Assembly: GCA_048013815.1 (NCBI GenBank)
Contig: CM106586.1
Coordinates: 1,178,001 to 1,242,000, forward strand
DNA from: Setoptus koraiensis
Lineage: Eukaryota > Animalia > Arthropoda
DNA: 64,000 bases
Direction of reading: 5' to 3'
The notes beneath the pieces are model-generated. The model saw nothing but the letters and a program-made list of their open reading frames with translations, was not told where the DNA came from and searched no databases. Both the position numbers and the translations under genes were made by a program. Below are positions 1 through 64,000 of this stretch, piece after piece; positions within the stretch are counted from its first letter, which is position 1, and every line of letters starts with the position of its first letter.

Positions 1-618
1 TAATTAAGCGCCCAGTTCGGCCAAAGATCAATGCCATATATAATCAATGTGGCGTCTTGCGACAACCTGTTTGTTTGTTGTTACTTAACGTCGTCTGAAC
101 GTTGTGACTGCTACTGATAATTGTGTGTGATAGTCATTAGGTCAGTTGGTGAGCCAGGCAATGAGTTAGCCAACGAACAAAATGGATAGCTATCCACAAT
201 GAATAGGCGATTGTGGGCGCCAATTTGTGTATAGCTGTTATTTATTCTGTCTATTTAATCTGTGCCCATGTGTATATTTTATCTTTGGTTGGATCTATCT
301 CGGCCAGCAGCCTGTACGACGGCTACATATGAGAGTGTGTGTGTGTGTGGCTTGTGGAAGAGGAAATGATCAACATTTATCATTTGTGTTTATCTTATTT
401 ATTAATAAACGAGGCCGGCCCGCATGACCCCGTGCCCTGGTGCCCTGGTGTCTGTGTGCGCCTCCAGTGTTTCGATACCCCGGCACCCTTATGGCCCGCT
501 TAGCGCCTTATGGTGGCTAGTAAATGAGCCAGTGTCTTGAGCCAACTTACTTCGAATTTCGAGCAGATAAGAATCAGTTGGCGCAATAAGACACTGAGAC
601 ACCGAGAGGAAGAGGGCG

Positions 619-639
619 ACACACACACACACACACACA
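619..639. repeat. (AC)n microsatellite
   Basis: Perfect AC dinucleotide run seen directly. Confidence 0.9.
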
Positions 640-1197
640 GGGAGAGAGAGCAAAAAAAGAATTGGAGCGTGCACAAATAAATCAAGCTTACTATTCTTTT
701 TATGAGCGTCTATGTGGGCACTAGACACATGGCGACTTGCTATGTGCGATGTTTTTATCCCTGCAACTCATCCCGTTACAGCTGATACGCGTGTCTGTGT
801 GCAAGCGACTGGCCTAGGCAAGAAATGGGGACCGAGGGCCACTTGAGTGAGTGGCTTGTCGGGCTCAACACATATACTGACTGACTGGCAATGTGAATTG
901 AATGGAGCAAGTTCATTGTGGTGGTTGATGTTGTTGTTTGTTGATTTTGATGGTGTTTGCGCAACTCGCTCCAACTGGCGTCTAATTCTGTCCATGTCCA
1001 ATCGATGAAATGACACTGAATGCGCGTAACATTGATAACATAACATTCATAGCACGACACAAGCCTCACTGGTCAGTCAGCTAGCTCGCCAGAATAAAGA
1101 GGCGCTGTTGTTGCCAACAGCGACACATTAAGTAGTATGGTGTAATAATGAATAGCACAGGTAGACAGGCGAATTGTTTGGTGCTCAATTGTTGCAG

Positions 1198-1302
1198 TTG
1201 CTGTTGTTGTTGTCGTTGTTGCTGTTGCTGTTGTTGCCGACGTCGCCGCTGGTGCTGATGTTCATGTAAATAGGTACAACAACAACAACAACAACAGCAA
1301 CA
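1198..1302. repeat. Imperfect (TTG/CAA)n trinucleotide low-complexity tract
   Basis: Runs of gttgttgctg followed by caacaacaa. A similar tract lies at 1980-2052. These explain the spurious poly-Q, poly-C and poly-V ORFs in the track. Confidence 0.8.
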
Positions 1303-4300
1303 ACCTATCTGTCTCGCTATTATCAATGCTTTATACAAACACAGTGACACAGAATAGAAATATCACGTATTTGTTTATGAGAAGTGCACTTGCTGGTGGC
1401 AAAAAGAGCGGCCAACGCGAGCAAGCGAGTTCAGTTCAAAAGATAGACGATAGAGGGAGAGTGGCGAAAACAAACAACAAATGAATTATATCAATAATTG
1501 CTCTCACTCGAGCCAGTGTTATTGCTATTGTTATGTGAGGGCACATAACGGCGGCCACTCGACGCCACCTTCGGAGCGTCGGCCATCAATGAGATGTAAG
1601 GAGCGTGCAGATTGAAGTGAGAGAAGTGCATAGTTTTATCTGTTTATCTCTCTATCGCCTCAGACAGGATAGGTCATCAGTGGCGGACAACAATAACCGG
1701 CCGACAACAATGTTTTTACTTCCTTCCAGCGGTGTCGCCCCGCGCCTTGTCCAGATAAAGAGATAAAACAATGAACAAAGACTCATCTCTATGTAATCTC
1801 TCTCTCTATGTGTGTCAGCTCTCTATCACCTTTGCCTATAACTCTGCTGCGAGGTGTCGACAAGCACCTAACAGGCACCTAAACTACCCTAGGGCTTACA
1901 GTGCTTGCTCATGTAATAATAACAACAATTGAGTGAGAGAAAGGGCAATTATTGATATAATTCATTTGTTGTTTGTTTTTGGCTCTCGCTGTCGTTGCTG
2001 TTGCAATTGTTGTCGTTGTTGCTGTTGTTGTTGCCGTTGTTGCCGTTGTTGCAATTGGCCAATCGCTTTATCACTTGGGCTCTCAATTGGCGCTGCTTGG
2101 GCGCCCCGTTGACGAATACGTGATGTTTCTGTTGGTTTGTGTTTGTGTAAAGTTGTGATGGCGGCCAACAGAAACAAAGAGTGTGCAGAAGAGGAAGTGG
2201 GCGCACAGTTGGCATTTGCCTAGTTATCTGTTGTTTGTGTTTATGTGAAATGAAAGATCGCTGACCCAATGCCAACACGTTGAAAGCAGCAACACAACAC
2301 AGAAGAAACTAACTTGGCCAACCTCATCCTTTCAAAATCTATTGCGTCATATATTTATAAATGTGTGTGTTAACTGACTATCGCGCGAAAGAAAATAGAG
2401 AACGTGGCAGTGAATTATTTATTACATAATAGATGAATGCCAATGCCAATTCTGTTGATGGTAATGATGTTAATGATGTTAATGTTATTGCTGATGGCGC
2501 GCACCCACACACAATCAATGGTATATGAGAGGTTGTTGTCGTTGTTTTTGTCAACAATGCTACCGACGACGACGACGACGATCACTCGTTTTTGGCCATT
2601 GTTGATCTATCTCTCGCTCGCTGTCCCGTGGCATCTCATTGGCAAACGCGCCACGCAAATGCCATTCGCCCTTATGTTGGCCCATACATAATTTCAAGAT
2701 TGTTGTTGTTAGAGTTACGTCTTGGCATCGCAGCCTCGGCATGGCCGATCGGTAGATTGGTCGTGCACTAGCAAAACCGTACGCACGTATGTGCGATTGT
2801 TGGTCATTATTTTGCCCGAGACACATTGTCTAGTTGAACAAAAATCACAAAATCACGTGCATTTGTTACGTGGTTGTTTGTTCGTCTCCATCCATCTGCT
2901 ACCTTCTTGTTGCTCTCTTTTTTTCTCTCTCAACTAAGGCTACACCTAAATAGAATTAAACTTGGCTTTGTGTCCGACAACAACGACAACCACTAATGAG
3001 TCAACTGTGTGCTGACACCAACTGCTGTCCAAAAGTCGACACAAAAGTCACAATAAGACAGCAAAGCTACATTCGCCATTGTCTATCTGCCACGGGCTGC
3101 ATCTCACACGCTCCTGAAACTCGTAAACACGTGCACACCGCAGGGTGTCGACTAGATTAAATTTAAAATTAACTAATAACAGCAGATGGTGCAAACATCA
3201 GGGCTCACAATTTGTGACACACTCACTACAGTAACAACAACAATAACAACAACAGCAACTTCCCAACAAACAGGTTGTGTCAGCACACTAGTCAATCACT
3301 GCAAACGACATCATTTAAGCGGCACACTGGCTGCCAAGCTGGCACGCATACTCCCGGAAATAGTCTCAAGTTGCGGCAAGCTCAACGACAACAACAATTT
3401 CCTCGCTGCAGTTCAGTTGTTAAAAATTTCTCGCTGCTCTCAATAACAACGCAAACAATCAGCTCAAACTATCGAAATACACGTTTCATTCGTGACATTT
3501 GGCTCAACTTTTCTTTTGCTCTTCCTGTCTTTCGCAGACACTCTTTGCCAAAGCAACTTTCAACGGCCAGTTTGTAGCCAGTCTCGCCAGTTGGGGCGCA
3601 CACACGCTGCAAACAGTGCCAACACAACGGCCCTATAATCACTAATTACCGACGGGATACTTCATACGAGGCCACGGCACCAACGGCAATCCATGTAACT
3701 GCCACGCAAACCGTGCCGCTATTTCTGTGCCAATTCTTGCATTTCACGCATCGCCACTGACCGTCCCCACGTGGGCCCCATGAATACTCAACCAGCACAG
3801 AGAATGTGAGATAGTGTGCACTCTAGAGAGCGCCTCTAGTGAAAGGCCACAAGGGTTTGTCCGTCGGGTCCGTTCGCCCAACACACCCGACGTCCGCTCC
3901 AGGTTTCTGTACCCCTTCCGCACTCACTTCCGGTGCCTCTCCCTTCTATTTATTAGGCAACGCGAACCTGACGGCCGAAAGATTACTTGCTCGGGGCGAG
4001 GGGCAGAGATAAGGTGTCCCTGTGACCTATCATAAGCCGTGTAAAAGTGGTCCCACTTTCAACATGGCATCTCCAATATCTTTCTCATCTGATAAGAGGG
4101 CCAGCAAATTCCCGAGGGCACTCATCACAAAAAAAATGACGCACGTGGAGTAGCTGGCGCATGCCTCACAATACACGAGCAATTGGGATGGTGGTTGTGT
4201 CTGTGGCTCGCAGTGATGATGGCAGTTGTAGTTGCGGTATTAGAGGCAAATATCATTACAGTAGAAGAGGTTGACCTTCTCAACAGTGAGACGGCGCCCT

Positions 4301-7300
4301 CCCCCCCTCGGGTATTTCGGGTATTTATACATGACCCTGCGGGATCAAGATCCCAAATCCTTTACCCCGATATCCTGAGTGAGGTACCAATTGCAGAACA
4401 AGCTAAAGGATCTAGGTCGAGGCCCGCTTACTATTTAATGATGCTAATGATACAAAAACGTCCGACATGAATGCGAAAGTTACGCTCGCTGATTGTGTCA
4501 TCCTATGAGTCGTGAGTTATGACTACTGCACCACCAAATGTGTAGACCGTCAATGTAAGGCCGCGAAATAGCATGAGAGCGAGAAATATAACTTCCAATT
4601 AATTCGAAAGAGAGTTTCGCGAGACAGATATAAACAGAAGAGAGCCGGTTACAATAATTATAGAATGCCAGCAACAATGAAAGCGAAGTTAGTTAACCAA
4701 TTTAGGATGAAGAAATGCGCCAGAAGTCCTTTATGATCGGCACTTGGTCCTATCAACTCGATAGGACATCGATTTATTGGGTTGAAAAATGTACGTGTAG
4801 TCGAGTACAGAGATGAACTCACCTGAAAGGGTGAATTTCCGACTTACTTCGTTAGTAGACGATACCAGTTTAAATTAGTAGTTGATAGCAATTAAATTAG
4901 TGATAAGACGCGTTTCGGCGAGTCGTACACTTGATCACCTGTCGATGTTGCTAGCTTCGTTAAATTTGCTTCTAAGATTATGGACGGACAAGCGACAACC
5001 AAATACTGCTCAGCTCTCTGATAAATATCCGATCAAACATATGCCTCCTTGGGGACCGTCAGAAATCGACATTCAATCAATGGACAGACTCCCGAACCTC
5101 TCCAATCGACGACCACCTCATAAACCTGCTGTTTTTTGGGGGTTTTTCTCTTATGGTGGTGCAAACGTTCTCATTCGTCGTGTTTCTTTTCTTTTCGTGT
5201 TTCTCCGGGTGCCCCATGATTCTGCTGAATCAAGACGCATATCATTTAAAAATGGCACATTTCGTGTTGAGCGTTAGTAATGTATTACATGTAACGCGTT
5301 CCAGGCTACAACTTCTAGCTAGGCATTTTGTGTATGAAGGGGTCTTTAATTCTGACAAAAATACAGCAACAGACACAAAATGTGTGGCAGAAAAGGATCT
5401 GTGCATTCCGTGCGTTTACTGTAAAAGGTTTACATCAGGCAATAAACTTGCTGTCAGCTAGTCACTGGGAGTTGGATTTTTCCACCACAGCTGCCGTACT
5501 GCAGTTGCTCTTGCATGAGAATGAGGAAGTAAAGGATGAAAACTGATTGGGAGCCCTGGCCAGAATCAACTCAAATGAGCTGGTCTTTGGGCAAACCGTT
5601 GCTTTTCATCACGATCTCGGCACAAGCTTCGCCTTTGCGAGAGGCCCAAGGAAAACAATGTTCTGCGATAGATGTAAAAATTAGGCTCTTATTTGTATTC
5701 GATGCGCACACTTTGGGTTCGCTCGTGTGTGTCTTGGGTGCCATTTCCGCGTACATGTTTGACCGCCCGCCAGCATCAAGTAATTATTGTATCGGACAAA
5801 ATATATCTACACAACACACACAGCACAGTGCACAAATTGAAGTGGTTGGCAAGTTGCAGCTAGCACTCCATTGTGTTGCGTCAAATGTGCCCCGGGGCCA
5901 ATAAATTCAGCTCATCACGTGGCCATAGGTTATTTATCGGTCAGTTAAATTCTCTCGATTAGCTGCAAATGTGTGTCGATGATTTTTCCAGGTGCTCATC
6001 ACCTTATTTGTGCTGGCCTCATCAGTAAACCTCACCAGAAAAATACTTTGTGTTGGAAAACTGTCTATGCCGATTGTTCCAATGCTGTGTCCAGCCAAGT
6101 AATAACGGTTCGTGGCACAAACTCACCCACCTGCTTCAATACTATTCTTGGGGCCTCAACACCACACGATCTCTGAAAAGTGCATGGCTATTGGACAGAT
6201 TCGGCGATGCAATTTAGGCTTCGTAGAGCCTCTGCAATTGCGCCAACGGGCGGCTAACCAATGAGTCGATTGTTGTAAGAGCAACAACGGCAATTGGCCA
6301 TGTGGGACCAATGACAAGAATAGCAACAACAAAAACAATGATCCTAAATATAGCAGCATGTTGTGAATGGGCCAAACATATTACAATATTCATGCAAAGA
6401 GTCTTCCATTACCTTCAGTGTGTAACATGCATATTGAAGTTAATTAATATTCATTTCCCTCTCACTGTTTATGCATATATGTACTTGTGTTTGTAACCAC
6501 TCATTAATCTAAGTAAGCGAGCTGACTTTTGCCTTTCTCCCTGCCTCCTTATCCAATCCATTGCCATGCTTAGTTCTTTGTTTATTGCAAAGGCTACAAT
6601 TTCATGCGTCATGTATGATGGATATATTCATATTATTGTAGCGTACAAGTCCCAACGGGTATATAAATAGCAAAAGCACTTTGTGCTGGCGTTTTTCATG
6701 CAAATTCATGACAATCCCATCGGCACCACTTACACACATGGCTGTTGCGATATCTATATTCATACTGGCTCACAAGTGAAATCTTGTGGCACACAAGCGT
6801 AATTTTTGCTTGCCCCCAGTAACTTTCCAATTATATATGGCAATGGGAATGTTGTTGGCTCCCGAAAACTAGCTGCAACAAACACATCAAGATTGGTATC
6901 ACAATACTGTCGTCGCTATCATTTGACCTTCGGCCATCAATAATCCAGTTATCAGTTGATCTGAGATGACGATCTTGATCTAATCTAAATTGTTCAAGTC
7001 TGTGTAAATTATCCGGAACCTAGGATTCAGTCAATCTCAGCAAGAGACCCGCTTGATCTGTTGGTTTCCACTTTTGATGTATCTTTCAGGCGAGATCCGA
7101 CTCTATTCATTTGTGTGCGAAGGTGTCAGAATATCGGGAGAAAGAACTTAGTTTCATTCGTCTCTATCAGACTGTTAGGCTAGGAGCCTTCTTTCTAGAA
7201 GAAAGTTTCAACTTTTAGTCTAGGAAATCGAATAAAATAAAAATAGGAAAGACAGAAATAGAAGAAACCGGAAAACTGAAATACTGAAATTGAAAAAGAA

Positions 7301-9554
7301 GGAAAGGGGTCCATTCTTTAGAAAAAGTATGCTGGCAGGTTTATTCGAAAACGAAACAAGTCTGGAGAGCACAAAAATATCTGAGCTCGACGATTGTGTC
7401 ACCCGTTCGGATCATAAACTGGGGCCTTAGTCGGCTGACTCCTAAGACTGTTTTGGAATTTTTTCGCCAGTACAGTTCGTATGGCCTTGAGAGACGTGCC
7501 GAAATAAAGTTTTTCTACCAGCCGTTTCGATAAACACTGTTACAGTTAGCAAGATCGCTCGAGTAGATATGCTTACATTACATTGGTGCGCTGGTCTAAG
7601 ATAAAGACGAGATTATCAACTTTGTATCAATTTAGTTTTGGTTCGGTGGAGCAAGGCAAGATGGCCAACAAGAGATAGATAATAAATGATAGAATATAGA
7701 TCGTGGAGTTTTGTTTGTTTGTTTGCGCAATCTTTTGGACTATCAACATTCGAGTGAGACATCGAGAGATAAGGGCCAGATACCGTGTATGTTAGATATC
7801 GTGTTGGCAAGATTCAACGACTGGGACCCAGTGCACTCAGTCCAAAGTTTAGCGAATATCAGAATTTAGTAGCGTGAATGTCTTGATGGAACTCCATCAC
7901 GCCACCTATGAATATCTTACCGGCTTGGAGTGGTTAGTTTAAGGTAGGACGCGGGGCTATAATGGGAAAATTGAGAGAAACTGAAACTCTCTGTTTTCAT
8001 TTATTTAGCATTAAGCAGCAATAAGGTGCCTATAACATTTAGCATGCGATCGCACCAATATCTAGATAGATTGCCCATGTAAATAAATCATTAGATCCAT
8101 GTATGAGCGCTTCTCAGTATCTCATCACTATGACATCATTATCATTTAATGGTTCACAGCAAGTGAGGTCCATTTATCTATTTATTCGCTGCACCCGATC
8201 GAATCAGACCAAGCAAGGCTGGCACTGTTCGTCTGGCAAACTACCGATCCCGTCGAATGTTCAGAATTTTCGCAAAGTAATCCGCAACAATCTAGATTAA
8301 TGTTAACTAGCCACAAATATCATCCTCATATTGAGGTTGTTTTCTGCAGATCTTTGTTGTTTGTTTAGAGCAAATATAAGCTAAGCCTCCAGCGCAAGAT
8401 CATGTTATACGATGCTCTAGAGATCTAGAGCGTTTTTTTTTTCGAAAAAAGATGTATGCACCACGATCATTGTCCATAGTGATTGGATAATTATCCGTTC
8501 GGCTCAAATTTTTCTCTGTCTATAGTGATTTGTCCCGGTGTCTACTAACTGTTCTATGACAATTCTTGCGGTTCTATTTGCTGTCTAACAGTTCAAACGA
8601 CTGTGTTGTCTTATTCAGTGAAGATGCCGATTCAGTTAACCAGACCGAGTATTTTTTTTTTCAACCGAAATCAAAAGACCCGCTGGCTATCGGCTACAAT
8701 TTACGGTTTCGGTTATCAAATAGATGTCATTGATTCTAAGAGACCGCATTGAATATGGCATCACAGTTAGAAACGGGTGAAGCTCAATCAAGCTACTTAT
8801 ATTCCGAAGCTCATCTATTTGTGGGGCAGACTCTACAATAGAAACTGTTTCAGCTAGCTTTTCGTTAGCTACGACAGAACATCTGATAACTCTTGGCTAT
8901 CTTAGAAACTATTGGAATCTCAGCAACCTAAGAAACATAACCGTTAAAATACTGGCGACTTTCAAGCACAACCAAACCTAATTCAACACTGCTAATGGTT
9001 AATCGAACGGTGAGCCTTTTCGCTTCGGTTCTGCCATCTCTATTATGTAGAGAGAAACCTAATTCGAGACAATATCCAAGATAGTATTCTCAGGCGTGAC
9101 TAAAAAAGAGCAGATTGATAATTGTTTTCAACAGTAACAGTAACAAATGGCAATGCCGAAACTCGTGGCATCAGTTATTCTGACCAGTCAGTGAACCGAC
9201 TTCCGTGTCTGTTGTCAGCTGAAGCACCGACAATCTGGAAAAGGGATGAAAGAAACTGTTTGGGGCCGGTTTTGCACCGGTCGCAATAACAGCCAGCAAC
9301 TGTTTTGAGAGTATCAAATATAGCACGACATTCTATTAGAGACAAGCATGCACCATTTGCCAGTCGGCTGGCCAGCAATTACAAGAGGCATGGCAGGGGA
9401 GAGAGTTGAAAATCGACTAGCGTTGCTAGATTAGCGGGAACCCTCCAATATAAAGCTGACTTATTGAGCCCGAACAAAAGTCATTTGCTCCTCTGTAGTT
9501 TTTATGCAATTTAAGTGCTGTACCTAAGTGGGGCGATTGCTTTTCTCTCCGTGT

Positions 9555-9557
<3 letters not shown>

Positions 9558-9606
<49 letters not shown>
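9558..9606. repeat. (GA)n microsatellite
   Basis: Perfect GA run of 49 bp. Confidence 0.95.
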
Positions 9607-9608
<2 letters not shown>

Positions 9609-12105
9609 TTGCGTTGTCTGTTGCAGCTAGGAGAAAAGTCATCAGTTTCTAGCGATGCCCCATGAGCTTGGCGGCGCTTGATAGCGCGCCAACTGTGACA
9701 TAGAGACAGCGCATAGATCTAGATGGACAGTGGGCCGTTGTGGATGTTGTGGTATGTAGTTGGTGCGCTTATTTGTTGTTGTTGACTAGCCAGAACCAGA
9801 GCCAAAGTGAAAGCGAAAGTCATGATTTGCAAGGCAGAATAGCATAGTCGAAGAAGCAAAAAAGTAATTTTGTCCAGCTAAGTCGAGCTATAGTGCTACA
9901 ACATAGTAGTGCCATAACAGCAACATCAACAACAACCAACAACATTCACAAATAATAATAATAATAATAATAAGCACGGAGTGGCTACGCAGAGGTCTGG
10001 CTAAAATCTAATTTTGTCAACGCGTTTACGGCTGACCTTGCCAGAAAATGCGACATCACACAAACTAAAATCAAAGCTCATTTCGCCACTACCACCACCA
10101 ATATCACAGTGCCTGTTATTGCTGCCACTGGCCACTTGATATGCTAACTTATTACGTGAGGCCTATCTATCTTTGACACAATTCGCGCTCGATGTTTGCC
10201 AGCTTCGCTTGCTTAACAGTTAGAGAGCGAGAGTTGTGGGCGTATATTGTCACCTCAGTTAGAATTTGCGGGCCGATAGGATAGACATTTCCTGTTGGTT
10301 GATCAATCTGATACGGTGCAAAGTGCATGACAATTTCGTTGTCATTTTGTATCAATTTATTTCATTTCGTCTGGGAGCCCGATACAGCGAAAACGAACGC
10401 GACAAGCAAAGAAGTTGGTGCGAGCCGTATCGCATGGCAGTGCGATGCTTCCTTCTTCTTTATAAGTTGTGCCACTGGCACTGAAATGAAAATCCCATGA
10501 ATCATCCAAATTAAACTGTCACAAGATCCAACAAGACCCAGGTAATGCCACTCGGCCTCTTGGATCTGGGCCACAGATTCTGGGCTCTTCTCGCCACCAA
10601 GCCCACATTTCCTACTGGCTATGGCGCCACCAAGTAACGAGGCCGAAATATGGCGAGAATGAGGCCGAGAATAGTTTCACGCCCCGAAACCTTTCTCAGG
10701 CAAGCCGAAGAAGAGGTTGCCAAACGATTGCGTGGCTTAAATTGTTTTTATCCGCGCTATTTCGTGCATGACTTTCTACTTTTCTAGATCGAGCTCCTAG
10801 GGAAAGGCGCCAAAGCTCGGCTAGTTGCTCGACGATACTTGCTAATATTTTGTCATCCATCTTTTATTGTTTATTTGGTCTCTAAACGAACGAGGTGGCC
10901 CCGGTTTGTGTGCACACCCTGCACTTTTTCTTCTCAGTTCGAGCCCTCCACTCAGCCGATAGAGGCCTTATCGATTCATTGGTCAGTTGTGTCATGTGTT
11001 AGCCATGGTGACCATAATGTGACGAGTTAATATATCATTTCTGTTGTTGTTCTCAATTGGCCTCTGAACGATGAAAACAACTCGCCAATCACCGTCCTCT
11101 CTATCGTGCGTTATCTCCTCGCCGCATCCATCTATCTCATCTTCTATAAATCAAATCCCATCCGATCAAATCTGATCTGTTTTCGCCCGGCTCATGGCAA
11201 GGCATCGTTCGAATTTCATTGCAGCCGATTGCAACGTGTCGTTACGGATCGGATGGAGCCAGTGCTTAGACAACTAGACAACTTTACTAGGCTTGCCGGC
11301 CAAGTAAACATTGTCCGACGTCTCTGTGTTTGATTCGATCAGCGCTGGTTGTTGTCTGCAGGCCAGCAAGTCGCCTAGTTTAGATACATATCTACCCATC
11401 ACGACAGAGGGAGAGAGAGCCAGCTAGCCAGCATCAGTGAACTTCACAAAATTGCCACTTCACAGCCAATGGCGATCCATCAAATAGATGGCTCTTTGGG
11501 CTGGCCTCGATAATCTCGACTCAATACTCACATACATTTCGATGCTAGACCCGCATTGATTTATACAGGGTCAGGGTCCCATTTCTGATGATTTAGAGAC
11601 GGCCACTATTTGTTGTATTGTGATCATTACTATGATAAGTTCGCTCTTCTAATCTCGCCACTCCGATGTTGGTGCTGTCGTCGTTGACCAGTGGCGGTAA
11701 TAAATGAGCAGATTGAAGGAGAAGAGGAAACAATTCCATAGACAATCGTTATTATTTTCTTCATGCTGACATCACCTAACGCCACAGTGCTGGTATATGG
11801 ATAAATGCGGCTTGCTAGATATAGGCCAATGTCAATCAATTCTTGTAACTCGCTCAGTAACTGGTATCACAGCTATTCTGGCCTTTTATTGCCGGAGACA
11901 TCATTCTTCATATGAGCAGGCTTAAGTGTTTAGATTATGCTTTCTATCAATATATCTGTATTAATGCAGCTATTGCGTTGGATCAATTGTGCGTGGGTGT
12001 GCTGAACTTGAACAATGCTCGTAATATCTAATTTGAATATCTCCGTTTGTGTACTATTATGGCTAATCAACAATCTATAATCATCTTTACCCATCACACC
12101 AACAG

Positions 12106-14290
12106 GTTCAGCTAGAATTGCATCATTAGAGGCGCAACAACACAAAATGAATGGAGCAAACAATGGAAATTTGTTAATTAGTTCCGACCAACTAACACAC
12201 ACTAACTACAACAACAATCACACCTCTTCGTTTATCTATAGATTTGACATAAGTGAAACAAGATTTGATTCAAATGAGCGCCTGTTAGAGGCAGAGTTGC
12301 ACCTGTATAAATTGTTACCTTTGCAATTGTTACATAATAATAACAACAAAATTATCAATAATAATAATGGTGATCGCAATAGTGGACAAATGGTCGATTT
12401 CAACAAATCTGCGACCAGTGTCCATGATGATAAACGATATGAAAAGTCCCATTGGTATCCTCATTGGTATCCAACAAGCGATTTCTTAATCTATGATGCT
12501 AGTTCTGGTCAAGTGAGAGATAGTCAAGCGGCAACTCAGGCAACTGGAAGAAGTCCAACGACAACACGTTCAACGGCAGAGACAACGGCGATAACAGTCA
12601 CCAGTAGCAGACAATGTAATCTCAAGACCAACCTACTTGAAGTAAGTGTATCCAATATGGTACCGTTAAGGCAACCTTTCCTTCCAATAGTTTGTCTCAC
12701 AATATTTGCTAACACACATCCTTGCCCTTTTATTACAGGTGAGTTTATATCAGATATTGTCTGATCCTGATGGTGATAGTGATTTTAAACCAAACGATTT
12801 ACGCCTCTTAGATCTTAGAAGAATCGATCTAGAGTCTGTTGGCTGGGAAGTGTTCTATGTCAAGCAAGCTGTGATTGATTGGATGGTCAAAGGACATAAG
12901 AACAAAGGTGATTATTGCACTAGAATTGTCTTGCTGATGCTATTACTATTGTTATAGTGCTAATCTTAATCCTTCATCTATTCTATCTTTTCTATTGACA
13001 ACTTTAGGCTTCTTACTGAAAGCTAGATCCATGCTTAATGAGAGACTAGAAGCCGGTTGCCTTAGATTCTCCGCCTTAATTGATACAACTCACTATATAA
13101 AACAATCGGATCATTTGAACACATCGACATCATCATCAACAAGGGATCACAAAAGTAATCCATTTCAGCCTATTCTAGTTATCTATACTGATGATGGAAT
13201 TGAAAAGAGTCCATTGTCGCAGCCAATCAAAGAGGCCTTAGGTGAGCTATTTTCTCTAATCGACTATCATATCACTTGTTTCATCAATATATCAATTAAT
13301 TAATCAAAGTAATTTTATATCAACACATGCCGTTTATCTACAACAGATAATAATATCTATGGCTATAGGTCCACTGATCCACCTGAGGGACCAACAAAAG
13401 TCAGTGAGTTGACATCGGATCAGCAACTTACAATAGATGACATCACCATTAATGACGCCATGCTCTCTAATGGCAAGACCGGAAGTGGCAATAATGTGAT
13501 AAGCTACAATACTAGTAATTTTAACAACAAGATGATTATCGGTTCGGCCAACAACAGCAAAAATGAGCAAAAGTGCCTGAAAATGCCAATCTTGCTAAAT
13601 GTCAGCAACATCATGCATAATCAAGCAATCATGCCTCACAGTAAGTAGCTTAGTTTAATCAAGAAACCATTCCTCCTTAATGTCGCTAAACTCGAACAAT
13701 TTAATCAATATAACAAACTGTTGTTTATCTTGCACCTGTTTCATGATATCGAAACAGAAATAGATCTCAATCAATGCACCATCAGGCAAAGATCATCCGG
13801 GGACCGCAAGCCAGAGAGTCTAGTGAATCTGGCATCAGGAAATCAGTCAATATTGTTAAATCAATCAACAACTATTCATGCAAAATTGATACGTCAACTA
13901 GTGAAATTGGAGCAACTTACCAGAAAGTTCTGTCAACAAATTTCGTACCTCGCTGAGAAACAAAAGCAATCGAATCAAATGAGAATAGATTACAACAAGA
14001 ACGATCCATCTGGCAGTGAGAAGCTTAAATTGATAGAGGAGTTATTTGCTGTGAGTTCATGCAATTATGGAACCAATAGACAAGTACCAGTAGATTCTTC
14101 ATTTTTTGAATTGCTTGCCACTCAAAATGCTGGTGATTCTATCCTGTCGCCATGTAGTATAAATTGTACAGATATCACTACTAAGTCATCAATGAAATTG
14201 TCACCGATAAATCTATTGTATCATAGTGCTGACCACCAGGTGGTATTACGTCAGCTCAATGACGTGGTGACAGTTGGGTGCCGTCCCCTC

Positions 14291-14293
<3 letters not shown>
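12106..14293 (+). CDS. admp: ADMP-like (anti-dorsalizing morphogenetic protein) TGF-beta superfamily protein, 5' exon(s) not located, mature domain degenerate
   Basis: Five frame-compatible exons with GT..AG introns: 12106-12641, 12739-12907, 13008-13241, 13347-13640, 13758-14293 (588 codons plus stop). Prodomain motifs are ADMP-type: FIYRFDIS..ERLLEAELHLYKL, EVSLYQIL, LRLLDLRRI..SVGWEVFYVKQAVIDW, LRFS...RDHKSNPFQPILVIYTDDG. The C-terminus SPINLLY..VVLRQLNDVV matches ADMP FSINLLY..VVLKQYDDMV. The first exon found begins in phase 1, so the signal-peptide exon lies upstream. Confidence 0.8.

Positions 14294-14326
<33 letters not shown>
14292..14326. repeat. (AG)n microsatellite beginning inside the ADMP-like stop codon
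   Basis: ctc TAG agagag... seen directly. Confidence 0.9.
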
Positions 14327-14329
<3 letters not shown>

Positions 14330-14454
14330 CGCATTACACACAATTGCACTGTAAACTAACTGTAATCTATGAGAATAAATAATTGTATTATAAACTGATT
14401 GATGTCATCCCATCGCAGAATTCTGCAACAATGCGTTTCGACTAAACTCAATCA

Positions 14455-15627
14455 TTATTTTGCTGCCGCTTTCAGTCTCTTCAATACCTTGGACCAATAT
14501 TCAGGAGTAGTTTTCACTTCTCTGGTTTCTATTCTGAGCCTATCCTCTGGACTGGCATTGGCCAAGTATTTTTTCATGGCTTCAATATAGTCGACTACGC
14601 TCTCTAAATGGCGTCTGTCATATTCTTTTCTCTCGTCAGGTTTTAAATCACGCCACTGCGAAACAGCTACTTCGAGTTTGTTTTTTGGATTTGTAATTTG
14701 GCTATGGTCTAAAGCTGCCATTGTTTCAGCACAGAATACTAGATATGATGATCTTGCCGGTGGTAATGGTCTACCGAACATCCTATGTTCGTATTTCAAG
14801 TTGTCTTTCTCTGATATAGTTTGCTTCGATCGTTTTAGAGTAACATCTGGGTAGGCCGCTGTATATTCTGCGAGCTCTCGTTCATAACGTTCTTGTTCCT
14901 CTTTGGCTTTTCGAATCCAACGAAATTTTTTCTTGTCTGGCAAGAGAAGATAATCACGTCTTAGCAACTTTCTCGTGTTTTCATCCTTGGTTTCGATTTT
15001 ACTGATTTTACTGGCAACATAGAGTTGCACAGCTGAGTGTGGAGATTTAGGAGGTGGTGGACGGGCTGCTTTTAATTGTCTCTTTCTCTTTTTTACTTTT
15101 TGTAGTCCCTCTGCCGTAGGAGTATTTTCTATAAAGTGATCCAATTGCTTCTGATAAGCCTTCATATCTTCTTCATATTGATCTATGTATTTTTGTTTCT
15201 TATTCTCGGGCAAATTCTCGTATTTTTCCCTATACTTCTCTTTAGCTTGTCTAAGATCATCCTTGTTTGCATAAGTTTTTGAGCCAATTTTATGTTCAAT
15301 AAATCGTACTAAAGCTGTCTTTGGTTTTCTCGGTGGCGCAAATACTTTTTTGAGCATTGAATCAGAACTGGTTTTTAACTCGGCGACGACCTCGTTCAAT
15401 TTTCTAAATTTTCTTGCCCTTGAGATTAACTTTTCGCCTAGAAGTTGGCAATCTGAATTCGAATAGGGACCAAATTTTATTGCGTCCCAGTCGATTATTT
15501 TCAATATCTTTGTATAAGGTCTATCTATTGATGCGTCAGGGTGATTCTCAATCCTGTCGAGGAGTGTCCCGACGTCACCATTAGTCCATTTGGCAGGAAT
15601 GTCATTTGTCTTGGTGTTGTTTTCCAT
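14455..15627 (-). CDS. UBTF: Upstream binding factor / nucleolar transcription factor 1 (multi-HMG-box), 390 aa, intronless
   Basis: UBF N-terminal dimerisation domain (KWTNGDVGTLLDRI..IDWDAIKFGPYSNSDC..RKFRKLNEVV), then three HMG-box-like repeats (PPRKPKTALVRF, PKSPHSAVQLY, PLPPARSSYLVF). First ATG is at 15627; the ORF track starts at a TTG. Confidence 0.85.
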   Translation of the reverse strand: MENNTKTNDIPAKWTNGDVGTLLDRIENHPDASIDRPYTKILKIIDWDAIKFGPYSNSDCQLLGEKLISRARKFRKLNEVVAELKTSSDSMLKKVFAPPRKPKTALVRFIEHKIGSKTYANKDDLRQAKEKYREKYENLPENKKQKYIDQYEEDMKAYQKQLDHFIENTPTAEGLQKVKKRKRQLKAARPPPPKSPHSAVQLYVASKISKIETKDENTRKLLRRDYLLLPDKKKFRWIRKAKEEQERYERELAEYTAAYPDVTLKRSKQTISEKDNLKYEHRMFGRPLPPARSSYLVFCAETMAALDHSQITNPKNKLEVAVSQWRDLKPDERKEYDRRHLESVVDYIEAMKKYLANASPEDRLRIETREVKTTPEYWSKVLKRLKAAAK

Positions 15628-17083
15628 CGTCAATAAATTGGTCTGATATAATAATGATATTGATAATAATTAAGTGCAAATTAATATAATTAAAGAGTTA
15701 AAATTAAAATAAATTAAACATGGCTCTCAACAGGCTGTCTATGCAGTTCTGGTCAGCTGCAAGTACCATGCATGCAATAATTTTTGAGCATCTCTAATTC
15801 AAGCATCGATGGGAGAATAAACGTTGAATTTAGTGCCATGTCATTAAAGAGCTGTGCTTGTGGAATCTCTAAACTCCCATCAACGGTATTTTCTGTTCAC
15901 AGACAAACAAAATTGCTTCTTACTGCTTGATATAAAAGAAGCGCGTTAACAGGGCGCGAAATTCAATGTGGAAATCATTCAGAATGATTCATTCTCAACC
16001 GCGCTTCCCCGTCCCCACATGCCAATCTAATGATATTGAATTCTGTATTCGCAAGTATTCGCTGATTCAATTTGAACGATCCTCTCGGAGTAGTCCCATC
16101 CACGATGGTTGCCTCGAAGAGGTGTAGACAAAATTCTAGCTAAACCTTCAATCATTGATTAGCTGATGATGATGTAGTTTGGGCTAGAGCGAGGGGACTG
16201 TATTTACTTGTTAATTACTTTCATAACCCTACAATACGCCTGGTTGCTTTGGCGATACTGAGTGCCACACTGAGGAATCTCAGTTTCGACAGTTCGAGAG
16301 TAGGAAAAGTCCACAAGAAAGAGCCTTGGCTTCAGGAAGGAAAAGTAATCGACTTGGTCAACAAATGTTTATTCGGCGGAAGAAGAAATCGACATTCATC
16401 CGGATTGGAGAGGCTAGATACATCGATACATCTATCTCCCTATGTAAAGCATGGGAAAGGTCTTTGATCGATCGCATCGAGAAATCGCGCCGCCTAAACT
16501 TGATATACACCCAGTGACATTCATGTAATTTTACGAAATGAATAGTGAATGGTGATTAAATCGTTAAACTTATCTCGTGTTACCACTGTCCCATTTTTAT
16601 GCGATACTTAACACAGCTAACATATGTTACATTGATTGCTGCTATAAAATGTCATGCCGAGCACAAAGTGTTTGAATTATAAAGATGCATCTAGAGACAA
16701 TCTTTTGAAAGGTGAGCCTGCGTTTGAAAGATTATTGCTTCCATAAATGACAAAGAATTGATGATCAAATATCGAAAACTGTGACTCTTAACGCTCATTC
16801 TCAAGATGACATTTTCAGCTCTGAAAATGTACATCTATTTCTTATCTGTGCTTTGATCGAACGGTAGTCTTTCCATGCTCGAACGTGCAATCTCGATGAA
16901 CTTGAGATTGACAGTTGCAACATTCGTGCCGACTGTCATGTTTGGCTATCGTTATCGGGATATTTTGTGATAACTTTCATTTCGCAACCCATTACATTAT
17001 TCCAATAAAAGTTATCAAATTTCAATCAAACACGCCTGCGCACTTAGTCTCATCAACAAAGGAAACCATTGCTCTTAGCTAAT

Positions 17084-17141
17084 ATGCTCTGGCTCTGACG
17101 ATTGTTCGATGCTCTGGCTCTGACAATTGTTCGATGCTCTG
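17084..17141. repeat. 25-bp tandem repeat, ~2.3 copies
   Basis: atgctctggctctgac(g/a)attgttcg twice, plus atgctctg. Confidence 0.9.
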
Positions 17142-17321
17142 CCGTCGATAGTTTCTTTTGGAACATTTGTAATCATTTTAGTCTTCTTTAGAATAATAGA
17201 GAGTACAAGGTTTTTTGAAAATCATTATCATTTCAACAGAAGCAATAACATCGCGTCTATTGTCCACATTGTCGAAAATTGATCGAGTCGAAAACGGAAA
17301 AAAACAAATATTCAAACCAAA

Positions 17322-17869
17322 ATGTCCAACGGTAAATAATAAACTTCGTTATATCTCTTAAGATTATCCACATTTAATAACTTCTCAGTAAAGTCAAGTA
17401 TTTATCACGTTATTGTATTTCTTCGAATCTCCAGAATACGTCAACCCAAATTATCTACCTCCGCCTTATGACGGGGGTACCCCTCTGGGAGGAATGCAGA
17501 ATCAAACGACAAACAAACTCGATGAGCCACGAAACTATCCATTTTATGTGCCTCAAATGCCGCAAGTTCAACATACGCAAATAACGCCATACATGCAGCC
17601 TATTCCAAACAATGGCTCCACACATGTCGCAGTAACCACCGATATCAGAAAAGGGGCTCAATGTTGCTGCTGCTGTTGCACTTGTCCATGTTGGGTTTGT
17701 ATGACAATTATATTGGTAAGTTGGCGAAAAGTATTCCAATCATCAGCTTATACTACATGAACTGGGTTATTTGTAAACTAATTTTTCTTTCTTAACGTCC
17801 GTCCTGTATCAGGTACCAATGTTGATTTTTCTTTTAGTGGCTATTGGAGCCAACATTATATCCCGATGA
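17322..17869 (+). CDS. Small Pro/Gln-rich PPPY-motif protein with poly-Cys and C-terminal TM helix (CYSTM-like), 115 aa
   Basis: Exons 17322-17331, 17435-17715, 17813-17869 with canonical GT/AG introns in matching phases. Product: MSNEYVNPNYLPPPY...KGAQCCCCCCTCPCWVCMTIILVPMLIFLLVAIGANIISR. Confidence 0.7.
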
Positions 17870-18584
17870 AATATGATACAGTTGAAAAAATGAGGAAGAT
17901 ATGGAAATGAAAGATTTTGATACATCGAGCGAAGCCGACCTATTCCATTCCGACTTTCTATCAACAGTTGTCTTGTCATTCAAATCAACGTTGTGCTGGC
18001 CATCACCTGACACCTTCATAATCAAGCGACCAGATCTTCTTCCCAGTGAAGATCGCTATATCACATGCTACTGTAAAACCACATTAAACCTTATAACTCG
18101 TTCGTTGCTTGTATGATCCAATGCAACAACTGATAACCTATTTCAAATCAAACTGAATTTCGTATATCTTTTTCAGATGCATCATGTTAATGGTCTGAAG
18201 TTTTCTTTCAATCAATGAAATACGACGCGACGGATAGTTCAAACAATGTAACAACTAGCTTTATTTCATTTCGCGATATATTGTCGGAAATCAACCAGAT
18301 CAACCATTTTCTAAGTCATTTCGATAACGACCATTGCAAATGACTTGAAATTGTTCCAAAAATGACGAGCGTCCATTTTGGCCTTCTGCAAACTATCATC
18401 ACCAAATTCTATTATTCGTATCAATTTCTAAAATTTTTGAGTAGCCTTAGATTCATCATCACTGACCTTCTGCAGTGATTTTGCTGGATAAGATGAACGA
18501 TACAACAATAATTAATAACGATGAAAATTTGAAATTCGTATATATCATAATAGATATTAAAAAGGAATATGAGGTGTGTGAGCA

Positions 18585-20093
18585 CTAGCGCTCTCGATAC
18601 TGATTTTTTTTGCGACTTAACAATTTACCTAACAAAAGATTTCCCAAATCGAGCAGAGCTTCGGGAGTTTGCGAAACGTATCTACTAAACGAATATTTAG
18701 TATTGTCGACAACACTGGCGGCATCCTTGAGAGTGGGCAAAGACTTCCTTTGGTTTGTGAAATATGGCATTCTCAGTCGCTCAAAGGGATCGTCCAACAA
18801 ATTAGCCATGCGGTATCTATCTCTGAACTCCGGTTCTTGCAACACCTCTAACGTTCTCTCGGGGTGGTTAGTGATGATAGCATCAATTCCGAACCTGTAC
18901 GAACAAGAATCGGACACAAATGTGTAAATTGGCGTAATTAATGAATATGCAAAGTTGATCGTTGTTAGCTGAATAATGTATGATATTTTTCATGACATAA
19001 ACTTTGTCTGATGATAAGACGAAAGACTTACCCCAGCACCTTTCTCATGTGTACAATAAGATCCACCGTCCAAAAGTAGATCTTCTTAAAGAATTGGCCC
19101 TGGTCTCTGGCGAGTGCGGCCTCTTTAAGTCTGCCGAAATCTCGCAAGAAACTGCCACAATTTGTTATTCCATCTCCTTGCCAGATGTTAGTTGTTACAT
19201 TATTGAATTGGCGCCACATACCTAATATGTCTCCAACAGGATCGTTCATGCTAACATCAAAGCCAACGTTTCGTTGTAGATTTACCATATTGTTTGTATT
19301 GACATGTTCCAAGAAACTGCCAATGAGATATTTATCTTGGACATGATTGACGCACAGAATTATTTTGACAAATCTTGGCCCATTTCCGTATATGTATTTA
19401 TCTATTAGTTTGGCTAGATGAATACCCGCTGCCGTTTTACTTTGTTCACTCAAATTACTCAATTTTAAATCAAGCATGATCAACGTCAGATCATTTGGAT
19501 ACGAATGATGGACACCTGATGATATAATAGTGACACAAGATAATGGAAGGACGAACAATCAGTTTCAGCTAACTTTACTAGAAAGTGAATTTAAGTAACC
19601 AGAAAAAGTGTTAGTTGCGTTTCTATATACTTGTGTCAGTGATTGTGGCCAAATATTTGAGATATTTCACGAAACTTTCCTGATAGGTGCAATGTCTGGT
19701 GCAATCGCAGGGTAGTCCGTGAAAAACTTCTTTTGGATAGCCATCTTTGTCGAAGACTACGTCAATTTCTAGAGCATTAGCACCTGCCCTAAATAGTAAA
19801 AGGACAATCAAATATTAACCATTATCATCTGTTGTGAGTTAATGCGCATTAATGCTATTGATTTGACAGTTAAAGTTGACTCACTTAAGTGATTCATGGA
19901 TTTCTTTGAATGAGTTTGCCATGTGAGCTATATTCCAGAATGGTATTCGATCATCTTTAGCTGCAACAATTGCTCCTCCAATTGTAGCTGTTGCAGTGTA
20001 ATTATCATAATAGTTTTGTCCAATAACAGTTCCAACGCAAAAAACAAATCCTATCCATATCGGAATCCAAAGCGTCCACATTAATGAAACCAT
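18585..20093 (-). CDS. Secreted sphingomyelinase D / SicTox-like (dermonecrotic-toxin-like) phospholipase D, 386 aa
   Basis: Exons 20093-19885, 19788-19631, 19515-19032, 18894-18585 with compatible phases. Signal peptide; DDRIPFWNIAHMANS (catalytic His); GANALEIDVVF (E-x-D Mg site); FHGLPCDCTRHC (second His plus class II cysteines); IMLDLKL; IWQGDGITNC; YFWTVD; GIDAIITNHP; plug motif RMANLLDDPF. Confidence 0.93.
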
Positions 20094-21573
20094 ACCTGGA
20101 TGATACGTTGGACTTGAAAATGTTAAAATGAAAAATGATTTGCTGGCCAGCTCAGAACATTTCATTTGTTGCTCTGTCTATTATTTGGCAATGTTACAAT
20201 GTATCAAGATAGTAGTATTAAATGGTTGTTACGCACAGACAAGCAACAATAATAATTTATTTCAAGCATCATTGACTCTCCGACATGCATATTATCAAAG
20301 GACTGTGTGTGACTGTATAATTAGTCTAGAATTGGGAATTATATTGTTTTTTAGCGGACCATTTCATTAATTTTTATCCAGTACATTAATACATCATAAA
20401 CGAATATCATCATGTCGCCAAGCTGTTTGTATTATCTGTAAGTTACATAAACATACAGATTTTTCACTCGTCTGGGCCTGTTTTACGCTACAATTATTAC
20501 TACGACTGCTGTTGCGGCATAGTTAGTTATTTTCAGTCGAATTGACTTTTAATGAATTCGTTTTGACTGAGACTCCCATTTTGTCGTCTTACTACATACT
20601 TCCATACATACATGCATGTCATCAAAACATGTTTCTGTTTTTGCTAATTCCAAATACAGATCAATGTAGATGGAATCAGTAAAAACTCTCCAATGAGATG
20701 GAGATTCGAGATACCAATCAGCAGTAGTTTAGCATATCCCCGAGCACTTGTTGCTGTTACCTGTTACCAAGCTCAATTGAAGGTGCTATTCGTTGGCTAC
20801 AAGTTGCGTCGTCAAATGGCCGCTCTATCCTTGATACTGTACACGCTATACGGAATTTTATTACAGTAAACGATAATACATTTGTAAGAGTGCCAAGTGC
20901 AAATTAGTTACTACAAAGATTCAAACATCCATGGATGCACTCGACCGATTGATTGATCGGATCCAATCAAATCGAATAGAACAGGAAGAAACCAACGAGA
21001 TTCGCGAGACCATTTTCTCGCGGCCACTTGCTAATATTGGCTCTCGACCATTCTGAATCAAGCATGGAGAAGTTTGTCTAGAGGCGCAAAAATAATAATT
21101 AGACTTGTTATGTGTTATGTTTATTTAAACATTCAAAAATGTTGACTGACATGGAGATAATGAGAGTGGCGCGAAACATGGCGCTTTGTATAAAGATTCA
21201 TAGTTATTTAACTAAAGTAAATTAGCTTAATCATTGTCACATGACATTGATTGTGTGTGAATACACTGTCGTTCATTGAATCTATCCATAATACTGCTAT
21301 TTGCATCAGATTAAAAGAGATCCACATTGTTGTTTATGTGGCATTATTTCTCGTTTCGTTGTGAAAAGTGCCGGAATAGTTTCTATTTGTTCATTTTTTG
21401 GCAATAGGATGACGATGACGACAATGACAAGTGTACGAATAAGTATAAAAGTATAGTTGTCGAATAGTGAATCATTTTTGTTTTGTTGAATAATTAATTG
21501 TTATTTGTATTTGAAGTTAGTTTGTTAGATTTGATGAGTTAGTTAAAGGGAGATGACCAGATAATAATGATAA

Positions 21574-21777
21574 TTACCAATAATGTGGACAGTGACATTT
21601 TTTATCATCACTTATAACAATGGCGCCTTTCTTGTCTTTCAAGATGAACTTGCCCTTCAGAAACAAAATATCTGTTCCTTTTCCTTTGCCACATTCAACG
21701 AATGGTTGTATCTGGATCATAAGCATTATGGTCAGTGCGGCTAACATAATGATGATCGTTTTGCTGTTAGTGTGCAT
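21574..21777 (-). CDS. Small secreted Lys-rich peptide (67 aa), possibly cuticle-associated
   Basis: ATG-started ORF with a clear signal peptide ending FVEC|G. Mature part is GKGKGTDILFLKGKFILKDKKGAIVISDDKKCHCPHYW. A TATAAAAA lies on the minus strand at 22006-22013. Confidence 0.65.
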   Translation of the reverse strand: MHTNSKTIIIMLAALTIMLMIQIQPFVECGKGKGTDILFLKGKFILKDKKGAIVISDDKKCHCPHYW

Positions 21778-23497
21778 ATTGTCTTGTTAGTTTGATTGCC
21801 GATTTAGAATCGAAATTGGTGATTAGTTCGGTGTGTGATGATTGGGAATCTTCTTGGTTCTTTTGGTTTCTTGATTCTAGGCTTTTGTTTGCTATTTTCT
21901 TGTCAAGACTGATTAGATTACTACTCAAAGCGAATTACTTGTACACACTGTTATTGTCGAACAATCAACTGTGACATTATGAAACATATAATCATTGACC
22001 AATTCTTTTTATACCATCTAGCTATAGATTGAACTAGATTGTCCGCTCCAAGATTGCGAGCATAGTAATTCTCAGCATAATGTTTCAATAGTTTCCACTG
22101 TGGATGTAAGGGAGTCACATTGTTACATAAGCCAGCTAGTGAACCCACAAGAATATTGTGTTCAGTGACTCAGGGTGATAAGATGGATAAATAAATCGAT
22201 ACACTTTTAAGGCGTAATAATTTTCAGTTGCATGTGTATCCCCTCAAATACGAAATAGACATTGCTCGAACCATTTGCATCTATGAGATAAATCTAGATT
22301 ACAGTGACAAGCGTGAGACAAAGTGGTGCTTGTTTGGCCATGTATATCACAAAAAGTCTCAAGTCATACAATTTATGCAAATAAACTATCACCTCCATTG
22401 GTTTGTTTATTAGATTGCTTGTTGTTGCATGAGAGTTGCTGCTACTGTTGTTGTTGTTGTTGTTGCCGTTACTGCTGTTGTTGCAGAGACAAAACTGGCT
22501 TCGATTTACTCACGTAGGCTTCAATGTCTCACAATCTCCAACGGACCAATTGGAGATTAGTTGCAAAAACAAACATTAGACTGATTTAATTGACACCAGT
22601 CTGATTGTGTACACTTGTGACACCCTGCCATTGTTGTTGCGTAGGTTGATTACTTTTATTGGAATAGTTAATTGGTCAGAGACAGTGTCACTTATTATGT
22701 CTAGCCAAGACCCTCTCATAGGATTAACCCAGCTAAGTCTTTAACAATGACTACTAGAGTCCGCCGACAAGTAAAACAATCAACGGTGTAAAGGTTACGG
22801 GCAGTAGAGCCTTGAATAATTTATTGTTCAATATAGTAATTACAGAGGTAATAGTTTTTCTCTTGATAGACATATTTTTGGTGGTTTTCTCACTTGTGCA
22901 CATACAATAATAATAATACAAGTACACAGTTCGATATCTCTATCTTCTCACTTCAAATATACTCGTTGTTTAGTAATGCCACTACAATGAATCGGCTTTA
23001 TTTCAACGCGTCTCATGACAAAGAAAAAAATATGTGACAAGATTATGAGAATATTTCAGATAATATCTTGAAGGCAAGCCAAACATTTCCTTGAATTCGG
23101 CTGGAAGATTGCATTTAAGCATATGTTTACATCATTAAGGATCGTGGTTGTACAATGTAAAGCCAGGCAGTATTATAATTGGAGTTGGACATGATAATTG
23201 TGACTGCGATATTCCATCGGATTGATCCATCTAGGGTCGGTTAATTTTCGGCTTAGTAGTTGTCGATCGAGATTGGGCATCGAGCTCGTGATTGACAACA
23301 GGGTTTCTGGACTAGATTTCTGTATTGAGAACTTTCCAGAGTAGAGTAAGCGCATGATCAATGTCGATCGATTTTGTATACTTGTTCACAAATAGATACT
23401 TGAATAATATTCGTAACACAACTTGTCAGTCCGGTGACAGACAATATTATGGGTCACTGATTCATTTTATTTGTTAGGTCGTTTTGCTAGCATGTCA

Positions 23498-24142
23498 TCA
23501 TATTGTGGCCAATTTTCTATGATCAATTTTATCCAAGTTTATCAAAGGTTTCAGTTGATCGGCAAATGAGTGTATCTCTGTCGCTATCTGTTCATTGCTC
23601 GCTGGTGCCACAACCGACAACTCTACGAGATGAGACTTGGTAATAGGAGAAAGTTGCTCTATTGAGGGCGGATTCATTAGTTTGAGTACCTTTGAAACAG
23701 TGGCTCTGATACGACCCTTTCTGAACGACCAACCTTGTAGAATGAATTCGTAGTCACATTTGAAACCGAGATCTTGAAGGAATGAGGCGGCATTTGGTGA
23801 ACAATTTATGTCAACACACGTTCTCACCATTGTCAATCTGCTTTTGTCACCAATTTCAGGATTGCCCAAATAACACATACTCCATGGTGTCGACGCTGAA
23901 TCAATGGGCCTCCTTAATCTAACACTGACAGCCGTGGTATTTTGTGCATTCTTAATTGAGTATACCATCTCGTGATCCTTGAACACGACTAGGCCGGCCT
24001 CGGCATCATCGCACAATCCCTTCAATCGGTGTATCAGAATCCCTGTCGATTCGTCTAAGATAGATCCCTGGAGTAGATATTCCTGTTGAGGAGCTCTCCT
24101 ATTTAGTGACGACTGCACATTTGTTGATTGTTCCGAGGTCAT
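23498..24142 (-). CDS. MED18: Mediator of RNA polymerase II transcription subunit 18, intronless
   Basis: QEYLLQGSILD..LIHRLKGLCD, YLGNPEIGDKSRLTMVRTCVD, FLQDLGFKCDYEF..GWSFRKG, SHLVELSVVAP, FADQLKPL. Confidence 0.95.
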   Translation of the reverse strand: MTSEQSTNVQSSLNRRAPQQEYLLQGSILDESTGILIHRLKGLCDDAEAGLVVFKDHEMVYSIKNAQNTTAVSVRLRRPIDSASTPWSMCYLGNPEIGDKSRLTMVRTCVDINCSPNAASFLQDLGFKCDYEFILQGWSFRKGRIRATVSKVLKLMNPPSIEQLSPITKSHLVELSVVAPASNEQIATEIHSFADQLKPLINLDKIDHRKLATI

Positions 24143-24585
24143 TATAAATATGCCTTATTATTGTATCAGAGGTGCTAATTGCCGTAACAAACAAAATCAA
24201 TCTAACAGTAACGAGTGTGAGTGCCAAAAGTGTTTTGCCTATAGATAACATGCTCACAAGCAAATAACGTAGTTTCTGTGAGCGCGAAATTTCGAAATAA
24301 TCGTGAATAATTCTTGGTGGCATTATTCACAGTGAATATGCAGGTAAATTCATCCATGAATATGTGTATCTCGTGGCATGAATTCCTTGCGAATATTTAC
24401 ATGTAACTATGAATATTCGCCGTCGAGATTTTTTTGAATTTCGTCCTTGTAAACAAACTCGCGATAGAATTTGCATTTGATTTTCGAGTTAAAACTGGAA
24501 ATCATGTCATAATTTTTTACATTTAACTAAACTGTTATAGTACTACTGTCTGTATAAACTTACCTATATTGTTAACAGACCAAAG
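24143..24585. promoter_or_regulatory. Probable bidirectional promoter MED18/SLC35D
   Basis: 443 bp between divergent ATGs. Contains clustered TGAATA words, the palindrome TATTCAC-A-GTGAATA at 24324-24338 and GCGCGAAA at 24282-24289. Confidence 0.55.
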
Positions 24586-25888
24586 ATGAACGAAAAATGT
24601 AGCGACCCAGAGGGACAACAAATAATCAGAAAGCCTCTATTATCACTGGATGACACAGATGACGAGGGCGAGTCTAAAGCTCACCAGGAGCCTGAGATAA
24701 AACACAAGTCAAGTATTATATCATTGAATTTGGACTCTACTGATGCAGTAGAGGACAATAAACGCAATGCATATGTCACTATTATACAGCCATCAGGCCA
24801 CCAAAACAGTTTGGATGATAAGGAAAATAGGGCTTCGGAGCAGTTACAGCAACCAGCAATACCAGTGCCAATGAGATTGATATCAGCGTTATTCTACGGG
24901 ATATCATCATTATTGATAATGCAAATCAACAAAATTGTTCTTACTACTTACAAATTCCCGTCCTATCACTTTGTGGGCATTGGACAAATGGTGGCCACTA
25001 TTGTTATACTTGGCTCAGCTCGTCAATTAAAAGTGATCAAATTCCCTCGATTGACTCTACAAAAACTAAACAAAATATGGATCCTATCTTTGTTGTATCT
25101 GGTGAATCTAATTACAGGCCTAGGCAGCACAAAGCATCTCTCGTTGCCTATGATGATAGCATTGAGACGCTTCTCAATAGCAATGACAGCCATAGGTGAA
25201 TTTTATATACTTAAAGTTAGACAATCGTTAACAATAATTATGACAATAGTAGCCATGATTGGTGGATCATTGATTGCTGCGTGTGCCGATCCATCGTTCA
25301 ATGCTATAGGATATCTATTAGTCATGACAAACAACTTTTGTACAGCGGGCAGTGGAGTTTACATGAAAAAAGTTCTCGTTGCCAAGGATATAGACAAATA
25401 TGAAATGTTATATTGCAATGCAATTCTCACTATCTTGCCCCTATCATTTATATGTTTTCTTTCAACTGATCTCAGCACTATAATTGCTTTTAATTATTGG
25501 TCCAATATAGGATTCCTGACATCATTTCTATTGTCTTGCGTTATGGGCTTTTTACTAATGCAATCCACCATGTTGTGTACTCATTACAATTCACCACTAA
25601 CAACTACAATCGTGGGAACTCTCAAGGTGAGTGCCATAAGACACTATCGATCACTATCAACTCTACGTCAATTTTCACAGGATTTATTATATCTCTCTTT
25701 CTCGCGTTGCATTACATCGTCATGGACAGAATATATTATCCACTTATATTGGAATGTATATCTATGGTGACTATCAATTTACAGTATTAAACTTTTTAGG
25801 ATTGAATATCTCTTTGATAGGCAGTCTAGTGTATTCCTACTTAACCTTTGTGCAAAAGAAGAAGAAACAAGCATCGGACCGATGTTAG
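24586..25888 (+). CDS. SLC35D: Nucleotide-sugar transporter SLC35D1/D2 (fringe connection/UST74c-like), 399 aa
   Basis: Exons 24586-25626 and 25730-25888. Motifs: SALFYG..INKIVLTTYKFPS, LSLPMMIALRRFSI, HYNSPLTTTIVGTLK|NILSTYIGM..GDY..NFLGLNISLIGSLVYSYLTF. Confidence 0.92.
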
Positions 25889-26285
25889 ACTCAATCGTTT
25901 ATCGTTTTTGGAACAATCAATGGGCAGTCATTGGCCTCCTCTTGCACCGAGAGGATACAACATATAAATGTGTTGAAGTGAAGAATGTTTCGAACTAACT
26001 GTTTAGAAATAACCCAGGCCAAATATCACAACCAACATAAATAGATCAACAAAATAATAAATAACAAACATGTCCACTTGTTCAGTCAATAAACATTCCT
26101 TTAATCAGATATATAATTAGAGCTAAATCTCTTCATTTGCTTGACGGTGGAGATCCTTGACAAATCAGACTTTCGAAAACAAAAATAGTCCTACGATCAA
26201 AAGAACGGTGGTGTTATCACATCCAATCCATTTTCCTGATCACCAGAATGCTGAAGTAATGAGTGTCATCTCGATCATGCTTAGT

Positions 26286-26996
26286 CTATTGCGGTGGAAG
26301 CATTATCTTGATGTTACATAGTTGCGACACATGGAAATCCATGCAACTCTGATAGAATTGCACTTGCTCAATGATTGCTGTCTTTGTTGGAAATTTCTCT
26401 AGAGCTTGTTTCTTACATTGTTCGTGCTGTTCAATGATTTTAGTCTTTATGGTTGCCTCAACGTCCTTCTTTTTCAATTCTTCCTCGGCTTTGTCGTAAC
26501 GGTACGAGTTATCGGCATTGAACTGAATGACGATTTAGTGAGTGACATAGGTGTTAAAGTAATTTAATTATTAATTAATGAATATTTTATAATCAGTGGG
26601 CCAATAAAAGGAGAGCGTGTTCTATCTGGCTCTCTATGCCTCTCTCTCTCTCTCTCTCTCTTTGACCTCGAAAGCTTTCGTCGAACTTACCCAATCCTCC
26701 TTTTTGAGGGCACACTCTCCCAATTTGATTCTATGTTTCTCAACGATTTCGGCGTTCAATTGATCTTGGGTGGCGTTCAATGGATTTTGTTCTAGACAAG
26801 TCTTTATGATGTCGGTCTTCTGTTTTCTTTGTTGCTCTGTTGGCGCCAACTGTGGACATTTGCCCCAATCAATTATTGGCTCTATTACAGGTGGATTAGC
26901 TACCGGGGTGGCAGGAGTTGGATTACAGTCTACATTATTCAAAACAATTGTTGCCAAGCAAACAAATGCAAAACCGCATAGAAATTGTTTGAACAT
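26286..26996 (-). CDS. Chelicerate odorant-binding-protein-like (OBP-like) secreted protein, 180 aa
   Basis: Exons 26996-26691 and 26522-26286 (phase 0). Signal peptide; six mature-region Cys in IDWGKCPQL, KTCLEQ, GECALKKEDW|F, EQCKKQALEKF, QVQFYQSCMDFHVSQLC. This pattern matches the tick/mite OBP-like family as I recall it. Confidence 0.85.
26640..26660. repeat. (CT)n microsatellite inside OBP-like intron
   Basis: Perfect CT run seen directly. Confidence 0.85.
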
Positions 26997-29900
26997 CTTT
27001 GACGCTTTGAAGCCGTGTGAGTGTCTTAGATAGTGATTGGTAGCAAATTGATTACCGTTTCTTTCTGTTTTGATTTCTTTCTTTCTGTTTCTTCACTTTT
27101 TGCGATTATTATATCTTACTACGAGAGATGTCTTGACAATGAGTAGTAGATGCCGAATGAGAGACAATTGTCACATTGTCATTTATTATAACTGTGTTTT
27201 ATTTCTAGTCACCACCATCACAGAAAGTACTGTAAAATTTTCTATCATTCAGATAGCTAATAGAACGGCAGGCTTCGCATTAACCATATGGAGAACCCTA
27301 TGTATGTATATCAGTGAACTTGAACGGGCTTCTAATTAGCTTGTGGGTAGTGTCAACTATTTAAAATAGTAGTAAATAACAAATCAAGTAAGGCAAAATA
27401 ATCAACTATTCACTTATCGCACTTGCTCGATGTCAACTCGCTGAGGGGGACGAGAGAATATTATTTCCACCTGTTGCGACTTTTGATAGTCTAGGCGGAG
27501 ACAAGCATTTGAGGGGAAAATTTTCCGAAACTATTATTTATTTTCGAATGACTTTGATACTGGCTGCTTTGGACAGGTGAAACGGACTTGAAAGGTGATA
27601 ACCCTGCAAATGAGTGTCGCACCAATCATGTTGTTTGAGAAATTACTTTACTCATGGCCTGATATACTTTGTATATTCAAGTTAGTTCTAATGATCTCTC
27701 TCCCTCACTCAGTCTTGGGTTTATTTCTTGAGCGAACTCAATCAAATATAAAACATAATTCGAGAAACTCAAGGAGAGCATTATTAGCAATGAACGAAAC
27801 CATACCGTAGAATCTAGTTTTCTTCGAGGGACAAAGTTGTGACAAAGTTGAGAGTGCTGACCGACGGCTCAATTAAAAACAACCAAGTCTTTATTGATCT
27901 ATTACGACTTGTAGTTGTTGCATACAACAACTACAAGTCTTATCAATATGATGGTAGTAGTGGTCAACCATTATCTGGTCACTATCACTCTTAATTCTAA
28001 TGATGGTTTGCTTCAACTACTTCCTATGAGCAACATGTTTACTAGTCCGGTAATTATATTTTGTTTATGTGTCCATTAACATCATCGCAACAGTCATCTA
28101 CTCACACTCAAATGAACTAGCCTGTAAAGTAAGCTTGTGATGATGGTGGCCAAGACAAAAGTTCATACAAACGAATGGCATTGAATTCGCGTGACACACA
28201 TATAAATACTATGCAAAATGCTGTACAATTCACTGCCCGCTTAATTATAATAATAATAATATGTAAATTATGTCTTTTGGCATTAGGTATATCTCGTATG
28301 CGATTGACGACCTTCGTTTTATCAGCGTACCACATGCCATGTGTAGTGTCGCCCTGAAGGTGTGTCTGCGAAGCCCTCGAGCTTAAAAATAAATAAAAAG
28401 TCTGAGGAAATCAAAACTTTGCAAATTGACTATGTGAACTTTGTATCTATCTAGGTCTACTTATGACAATAACTGGCTGTTGTTGCTGTTTTTCAATAAA
28501 AAACAATAAATAGTGACAAATATCTCACATCGAAATCAATGAAGATTTTGTTTTGTCGAACTCTACTGACAGGAAAAACCATGAAGCAATGCCACACACA
28601 ATCCTACAACGGATGTCGATAGTAGTAAGTTGAGCATATCACAACTACTACCAATTCATCTGGTAAATAAAGACTTTACTTGTTACTTTTCACGTCTAGA
28701 TGCGTCCAACATGAGCAGTAATGAGTAGTAAACCACTCTACACCGATGTCCTTGATTGATATCGATAACAACACGGCAACAATAGTTGATCTATCGAGGA
28801 AAACTTCTAGAATATAAAAAGAACAACATACAGTAATTACATGAGCGCAAAAACGATTTTGAATTCTTTGTGTTCCGAAGGAGAAACCCAAATTAGATTC
28901 AAGATTGATACTACTTCAATCTGGTGCTGATCATTCAATTTATCTCACACAGTTGTAGAGATTAGTTGAATTTTAAGGTTATTGAGCCTATGGTTGATGA
29001 ACAAGCAATAAGCGATGGCAAGTGGCTCGGTTTAATGGATTGAGTGCAATTTACCAAAAATTTCTATCACTCTTCTTTTACGATGCCCAAGTGAGAATTG
29101 TCGTCAATTAGATTGGACCATGACAATCTTTATAGCTAGGCGAACAAGTGATAAAGGTAACTTAGACAAGTCGAAACTAGTTTATTTTACCGTGGGCTGT
29201 TGTTGCAACAGAATATGTTTGAGTGAGTGAGTGAGAGAGAGAGAGAGAGTAATGCCATTGTCAAAGGTATCAATCATTGCGACTAGATTGCTTAGACTGG
29301 CTTAACTTGACCAAGCATGAAAAATGAACAACTTGGAGCAGCTACTCCATAAGGCACGCAACAGGCGACAACTAGTCTATGATGCCTACCTTCAGTTATG
29401 ATTTCGTTGTTCACTCGCAAATTGGTGCCGCTGTTGCAAACATTAACATGTCATGAACTTTATAAGATTTATCGCTTACTTCGATAGACCTTAGCATAAC
29501 TTTCTTCTAAACCTCTTATGAGAGAGATATCTGACTTGCATGGAAATAGATTAATCGTTTCGTAGGCTACAAGTTGCCGCATGATTAACGGATGCAAACT
29601 GCCACTTGTTTCTTTGTCTACATTGTCAGCGGTGATCAACAGGGTTGATTGAATTTGATTGCAGTTATGCAAAATCAAACAATTAAACACAACCAATGTT
29701 GTAAGTTTGAAATCCTCGCTAGACAATTTGTCACCTCTAAAACACACTGCTTACACACTCCAACTATATATCTGTTGGCAATTAATTTTCAATAGACTAG
29801 CGCGAATCAACTACCCACGAAAAATTTGTTGTTGCTTCGCAAGGATACTTCACTAACATACTCGATCGGCTCCCAGGATACTCAGTGACCGTACCAAGCT

Positions 29901-31086
29901 CAATAGTGCAAGATATAGTCAGTTAATTGCTCATAGGGTTCAACTTCAATGAAAACGATTTATTTACGCCAGAGAATAATATATGATAGGCTATTATTAT
30001 GCAATAAACTGTGAATGAGGTCAATGCAATATCAAAGATTAATTTGCATTCACTAAATGCATTTCAGAGATTGTTTCAATGTTAGCAAAGGTTTACTCCC
30101 CAACTCTATTGTTCAAATCGCTAATTTCTTGGGTCAGTAAAATATCGCGTAATAGTATTAGTATTTTCGCTTGATTATCAAGCCAAGTTAATGATCAACT
30201 CATAAGTCTGCTCTTCGTATCTGCTGGGACAAGGATATTATGTCTCTTGGGACGATATCTTGGAATGAATGACTAATTATTGATCCGACTAAAACTCTAA
30301 TGTTCGTTTCGAATCGTTGAATTTCTTGAATGAATCGTTTCGGTTCGTCGAAACTAACTTATACTTTCACATTTAGAGATTACCTCTATCTGGCCTCCAC
30401 GAGGCATCATGAGGAAATTCGTCTCGGTTCAATCTCAACAATCATAACGTAAAACAACAATAACCCGAGGTGATTTACGAATAATTTTACTAAAGTATCA
30501 AGAATATGTGAGATCGTAACTAGCTGAATCACCACAACGAGAGACTATCAATTGGCATTATAACTATGAGAATTTGTTGTTGTTTGGTTCGAGCTTGGAT
30601 TGACATACTGTCAGTGAGTGAGGTCAGCGCGACAGAGTGATATAGTATAGTGTCTAGAAGTCTATTGTGGACATGACTTTTAATGCAACAGTTTACAAAA
30701 CATTAACCTCTATTGATTGCAATATCAACTGATCACATTGCTTTCCGATGCTAAGTTTGATTCAATATTGATTGAATCAAAGTTCAATGGAATAGGTGTA
30801 TGGTGCGCCTGGATAGTTTTCTCGTTTCTTCACTAGTAGTTCTATGAATGCTCTTCTTTTTTGTTTATTTAGAACGGAATCAAATTATAAATCTATAATA
30901 ATAAGTGAGACATCCAAGTGAGATAAGGAATTGGGACTGTCTAAAAGTTATCTATGAATATTTATAAATTCTTATGTGTTTTCGTTATATGTATATATTA
31001 TAGCATCCCTTTGTTTAATGTTCATTTAGGTGTTGATCATCAAAAAATAATAGTAATAATAATGCTGAGAAGTTGAAACGCTAATC

Positions 31087-31974
31087 TTAGCGCATATCAT
31101 CTTCTTGTTCGATATTTTGTTTAATTCGTAATAACAACGTTGTATACCATTGATCTAGTCTAGAAATAGAATCGTAATCCTGAACAACTTCAGCAAAACC
31201 ATCAACATCTTGGGCCTCGATCTTTTGAATTAAATCTTTGACAAGTTTACATTCTCTTGATCCACTGAAAGCAGGACTCATTTCCTCATATTTTTTCACC
31301 GCTATTTGTGCATTCAACAAATCGACACACATATGACAGAGGGCAGCACGGAGGAAGTGCTCTTTTGCACTGTATTTCAATAAGTTGTTATCTAGACAAG
31401 ATTGACCAACTTTCTCATAGATCTCTATAGCTCTGGGGTATTGTTCTAACTGTGCTGCATAACGGGCCACATTCAATAAGCATCTGTTTGCGGTTGAATT
31501 GCTTTCTTCGCATTGATAATAATCTGCTGCTTTGGTATAATGCTCGACAGCTTTCGGTATGTCGCTAGCATCGGATTCGTATATCTCTGCAATAGTCATA
31601 TGATGTTTAGCTGCAACAGAGAATTTGCCCATATCTGTGTATATCTCAATAACTTTTAATAAACAATTCACTGCCTCTTGGGGATTGCATTTTTTGTAAC
31701 AATTAGAGGAATCCAAATAATGAACGGCTGCATCATGTTTATTATCCATTGATTGATTTAATGTTGCTGCCTGATAAAATACTTTGCCTGCCTCATTCCA
31801 TTTTTTTGCCATCTTCAACAGATTGCCTGCCTTTACGTACGACTCGACTGCCTCCTCTTTGCTTCTGGTTGGATTGCTCAGGCCCATTCTGCTGAGAAAC
31901 CCAAAAGATGAGGAGCCCGCCTTCTTTTCAGCATCTGCTATATACTGGGCTGCTTTCTGTTCATGGTCCGACAT
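31087..31974 (-). CDS. NAPA: Alpha-soluble NSF attachment protein (alpha-SNAP), intronless
   Basis: AGNLLKMAKKWNEAG, IEIYTDMGKFSVAAKHH, DNNLLKYSAKEHFLRAALCH, YDSISRLDQWYTTLLLRIK. Confidence 0.97.
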   Translation of the reverse strand: MSDHEQKAAQYIADAEKKAGSSSFGFLSRMGLSNPTRSKEEAVESYVKAGNLLKMAKKWNEAGKVFYQAATLNQSMDNKHDAAVHYLDSSNCYKKCNPQEAVNCLLKVIEIYTDMGKFSVAAKHHMTIAEIYESDASDIPKAVEHYTKAADYYQCEESNSTANRCLLNVARYAAQLEQYPRAIEIYEKVGQSCLDNNLLKYSAKEHFLRAALCHMCVDLLNAQIAVKKYEEMSPAFSGSRECKLVKDLIQKIEAQDVDGFAEVVQDYDSISRLDQWYTTLLLRIKQNIEQEDDMR

Positions 31975-32537
31975 GATGATTCACTGGTGATGTAATTAGT
32001 GCGTCCTGGCTACTCTTGATAATAAATACTCAGAATGTTCGTTAATATCAATATAAGGCTCTGTTAATTATGATCAACTGGACCGTAGGAGAAAATTGTG
32101 TGTAGCACCTGATATAATTATGCTAATATTACCTGTAATTAGTATTGACCGAAAGTAGATCACTTTCTTTTTTTATTTATTCTAAACAATATGAAACCAA
32201 AACAATAGCCGCATGATCGCCTAAGATGACGCTTCGCGCATCATTACTCATGCGCAATGGTCTATTTATGGAATTTGGCACAAAAAAAAAGAAAAAAACC
32301 TATTTGAAATCCGCGCCTCCACAATAATTTCTAATTGTTGCGATTGCGATTGACACGAAAAAGTCCACGAGGTTCTTGTTGATCTTGATTTCTTATCAGA
32401 TAGCATCCATCCATCGAATTTGTGCCTACAGCAAAAAGCATCCATACATTCTGACGATCCCCTACTTCTCCCAAACCGAAACTTCGGATCGGCCTATTCT
32501 AACTGAACAACTGTTCGAACTCAACGCGAGACTTAAA

Positions 32538-32804
32538 ATGGCCGCTCCTCCGGCCCCTCTCAACCCATCGATGCTATTACCTCTCGAATTAGTTGACAAA
32601 TGTATAGGATCACGTATTCAGATCATCATGAAAAACGACAAAGAGATCGTCGGAACACTGGTTGGCTTCGATGATTTTGTAAATATGGTCCTAGAAAATG
32701 CAGTGGAATACGAGTTCACACCAGAAGGGAAAAAGAAAACCTTGCTAGAGCAGATACTACTCAATGGAAATAACATTACCATGATGGTGCCTGGCGGCGA
32801 TTAA
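32538..32804 (+). CDS. LSM5: U6 snRNA-associated Sm-like protein LSm5, 88 aa
   Basis: [56 protein letters not shown]. The real start is the ATG at 32538, not the TTG at 32376. Confidence 0.97.
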
Positions 32805-33072
32805 ACTACGCTGCTCAATTGTACAGAATCGCAAATGAAAAGATGTTACCTATGTCTCACCAATAAAAACTATAGCCTCTATAAACTATAGTATCTCTAG
32901 TTGTATTGCCACAATTGTTATGACTTATGAAGCGTTTGGCAGTACATTTTTTTAGAAGGTCCGAAAATCTCGCAACTATCGAGCGATGACAGAATGAGTG
33001 AAGGGAAAGTAGCCGGTTTTAAGTTTAGCTCATAGTAGTTTTTATTCAAAGAAGCTCAACCTTGGACAAGAG

Positions 33073-33540
<468 letters not shown>

Positions 33541-33830
33541 TCAACCAATAGATACCTGAGATATTGATAGAGAAAGAACGAGACCATACGATTAGAAATC
33601 ACGCCAGAGGTGAGTTGAGTTGTCTACAAATGTGTTAAGATATTAAAATAAAGGGTTCAATGGCGGGTGTCTCTGTAAGCATCGTCAATTAAATGATTAA
33701 ATCAAAGAGGCTAGTGCTGGATCCAAATACTTGATGTTTATTCCCACGGTTTACAAGCATTATATACAAACAGGCGTGTCTTGGATCATTGGATATATTG
33801 TCTACTGTGAGCTGGTGATTGTTTGTCCTA

Positions 33831-34610
33831 TTAGACCAAAAGAACGGCATTGATGCAGCCATCATTCTCTGGATTATTTGTCACTTGGGCATACTTGGCC
33901 CAAACCACTTTACCAGATTGTGTAACAAGACCTAACTCTGAGATGTTGACTTCAATCACAGTTCCTTTCGTAATGACACCCAAGCTGGTGTAGAGAGGCG
34001 AGCTGGGGTTTTTCTTAACACCAACAATAGGGAGACAGAAGGTTGTCTTAAGTTCTGGATGAGTGACATGAGCCGATTTGAATCTCATGGCCATGGGACG
34101 AATGAATCTTTCAAATTTGGGTGGTTTACGGGTGAAGTTGTCACCAACAAAAGTAATTTTAGTGACCATTCGCTTCCATGATTTCTTCTTGCGTTTGCCT
34201 GTACGAATCTCCCTAAACACCTCTGCCTCAGAGACTGCACGTGTCTTGGGCAACGGTACCTCCCATTTGCCTGCTTTTTCCTTACGCTTTTGCTTAAGCA
34301 TATTAGTTAGAACCTTGCTACGATTTTGTTCATCGCGATCGAGCAAATAGGCCGGCACGGCACCATCTTCGACGGGCTGTTGGCGAGATTCAGTCTGTTT
34401 CATCTCATGGGCCCTGATGGTCTTTTTCATTTGTATTTTCTCTGTGAAACGTTGACGATTGTATATTTTGGCCTTAAGACCTCTTAGTGTCCTAGCTTTC
34501 AAGGCATCCCTCTTTGGTTTTCTTGCTTCCCTTTTTCGTTTTCGTTCGGCATAATCTAAACGGCGACCGTGCCTCTTGATGTGCAACTCAATATGCTCGT
34601 TTTGCGGCAT
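33831..34610 (-). CDS. NSA2: Ribosome biogenesis protein NSA2, intronless
   Basis: [58 protein letters not shown]. Confidence 0.98.
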
Positions 34611-35201
34611 CTTGATCTATTCCAGAGACACACAACACACCGAACTATTTATTTTTCTGAAAGAATATTGTTAAATTAACTCACCCTAATCGTAATAATA
34701 ATTTGTGATAATAATATATGCTGATATTTAATTTAATAATCAAGCAATCAGTGAGATATTAAATGATTCAACCAGAACTAAAGAATTTTGTATAGTCACA
34801 TTTAGCAGTCAATAGCAATGCTGTTAGCACACACACTCACCTAACGTGGTTCAATTGAAAACATTCACAACGCTGTGCAGCTATGCTGCCGACACGCCTC
34901 CGGATGAGCATTTACAACTAAAAAGCGCATGCGTCAGAGCTAGCCCGCTGATTTTAAAAGACTTTTTTTTCAACGGGGAAGAACCCAACAAATTGTTGTT
35001 ATACAGGGTGGGCAGGCTGACGTGATAATCATTATATTTTGAATTAACTTTAAGTAAAAGTATCAAGTGTCATTGTAATAGTAATCTGGTGTGACTTCTT
35101 TCATTTATTAATGATAGATGATCACAAATATAGTACTAATTTGCGATCTTCTTTGTCAACATTATAGCTATATTAACTCTACAGTATGGCTGAGTGATGG
35201 C

Positions 35202-37407
35202 TTACTCTTTTTCTATCTCGAGGATCCAATCGATGAAGCTCGATACACGCGTATAGACACCTGGATAGTTGGCTAATCCACAGCCGTGGCCATGACTAAC
35301 TATTCCAACAACCATTTGGCGATTTTCTGGACCCTCTACCATCAATGGGGATCCAGAGTCCCCTTGGCAAGCGTCTTTGCCACCCTCTTCTAGTCCAGCG
35401 CAAATGAAATTTCTGGTCATGTTCTTCTTATAAGCCCTGCCACATTTATCATTATCCCAAATTGGTATGGAGGTCTGATGTAATTTGCGTTGTCCGCTCA
35501 ACTTTGCAGCTCCTATTGCCGAGTAACTTTGTGAGCCAAAACCAATCACAGTGCCAATCTCATTGATGAATAGACGCCCTCTCTGAGGTAGACAGATGGG
35601 CTTGGTGAAATCATTGAATGTGATAGGTGTTCGTAGTTTCACTATACCAATGTCATTCTCATTTGTGTGTGACAATCTGTCGTATTTAGGATGAATGATT
35701 ATCTCTTCTACGTCATAGTCGCTAGAGTAGGGATCTGCAAGTTCTGAAAAATCATAGGAACCTAGTCTGACAAATATTGTTTCCGGTGACATTCTGTATT
35801 TATTTCAATCGGATCAGGAATAAGATTTAGTGTTAAGGGATATCAGTAAGATTGCCAGCGGTACACAAGTGAACAAATTTCCCATAAAAGACTATCCATA
35901 ATACTTACGTAGCAAGACAGTGAGCTGCGGTTAATATATGACTAGCACTGATTATTGCGCCCCCACAGAATGGTCCCGCTTTTGAATCTCTAACTTTGAG
36001 TAATCCAGCTATCCAAAGCCAATCTTGTGGATCGACTTCCTGGCCGCCAACAATTCTTGCTTTGGTAGTTAGACCGCATATATTCTCCTGATATCTGTAG
36101 GGTTTCCTTGAAGTTCTCGGTTTCTCTGTTGTAGTTGTGGAGGTTGTTGTAGTAGACGTGGTGGTAGTTGATGGCTTGAAAGAGGACGTTACTGGTTGAA
36201 TGAATGGCGCTTGGTTCAGCAATGTCGACGCTCTTCTGACAGATTCCGGTAAATCAAATTCTACCGTTTCCTCGTCCTGTACTTGTTCGTCTTCATGATG
36301 CACGGCATGTTGATCGTGGGCTTGAATAGATGTACGATGCTGTTTAGTGTGACTACGATCAACATTGTCTGATGGTGTTAATTTTGGAATATTGGCCGCT
36401 GAAAATTCATGATGACCAGCACTATCTTTTTGATGGGTTGTTGATGTGGATTGATTAGCAGAAGTATGTTTATGGACAACAACATGTGAATCTGTAAAAG
36501 GGTGCATGCTAGCATTTGTTGTACTTGGATGATTTGTAGTTGATTGAGCTTTAGGTGGGCTCGGCGATGGGACATGATGCTTCTTTGTTGGTGCTGTTGT
36601 AGTTGTTGTAGTTGATGTGGTAGATGGTTTTGGTGTGGTTGTTGTCGTAGTAGTTGTAGAGGTTGCTGGTTTGTTTCCACGAGGATCCGACTGAGATGAT
36701 GATTGCTCGCTTACAGCAACAGGTTCATTGATGGGTTCAGAGAGGATAACTTCGATTTGAGTGCCATCGAATCGGTTGGTTTCCTCCTGTGGAGTGGTTG
36801 GTTGCTCAGTTATCTCACTTATTTCTAGCTCCTCAGGAGCCTCAGTAGTTGTTGTTGTGGTAGTGGTAGAGGTGGTGGAAACGCGTTTATGATGGTGTCC
36901 TCTTTTAGGTTTACGAGTTGTTGTGGTTGTTGTGGGTGCCTCATTATCTTCCTCTCCTTCCTCTTCGTCAGTTGTTAGTGCAGATGTGGTGGATGTTGGA
37001 ATAATTACTGAGGAGTATAACAATGATGACGCCCTTCTAAAAGATTCTGGTTCTGCTGTTGACTTTTTGTTAGTTTGTGCTCTTCTATCATTTGTACTGG
37101 GTACTTTGGGTTGGACTTTAGTCTCTTTTTCTTTGTCCTCGTGCTCATCATGGTGATGTTGATGATTATCTGATTGATGTAAGCTGGTACTCCCATTAAT
37201 GAGTATTTGAGTTGGACCATTCTTTTTATTAAACTTTATCGATATACCTTGCACATTTGGGATGTCTTTCAGCGATTCAATGAGGGATTTCAGTACATCC
37301 TGATTATCGTGTACGTTTGTGTGATCTTGTAGCGACTTATATGTCAATACCGATAATACTACCGTGATAACGAGACCAATGTGTAACAAAGTGATTGATT
37401 GCGCCAT
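35202..37407 (-). CDS. Trypsin-like S1A serine protease with long Thr/Ser/His-rich mucin-like stalk (stubble/proclotting-enzyme-like, no clip domain seen), 696 aa
   Basis: Exons 37407-35909 and 35793-35202 (phase 2). Hydrophobic N-terminus; activation site CGLTTKAR|IVGG; triad TAAHC, ENDIG, GDSGSP; DACQ (Asp189 trypsin specificity); PGVYTRVS. Confidence 0.92.
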
Positions 37408-39209
37408 AATTAATTGTTTAATTTATGGCTAATCACGATCAATTACTAGCTAAGTAGAGATAGAAGAATTCTTAGTTGCTTAACATTGTAATTGTTGTTG
37501 ACCGTTAATTGAAGTATAGATTGACTAAAAGTGAGCTATCTTGCTGAACTGCTTTCAGAATATTAATTGAATACTGATTATTCGATAATGAATTACCTTG
37601 AAATGAATGTTCACTCTGTAAATGTTAGTGTTTCTATCATGCTGTTCAGTTCTTTCGAAGCAAACTCCAAACATGTTTACATAACTTACAAATCAACAAC
37701 AACAAGAATGTAATCTTACTTGCTGTTGATACTTACTAAAGTCACGCTTTTTAGCTATAATAGTCAATAGTAGTGGCAGAAAAAAGGGCCTGACACCTCA
37801 CAATTCTAGAGAACAGACAAAGTTTATGTTCGAGCTATGACAAGTATTTATGATTCTGAAGATTATGCAACTAGATTGGTAACTCTTTGATTGGACGATA
37901 CGTTTCTTGATTTTGCTTGATTCTAGGAATGATAGTTTACCTCAGCAGCGCGTGTGTCGACAAGTTTTCAATGGCATTCCACATAGATTACTCCAAGCTT
38001 AAGCAACTCACTAATATATGAATGTCTAGAGTATATCTTAGAGTGAAGATTGATGCAATCTAATAACTTGTTATAATCGTTACCACAATGCTGATGAATA
38101 AAACTTCTTTCAAAGAAGTTAATAATGATAATGGCGTACACTCACCCAGCTCAAACACGCTGCACTCACTCATGTGATTGCTGATTTTTTTGGTGAGCAT
38201 CATGAATGGATGGGTTCTCAACATGCTTCTCTAGGTAAAGAAAAAATCATATAGAGAACAGCTATAGAACTCATTGCTGAATAGATGAATTCAACCTCTA
38301 TCTTTCCTCTGAACAACCCAGGTTTGGTGGTGGTGAAAGAAGAAGTGGCAAGAAAGTTCAAGTTCTCTTCAACATAGCAATTGACTTGTCATTTACCTGT
38401 GACCGAGAACATATATTTCATTCAGTCAAATATTAGAAAGCATGTTGGACATCCCATCTCGATTGTATAACTCCGTTTGTGTCTCGTCGGATTATCCCAG
38501 ACAGCTTGAAATATTACCAGATAAATGATAGAAAGATGAAAATGCAGTCACATTGCAACGATTAGAAGTAGGTGTTACCACAACTAGCTTCAAAAAAAAC
38601 GATCAAAGGAACCTCGAACATGAACAATAATAGTTTTAGGCATTGCATCATTGATGAAGGTTGAATCTATGATTCTTTCCTAATTTGGATATTAGCGCAT
38701 CATAGTACCAAATCCTGTGAGCGGTATCCATGTTTTGAGGAGACCTTCGTTCCATGCTAATGGCATGATGCGAAGTGAGTGTGTTAGTTTTTCTATCACG
38801 AAGATATTTGCATATCTTCAAGTTGTTTCCTAACAAGCATTAACTAAAGTTAGTTAGTCCGCTTAGATTTGATAGTTGTCCCGATCAATTGACAAGTTGT
38901 TTATAGTTGCGAGTGCTTGTTTACGAGTTGATCCATGCTGATTGATTATCCAATTTTCCCACTCCCAACTCATAAGAGCGGCTGTTTCTCATATAAATAC
39001 AGTGATCCTTTTTCTCGGGAATACCAGTCTCTAGTTTCATTTATTTGAAAATAGATAGTTTGCAGTGAACGTTTTAGATGAAGTGCTAACCAGAGAGTTA
39101 ATGGTGGATAGTGATTTAAGTCCGGAAGGCAATATTTCTAGATAGCACATTAAATTGACCAAAGGAACAGTATGGCTGGTATCTGTAAAGACAGAAATAA
39201 AGGTATTCC

Positions 39210-40140
39210 ATGGGATTGCTTCCTCCTGCTAACGATTTCACTGATACTTTATATCATGACTTGTCACGGAAACTCCATGACTATTTTCTAATGTTTACAA
39301 TATTTACCACAAAAACAGTTGCTGTAGCTATCTACAGCAAAAAGAATGCACGAGCTACATCGACTCTAATCATCGCCATAATTATTATTCAAGCTGCAGT
39401 TGCAATTGGTTCGGCGGAAGGCAAAAAGCACAAGAAGACAATAAAACAAAAGTTGTTAGAAGACGATATAATACCCGATGTCATTGATGATATACCCGAA
39501 GGGGCAAATGTCACAGTAAAGTTTCCCAGCGGTGTTGAAGCTCATTATGGCAATGAACTTACTCCAACACAAGTTAAGGATATGCCCACTGTTAATTGGT
39601 CAGCCAAAAACGATGAATTGTACATGTTGGCCGTATTGGGTCCAGACGTGATGACTAGAACTGATCACAAATTTAGAAGTATACTATATTGGCTGGTAGT
39701 CAATATTCCTGGAAAAGCATTGGACAAAGGAGAGACATTGGCTGAGTATTTTGGGACAGGTCCACCCGAAAACACTGGCCTTCATCGAATGGTTTATCTT
39801 GTCTATGCTCAAAAAGATCATCATATCGAAAGTGATATGAATTTGAAAAATAATTCTCTTGTAGGAAGGACCAAGTTTTCGATCAGAGAATTTGCTGGGC
39901 AGCACCATTCGAAACCAATAGCAGGTAGGGGTTCCGATTCTAACATTGACCTTGCTTTAAATCAGTTCGATGCTTTAGTTAGTTAATTATTAAGTTAGTT
40001 CACAGTTTTCCGACAAAACAAATAACTGATCTCATAACAATACTTTTTATATTTTAGCTAATTATTATGTTGCTCAATATGATGACTATGTGCCAATACT
40101 TCAAAAACAATTGAGCGGATCACCAGGCACTGAAAATTAG
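39210..40140 (+). CDS. Phosphatidylethanolamine-binding protein (PEBP/OV-16-like), probably secreted
   Basis: Exons 39210-39924 and 40058-40140; the start may instead be the ATG at 39291. Motifs: IPDVID, GNELTPTQVKDMP, WLVVNIPG, GPPENTGLHRMVYLVY, PIA|ANYYVAQYDDYVPILQKQL. A hydrophobic leader precedes the domain. Confidence 0.9.
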
Positions 40141-41953
40141 ATGGAAGCACTGTCCATGATTTCTCTAAACTGTATTCAAACATTCTAATGAAACTACGTC
40201 ATAAGAGACGACAGATAATGAGAAAGTCTCTCGGAGACAACTTAAGTAACCACAACTTCATCAGATCCGATAAAATCAGTTGTTTTTATTAACGAACACT
40301 CTGTAATCAGTTGCCATTATATGAAAACCTAGCTGTTACAGTTTTTTCGCTCAAATTCGTCAGGAACTAGTCATGGGCTCACTGCTAGCTCAGTTTTTTG
40401 CCTCTTCTGTTATAAAAAAGTGAAACTTTTCTAGCCGATTTTCGTTATCTATTGGAAAATTTTTATGAATGAAATGATTACGTGCTATTACCGATCGTGA
40501 CACCTTTCTTGCAGATACTGGCCACTGTCAGTGTCACCGTCGTGATAACTTGAATACCGTATCATCATCTCGTGGCAATATGCAATAGTGACAGCTATTG
40601 CTGCCTAAACAACCACCATAGATACACATAGACACATTTTATTTATTTTTTATTTATTTTTTGTTTGTTGGTTAAATCATCATAGAAATTACATGATACA
40701 AGGAACCGCATTTCAAAGTGAGCACTATCGTCAATAGTAGCGACTCGAACTGATCCAACAATGTGAACCTAATCTCTTGAAATATGTTGCCATCCATGTT
40801 CTTTTTATGATGGCCTCTATAATCAACTATCCATACTCAGCTGCTCATTGATTATTAGTCGAGCTGCATCATCAGCTTAGCAATAATAAAACCATTCATG
40901 CTTGCCTATATCTACAAAGAGGATTAGGATACACAACAACTGACACGAAGGAGAAGAGACAAAAAACAGTAGGGCTCATCGATCAGATATTTGACCTAAT
41001 TAAAGTTTGCGTGGAGTATCCGATTCGTCGAATATCAAAATGACTGTATCCTATCACTGATAGGAATAGCTGGAAACGCCGAGAATACTCTAGGCTGATT
41101 TACAAAAATGGACTCATGAAGGATCAAGAGAACGTGAACCACGCTTTTGTTGGATTGAGTCTTGAGCATTTCCGGCTCCTATAAAAGAAGCGGACCAGAT
41201 GAGGAAGCTTCGGCGTATCTTAAATCTGTTCCGTTGCTGGAATATAATTTGCAGCATCATACTCAATGCGATAATTTGAGGTGACCGACAAGAGATCCGT
41301 ATCCTTATGAATTTGAGTTCAAGCTATGGCGAAATAACTGACTGTCGGAGGATGTCCCGAGATGCATTACAGCACTGGTGATGGTTATTCCGATGAAGAT
41401 CTCCAGGGCAGTATGCTCGTCAAGACCAGACTCAAGCGCGACATCGGCTGTAGTTATTGGAGAGCATATTTTACCCAACAATATGAACGTTAGCCTAGCA
41501 AGCACAATTTTGTAACTTATCGGAAGATTTCATTGTGTTGATCATTGAAGATTCAATTAAACCTGTCGATTGAGATTTGCTGTTGACAGTTAGGAAGCAC
41601 GATGATTCGTTATTGTACTTCATCGATGAGACCTCAGGGGTGGTAAGGTTGGATTATTAGCATTGATATTACATAAGCCTCGCGCAAGAGATTAAACAAT
41701 AAAAATATTAGATCATGACATTTAGATGAACCACAAAGATTATCTAGTTTCAGGCGAAAATAACCTAATTGGAGTCATCTAGATAACATTTCGGTGAATA
41801 TATAAATGATAGGAAGTAAAATTTGTAACCAGCAATCAGAGCGAGTAAACATTTGCTCATTAAGCATAGGTGTCCAAAATAGACTATTTGCAATCACAGT
41901 GGACGTTTCACCTAAAATACTATTGCAATAAGTTTTTCAATTAAATTAGAAGA

Positions 41954-43345
41954 ATGTTGCACTCAAAGAGCAAATTGACCGAAGAGATTCAAATCTCAAT
42001 CACAGCGTTGTTCATCTACGGAACACTTGCTGCTACTTCAGCGGGTAGCCATAAAAACCAAGCAGTCGACAACAGAACATCAAATTCTCAGTTGCGTGAA
42101 CTATATAGAATGAACTTACCTTTTCTTGATAAAAATATGGTTCATCCTGTTACAAAATGGGGTCCAGCTAGAAATGATGAAGAATATGATGAAACTAAGG
42201 CGAACGAATGTCAAATAAGTAATAACATGGATCTTTTGGTACGACAGAGATGGAAAAATGGTTCTATCAGTAGACCAATCTATCGATATGGTATTTTTAC
42301 CAATCCATGGAGTACGTGGCGGCCACTAGCATTTCTAAAAGATGAATTGCAAAATCCTTTTCTCAGTATTTCAGACTTCAGTAGCGCTACAATTGTGCAA
42401 GCCCGAGAAGAGTTGGACGTCCAGAAGCCGAATTTAACTAATCCACCAACAGGTGGTCAATTTAAAGTTACATGGATAGGTCATTCTACTTTACTGATTC
42501 AGGTGGATGGTTACAATATCCTCACCGATCCAATATTTTCGCAGCATGCCAGTCCTAAACCATTTCCAGGACCAGCTAGATTTCAGGATCCAGCTCTGAA
42601 AATAAGTGAATTGCCACCGATCGACATAGTGATTTTGTCACATAATCATTTCGATCATTTTGATTATGATAGCATAGAGGCCATAAATAAAAGGTTCGGA
42701 AGTGCTTGCCGTTGGTTGGTTCCCTTAGGTGTTGGCAAATTATTGCAAGCTATTCCTATAGAAAATTATCGAGAGTTGGATTGGTGGAAAAAAGATTGTT
42801 TTCCGGTGACACTGAGATCCATGAGAAGTTCATGTTACTTTGCTGAAACTTTGAATCATAAAATCAGCATGACAGATAAAATGCTAAAAGAATTGCAGCG
42901 AGGCCAACTTCAAATATATATGACTCCGGCGCAGCATTGGTCGAGACAAACACTAACCGATTTCTGTAGAACACTTTGGTCTAGTTACACTCTTATCAGT
43001 TCGAGCGGTAAAAAATTCTTCTTTACCGGTGACACGGGATACTGTCCAGCTTTCAAGGAAATCTTTGAAATATTCGGACATATGGACGGGGCTGCTATAC
43101 CGATAGGAGCTTATGGGCCCCGCTGGTTTACGAAATCCTTTCATGTAGATCCAGCAGATGCAATAGAAATTCATCGTGACTTAAAAAGCCAGAAGTCTAT
43201 GGCCATACATTGGGGCACCTTCAAATTGTCATTAGAGCCTTATATGGAACCAGCTCAACTTCTTCGGCAGCTCATGGCAGACGAGAGTCATTCTAATGAT
43301 ACCGCTTTCATCACAGTAAAACATGGATCCTCATTGACGTTTTGA
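41954..43345 (+). CDS. NAPEPLD: N-acyl-phosphatidylethanolamine-hydrolysing phospholipase D (metallo-beta-lactamase fold), intronless
   Basis: VTWIGHSTLL, ILTDPIFS, SHNHFDH (HxHxDH), TPAQHWS, FFFTGDTGYC, AIPIGAYGPRWF, AIHWGTF. Confidence 0.95.
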   Translation: MLHSKSKLTEEIQISITALFIYGTLAATSAGSHKNQAVDNRTSNSQLRELYRMNLPFLDKNMVHPVTKWGPARNDEEYDETKANECQISNNMDLLVRQRWKNGSISRPIYRYGIFTNPWSTWRPLAFLKDELQNPFLSISDFSSATIVQAREELDVQKPNLTNPPTGGQFKVTWIGHSTLLIQVDGYNILTDPIFSQHASPKPFPGPARFQDPALKISELPPIDIVILSHNHFDHFDYDSIEAINKRFGSACRWLVPLGVGKLLQAIPIENYRELDWWKKDCFPVTLRSMRSSCYFAETLNHKISMTDKMLKELQRGQLQIYMTPAQHWSRQTLTDFCRTLWSSYTLISSSGKKFFFTGDTGYCPAFKEIFEIFGHMDGAAIPIGAYGPRWFTKSFHVDPADAIEIHRDLKSQKSMAIHWGTFKLSLEPYMEPAQLLRQLMADESHSNDTAFITVKHGSSLTF

Positions 43346-46300
43346 CCAACTCACTAAACTCACTGCGAAAATCATGAAGAGAAACATCCCAAGAATAGCC
43401 TCAGAAAAGATTCATCTTGACAGTTGAGGCTATTACAGCTGTTGTTGAGTGCATCGCGAGATTTGTTCGATCCAAGAAGCTTCGTAAGAGACTTTACTTT
43501 AGTTTTCGCGCTATCTATCGGCGCTCTCAAATGAGACACAACCATTTTTTTAACTACCGCTATTTGAGTCAAGAACTAGAAAGGAACCTTTTTGTTTGTT
43601 GTACTCACAAGCTTCATGCAAAGTACACAAGAGCAGATCCTCGTGAAATGGCAATGCTCAGATCGCATGATGTAAGGTGGTTCGACCATCTATAGATGAT
43701 AGGATTTGTTGAAAGTTTTGTCATTTCTCAGGCCATTCGCATCCAAACTAAACGAATTTCCCAACAATAGGCACGTGAATGGCTTGTTCGGGCAGGTGCG
43801 GCTCGGTGTGCGAGAAAGATGTTATCCATAATTATTCCTTTGTTGAAACGAGACTTGTGAACTATTATTTGCGCTACCTAACGATGAACAGTAGACAAAT
43901 CTGATGTTGATCTTGTCTTCTTGGCAATCTAACGTTTTGTTTGGCTGATCGTTAATTATTAGGCCTCCAATCTGTTAGCAGTCCCATACCAACTGTGTCA
44001 ATTCAATTAAGCGAGCGAAATATAATCGGACTTGCTTGTAAAAATAGCTTCTCGCATATAACCAGAGGATGGAAAATCGTCCTGTGTTGGTCAAGCGGCT
44101 TCAATTGGTTCGCATTTCAACAGCGACAGAATTGTTATCGGTAATTTCACCTGTCCATAGCTGATTGTTATCACGGAAACATGTCACAATTTTTCTTGAA
44201 TTGACTTGGTCTAGTACAACATCGGTTTCATAATTGTTTGGAATGTCAATCATGCAGTTGTAACTTGCAACTCAACTGTTGTACCAACCGATGCTGTATC
44301 GAGCAATCTCGCAAGCGATTGGACTGCGTCCGGAGTCCGGACACACAATCGGAAATAAATAATATATTATATTGTACACACTACCTCGAAGAAGTTACAA
44401 GTGACGGTCATGGCGAACAAAACTCAACTTGCTACCAATGAAATTACTAGTTTAGTTTGATTTTGTCACGGTAAATAAACCTACGCCAATACGAAATGGA
44501 CGCCGAAGCGGTGAACTTGAGTCTCATTCGTCACTATTTGATATTCGACTACTACTCAAATAGTAGTGGATATGAAATAAAGTTTTTTTTTTCTCTCTTT
44601 TTGTCTTGCCGGAATCACCAAGATATCACTTGGATCTGGCTGCTATTTGTTGTACGCAACTACAGATAATGAAATACATATCAGTAACAAGATAAATCTG
44701 TCTGAAGCGTTGGTTCAATGGAATATTAATTTGGATTGCGACATTGATCTGAAAGGGAAAGCAATGGTTTGTTTGGCCATTTGATCTCGAATTTAAATTC
44801 GTTGTCTAACCCACACAAACGCAGCAATCATTTGCGCAGTGGCTACCATTAGCTCACCGAGACAAAAACTAGAGAAGAAAAGAAAAAACTTTTGTTATAC
44901 TTGAGTGATTCGGCAAAAATGAGCAGACATATGCACTCGCAAGTGGTGCGATTTTGATCAGCAGAACGCTATTGCGTCACTCTATTTATATGCGAGCGCA
45001 TCAATCAGTGCCAGTGCGCCAGCATCAACAACTGCATCAAATCAAATCAGGTGAACTTGAATCTGTTGAATCTGTCAAAAGTTCACTGGAATGTTTATTT
45101 GAAAACAAGAGAATTTTCACCAATGGCGACACTGTTGACGGTTATCTGTCACTAATGAGCGAGACAGACACTCCGGCAACGACAGTGTCGGTTCCACTGA
45201 GGTCACTAATGTCATTCAAAATTGTCAGCCACGAGCAGTTGGTTCCTGCCAGTCGACGGGACACATTTGATGCTGATAGATTGGCAGCGCGACAAAGATT
45301 GTGCTGCCGAGAGTGGAGCCGATGAAGCGTTTCTCACGACAACATTATCTCTCACATGGTTGATTGTGTGTGATTGTCTCTGTCTCTTGGGATCTCTCAG
45401 AAATTAGAAAACTAGTGGCGAGTTGGCAACAACAGGTAAGCTGTATTTATAGTTGGTAGTTGCCAGTTTCAACTACAGCTACAACAGCGACAACAACAAG
45501 CTACACTGTTGATAGTTTGCTAATAATTTATATATCCCGCACAATGTTTGGTTGTTGTTGTTGTTTGCTAGTTGTTATCAGAGTATCTTGGTGCTGTTGC
45601 AAAGACAGGTGAGCTGGCCGAGTCACTCACCTGTGTTACCATTGCGCCGCTGTGATTGCCATCTCTAGCTAGTAAGTGTGTGCGGAGTTGTGAGTTGCAA
45701 CTAGCAACTAGCAACCAGCAACCAGCGACTAACAACTAAAGGTGAACGAGCATACACTGTGTAGTGTCTGGTAGAGAACGGCTCACAAAGGCACCAAGTT
45801 AAAAAGAAAGATGAGCAAGAAGAAACACAACAGCAACAAGTTGCAGCTTACAAAGCCCAATAAGCGTTTGTTTTTTTTATTTTTATTTTGCGTTGCCATG
45901 ACGACTGCTGTTAGTTACTGCTGGCATACACCGGCTAGCTCAGGTAATCCTGTTGTCTTGTCTTGTCTTGTCTGTGCTATTGTGAATTAAATCATTGGTA
46001 GGCCTTGAATGTAGCTATTAGATACAGACACACTGGCTGGTAGTGAGTAGCAGGCAAGATGAGCAATGGCATAACAGCATTAGATGATGAGATGCGCCAA
46101 CACACAACTATGCAACAACGACAGGTGTCTGTTGTTGTTTGTTGCAAAACTACCTGCTGGCCATACAAACAAGCGGCGGTTGCTATTCTTCGAGCTATAC
46201 TGTATCATACAAGTAAGATGCATTTGCAAGCGCCACCGCTTCATCGATGGCCATGATATTCAACAAGTCGACAGTTCTTGACGCATCATCAGGTGATTGT

Positions 46301-47517
46301 CGTTGCTATTATTGGTCATTTGGTGCAAATGAATGTAGCCAGCCATTTGGTGGGCATGTAAAAATCATTCAATCTGGCAACGCATTCGCATATTATCAAT
46401 CGTTGTTGCCATCATATTGTATTTTAAACTACTCGCCATTTCACTATAGTAAACGAATCACCAAACGAGAGAGATAGAAAAAAGAGAGCCTGTTGAGGTA
46501 ACTCAATACCCAAGCCTTGCAATCTAATGAGATCATATGTTAATGCTTGCCAGATGCACGCCCGGTGCTGCTGAAACAACAAACAGAGATCTTAAAGTCG
46601 TCACAAATTAGTCAGTCAGTTAGTTAGTTGTTGCTGCTGTTTTAGTGTTAGGCCACAGTTAAGTAAACGAGTCAGACGGAACGGTACACATTTAGGTAAT
46701 CATGCCGATTGTGATAGATTAATTTGCCAACTGTGCAACAATAACACATACAGCACATACACTCACTTCACCGTGGCATCAAAGTAAACATAAATGAGCA
46801 GTCATCACACTAATAAACTAATTAAGTAATTAAGCAACGCATTTGAATCTAGCTGCTACTTCATCGCATACTTTCATCACAGCCAGTCCCATTAGGGCAT
46901 TATTTATCAAAACAGAAGCAACATCAAATGCTGCTGACACACTCTGACAGGAACACACACACACACACAATTGTTATTGTTTGCTGAAGCGATTCTTCGA
47001 TTTTCATTGAATCACTATTATTCATTCACTTTAATGACAACTCATATGGTGCCAATGGTCTCATTGTCTTGAGCACCTATTAATGCAATATTATTGTTGT
47101 TACCAACTTGACACAAATCAAACCAATCGTATTACAGTCGTCACATACGAAGCCGATATAGTGAGCAACACAACACAACAACACAACTAACAACATCAAA
47201 TGATTAATCCGATCATGCGAAATTGCAAGTGATCATTTCAAGTTCATCCTAAATGGCCTGTTCATTCGCAACAATTGTGACACTCAAAACTTGCAAAAGA
47301 AGAATGAAAACACCACTAACTATCACAGAATTTAGATCATCACATAAACGTTGATTTTTATCATACAACGATCTCTGTAGTGAGTATTTTCAATATTGAT
47401 CTTACACGAGATGGATAGCGAACAAAACAAGAGTTACAAACAAGTGCAGATATTTTGGGCACTCGGGCTCGCTTCAACTCTTTTTGTTTACTTTCATCTC
47501 CATCAGCCCACACTTCT

Positions 47518-47658
47518 AATTTAATCAGATGCTATATGACTCACAAATATCCTGTTCGAATGGAAAATAGTTTATGAACAGATCTCATATATCGCCAGTA
47601 TGCACTGTGTTCAATTCATCTGACACAGGAAATAGAAAATTCTAGATTGTGGCCTTGC
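47518..47658 (+). repeat. Direct repeat copy R1 (~140 bp) upstream of GALNT
   Basis: A 40-nt core aaaatagtttatgaacagatctcatatatcgccagtatgc (47564-47603) is identical to 50941-50980. The flanks align with mismatches and indels. Confidence 0.9.
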
Positions 47659-47998
47659 AAGATTTGAGTATATTTGCGTATATTTGAGATTTAGATCTTG
47701 GAGATTTTTGTATTGGAGATTTCGAATTTTAGAGATTGACCTCATCTCACCGACATTTCACTCAGCTATTTGCATGATGATGTTGTCTCGCTCAGGCGTC
47801 GTCGTTGTTTCGCTATTCCTGACTGAACCTATTCAGTTCTTATACAAGTAATTTGTACTCTCAGTTAACTCTCAACTAATTTCAATTTTCGTTTTTTCTC
47901 AATTTCTTCTCTATCCACACCCATAGGAACCAATTGGCATCGGCAATCATTATTTATGTTTATTTATTAACAACTAACTACCTTTCATTGATATCATC

Positions 47999-50320
47999 AT
48001 GAGCAAGACACAACTACTAGCCTCAGGATTGCACTTGAGCTCCGCGGCCGGCAGCACCAGCACCATTACAAGTAGTCTATTGTCATCGGAACAAAGTAGG
48101 GCCCCATTGTACGCTCTGCCCTATGCCTGGGCATTGAGACTTAGGAGAAACAAATTCATATTAATCAAGTTGCTTCTATTACTGTCCATAACTAGCTATT
48201 TTATTATATTGATTAAAAGTAAATTTGACGCAGTGCAACAGGTTCAGACACCTATTAATTCTTCACCTTTTCGAACGCCAAAGACACAGCACCATGACGA
48301 GAACGACAATATAATAGCACCTACGTTACACAATAACTTTGAACACTCACCTCTGGCTAGTCAACTAAAATCCGATTCTCATCAGGCCAGTGGTGATGAT
48401 GTTGAAGTGATGAAACAGAAACAGCAGCACTTGTCAACGATGGCCGCCAATGAGAACAACGATCGAGAAAGACTGTTTTTTGATAAAAACAACGATAAAG
48501 ATCTCATGCAACACCCCAAATTAGCCAATCAGCGACTTGCAAAAATCAAGAAACGACTAGAAAAAAAATTAAAGTTCCTATTGCCCACTAGAGATGGTTG
48601 GGGCGAGAGCGGTGCTGGTGTATTTTTGACAAATCAAGCAGAAAAAGACGCCGCCGAACGTAGATTCTCCGAGGGTGCATTCAATGTATATATATCAGAT
48701 AGAATAGCTGTTAATAGGAGTATTAAGCCTGTTGCAGCCCCAGAATGTCAGCAAGTGAAATATAATGCAGACGAATTGCCTAATGTGTCAGTGATAATTA
48801 TATTTACTAATGAGATATTTTCAGCGCTGATACGTACAATATGGTCTGTAATAAATAGAACTCCGAGCAAATTATTAAAAGAGATTATATTAGTGGACGA
48901 CTTTAGTGAAAGCAACAATTTAAAACAGACCCTACAAGATTATATTGATGTTTATTGGCCAGATAATTTAGTTAAACTGTTTCATTTGCCCGAGAGACAA
49001 GGATTAATTAAAGCAAGACTCAAGGGAGCTGACGAGGCTACAGGTGATGTATTGTTATTTTTGGATTCCCATTGTGAAGTTAGTCCGATTTGGATAGAGC
49101 CATTGTTGCAACGAATCAAAGATGATCGACGTGTATTTATTTGCCCTGTCATAGACATAATTCACGATAGAACACTAGAATATAGTCCGGTGGATCCGTA
49201 TTACTTTCAATTAGGCGGCTTCGATTGGACAGGACATTTCACTTGGATTAATCGTCGCCAAGCCGATGTTGGCGCCCATCCGACCCGGCCCGTAAAATCG
49301 CCAACAATGGCCGGTGGTCTATTTGCAGTAGATAGGAAATATTTTTTTGAGGTGGGCGCCTACGATCGTGATATGCTTATTTGGGGCGGCGAAAATTTGG
49401 AATTATCATTTAGGGTTTGGCAGTGCGGAGGTCGCATTGAAATTCATCCCTGTTCGCATGTAGGGCACATATTTCGCGATTATCATCCATATTCGTTTCA
49501 GGGCATAGATTCGCACGGTATCAACACGGTGCGAACAGTTCGTGTCTGGATGGAGGACTATGCTAAATATTTTTTTATGGCGCGCCCTGATTTAAGAACA
49601 TTGGATGTTGGAGATCTTAGTGAACGTTATAAACTTAAAAAAAAGTTGAAATGTGGCTCATTTAAGACATATCTAGAGCAAGTGTATGAGAATAGAAAAT
49701 TCATCTACGATCACAATGTCAAAGCTTATGGATTTGTTAAAAATCCGGCTAGCAATTTGTGTGTAGACACTTTGAACAGGAAAGAATCGGGCGAAGGCAA
49801 GCGAGATCGCGCTGGCCTGTACGAGTGTGACGACAAGCTATTGGAAAGCAATTTAGCCAAGGTCAAAGTGATCACCAATCAATTGTTTTCATTGACGACA
49901 AGTGGAGAATTGCGCCGTGAACTGGTGTGTCTTTTGAAGGGAGAAAGGCCAGATGACGAATTCGTTTATATGGATCATTGTGAGGAGGAACCTGAATATT
50001 TGAGCGAGAAGAAAAAGAAAAGACTAGAAAAGAACAAAAAGATATCGAGACAGAAATGGACACATCTACCTGTTAGCAATAATCACAAGCTCGGCGCTCT
50101 AATCATGAATCAAGGTTCCGAGGAATGTTTAACGACAGAGGGGTCACACAGTGAAAGTGATCTTACATTGGCCCCATGCGACAGTAATGATTCACGTCAA
50201 TTGTGGCTCTTCTCCCGATACATTACTTCCGACAATACTGACACTACTGCCGAATATGGTAATCAGTTGTTGAGCGCCAGCAATATCGAGGATCATGGTT
50301 TGATTACCGATTATGATTGA
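47999..50320 (+). CDS. GALNT: Polypeptide N-acetylgalactosaminyltransferase (GT-A plus ricin lectin), intronless
   Basis: Type II TM segment; LPNVSVIIIFTNE; EIILVDDFS; GLIKARL; FLDSHCE (DxH); PTMAGGLFA; WGGENLELSFRVWQCGG; ricin QxF/QxW repeats. Paralog number not assignable by eye. Confidence 0.95.
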   Translation: MSKTQLLASGLHLSSAAGSTSTITSSLLSSEQSRAPLYALPYAWALRLRRNKFILIKLLLLLSITSYFIILIKSKFDAVQQVQTPINSSPFRTPKTQHHDENDNIIAPTLHNNFEHSPLASQLKSDSHQASGDDVEVMKQKQQHLSTMAANENNDRERLFFDKNNDKDLMQHPKLANQRLAKIKKRLEKKLKFLLPTRDGWGESGAGVFLTNQAEKDAAERRFSEGAFNVYISDRIAVNRSIKPVAAPECQQVKYNADELPNVSVIIIFTNEIFSALIRTIWSVINRTPSKLLKEIILVDDFSESNNLKQTLQDYIDVYWPDNLVKLFHLPERQGLIKARLKGADEATGDVLLFLDSHCEVSPIWIEPLLQRIKDDRRVFICPVIDIIHDRTLEYSPVDPYYFQLGGFDWTGHFTWINRRQADVGAHPTRPVKSPTMAGGLFAVDRKYFFEVGAYDRDMLIWGGENLELSFRVWQCGGRIEIHPCSHVGHIFRDYHPYSFQGIDSHGINTVRTVRVWMEDYAKYFFMARPDLRTLDVGDLSERYKLKKKLKCGSFKTYLEQVYENRKFIYDHNVKAYGFVKNPASNLCVDTLNRKESGEGKRDRAGLYECDDKLLESNLAKVKVITNQLFSLTTSGELRRELVCLLKGERPDDEFVYMDHCEEEPEYLSEKKKKRLEKNKKISRQKWTHLPVSNNHKLGALIMNQGSEECLTTEGSHSESDLTLAPCDSNDSRQLWLFSRYITSDNTDTTAEYGNQLLSASNIEDHGLITDYD

Positions 50321-50460
50321 TTATGAAGTCGCATGTTCACACGCGAAAGGTTGATAATACCCAGACAAATTGAGCTTGGACGCAAGTCTCAACGTTGAGA
50401 GAATTCTTGTAAGATGTGACTTCCGTTCACATGCTCCACACATATCGCAGGTTGCCAGGA

Positions 50461-50790
50461 GTCGCAATGCACCAGTCAAGTGGCATTTCAAGACCAAATA
50501 AGTTTCAGGAGCCGGCTCTAAAATTAAGTGAAATGCGACGTATCGATAAAGCGATTTTGTCACATGGTCACTCTGATCATTTTTATTATGATAGCATAAA
50601 GGTCACGAATAAAAGATTAGGCGGTGCATGCCGTTGTTTGATTCCCTCGGATGTTGGCAAATCATTGCAAACTTTTCCTTTAGAAAATTACCAAGAGTTC
50701 GACACTCTTATTGATTCAGGCAGTGGGAAATTCTTCTTTAGTGGAGCGACAGAATACTGTCCAGCTCTCAAGGAAATCTTTGAAACATTC
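50461..50790 (+). pseudogene. Internally deleted, truncated NAPE-PLD paralog relic
   Basis: Aligns to 42538-42777 and 42987-43057 of the intact gene (KFQEPALKLSE..ILSHGHSDHFYYDSI..KFFFSGATEYCPALKEIFE). It has no N-terminus, lacks the PAQHW His, has GDTG changed to GATE, and has no C-terminus. Confidence 0.88.
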
Positions 50791-50889
50791 AAAGTGATTG
50801 ATTCTAAAATGTATAAAATCTCGAATTCATTAACCGATCATTGATCATCATCATTCTTATCAAATTCGTCATCGGATATGACATCTTTA

Positions 50890-51034
50890 AATTTAACCAA
50901 ATGCTATGTGACCAACCTTAAAAATACCTTACTCTAATGAAAAATAGTTTATGAACAGATCTCATATATCGCCAGTATGCTTTGTGTTCATCTGACACAC
51001 GCAGGAAATGGAAAATTCGTGACTATGGCCTCGC
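50890..51034 (+). repeat. Direct repeat copy R2 (~145 bp) upstream of ABHD16A
   Basis: Matches 47518-47658 with a 40-nt identical core. Confidence 0.9.
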
Positions 51035-51583
51035 GAGAGTTCGAAGATTGTCCACATTTTGAAAACTCTATCGTTATTGGAGACAGGAAATGAAAGGAGG
51101 ATTTTTGATTGTTGTGTTTACAGAATTAAAAATTAAAATTAAATAGAAATTAAATTAAACCGATTGGCGTGATTTTTCTAGATAGCTTGACCATTCATGA
51201 ATAACTGTGTTGGAATCAGTGTCAATACATTTCTCGTCGCATTGCTGTCATTCCATGAAAAAAAACTGCACCGATTCACGAGCGACTACATGAATACCCT
51301 AACAATGGGCGTGTAGAGCGTTTGTTCGGGTAGATGCGGCATTGTGCTGAAGTTGAAAAAAAAAAATACACATGGCCAACAACAACATGCTTTTCTTAGA
51401 CACCCCTCAAATTCGGGCCTCAGTTTGCTCTACTTAAAAGAAACTATTACAGACGTTACTTATGAGACGCGATTTATCTGAATTCAATTCTCTAACATTG
51501 GAAGCTGCCGGTTCTACAGAGAAAATATTTACATGTGCCACGTAGTGAGATCTTAATATTATTTAAGCAACAACAACGACAAA

Positions 51584-53290
51584 ATGTCCAATTTGAAACT
51601 ATTGATAGCATGTGCTTTTGGTCCAAGACTTAATGCCTTTTTTAAAATTAATGGCAGATCATTGACAGAGGAAACACCTTCAGCTTTGTTGGGTTCCAAT
51701 CGTTATTACAAACACAACCAGTTAGAGAAGGTCAGCGATAATGTACTGAGACTAATCAATATAGGCATGCACGCAGGAATCTACATATCACCAATAATAT
51801 TATCATACTGTCTTTATAAGAGGCATGTGCCCGGTTTGAATTTCAGATCGGGTCTGAACGAGATATTTCTGTTTAAAATTGTCACTACCATAGTGACAGT
51901 GCTGTTCACAGCATTTGCACTTCGTGGTTTCGGTAGATACTCGAATCAAGATTATTTGGAGTTCCTTAGGGCGTTGAACAGAGCAAAGGCAGTGCCCTCG
52001 GACGCTACAAAACGCATTATTAATCATTATGATTTTGAATTCAAAGATTGGCCTGCTGATTTCAAATGGGCGAGTTCTAAATTGGCTGATTTCAATAATC
52101 CACCGATTCCGTACGAGAAAACATTCCCGTTGGTAGTCAGCAAGACAAATGACGCACATCTCAATGAAAATATCTTTGACAAGCTGACAAGACACACCAT
52201 GGAACTAATCAGTTATGTTATCATGACCACAGTTGGCCGACGAATGATCTATCCAGGATCTACGTCTCTCTTTCAATTAATAATGCAGCCTGCCATTTTA
52301 GCTGGACGTGCCAAACTGATTGAGGAGCATGAAGGAGTCAGATATAAGCTTGTAACGTTCGAGCAAAATTACATAGACTCTATGTTTGTTGATCGCAGAA
52401 ACTATACACCCAATGGAGAGACATTAGTGATAGGCTGTGAAGGCAATGGTGGATACTATGAGCTAGGAGTAATGGGTGCACCATTGGCGTGTGGATATTC
52501 AGTTCTGGGCTGGAACCACCCAGGCTTCGCTGGATCATCTGGAGTGCCTTACCCTAGCCAAGAGGTTTCAGCCATGGATGTTGTAATCAAATTTGCTATT
52601 GATAAATTGGGTTTCAAGCCGCAATCAATAATCCTACATGGGTGGTCAATTGGTGGTTTTACAGCAACCTGGGCAGGCATGAGATATCCCAATGTAGGCG
52701 GTTTAATTATAGACGCAAGTTTCGACAGTATACTACCTCTAGCGCTTAACATAATGCCTTCAGTTTTGAGACCTATTACACAAGCGGCCATCAACAAGCA
52801 CTTTGACTTAAACAATTCCAGACACCTAAAGTATTATCAGGGACCTGTGCTGCTTATTCGTCGAACTCAAGACGAAGTGATATCAACTGATCCAAACAAC
52901 TCTACTTCAACCAATCGCGCTAACTATCTATTGTTGGACCTGTTAAAGCAGAGATTTCCTAAATTGATTGACGAAATCGCCTCAAGTTTACTACAAGAAT
53001 ATATGGCAGGTGGTGCAGATCATCAACAAAACTATCTCAATCGATACTCAGTGAACGCAAAAGAATGTACGCGAAAGCTACTTGATCATTTTCGGAACTC
53101 GGCCAAGATAGGCTACCCAGTTGAGATTGGCCCGGAGTTGAACCAAACAAGCAAAGATCAGCTTGCACTATTTTTGGCCTCAAAATATCTGATGGATTAT
53201 GACTCACTGCATTGTGCGCCTTTGCCGCCTAGCCATTTTCAGAGACCATGGGATCTTATCACGTTGGCTCAAAGAAGAAGCAATCTCTAG
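51584..53290 (+). CDS. ABHD16A: Phosphatidylserine lipase ABHD16A (BAT5), intronless
   Basis: YDFEFKDWPADF, GRRMIYPGS, IDSMFVDRR, LVIGCEGNGGYYELG, LGWNHPGFAGSSG, GWSIGG nucleophile motif, IRRTQDEVI, HCAPLPPSHFQRPW. Confidence 0.95.
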   Translation: MSNLKLLIACAFGPRLNAFFKINGRSLTEETPSALLGSNRYYKHNQLEKVSDNVLRLINIGMHAGIYISPIILSYCLYKRHVPGLNFRSGLNEIFLFKIVTTIVTVLFTAFALRGFGRYSNQDYLEFLRALNRAKAVPSDATKRIINHYDFEFKDWPADFKWASSKLADFNNPPIPYEKTFPLVVSKTNDAHLNENIFDKLTRHTMELISYVIMTTVGRRMIYPGSTSLFQLIMQPAILAGRAKLIEEHEGVRYKLVTFEQNYIDSMFVDRRNYTPNGETLVIGCEGNGGYYELGVMGAPLACGYSVLGWNHPGFAGSSGVPYPSQEVSAMDVVIKFAIDKLGFKPQSIILHGWSIGGFTATWAGMRYPNVGGLIIDASFDSILPLALNIMPSVLRPITQAAINKHFDLNNSRHLKYYQGPVLLIRRTQDEVISTDPNNSTSTNRANYLLLDLLKQRFPKLIDEIASSLLQEYMAGGADHQQNYLNRYSVNAKECTRKLLDHFRNSAKIGYPVEIGPELNQTSKDQLALFLASKYLMDYDSLHCAPLPPSHFQRPWDLITLAQRRSNL

Positions 53291-53531
53291 CACACAAAAA
53301 TCTAAGATTGATTTTTGTTTGTTTGTTTATTAGTGAGCTTATGACAGATTTTCGTTCTTTTGTATGTTTATTAAAATTTAAAGCTTGGACGAGGATATTT
53401 ACATGACAAAACTCAAGTTTTGTAGTAGTTTTTATAGTTTATATATTTGGCGTGTCATGTTGAAAGTGATTGCAGACACTTGTTGAATAGATGCAACAAA
53501 ACAATACTCGAGGAATGGGCTGACACAGTTA

Positions 53532-53792
53532 CTAGCCGAGGGACTTCTTGATTTTGTCCAACAACTCATTGTAGACTGTTTCAGGTATAGCTTGTTTGGC
53601 TTGTGGGATAAGTTCTCTAACGATGTCCTCAATTCGAACTTGGTCCAAGCCTCGTTCCTTTATTAGATCGCGACAAGTGCTTGCAATATTCTTACTCCAG
53701 TCAGTTTCTTTGAGGCTCAATCTTAAGAAGTTCAATAGTTCCTCTTTCCTGCCCATCAAGGCATCTTCGAATTTATCTTGCAGAGTGGACAT
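53532..53792 (-). CDS. ENY2: Transcription and mRNA export factor ENY2/Sus1 (SAGA DUB/TREX-2)
   Basis: GRKEELLNFLRLSLKETDW..CRDLIKERGLDQVRIEDIVRELIPQAKQAIPETVYNELL. Confidence 0.9.
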   Translation of the reverse strand: MSTLQDKFEDALMGRKEELLNFLRLSLKETDWSKNIASTCRDLIKERGLDQVRIEDIVRELIPQAKQAIPETVYNELLDKIKKSLG

Positions 53793-55146
53793 TTTTCTTA
53801 TCGATAACTAGTGATGAAATATTGTAAGGTCCCAATGAATCGTATTGCTGATTGTAAGATAAGTTGTTTGTAAGTTGGCGCGCTGTAGCAATTAAAATGA
53901 GTATAGCTGTAAAATCAGACGAGTAACCCGACGACTCATGAGCACACAAGGCAAGCGCAATCGATCGAGTTGTTCCTTACAGCAAGTACAGCGTGCAAGA
54001 TTTGCATTCAAGCCGACTATCAAGGTAGCAATAGCACTAGTAAGGTGCAATCACAAAGCATCTATGTGGACGCTCAATGTTGAATTTACACAGTGATTTT
54101 GATTGATGTGTGCGCGATATTTCCCCTTCTTCTCTTATTGTCTGTCCATTAGATTTTGTTTCATGCTGGAACATGCACTCGTAGCGTCGCACACAGTGGT
54201 ATTGTGCGTAACATTCAGCCTGAATGATTCAGGGCTTGCTCACGAGCATCCATTGGGCACAGCGAATTTTTGGTGAGTTTATTGTCAGAGGTATCGGCAT
54301 CGTTCTCACAATGTCGCCAGTAGACGTATCCCTGGACGAGTGGTCACGTTCTTCGTTCTAAAGCCATTATCGACTCAATAGAGCGTCAGTTTAGCTGGCC
54401 TTGCTCGTTCGTAACGAGACAACTCGAGATTTCTACTGCTGCCTGCCTGTCGGCCGATAATGAGCTATCTACGCTCAACGACCACTTGCTTCTGTTATGT
54501 TTTTAGCCAATTTGCTCGCAATGCGATATTGAATGATTGTTAATATTCTGGCTCTGGTGTGAATTACATTCTCTCTAACGAATCTTTGCAAGTTTAACGA
54601 CCGGCTTTCCGGCCGGCCGGCCGGCGAAACGCGCCGCTGTGATGCGCCCGCGCTCGGCTCCATGATTTTTGTGATACCATGTACAATGTCCATAAATACA
54701 GCGTGTACGCGTACATAAAGACACATCACATTACAAAATACAAACAGCGCCCATTTGCAATTCGTTCAAGTCTTGAACGGTTTGTGAGTGTGCATCGATT
54801 GCGCACAAATGTTGGATTTGCACATTTGCCGATGCGCAGCTGATTGCAGCTACAAATGTGCAACTCATCGCCGATAAAACAGTGAGAGACAGAGCGAGCC
54901 ATAGAGGATAGACGCAGACCAGGAATATAGAAAATTGATGTGTCGGCATCGTTGAATGTGTAGCTAATATTCAGTTTGTGATGCTGCCCGTCTAATCGCT
55001 ATCTTCATTATTATCACCGATCAATATTATTACTATTAACATAATATTACAAAACATATATTTATAGTATTTACACGCTCATTCTTATTATTAACCTGGT
55101 AATGATATGATCTCTTTAGCAGCGCTTGAATGTGGTCCTATCTTCC

Positions 55147-57887
55147 ATGGACGTCACCATCGCACACGAATCTGGGGAATCAGGTACACACTAATACCTT
55201 CTCTACTGCTAGATATTGCTAGATATTAATTTCTCAATCTAACATCATACTAATAACGCGTACCAATCTTATTATACTCATTACTATTTCTTGTATCTGC
55301 AACAGATTTCTCTGACGATCCCCATATTGTTGCTATCTTTAAGGAAGTAGCTCGGATTGCTCAGAAGTTAGAGTCGGGCCAAAATAAAATTACTTCAATC
55401 GACTTTTTCCTGCCGACGCTGGTAGATTTGAGGTCAAAATTGTGCCAATCTTGCTTTAGATTGTGGTTTGCCGAGGACTTCAGATTGGAATACTTTAGAC
55501 GAGCAGAGGAGGTACTTTGGCGCAGAGTTTATCATGACATCTACAAGCTATACAAGAGCAATAAATGTTTACTCAATGAGCGTGAAATAATGCTCATTGA
55601 AGCACACATTTTCTCCGGCATAGGAATGTACTCTGGATTGATTGTGCGCCTCCGACTACATTATGGAATTAAGGAAACCAAGAAACTTCTACTACCTCTT
55701 GGATTGTCACTGGAATCTTTAGATGACTCAATTGAGTTCAAGGGTGACATAGCAGATTCGAGCATTAAAGAAAATAAAAGAGAGGACCCTACAGTTGAAA
55801 TGTCGTCGCGCCTAGATTGGGCCCGCCAGGCTATTTATAGGTCTTTGGTTTACATGGGTGATCTATATCGTTATTTGATTGAAACAAACAGACCAGAATG
55901 CCGTCCACTCGCGATTGAAATGTACAAGTCCACCTCTTTATATGATCCTCATCATGGAATGCCCTTCAACCAGCTTGCCACGATGTCGGCTAATGACAAC
56001 TATGCATTAGATGCCATTTGTAACTATATGAGGTGTTGCTCTAGAGCTAAACCCTTTGAAGGGGCAGCGGGAAACATGAAGAAGATATTTGACATTAATG
56101 AAAAGTCATTCGATGAGCTGAAACGCAAATCGCCCACTAAAATATTAGAGGAATGCTGCAAGAGACGAAAAGATTCCTTCCGAGATTCTACAATCCTAAT
56201 ACGAAGACTTATTGTTACCTTCATCAAATTAGTATCTGATCTTTGGCAAAGTGTTGGTAAAATCATCGATGATGCGACATTTCAGCTGCACCAAAAGAGC
56301 ATCGCCTCGGAGATACGACTGTTTTTCGTCATTCTTAAAGAGGCCATGCACTTACCCAAACCCCAACTGTCGCAAACTGGCGAAATATTTCAGGAAACTC
56401 TTATCACTTTTGCAGGAGGTTCTGGTGTGACAGAAAAACCTGTTTTCGTGTCCACCACAATCATGTTCGAGTTCGCAAACATATCTTTGATGCTCTTAGC
56501 CCGCTGTCAGAGCTCTACTAAAGCTTCTGATCTGAAAGCTTGCATGATTTACGAAACATCAGTAGCCCTCACCTTGAATCTGTTCCATTACATAACAACT
56601 CGATGTCATCAGACTATATCATCGAAGATGGACCAACTTCTAGGAACAAAAACGCCGAGCAACTATCCTACCAAGATGAATGGTCAGAACTTATTGGATC
56701 ATCTTAAAGCTAGGCTTGCTGGTTCAAAAGAGAATCTAATATTGAGACAAGGAAGTTACGAAAATCGATCTTTGAATAGCACCCCGAACTTATCACCGCG
56801 TCGGGCTCTATCTCGCTTGCGCCAGCGTGAAGCAGCTACAAATTATGCAGATGGCCCTACAATGGAAAATTTTGATTGCGATGATTCAGACATGAGTGAA
56901 CTAGAGGAGACTGCTTTGAGTACAATAGATGCTTTGGAAATCAGTTCAGATATGAGTGATGCTGAAAATCATATCGCTAACAAGGCTCAAAACTTGATTG
57001 ATCTAGATAGTAGTGGAGATGAGCAGACACTTTTGGTTCTTGATAACAATGAGGAAGAAAATGGGTGCAGTCCTCAGTTTCAAGACCCATCAATCGTCAT
57101 CGCACACTTGGGTTCGAACTCTTCTAAACTTACCTGCCCGTCCGTACCTACGAAAAACAGAGGAGCAACACAGTCAACACCAGTGCCAGACCTTCTGACT
57201 GGTGATTTCATTCCATCATCTAATTTAGCTATGAGCAATAACAAGTCTAACAAACCTTTAGACCAACGGAACACTATACCGTCTCTATCCAGCCTTAGCC
57301 CAATAGATTCAACCGGTACTTTGTGTGCCCAAGAATATGGAGATGAACATAACTATAACAGCCACCAGAGCAATATGTCTACAATATCTTTCACTAAGAT
57401 TATGGAATTTATCTACAACGAAACCTATCTGCCATCTATAAAGATATTCTGTGATTGGTTATTATCAAACAGTTCCCTTATAAGCGTTAACTGCGAGTCA
57501 TTTAGGGCATTCTTCAACGAATTAGATATGCTTGTAACCTCCCTGAAAAAATTGGAGCAGTACGCTAATTCTTTGAGAAGCAAAGAAGTTGTGAACAAAG
57601 TTTCAGGTTTGAATTGCCAAGATAGCCAAACTGTAAAATCTTCAGCCGCTCTGGAACACAAATATCATGGGCCTTCCTGGACACAAAATTACCCGCTCAG
57701 TGTTGACCTACCTCTAATGAAGTTGAAATCTTTAGAGGTCGTCCATGAGCTAAATATAAATTATGACTCGACAGTCGAGTTGAATCAGGCCGAGATGGGG
57801 TACATTTGCATTCAATGTATATTAGCTTTTTCCGAAGTTGTCACTGTGTGTTTCTCCCCGAAAGACTCTCAAAGCACACCAGCCTAA
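55147..57887 (+). CDS. SMG5: Nonsense-mediated decay factor SMG5 (EST1B), apparently lacking the PIN domain, 872 aa
   Basis: Exons 55147-55183 (MDVTIAHESGES) and 55306-57887 (phase 1). EST1/14-3-3-like motifs: RRAEEVLWRRVYHD, YMGDLYRY, GMPFNQLATM, YMRCC..PFEGAAGNM. SMG5-type features: DDSDMSE linker and LPSIKIFCDWL. Confidence 0.88.
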
Positions 57888-58061
57888 CCTTGATGACTTG
57901 TCATGACAGTAAAGGATTACTGTCGAAAATTTACATTGTGCGTCTCAATATTGTTACAGAATTAAATTGGTTACATTACCATTTAACATGAGATTCTTTG
58001 TATACATAAGGTTTTGATTGGAATTTATCTCAATTTGTATAGTATAACAAGTGATAAGTTT

Positions 58062-58739
58062 TCATTTTATCATTTGGAACTTGTAATCTACGGTCCATAA
58101 GATCGGCCGATCTGTCTCTACCGTTATTCTAGTTTCATGATCACAACATTTATTGGCTGTACTTACCAGGCCTCCGAACTGAAGTATGGCCTTATTCATA
58201 TTCCAAACTAATCCATGAGTAGTAACTTTAGTAGGACCTTCAAACGGGACAAGGGAGCAAGTTTCATTACCAGCAGGCTTGAATATCACATTTTTACCAG
58301 GCAGCAGAAGCCAATGGATTGAGCCACCTATATCAACTAATATAACAACCATTTTACTTTTGTGTAATGTGTTCACGATGCCAAATAGGTGATCTACACG
58401 AGATCCATCGTTTTTGAATAAGGCCACACAAGTGTTCAGATCTGGCCGATAATCAATCGCTAAGTTTAGTGCTTTGGTAAAATCTGTTTCGTTCTGATTT
58501 GGAGTTTCTATTACAGTGGTCTTATTGTTTGTCAATTGCATCAAGAGTTTGGCGTCAATTGAATCAAAGTCACCACACAATAAATCTATTGTCTTTTCCA
58601 TGCCCAAATCGCTCAAGCAATTAGCTCCACCATCCACCGCTATCCTATAATCTGATTTATTCCAAATGTAATCGATGGATTTAAGCTCTTTATAGTATCT
58701 ATGTTTCATGTTCAATACGCAACAAAGTGTTAGTAGCAT
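58062..58739 (-). CDS. TPK1: Thiamine pyrophosphokinase 1
   Basis: AVDGGAN, LCGDFDSI, TPNQNETDFTKAL, RVDHLFG, CSLVP, VTTHGLVWN, GGLVSTAN. Start uncertain: first in-frame ATG is 58739 and the ORF is open to 58808 and beyond. Confidence 0.92.
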   Translation of the reverse strand: MLLTLCCVLNMKHRYYKELKSIDYIWNKSDYRIAVDGGANCLSDLGMEKTIDLLCGDFDSIDAKLLMQLTNNKTTVIETPNQNETDFTKALNLAIDYRPDLNTCVALFKNDGSRVDHLFGIVNTLHKSKMVVILVDIGGSIHWLLLPGKNVIFKPAGNETCSLVPFEGPTKVTTHGLVWNMNKAILQFGGLVSTANKCCDHETRITVETDRPILWTVDYKFQMIK

Positions 58740-59320
58740 CCCAAGACGACAATATTTACTTTGATTCGAACGGAATCTAACGATTGTAGGTTTGTCGATG
58801 CCCACCAACTCGACCGACAGTGATATTTTCGTTGTGCTGTATGGCCACTAAGCTCGTCCCTCACACAAGCTAACAAGTGTCAACAACAATCAGAGAATAG
58901 AAAATTGAATCCTCGACTAGCTCAAATAAACCAACTAATACTATGTCTAGTATTTCGATGAAAAATGTTATCTAATAAATTATCACTGTTAATACTACTG
59001 TACATATGAAGAAGAAAAAAATAACATGGACATTTGCGAACATGTCTGAATGTATTTGTGGCACTTATCTGAGTAGTCCATTATTTCTTATTTTAGCTAT
59101 ATAACCGTTTTAAACTTGTATAAAGAATAAATATATAATTTATCTCAGTGATTTATCATGCTGTTGGTATGTGCCATGGTGTGGCTTGTATTTGCATTTA
59201 CATTTACATCTCATGCCTATCGTCTGTATAGTGTTCACAACAAGTTACACAATGGTACATGCCTAAGTTATAGAAGTTATGAGTTTTCGTTTTCTTTTCA
59301 ACAATTTCTCGATTATTATA

Positions 59321-62300
59321 TCACGACAGTTCAAAGCCAGCATTACTTCTAATGGCATAACGTAATTTTTCCCTGAGAGTGCTGCGTCTTTGATAATTGG
59401 GCAGTTTCAGCAAATTGAAACAGGTAGAAGAAGTGGGCAATCTGTCCACTGGATCAGATCGACGAATTGCAAAAAATCCCCTGAGCACCGAACCAACAGT
59501 ATCGCCTAGATCTTGATCATCGCTAACCTCTACGCAACGAATTGTAAATGGTGGCTCCAGATTGGCGAAACCCAATAGTGGCGGCTTCGAGCAGCTTGTA
59601 ATGAATTTCAAGAACATCCTATGCTCTTCGGCGTTGAAATCCTTCTCCAGTATATCCCAAAGCCAGTTGATGACACGATGATTACTGTGGAAGCCACCAA
59701 AATATTTAGTATGTTTCCTGAGATCGGCTATATCAATTGGATTGTTGTCGCCACTTATAAGACGTTGCAATTCGGGCGTTGAAAACATGGAAATCCATTC
59801 CGGATTGATGATGGCTCGAAAGCCTCTGATGAAGGCGGCCGTTTGTTCGTGTATCTGGCGATGCATACGAAATTTCGCTACAGAATGAATATATTTCACC
59901 CGGGTGTCTTTTGTGACGGGATTGGATCTGCCGCCCGGCTCTAGTTCATAAGTGACTATTTTGCCTAAAATATCTTGATCAATTGAAAAAGTCAGCTCTA
60001 GTTCTGATACGTCGCCTTCGTAATGTTTTATGTAAGTGAGACTTTTGTACAATTCTGGATCTAACGAGGGCAATTCGTCAATCCAAGAGTAGAGTAAACT
60101 TTGCTGCTGACCAAGAACTTGACTGAGAAAAAATGACGCAAATGGTACATCAACTACAATGCCCTCGTAAACAGCCTTACCTAACATCTTTCCAACGAAT
60201 TCGAATAGAGACAAATGATCTCTGTGTAAATGTGATGTTGGCGATGGATATAAACGCTGTTCGCTTGTTGACTTGAACAAATTCAAAGTTGGATCAAAAA
60301 CACGCTTGATTGTGTCTTCGAGAAATTCTTTAAATACACCATCCTGATCAACACCAGCCTCGTCGAGTCCTTGCTCATTGATAAACTTCACTCTTATAAG
60401 ACCTTTCAAAGCGTTCGGTGGTAGTCGAGCCAATTGTTGATACCCGTTTTCCACGACACGAGATCTGTGTATCGTTATCTGAGTAGATGGACCAGAGAAT
60501 GCGACTGCCTTATCATTGCTTACGTAACGCCTGAATATAAGCACCCTTTCTTTGTGTGGCAATACGTGTGGTATCATTTTCATGATGGTGGTCGCAGATA
60601 ATTTTCCAGTTTCTAAATCTTTAAGGAATGACGATATCTTGGTATCTTTGATCAACCAGAAATTAGCTGGTGCGAAATTTCTACGACAATCACGCTTGTA
60701 GAGGACCATTAACAAAGTATGTGTTGCTGTCAAAAGGGTGTCAGGTTGTTGAGGTTGTTTGCTGCTCTGAGTGATTAAGTTGTTCCAAATGACACGAAAA
60801 ACAAAATTGTTTAGGAATCCTGAGATAGCTTTAAGATCTTCTAGGCAAAAAGGTTTTTGTTTCTCATAAACTTCTGTATCATCTAAAATACTAATAAGGT
60901 GGGTGGCGCATTCACAAAACAGAATCAAAATGTGAAATTCTGGTGCATTCGTTTTTGTGTGAATTGTTAGGTGATCTAAGAATGCTTTAAGTCCATTATT
61001 TGGTCCCAATGACCTGATGAAATGCCAGAGATTCGGTAGTACAAAATCATGTAGACATAGTCCTGCTAGTATATCACGTTTTATCTCAGTTAAAGTGTTC
61101 AGACACGTATGGTACATGTAGCATACTAATGCTACACTATTTGTTGATGGCGACATGAGTTTATTGTTAGACAGAGGTCCAGATGAGCTCGACGATTTCA
61201 CGTAAGTATTTCCAATAGATTTATTCATAGTGGAAGTAGCTCGTTCGACAACTTTCCTAATGAAATTGAATGATGTCGTAGAAGAAGTGTCAGCGTTGAA
61301 CCTCAAGGAATTATATCTACCAGTTACGGATTGTTTAGAAGACGATCTAGATTGAATATTGTATTTTGCTTGAGCTGGCATCTCGCTGATAGCATTTTTA
61401 CCATAATACAGCTCGTTAGCCTCTATCGTGTCTGTGAATAAAATCTTGATGAATCTTATATTCCATAAGTAATATAATTGAGATTTAACAATTTCTATTG
61501 ATTCGTGTGTTGTTGAGTCAACGTTTTGTGAAAACCAACCTAAAATTGGATGCCAATGAGTGAGACTGGATTGATTGGTCACTACGTAGCCTTTAAAATG
61601 TTCCAGGATTTTTGTGACAATTATGACAAAGTCACATCTTATCTCTTTGAGATTATCTAAATTGGTCATAGCAAAATGAACTAAATTAGCCAACAAAGAC
61701 ACTGTGGGATTAACCTCTGATGTGTTAACAATCATTCTAAAGTCTTGTTCTAGCATCATGGTACTTATTATGCGTCGCAAAATATTATGTAAGTGTAATA
61801 GATTTAAGGTACTCAAAGATAGTCTCTCCAAGTGATGAATAAGGCATGGTATACTGATTATATTGACTATAAACAGATGAGTTATTTTTTTATCGAATGA
61901 GTTGTCAATCAATGGTTTAAGGGTTATTTTCAGACATAGCTCGATCAGTTGCCGTTGGTGGTATGCGTTGCTTCTTTTTAATATCTTTGATATGATGAAA
62001 TTGAGCCTCTCATAGAGTGATGCTTTGTCTATAAGATCTTGTAATAGATCACGGCACAATTTGTCACATTTTTCTTTGGTTAGTTGCGCTGATTCATGAT
62101 TATAATCAATAAGATCCAAGTTCCAAAGATCAGTAGATGAAAATAAATCTATCATTCTGATGTAGATCATTGTGTCATTAACATTTAGCTGAGATTCTTT
62201 TGAGATATTTTCGAGATAAATGCAGCATTGATGCAAAATCTTTTTCATGTTACCACACCATGCTGAAGTTTGTTGTTCATTTAATGCTATGGTGGCAAAG

Positions 62301-62695
62301 TTTATATATTTGATGTTATTGGTATCGTCCAATTGATCAAGAGACTTCACGACAGCGGCGGTGTGTTCATTAAGCATTGAGTTAATCACATAGTTGCAAA
62401 TAATATCAAATGATGGCTTGTCTCTGATCGGATTGAAATTAAACATAAGCTTCCGGGAGGCGCGATAAACATGTGGCAAGAGATTGGTATCGGTGGTTGC
62501 TTTAAATGAGTCTATTGTTGTTGTGAGGTTTTGTCTCAAATGAATTCGTTGTTTATAAGATCTGTAGAAGGCCTGGATTTTAGTTACAGCGATCGCTTGT
62601 TTACGTTTCATTTCTCTGTTCTGACGAGCCTCAAGAGCTTGCTTGAGGAAACTCTCACGCTCGTCGGCACTGTTTTTTGTGGATCCCGTAAACAT
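59321..62695 (-). CDS. UBE3B: HECT E3 ubiquitin ligase UBE3B, intronless 1124 aa
   Basis: N-terminal IQ-like motif (AVTKIQAFYRSY). HECT domain with GLDEAGVDQDGVFKEFLE, FEFVGKMLGKAVYEG and catalytic LPTSSTCFNLLKLPNY..LRYAIRSNAGFELS. Confidence 0.95.
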   Translation of the reverse strand: MFTGSTKNSADERESFLKQALEARQNREMKRKQAIAVTKIQAFYRSYKQRIHLRQNLTTTIDSFKATTDTNLLPHVYRASRKLMFNFNPIRDKPSFDIICNYVINSMLNEHTAAVVKSLDQLDDTNNIKYINFATIALNEQQTSAWCGNMKKILHQCCIYLENISKESQLNVNDTMIYIRMIDLFSSTDLWNLDLIDYNHESAQLTKEKCDKLCRDLLQDLIDKASLYERLNFIISKILKRSNAYHQRQLIELCLKITLKPLIDNSFDKKITHLFIVNIISIPCLIHHLERLSLSTLNLLHLHNILRRIISTMMLEQDFRMIVNTSEVNPTVSLLANLVHFAMTNLDNLKEIRCDFVIIVTKILEHFKGYVVTNQSSLTHWHPILGWFSQNVDSTTHESIEIVKSQLYYLWNIRFIKILFTDTIEANELYYGKNAISEMPAQAKYNIQSRSSSKQSVTGRYNSLRFNADTSSTTSFNFIRKVVERATSTMNKSIGNTYVKSSSSSGPLSNNKLMSPSTNSVALVCYMYHTCLNTLTEIKRDILAGLCLHDFVLPNLWHFIRSLGPNNGLKAFLDHLTIHTKTNAPEFHILILFCECATHLISILDDTEVYEKQKPFCLEDLKAISGFLNNFVFRVIWNNLITQSSKQPQQPDTLLTATHTLLMVLYKRDCRRNFAPANFWLIKDTKISSFLKDLETGKLSATTIMKMIPHVLPHKERVLIFRRYVSNDKAVAFSGPSTQITIHRSRVVENGYQQLARLPPNALKGLIRVKFINEQGLDEAGVDQDGVFKEFLEDTIKRVFDPTLNLFKSTSEQRLYPSPTSHLHRDHLSLFEFVGKMLGKAVYEGIVVDVPFASFFLSQVLGQQQSLLYSWIDELPSLDPELYKSLTYIKHYEGDVSELELTFSIDQDILGKIVTYELEPGGRSNPVTKDTRVKYIHSVAKFRMHRQIHEQTAAFIRGFRAIINPEWISMFSTPELQRLISGDNNPIDIADLRKHTKYFGGFHSNHRVINWLWDILEKDFNAEEHRMFLKFITSCSKPPLLGFANLEPPFTIRCVEVSDDQDLGDTVGSVLRGFFAIRRSDPVDRLPTSSTCFNLLKLPNYQRRSTLREKLRYAIRSNAGFELS

Positions 62696-63500
62696 TGTGT
62701 GGCGATATTATTGTCGAGAGCAACCAGGCTAGGAAAAGAATATCATGTTTAGCGTCAGTACGGTGTGTTAATATGGCCGACCAGAATATACCAGTAGGTA
62801 ATAATATCTTAAGCGAATATGATGATGGTTAATAAATTAGACTGGAGGCATAGCCAGAGTGCCAACATTAAGCGTAAATTATGTATTGATAATTTTTACT
62901 TTGTTGCTCTCGCCAACATGTTCAATTTTTTAGCATGTGGTTAAAATTTTGACTTGTCGTTGCGACATATATTGCGACGTGTGATAACAGTGTTAATGAT
63001 ATTGTATAGTTATCATCGGTCTCTTGGAATGAATCTGTGGCCCAACGTTTTGTATGTCCTTCGACTGGCTATCCACTGCCTGGCATGTTATTATTGATGA
63101 CGATGATTGATCGAATAAACAGGAGAGTGACATCAGCAGTGTTAAATGGATGGTGCTCACCAAATATAGATGTTTCTCTTTGTTTAAAGATAGCAATCAA
63201 GCTCTAATAATTGTTGACATCAGCAGATATTGCATATTTATTGATTATTTAATTACAATGATACAAAAACATGATGGCAACATTACACTGGATAATGTTG
63301 ACAATTCAGTTACGGAATTTCCGTAGCTTTTATTGTTGTTGTTGTTGTTATTGTTGTTGTCTACTATGTCGACACCGTCCGTCTGCTTGTGCGTCTACTT
63401 ATCTGGCCTTCACCCAATGCTTTACTGTGTTTGCGTGTGTGTACATAAGAAAGTATTTTTAGTACAGCATATTCCAAGAGTAGTGCAGAAGGAATTCTTC

Positions 63501-63894
63501 GTCTCTGTTCACTTGATACAAACAACATGTGACATTGTGCAAAAAATCAGAGACCGCAGTGCTGACATTCGATTAATCACTGACAAAAGGCCCAGGTAAA
63601 TTGACCATCACATTCAATGGAACACTTAACGATAGAATGAAAGGATTCTGCCGAAGTAGATATGTAGCTGGAAATGGTCAATACAGATACACGGCAGTAA
63701 CTCACTTTTACTTTTGCAAGCTGCTGGTGACAAACCGATTTTTGAGGTTATGGCTCAATGGACTAAACAGAAAGGATTTCCATGATTGGCAGTGAGCTGC
63801 AAAGCTGAGGGAAAATCTGTCACTCTAACTGTCACTCAGAAAAAAATTGCATCAAATAGAGAATTAGCAACAGATGAAGTCGATATACACGAAA
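63501..63894 (+). pseudogene. Fragmented puromycin-sensitive aminopeptidase (M1, NPEPPS-like) relic
   Basis: 63580-63708 reads LTKGPGKLTITFNGTLNDRMKGFCRSRY..QYRYTAVTHF (cf. PSA L.I.F.GELNDKMKGFYRSKY..RYAAVTQF). After a frameshift, 63714-63846 reads LQAAGDKPIFEVMAQWTKQKGFP*LAV..LTVTQKK (cf. LENASGKPIAAVMNTWTKQMGFPLIYV..LSQKKF). A weaker first piece, QTTCDIV..SADIRLI, begins near 63501. Confidence 0.8.
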
Positions 63895-64000
63895 TACCCG
63901 CTCAGTGTTGACCTACCTCTAATGAAGTTGAAATCTTTAGAGGTCGTCCATGAGCTAAATATAAATTATGACTCGACAGTCGAGTTGAATCAGGCCGAGA
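63895..64000 (+). repeat. Exact duplicate of SMG5 coding segment 57690-57795, running off the window end
   Basis: 106/106 nt identical by direct comparison (tacccgctcagtgttgacc...caggccgaga). Confidence 0.95.

Follow-up and report, generated by a model that had tools for sequence, protein, structure and literature searches.

The Setoptus koraiensis window (the whole stretch of DNA that was analyzed, 64 kb in length) carries on its + strand a chain of five exons separated by four introns of 97 to 117 bases, all of them GT..AG (Table 1). Counted from the acceptor at 12106, the chain comprises 588 codons in frame, as the initial annotation of this DNA had it, and the frame is already open from 12081; at the base composition of the gene, the computed chance of 597 stop-free codons is ~1e-17. 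The amino-acid strings quoted in that annotation are indeed encoded at 13574-13640 and 13758-14293. By scanning for ATG codons, hydrophobic stretches, and donors, we also obtained a candidate 5' exon, whose phase-1 donors (11996/11997 or 12020/12021) are compatible with the acceptor at 12106; another candidate ATG lies at 12015. For this exon, we detected neither RNA support nor conservation with L001, the probable ortholog in a second species. The conserved blocks of exon 2 are common to S. koraiensis, L001, and a more distant relative, L004. Its Asn-rich stretch is absent from L001 and L004, and this motif is common in the S. koraiensis genome, because many unrelated contigs of runs X2, X4, and X7 map to 12330-12374 with loose ends.

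Table 1. Features of the BMP-like gene of S. koraiensis and its surroundings (window coordinates)
Feature	Position	Strand	Content
Candidate 5' exon	11912..12020	+	ATG 11912; moderately hydrophobic N-terminus
Exon 2	12106..12641	+	Acceptor cag/G at 12106, donor GAA/gtaagt at 12641; from 5' to 3', variable N-terminus, conserved FIYRFDIS..LLEAELHLYKLLP (prodomain arm, first strand), Asn-rich low-complexity insert, conserved C.LKTNLLE end
Asn-rich stretch	12330..12374		Low complexity, AAT/AAC repeats, in exon 2
Exon 3	12739..12907	+	Prodomain arm with LRLLDLRRIDLESVGWEVFYVKQAVIDW; Pfam TGFb_propeptide match
Exon 4	13008..13241	+	Remaining prodomain arm (SMLNERL..GCLRFS, QPILVIYTDDGI); 58% identity to L001
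Exon 5	13347..13640	+	Conserved NIYGYRS.DPPEGP block, then variable linker without RXXR
A4 run	13569..13572	+	A5 in run X4 (insertion behind 13568, depth 9)
Exon 6	13758..14293	+	Last exon; stop TAG 14291-14293
Finger-2 remnant	14195..14290	+	KLSPINLLYH..QVVLRQLNDVVTVGCRPL; C6 at 14279-14281, Pro at C7 position 14285-14287
(GA)n microsatellite	14293..14326		~17 units, begins at last base of stop codon
HMG-box ORF	14455..15633	-	Single exon, 392 aa; three HMG-box matches (PF00505, E 1e-11)

Exon 5 ends with a cysteine (13574-13576), which had been taken as C1 of a ligand domain, followed by a conserved MPI...IMP block, and a phase-1 intron (13641-13757) leads to the last exon. The N-terminal part of the last exon holds the cysteine taken as C2 (13775-13777; absent from L001) and then a conserved, helix-like KLIRQL..E.L..KFC segment (Cys 13931-13933). 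Its later part is made up of a variable stretch with Cys 14060-14062, the wrist-helix-like ELLATQNAGDSIL, a CxxxC motif (14153-14155 and 14165-14167), and finger 2. The Logan contigs of X2 and X4 break at the microsatellite that follows. The HMG-box ORF lies tail-to-tail with the BMP-like gene, 160 bases from its stop; downstream of L001, RPN2 is found instead, and L004 is accompanied by neither of these genes. Synteny was thus uninformative. Positions 1-12000 contain no ORF of at least 150 aa on either strand, and the rest of the window is compact and intron-poor; Rfam gave no match in 1-12000 or in the larger interval 1-20000. This upstream stretch of ~12 kb may have a regulatory function, or genes with small exons may lie in it.

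Public runs that contain the locus are mostly DNA, because the introns are present in them too. RNA-like support consists of two contigs, each at a depth of ~3. The first, a 265-base contig of run X7 that is identical to the window, covers exon 5 over 13345-13568 and joins 13241 exactly to 13347 (GT..AG), which indicates that intron 4 (13242-13346) is spliced; the second, a 230-base contig of run X8, lies within the last exon. As to the proposed check of the exon chain by RNA, it was thus positive for one junction and for part of the last exon, and the other junctions, for which there is no RNA contig, rest on conservation.

Run X4, which is labelled as the same organism but is another sample, carries five A residues in place of the A4 run of exon 5. 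This A5 allele is computed to shift the frame and to bring up a stop codon at 13618, immediately ahead of the C-terminal domain, and would remove everything from the presumed C1 onward. The window sequence itself is not in error at this site, since run X2 (depth 132) agrees with it and the frame conserved in L001 is the frame of the window. The X4 allele may truly truncate the protein in that sample, or the contig that carries it, of depth 9, may be misassembled. Frame-disrupting alleles in relatives had been proposed as a sign against a functional gene; the one that we found comes from another sample of the same organism, and it is outweighed by the deep conservation in L001. The other differences of X4 inside the gene are all intronic (+T behind 12681 and G>A at 13723), and in the neighboring gene X4 shows T>C at 14461.

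The descent of the gene is indicated by two of its parts. Exon 3 matches the Pfam TGFb_propeptide family (PF00688) with an E value of 3.9e-6 and 27.1 bits (cut-off 25.8), and the equivalent exon 3 scores 23.4 bits in L001 and 30.5 bits in L004. The ligand end of the protein is harder to recognize. No Pfam match to TGF_beta (PF00019) was obtained with the whole last exon; with the last 61-79 residues, the score reached 13.8-14.2 bits against a cut-off of 27 (E 0.08), over profile positions 73-102 of 104 only. As a single sequence, the last exon matched nothing in Pfam, in the PDB (phmmer), or in the ESM Atlas, and its protein language model recognition score fell within the range of shuffled proteins. 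More was seen with a two-sequence profile built from S. koraiensis and L001, which retrieved 14 PDB chains, all of them BMP2, GDF5, or BMP2 chimeras (E 0.02-0.5); every one of these alignments placed the last 60 residues onto the wrist helix, finger 2, and C6. Consistently, local alignment of the last 60 residues to BMP2 scored above all 5000 shuffles (z 8-9; 8.1 for finger 2), and finger 2 aligned to that of L004 with a shuffle z of 6.1. Profiles of exon 3 and exon 5 searched against the PDB returned noise only.

As judged from these comparisons, the gene is a TGF-beta/BMP derivative, and finger 2 is the sole statistically BMP-like part of its ligand domain. The PF00688 match in exon 3, the BMP-like finger 2, and the X7 junction bear out the earlier description of a TGF-beta/BMP-family gene with intact prodomain and splicing. 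The label "ADMP-like", which the initial annotation had added, lacks specific support: the sole family signal is a generic BMP2/GDF5/BMP6 one, obtained in a reference set (the PDB) that contains no ADMP. AlphaFold2 modeled the last exon at pLDDT 37 and the 107-aa L001 domain at pLDDT 44; the low-confidence model displays a hairpin-helix-hairpin secondary structure, and Foldseek found no match for it in the PDB at E ≤ 0.001. At such pLDDT values, we count these models as evidence for secondary structure at most.

An exhaustive phmmer search with the last exon (1.84 billion representatives) returned one true relative, P0001; the other four matches were repeat proteins and were dismissed on inspection. 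P0001 is encoded on Logan contig L001 (SRR33593474), which contains the whole gene, with an open frame and four introns at positions and phases identical to those of S. koraiensis. Profiles of exons 4 and 6 searched against a 5.8-billion database retrieved pieces of L001 only and no closer ortholog. Between S. koraiensis and L001, synonymous differences are saturated (pS 0.75-0.9), and dN/dS by NG86 is undefined because pS ≥ 0.75. We consequently compared the regions by amino acid identity and dN. The prodomain core and finger 2 are 66% and 68% identical, respectively, with a dN of 0.26 in both, and exon 3 is 66% identical; the exon-5 block that had been read as finger 1 is 43% identical (dN 0.34), the inserted middle of the last exon 24% (dN 0.80), and the linker 20% (dN 0.87). 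From this regional dN pattern, the prodomain is conserved better than the ligand domain as a whole, which is the reverse of canonical ligands.

Unconstrained sequence at saturated synonymous divergence would be expected to lose both similarity and frame, which argues against a pseudogene. At the level of sequence, the comparison shows purifying selection on the prodomain arm and finger 2, and it shows that the knot-less state, with its four introns and open frame, has been retained in a second species whose synonymous divergence is saturated; the selection argument draws on one ortholog, L001. The earlier proposal that the gene is maintained and not in random decay holds up well here, given the intron positions, the open frame, and the blocks conserved over this distance.

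The phylogenetic setting was assessed with ABHD16A, another gene of the window, which is 54% identical to its counterpart in Aceria tosichella (Eriophyoidea) and 42-43% identical to those of Tetranychus, Dinothrombium, and Leptotrombidium; about 35 Logan proteins cluster with it at 52-56% identity. By the same gene, SRR33593474 holds at least two closer relatives of S. koraiensis, at 86% identity (dS ~0.9) and 75% identity (dS saturated), represented by loci L002 and L003, and L001 probably belongs to the more distant of the two. L002 is syntenic with the window at 33-53 kb (ubiquitin-S27, S8e, trypsin, PBP, metallo-beta-lactamase fold, and ABHD16A). The non-synonymous rate of the BMP-derived gene is two to four times that of ABHD16A (dN 0.07-0.15).

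By scanning metagenomes with exon 3, we found a more distant relative, L004 (contig ODIC01000950.1, 442-1812; GC 32.5%); the equivalent scan with exon 4 gave no match. L004 has three prodomain introns at positions in common with S. koraiensis, and its exon 3 is 51% identical. Its ligand domain is canonical in most respects: it is encoded in a single exon, matches Pfam TGF_beta with an E value of 2.3e-22, has BMP6, BMP2, GDF5, and BMP7 as best PDB matches, and keeps C1, C2xGxC3, C5, C6xC7, and a GWxxW-type motif (GWSNWMMYP). At C4 it has Ser, and the 299 residues recovered include no RXXR. L004 is the closest natural relative that we found; it resembles the S. koraiensis gene in the three prodomain introns, in the S-K-x-x-L-x-C context of C5, and in the lack of an interchain Cys and of RXXR, and differs from it in its intact knot, its compact one-exon mature domain, and the absence of low-complexity inserts. 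By these sequence features, L004 resembles a naturally occurring step from canonical BMPs toward the knot-less gene.

Far more has been lost in S. koraiensis, whose 597-residue protein contains no RXXR, no GWxxW, no CxGxC, and no CC. No furin-type RXXR is present at the homologous position of L001 either, and the wrist/finger-1 motif of the GWxDWI[IV]AP type, which serves type I receptor binding, is absent from both the S. koraiensis protein and L001; the earlier observation that this tryptophan motif has been erased is thus correct. Of the six-Cys knot C1..C2xGxC3..C5..C6xC7, C5 and C6 are present, CxGxC is gone, and C7 is Pro in both species. Both proteins end in GCRPL-stop, whereas canonical ligands end in CxCx-stop; because the S. 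koraiensis protein terminates three residues past C6, as canonical ligands do, Pro can be taken to have replaced C7.

For the remaining cysteines, we used L004, with its canonical knot, as an alignment bridge. The context of C5 reads S-K-A-S-L-S-C in L004, S-P-C-S-I-N-C in S. koraiensis, and S-K-C-H-L-I-C in L001, and from this S-K-x-x-L-x-C alignment, the second Cys of CxxxC (14165-14167) is C5. The position of the interchain Cys (C4), as aligned to the CC of BMP6, is occupied by Asn in S. koraiensis, Ile in L001, and Ser in L004. By this alignment, the whole lineage lacks C4, and the first Cys of CxxxC was newly acquired. The initial annotation had aligned C4 and read C5 as Ser, an assignment that has to be reversed: of the CC pair, C5 has been retained and C4 is absent, being Ser already in L004.

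The N-terminal half of the ligand domain can be read in two ways. In Model A, which follows the earlier assignment, C1 is the cysteine at 13574-13576 and C2 the one at 13775-13777, with a canonical spacing of 27-28 residues; its costs are that "C2" is Ser in L001 and that 75-100 extra residues would be inserted ahead of C5. In Model B, the conserved K[FL]C supplies C1 (13931-13933), the Cys at 14060-14062 serves as C2 or C3, and the whole domain resides in the last exon. From K[FL]C to the end, this domain would measure 105 residues in L001, 120 in S. koraiensis, and 103 in L004, and hhalign and MAFFT on the ligand region favor Model B. Finger 1 of either model, compared with BMP6, Nodal/BMP2, and L004, was indistinguishable from shuffles (z ≤ 1.3). 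Thus, of the claim that C1 and C2 align, the canonical spacing stands and the similarity does not, since the segment does no better than shuffles and "C2" is not conserved in L001. Likewise, the claimed loss of a C3-C7 pair is correct as far as C7 and CxGxC are concerned, but the full pairing map behind it has at least one equally defensible competitor and is wrong for C4 and C5. "Loss of C3-C7" is a reasonable reading, though not the sole one; the robust point of the cysteine map, as read from the sequences, is that the ring-forming CxGxC/CxC motif pair is gone. Six C-terminal cysteines are kept in both species (13574, 13931, 14153, 14165, 14279, and one in each species' variable stretch), with CxxxC and K[FL]CxQ conserved in both.

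Taken together, we favor, at a probability of roughly 0.6, the view that this eriophyoid-like mite has a genuine and expressed gene whose ancestor encoded a BMP-type TGF-beta ligand and which now serves another purpose. Its product is probably a re-purposed protein and not the relic of a dead gene, and the comparisons show that finger 2, with C5 and C6 only, is the recognizable remainder of the ligand domain. Its history may have involved two steps: dimer cross-linking and furin maturation would have been lost first, and the receptor-binding half of the ligand domain would then have been relaxed and remodeled. In pro-complexes of the TGF-beta family, the arm domain and the finger-2 hairpin form a joint sheet. 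The product of the S. koraiensis gene would be an uncleaved, single-chain pro-protein in which these two parts are still packed together; being the two conserved parts, they probably constitute the functional unit. Such a protein would not be released as a mature dimeric ligand, would make no use of the canonical receptor epitopes, and would leave type I/II receptors inactive. If it is secreted, its most likely place in the BMP pathway would be that of a binding partner or modulator and not that of a morphogen; a modulating or binding role in BMP signaling is the most economical guess. The more specific roles proposed in the initial annotation, a prodomain-based antagonist, a decoy, or a modifier of dorsoventral patterning, are hypothetical.

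Of the alternatives, the one that survives best, which we nevertheless regard as unlikely, is that the protein is still a signaling ligand, in which a rewired six-Cys disulfide set takes the place of the knot and the receptor surfaces have diverged, possibly within an uncleaved precursor. The six cysteines conserved in both species would fit such a ligand, as would the length of the Model B domain (105 aa in L001 versus 103 in canonical L004) and the low-confidence hairpin-helix-hairpin of AlphaFold2. However, both tryptophans and the entire finger-1/wrist half are unrecognizable (z ≤ 1.3), there is neither a furin site nor an interchain Cys, and the models combine pLDDT values of 37-44 with the lack of a Foldseek match.

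A less probable explanation, to which we give little weight, is that selection has been relaxed and the gene is heading to loss, so that the ligand domain is decaying within an intact frame that is merely left over. Several observations point in this direction, namely, the X4 frameshift allele immediately upstream of the domain, the Pfam TGF_beta score below threshold, the low language-model recognition score of the last exon, the fast evolution relative to ABHD16A, and the low RNA depth. Against it speak the open frame, the identical introns, a finger 2 with 68% identity at saturated dS, the GCRPL-stop end common to both species, and the negligible chance of so long an open frame without selection. 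Finally, a gene-model artefact, in which the real mRNA would end in a different 3' exon that encodes a canonical seven-Cys domain, is very improbable: RNA coverage is limited to a single junction and a portion of the last exon, which leaves room for such an exon, but when the six frames of the 64-kb window were searched for this alternative, no CxGxC..CC or CC..CxCx-stop was found, no frame of L001 contains CxGxC, the next gene begins 160 bases downstream on the other strand, and the modeled last exon is conserved up to its stop codon in L001.

The re-purposed gene can be placed among known TGF-beta family members. With canonical BMP ligands (BMP2/4-Dpp, BMP5-8-Gbb, and GDF5, the group to which ADMP belongs), it has in common the PF00688 arm, a finger 2 that is alignable to C6, and an end three residues past C6; it differs from them in having no CxGxC, C7, CC, GWxxW, or RXXR, in its unrecognizable finger-1/wrist half, and in a prodomain that is conserved more than the ligand domain. 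GDF9, BMP15, GDF3, and Lefty1/2 lack the interchain Cys (C4) and form no covalent dimer; all of them retain the six cysteines of the knot, and their prodomains are cleaved off. They thus resemble the S. koraiensis gene in the absence of C4 and differ from it in having kept the knot and the cleavage, and Lefty, a non-signaling antagonist, offers a functional analogy. Cleavage-site mutants of BMP precursors are engineered dominant negatives with an intact knot that act via disulfide-linked heterodimers. The uncleavable pro-protein is what they have in common with the S. koraiensis gene, which suggests a possible mode of action via partners, whereas the S. koraiensis protein has no interchain Cys.

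The finding is real and unusual, and it is a variant of a known family. To our knowledge, all TGF-beta/BMP ligands are considered to share the cystine knot as an invariant core, and among the top-ranked titles and abstracts of the literature, we found no description of knot-less TGF-beta ligands or of eriophyoid BMP genes. A broader possibility, which we put forward tentatively, is that eriophyoid-type mites keep a small family of BMP-derived, knot-less, uncleaved pro-proteins, with the arm and finger-2 hairpin as the functional unit, that tune BMP signaling by binding ligands, receptors, or matrix. If true, this would be the first natural TGF-beta-family lineage kept by selection after losing the element that defines the family fold. 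A long-preserved member without knot, tryptophans, dimer Cys, and furin site would imply that the precursor scaffold of arm and finger 2 can have a function of its own. Moreover, canonical ligands, L004 (no C4, no RXXR), and the knot-less genes of S. koraiensis and L001 would form a natural stepwise series that may serve as a model for the conversion of a morphogen gene, and that bears on how BMP signaling is organized in extremely reduced mites.
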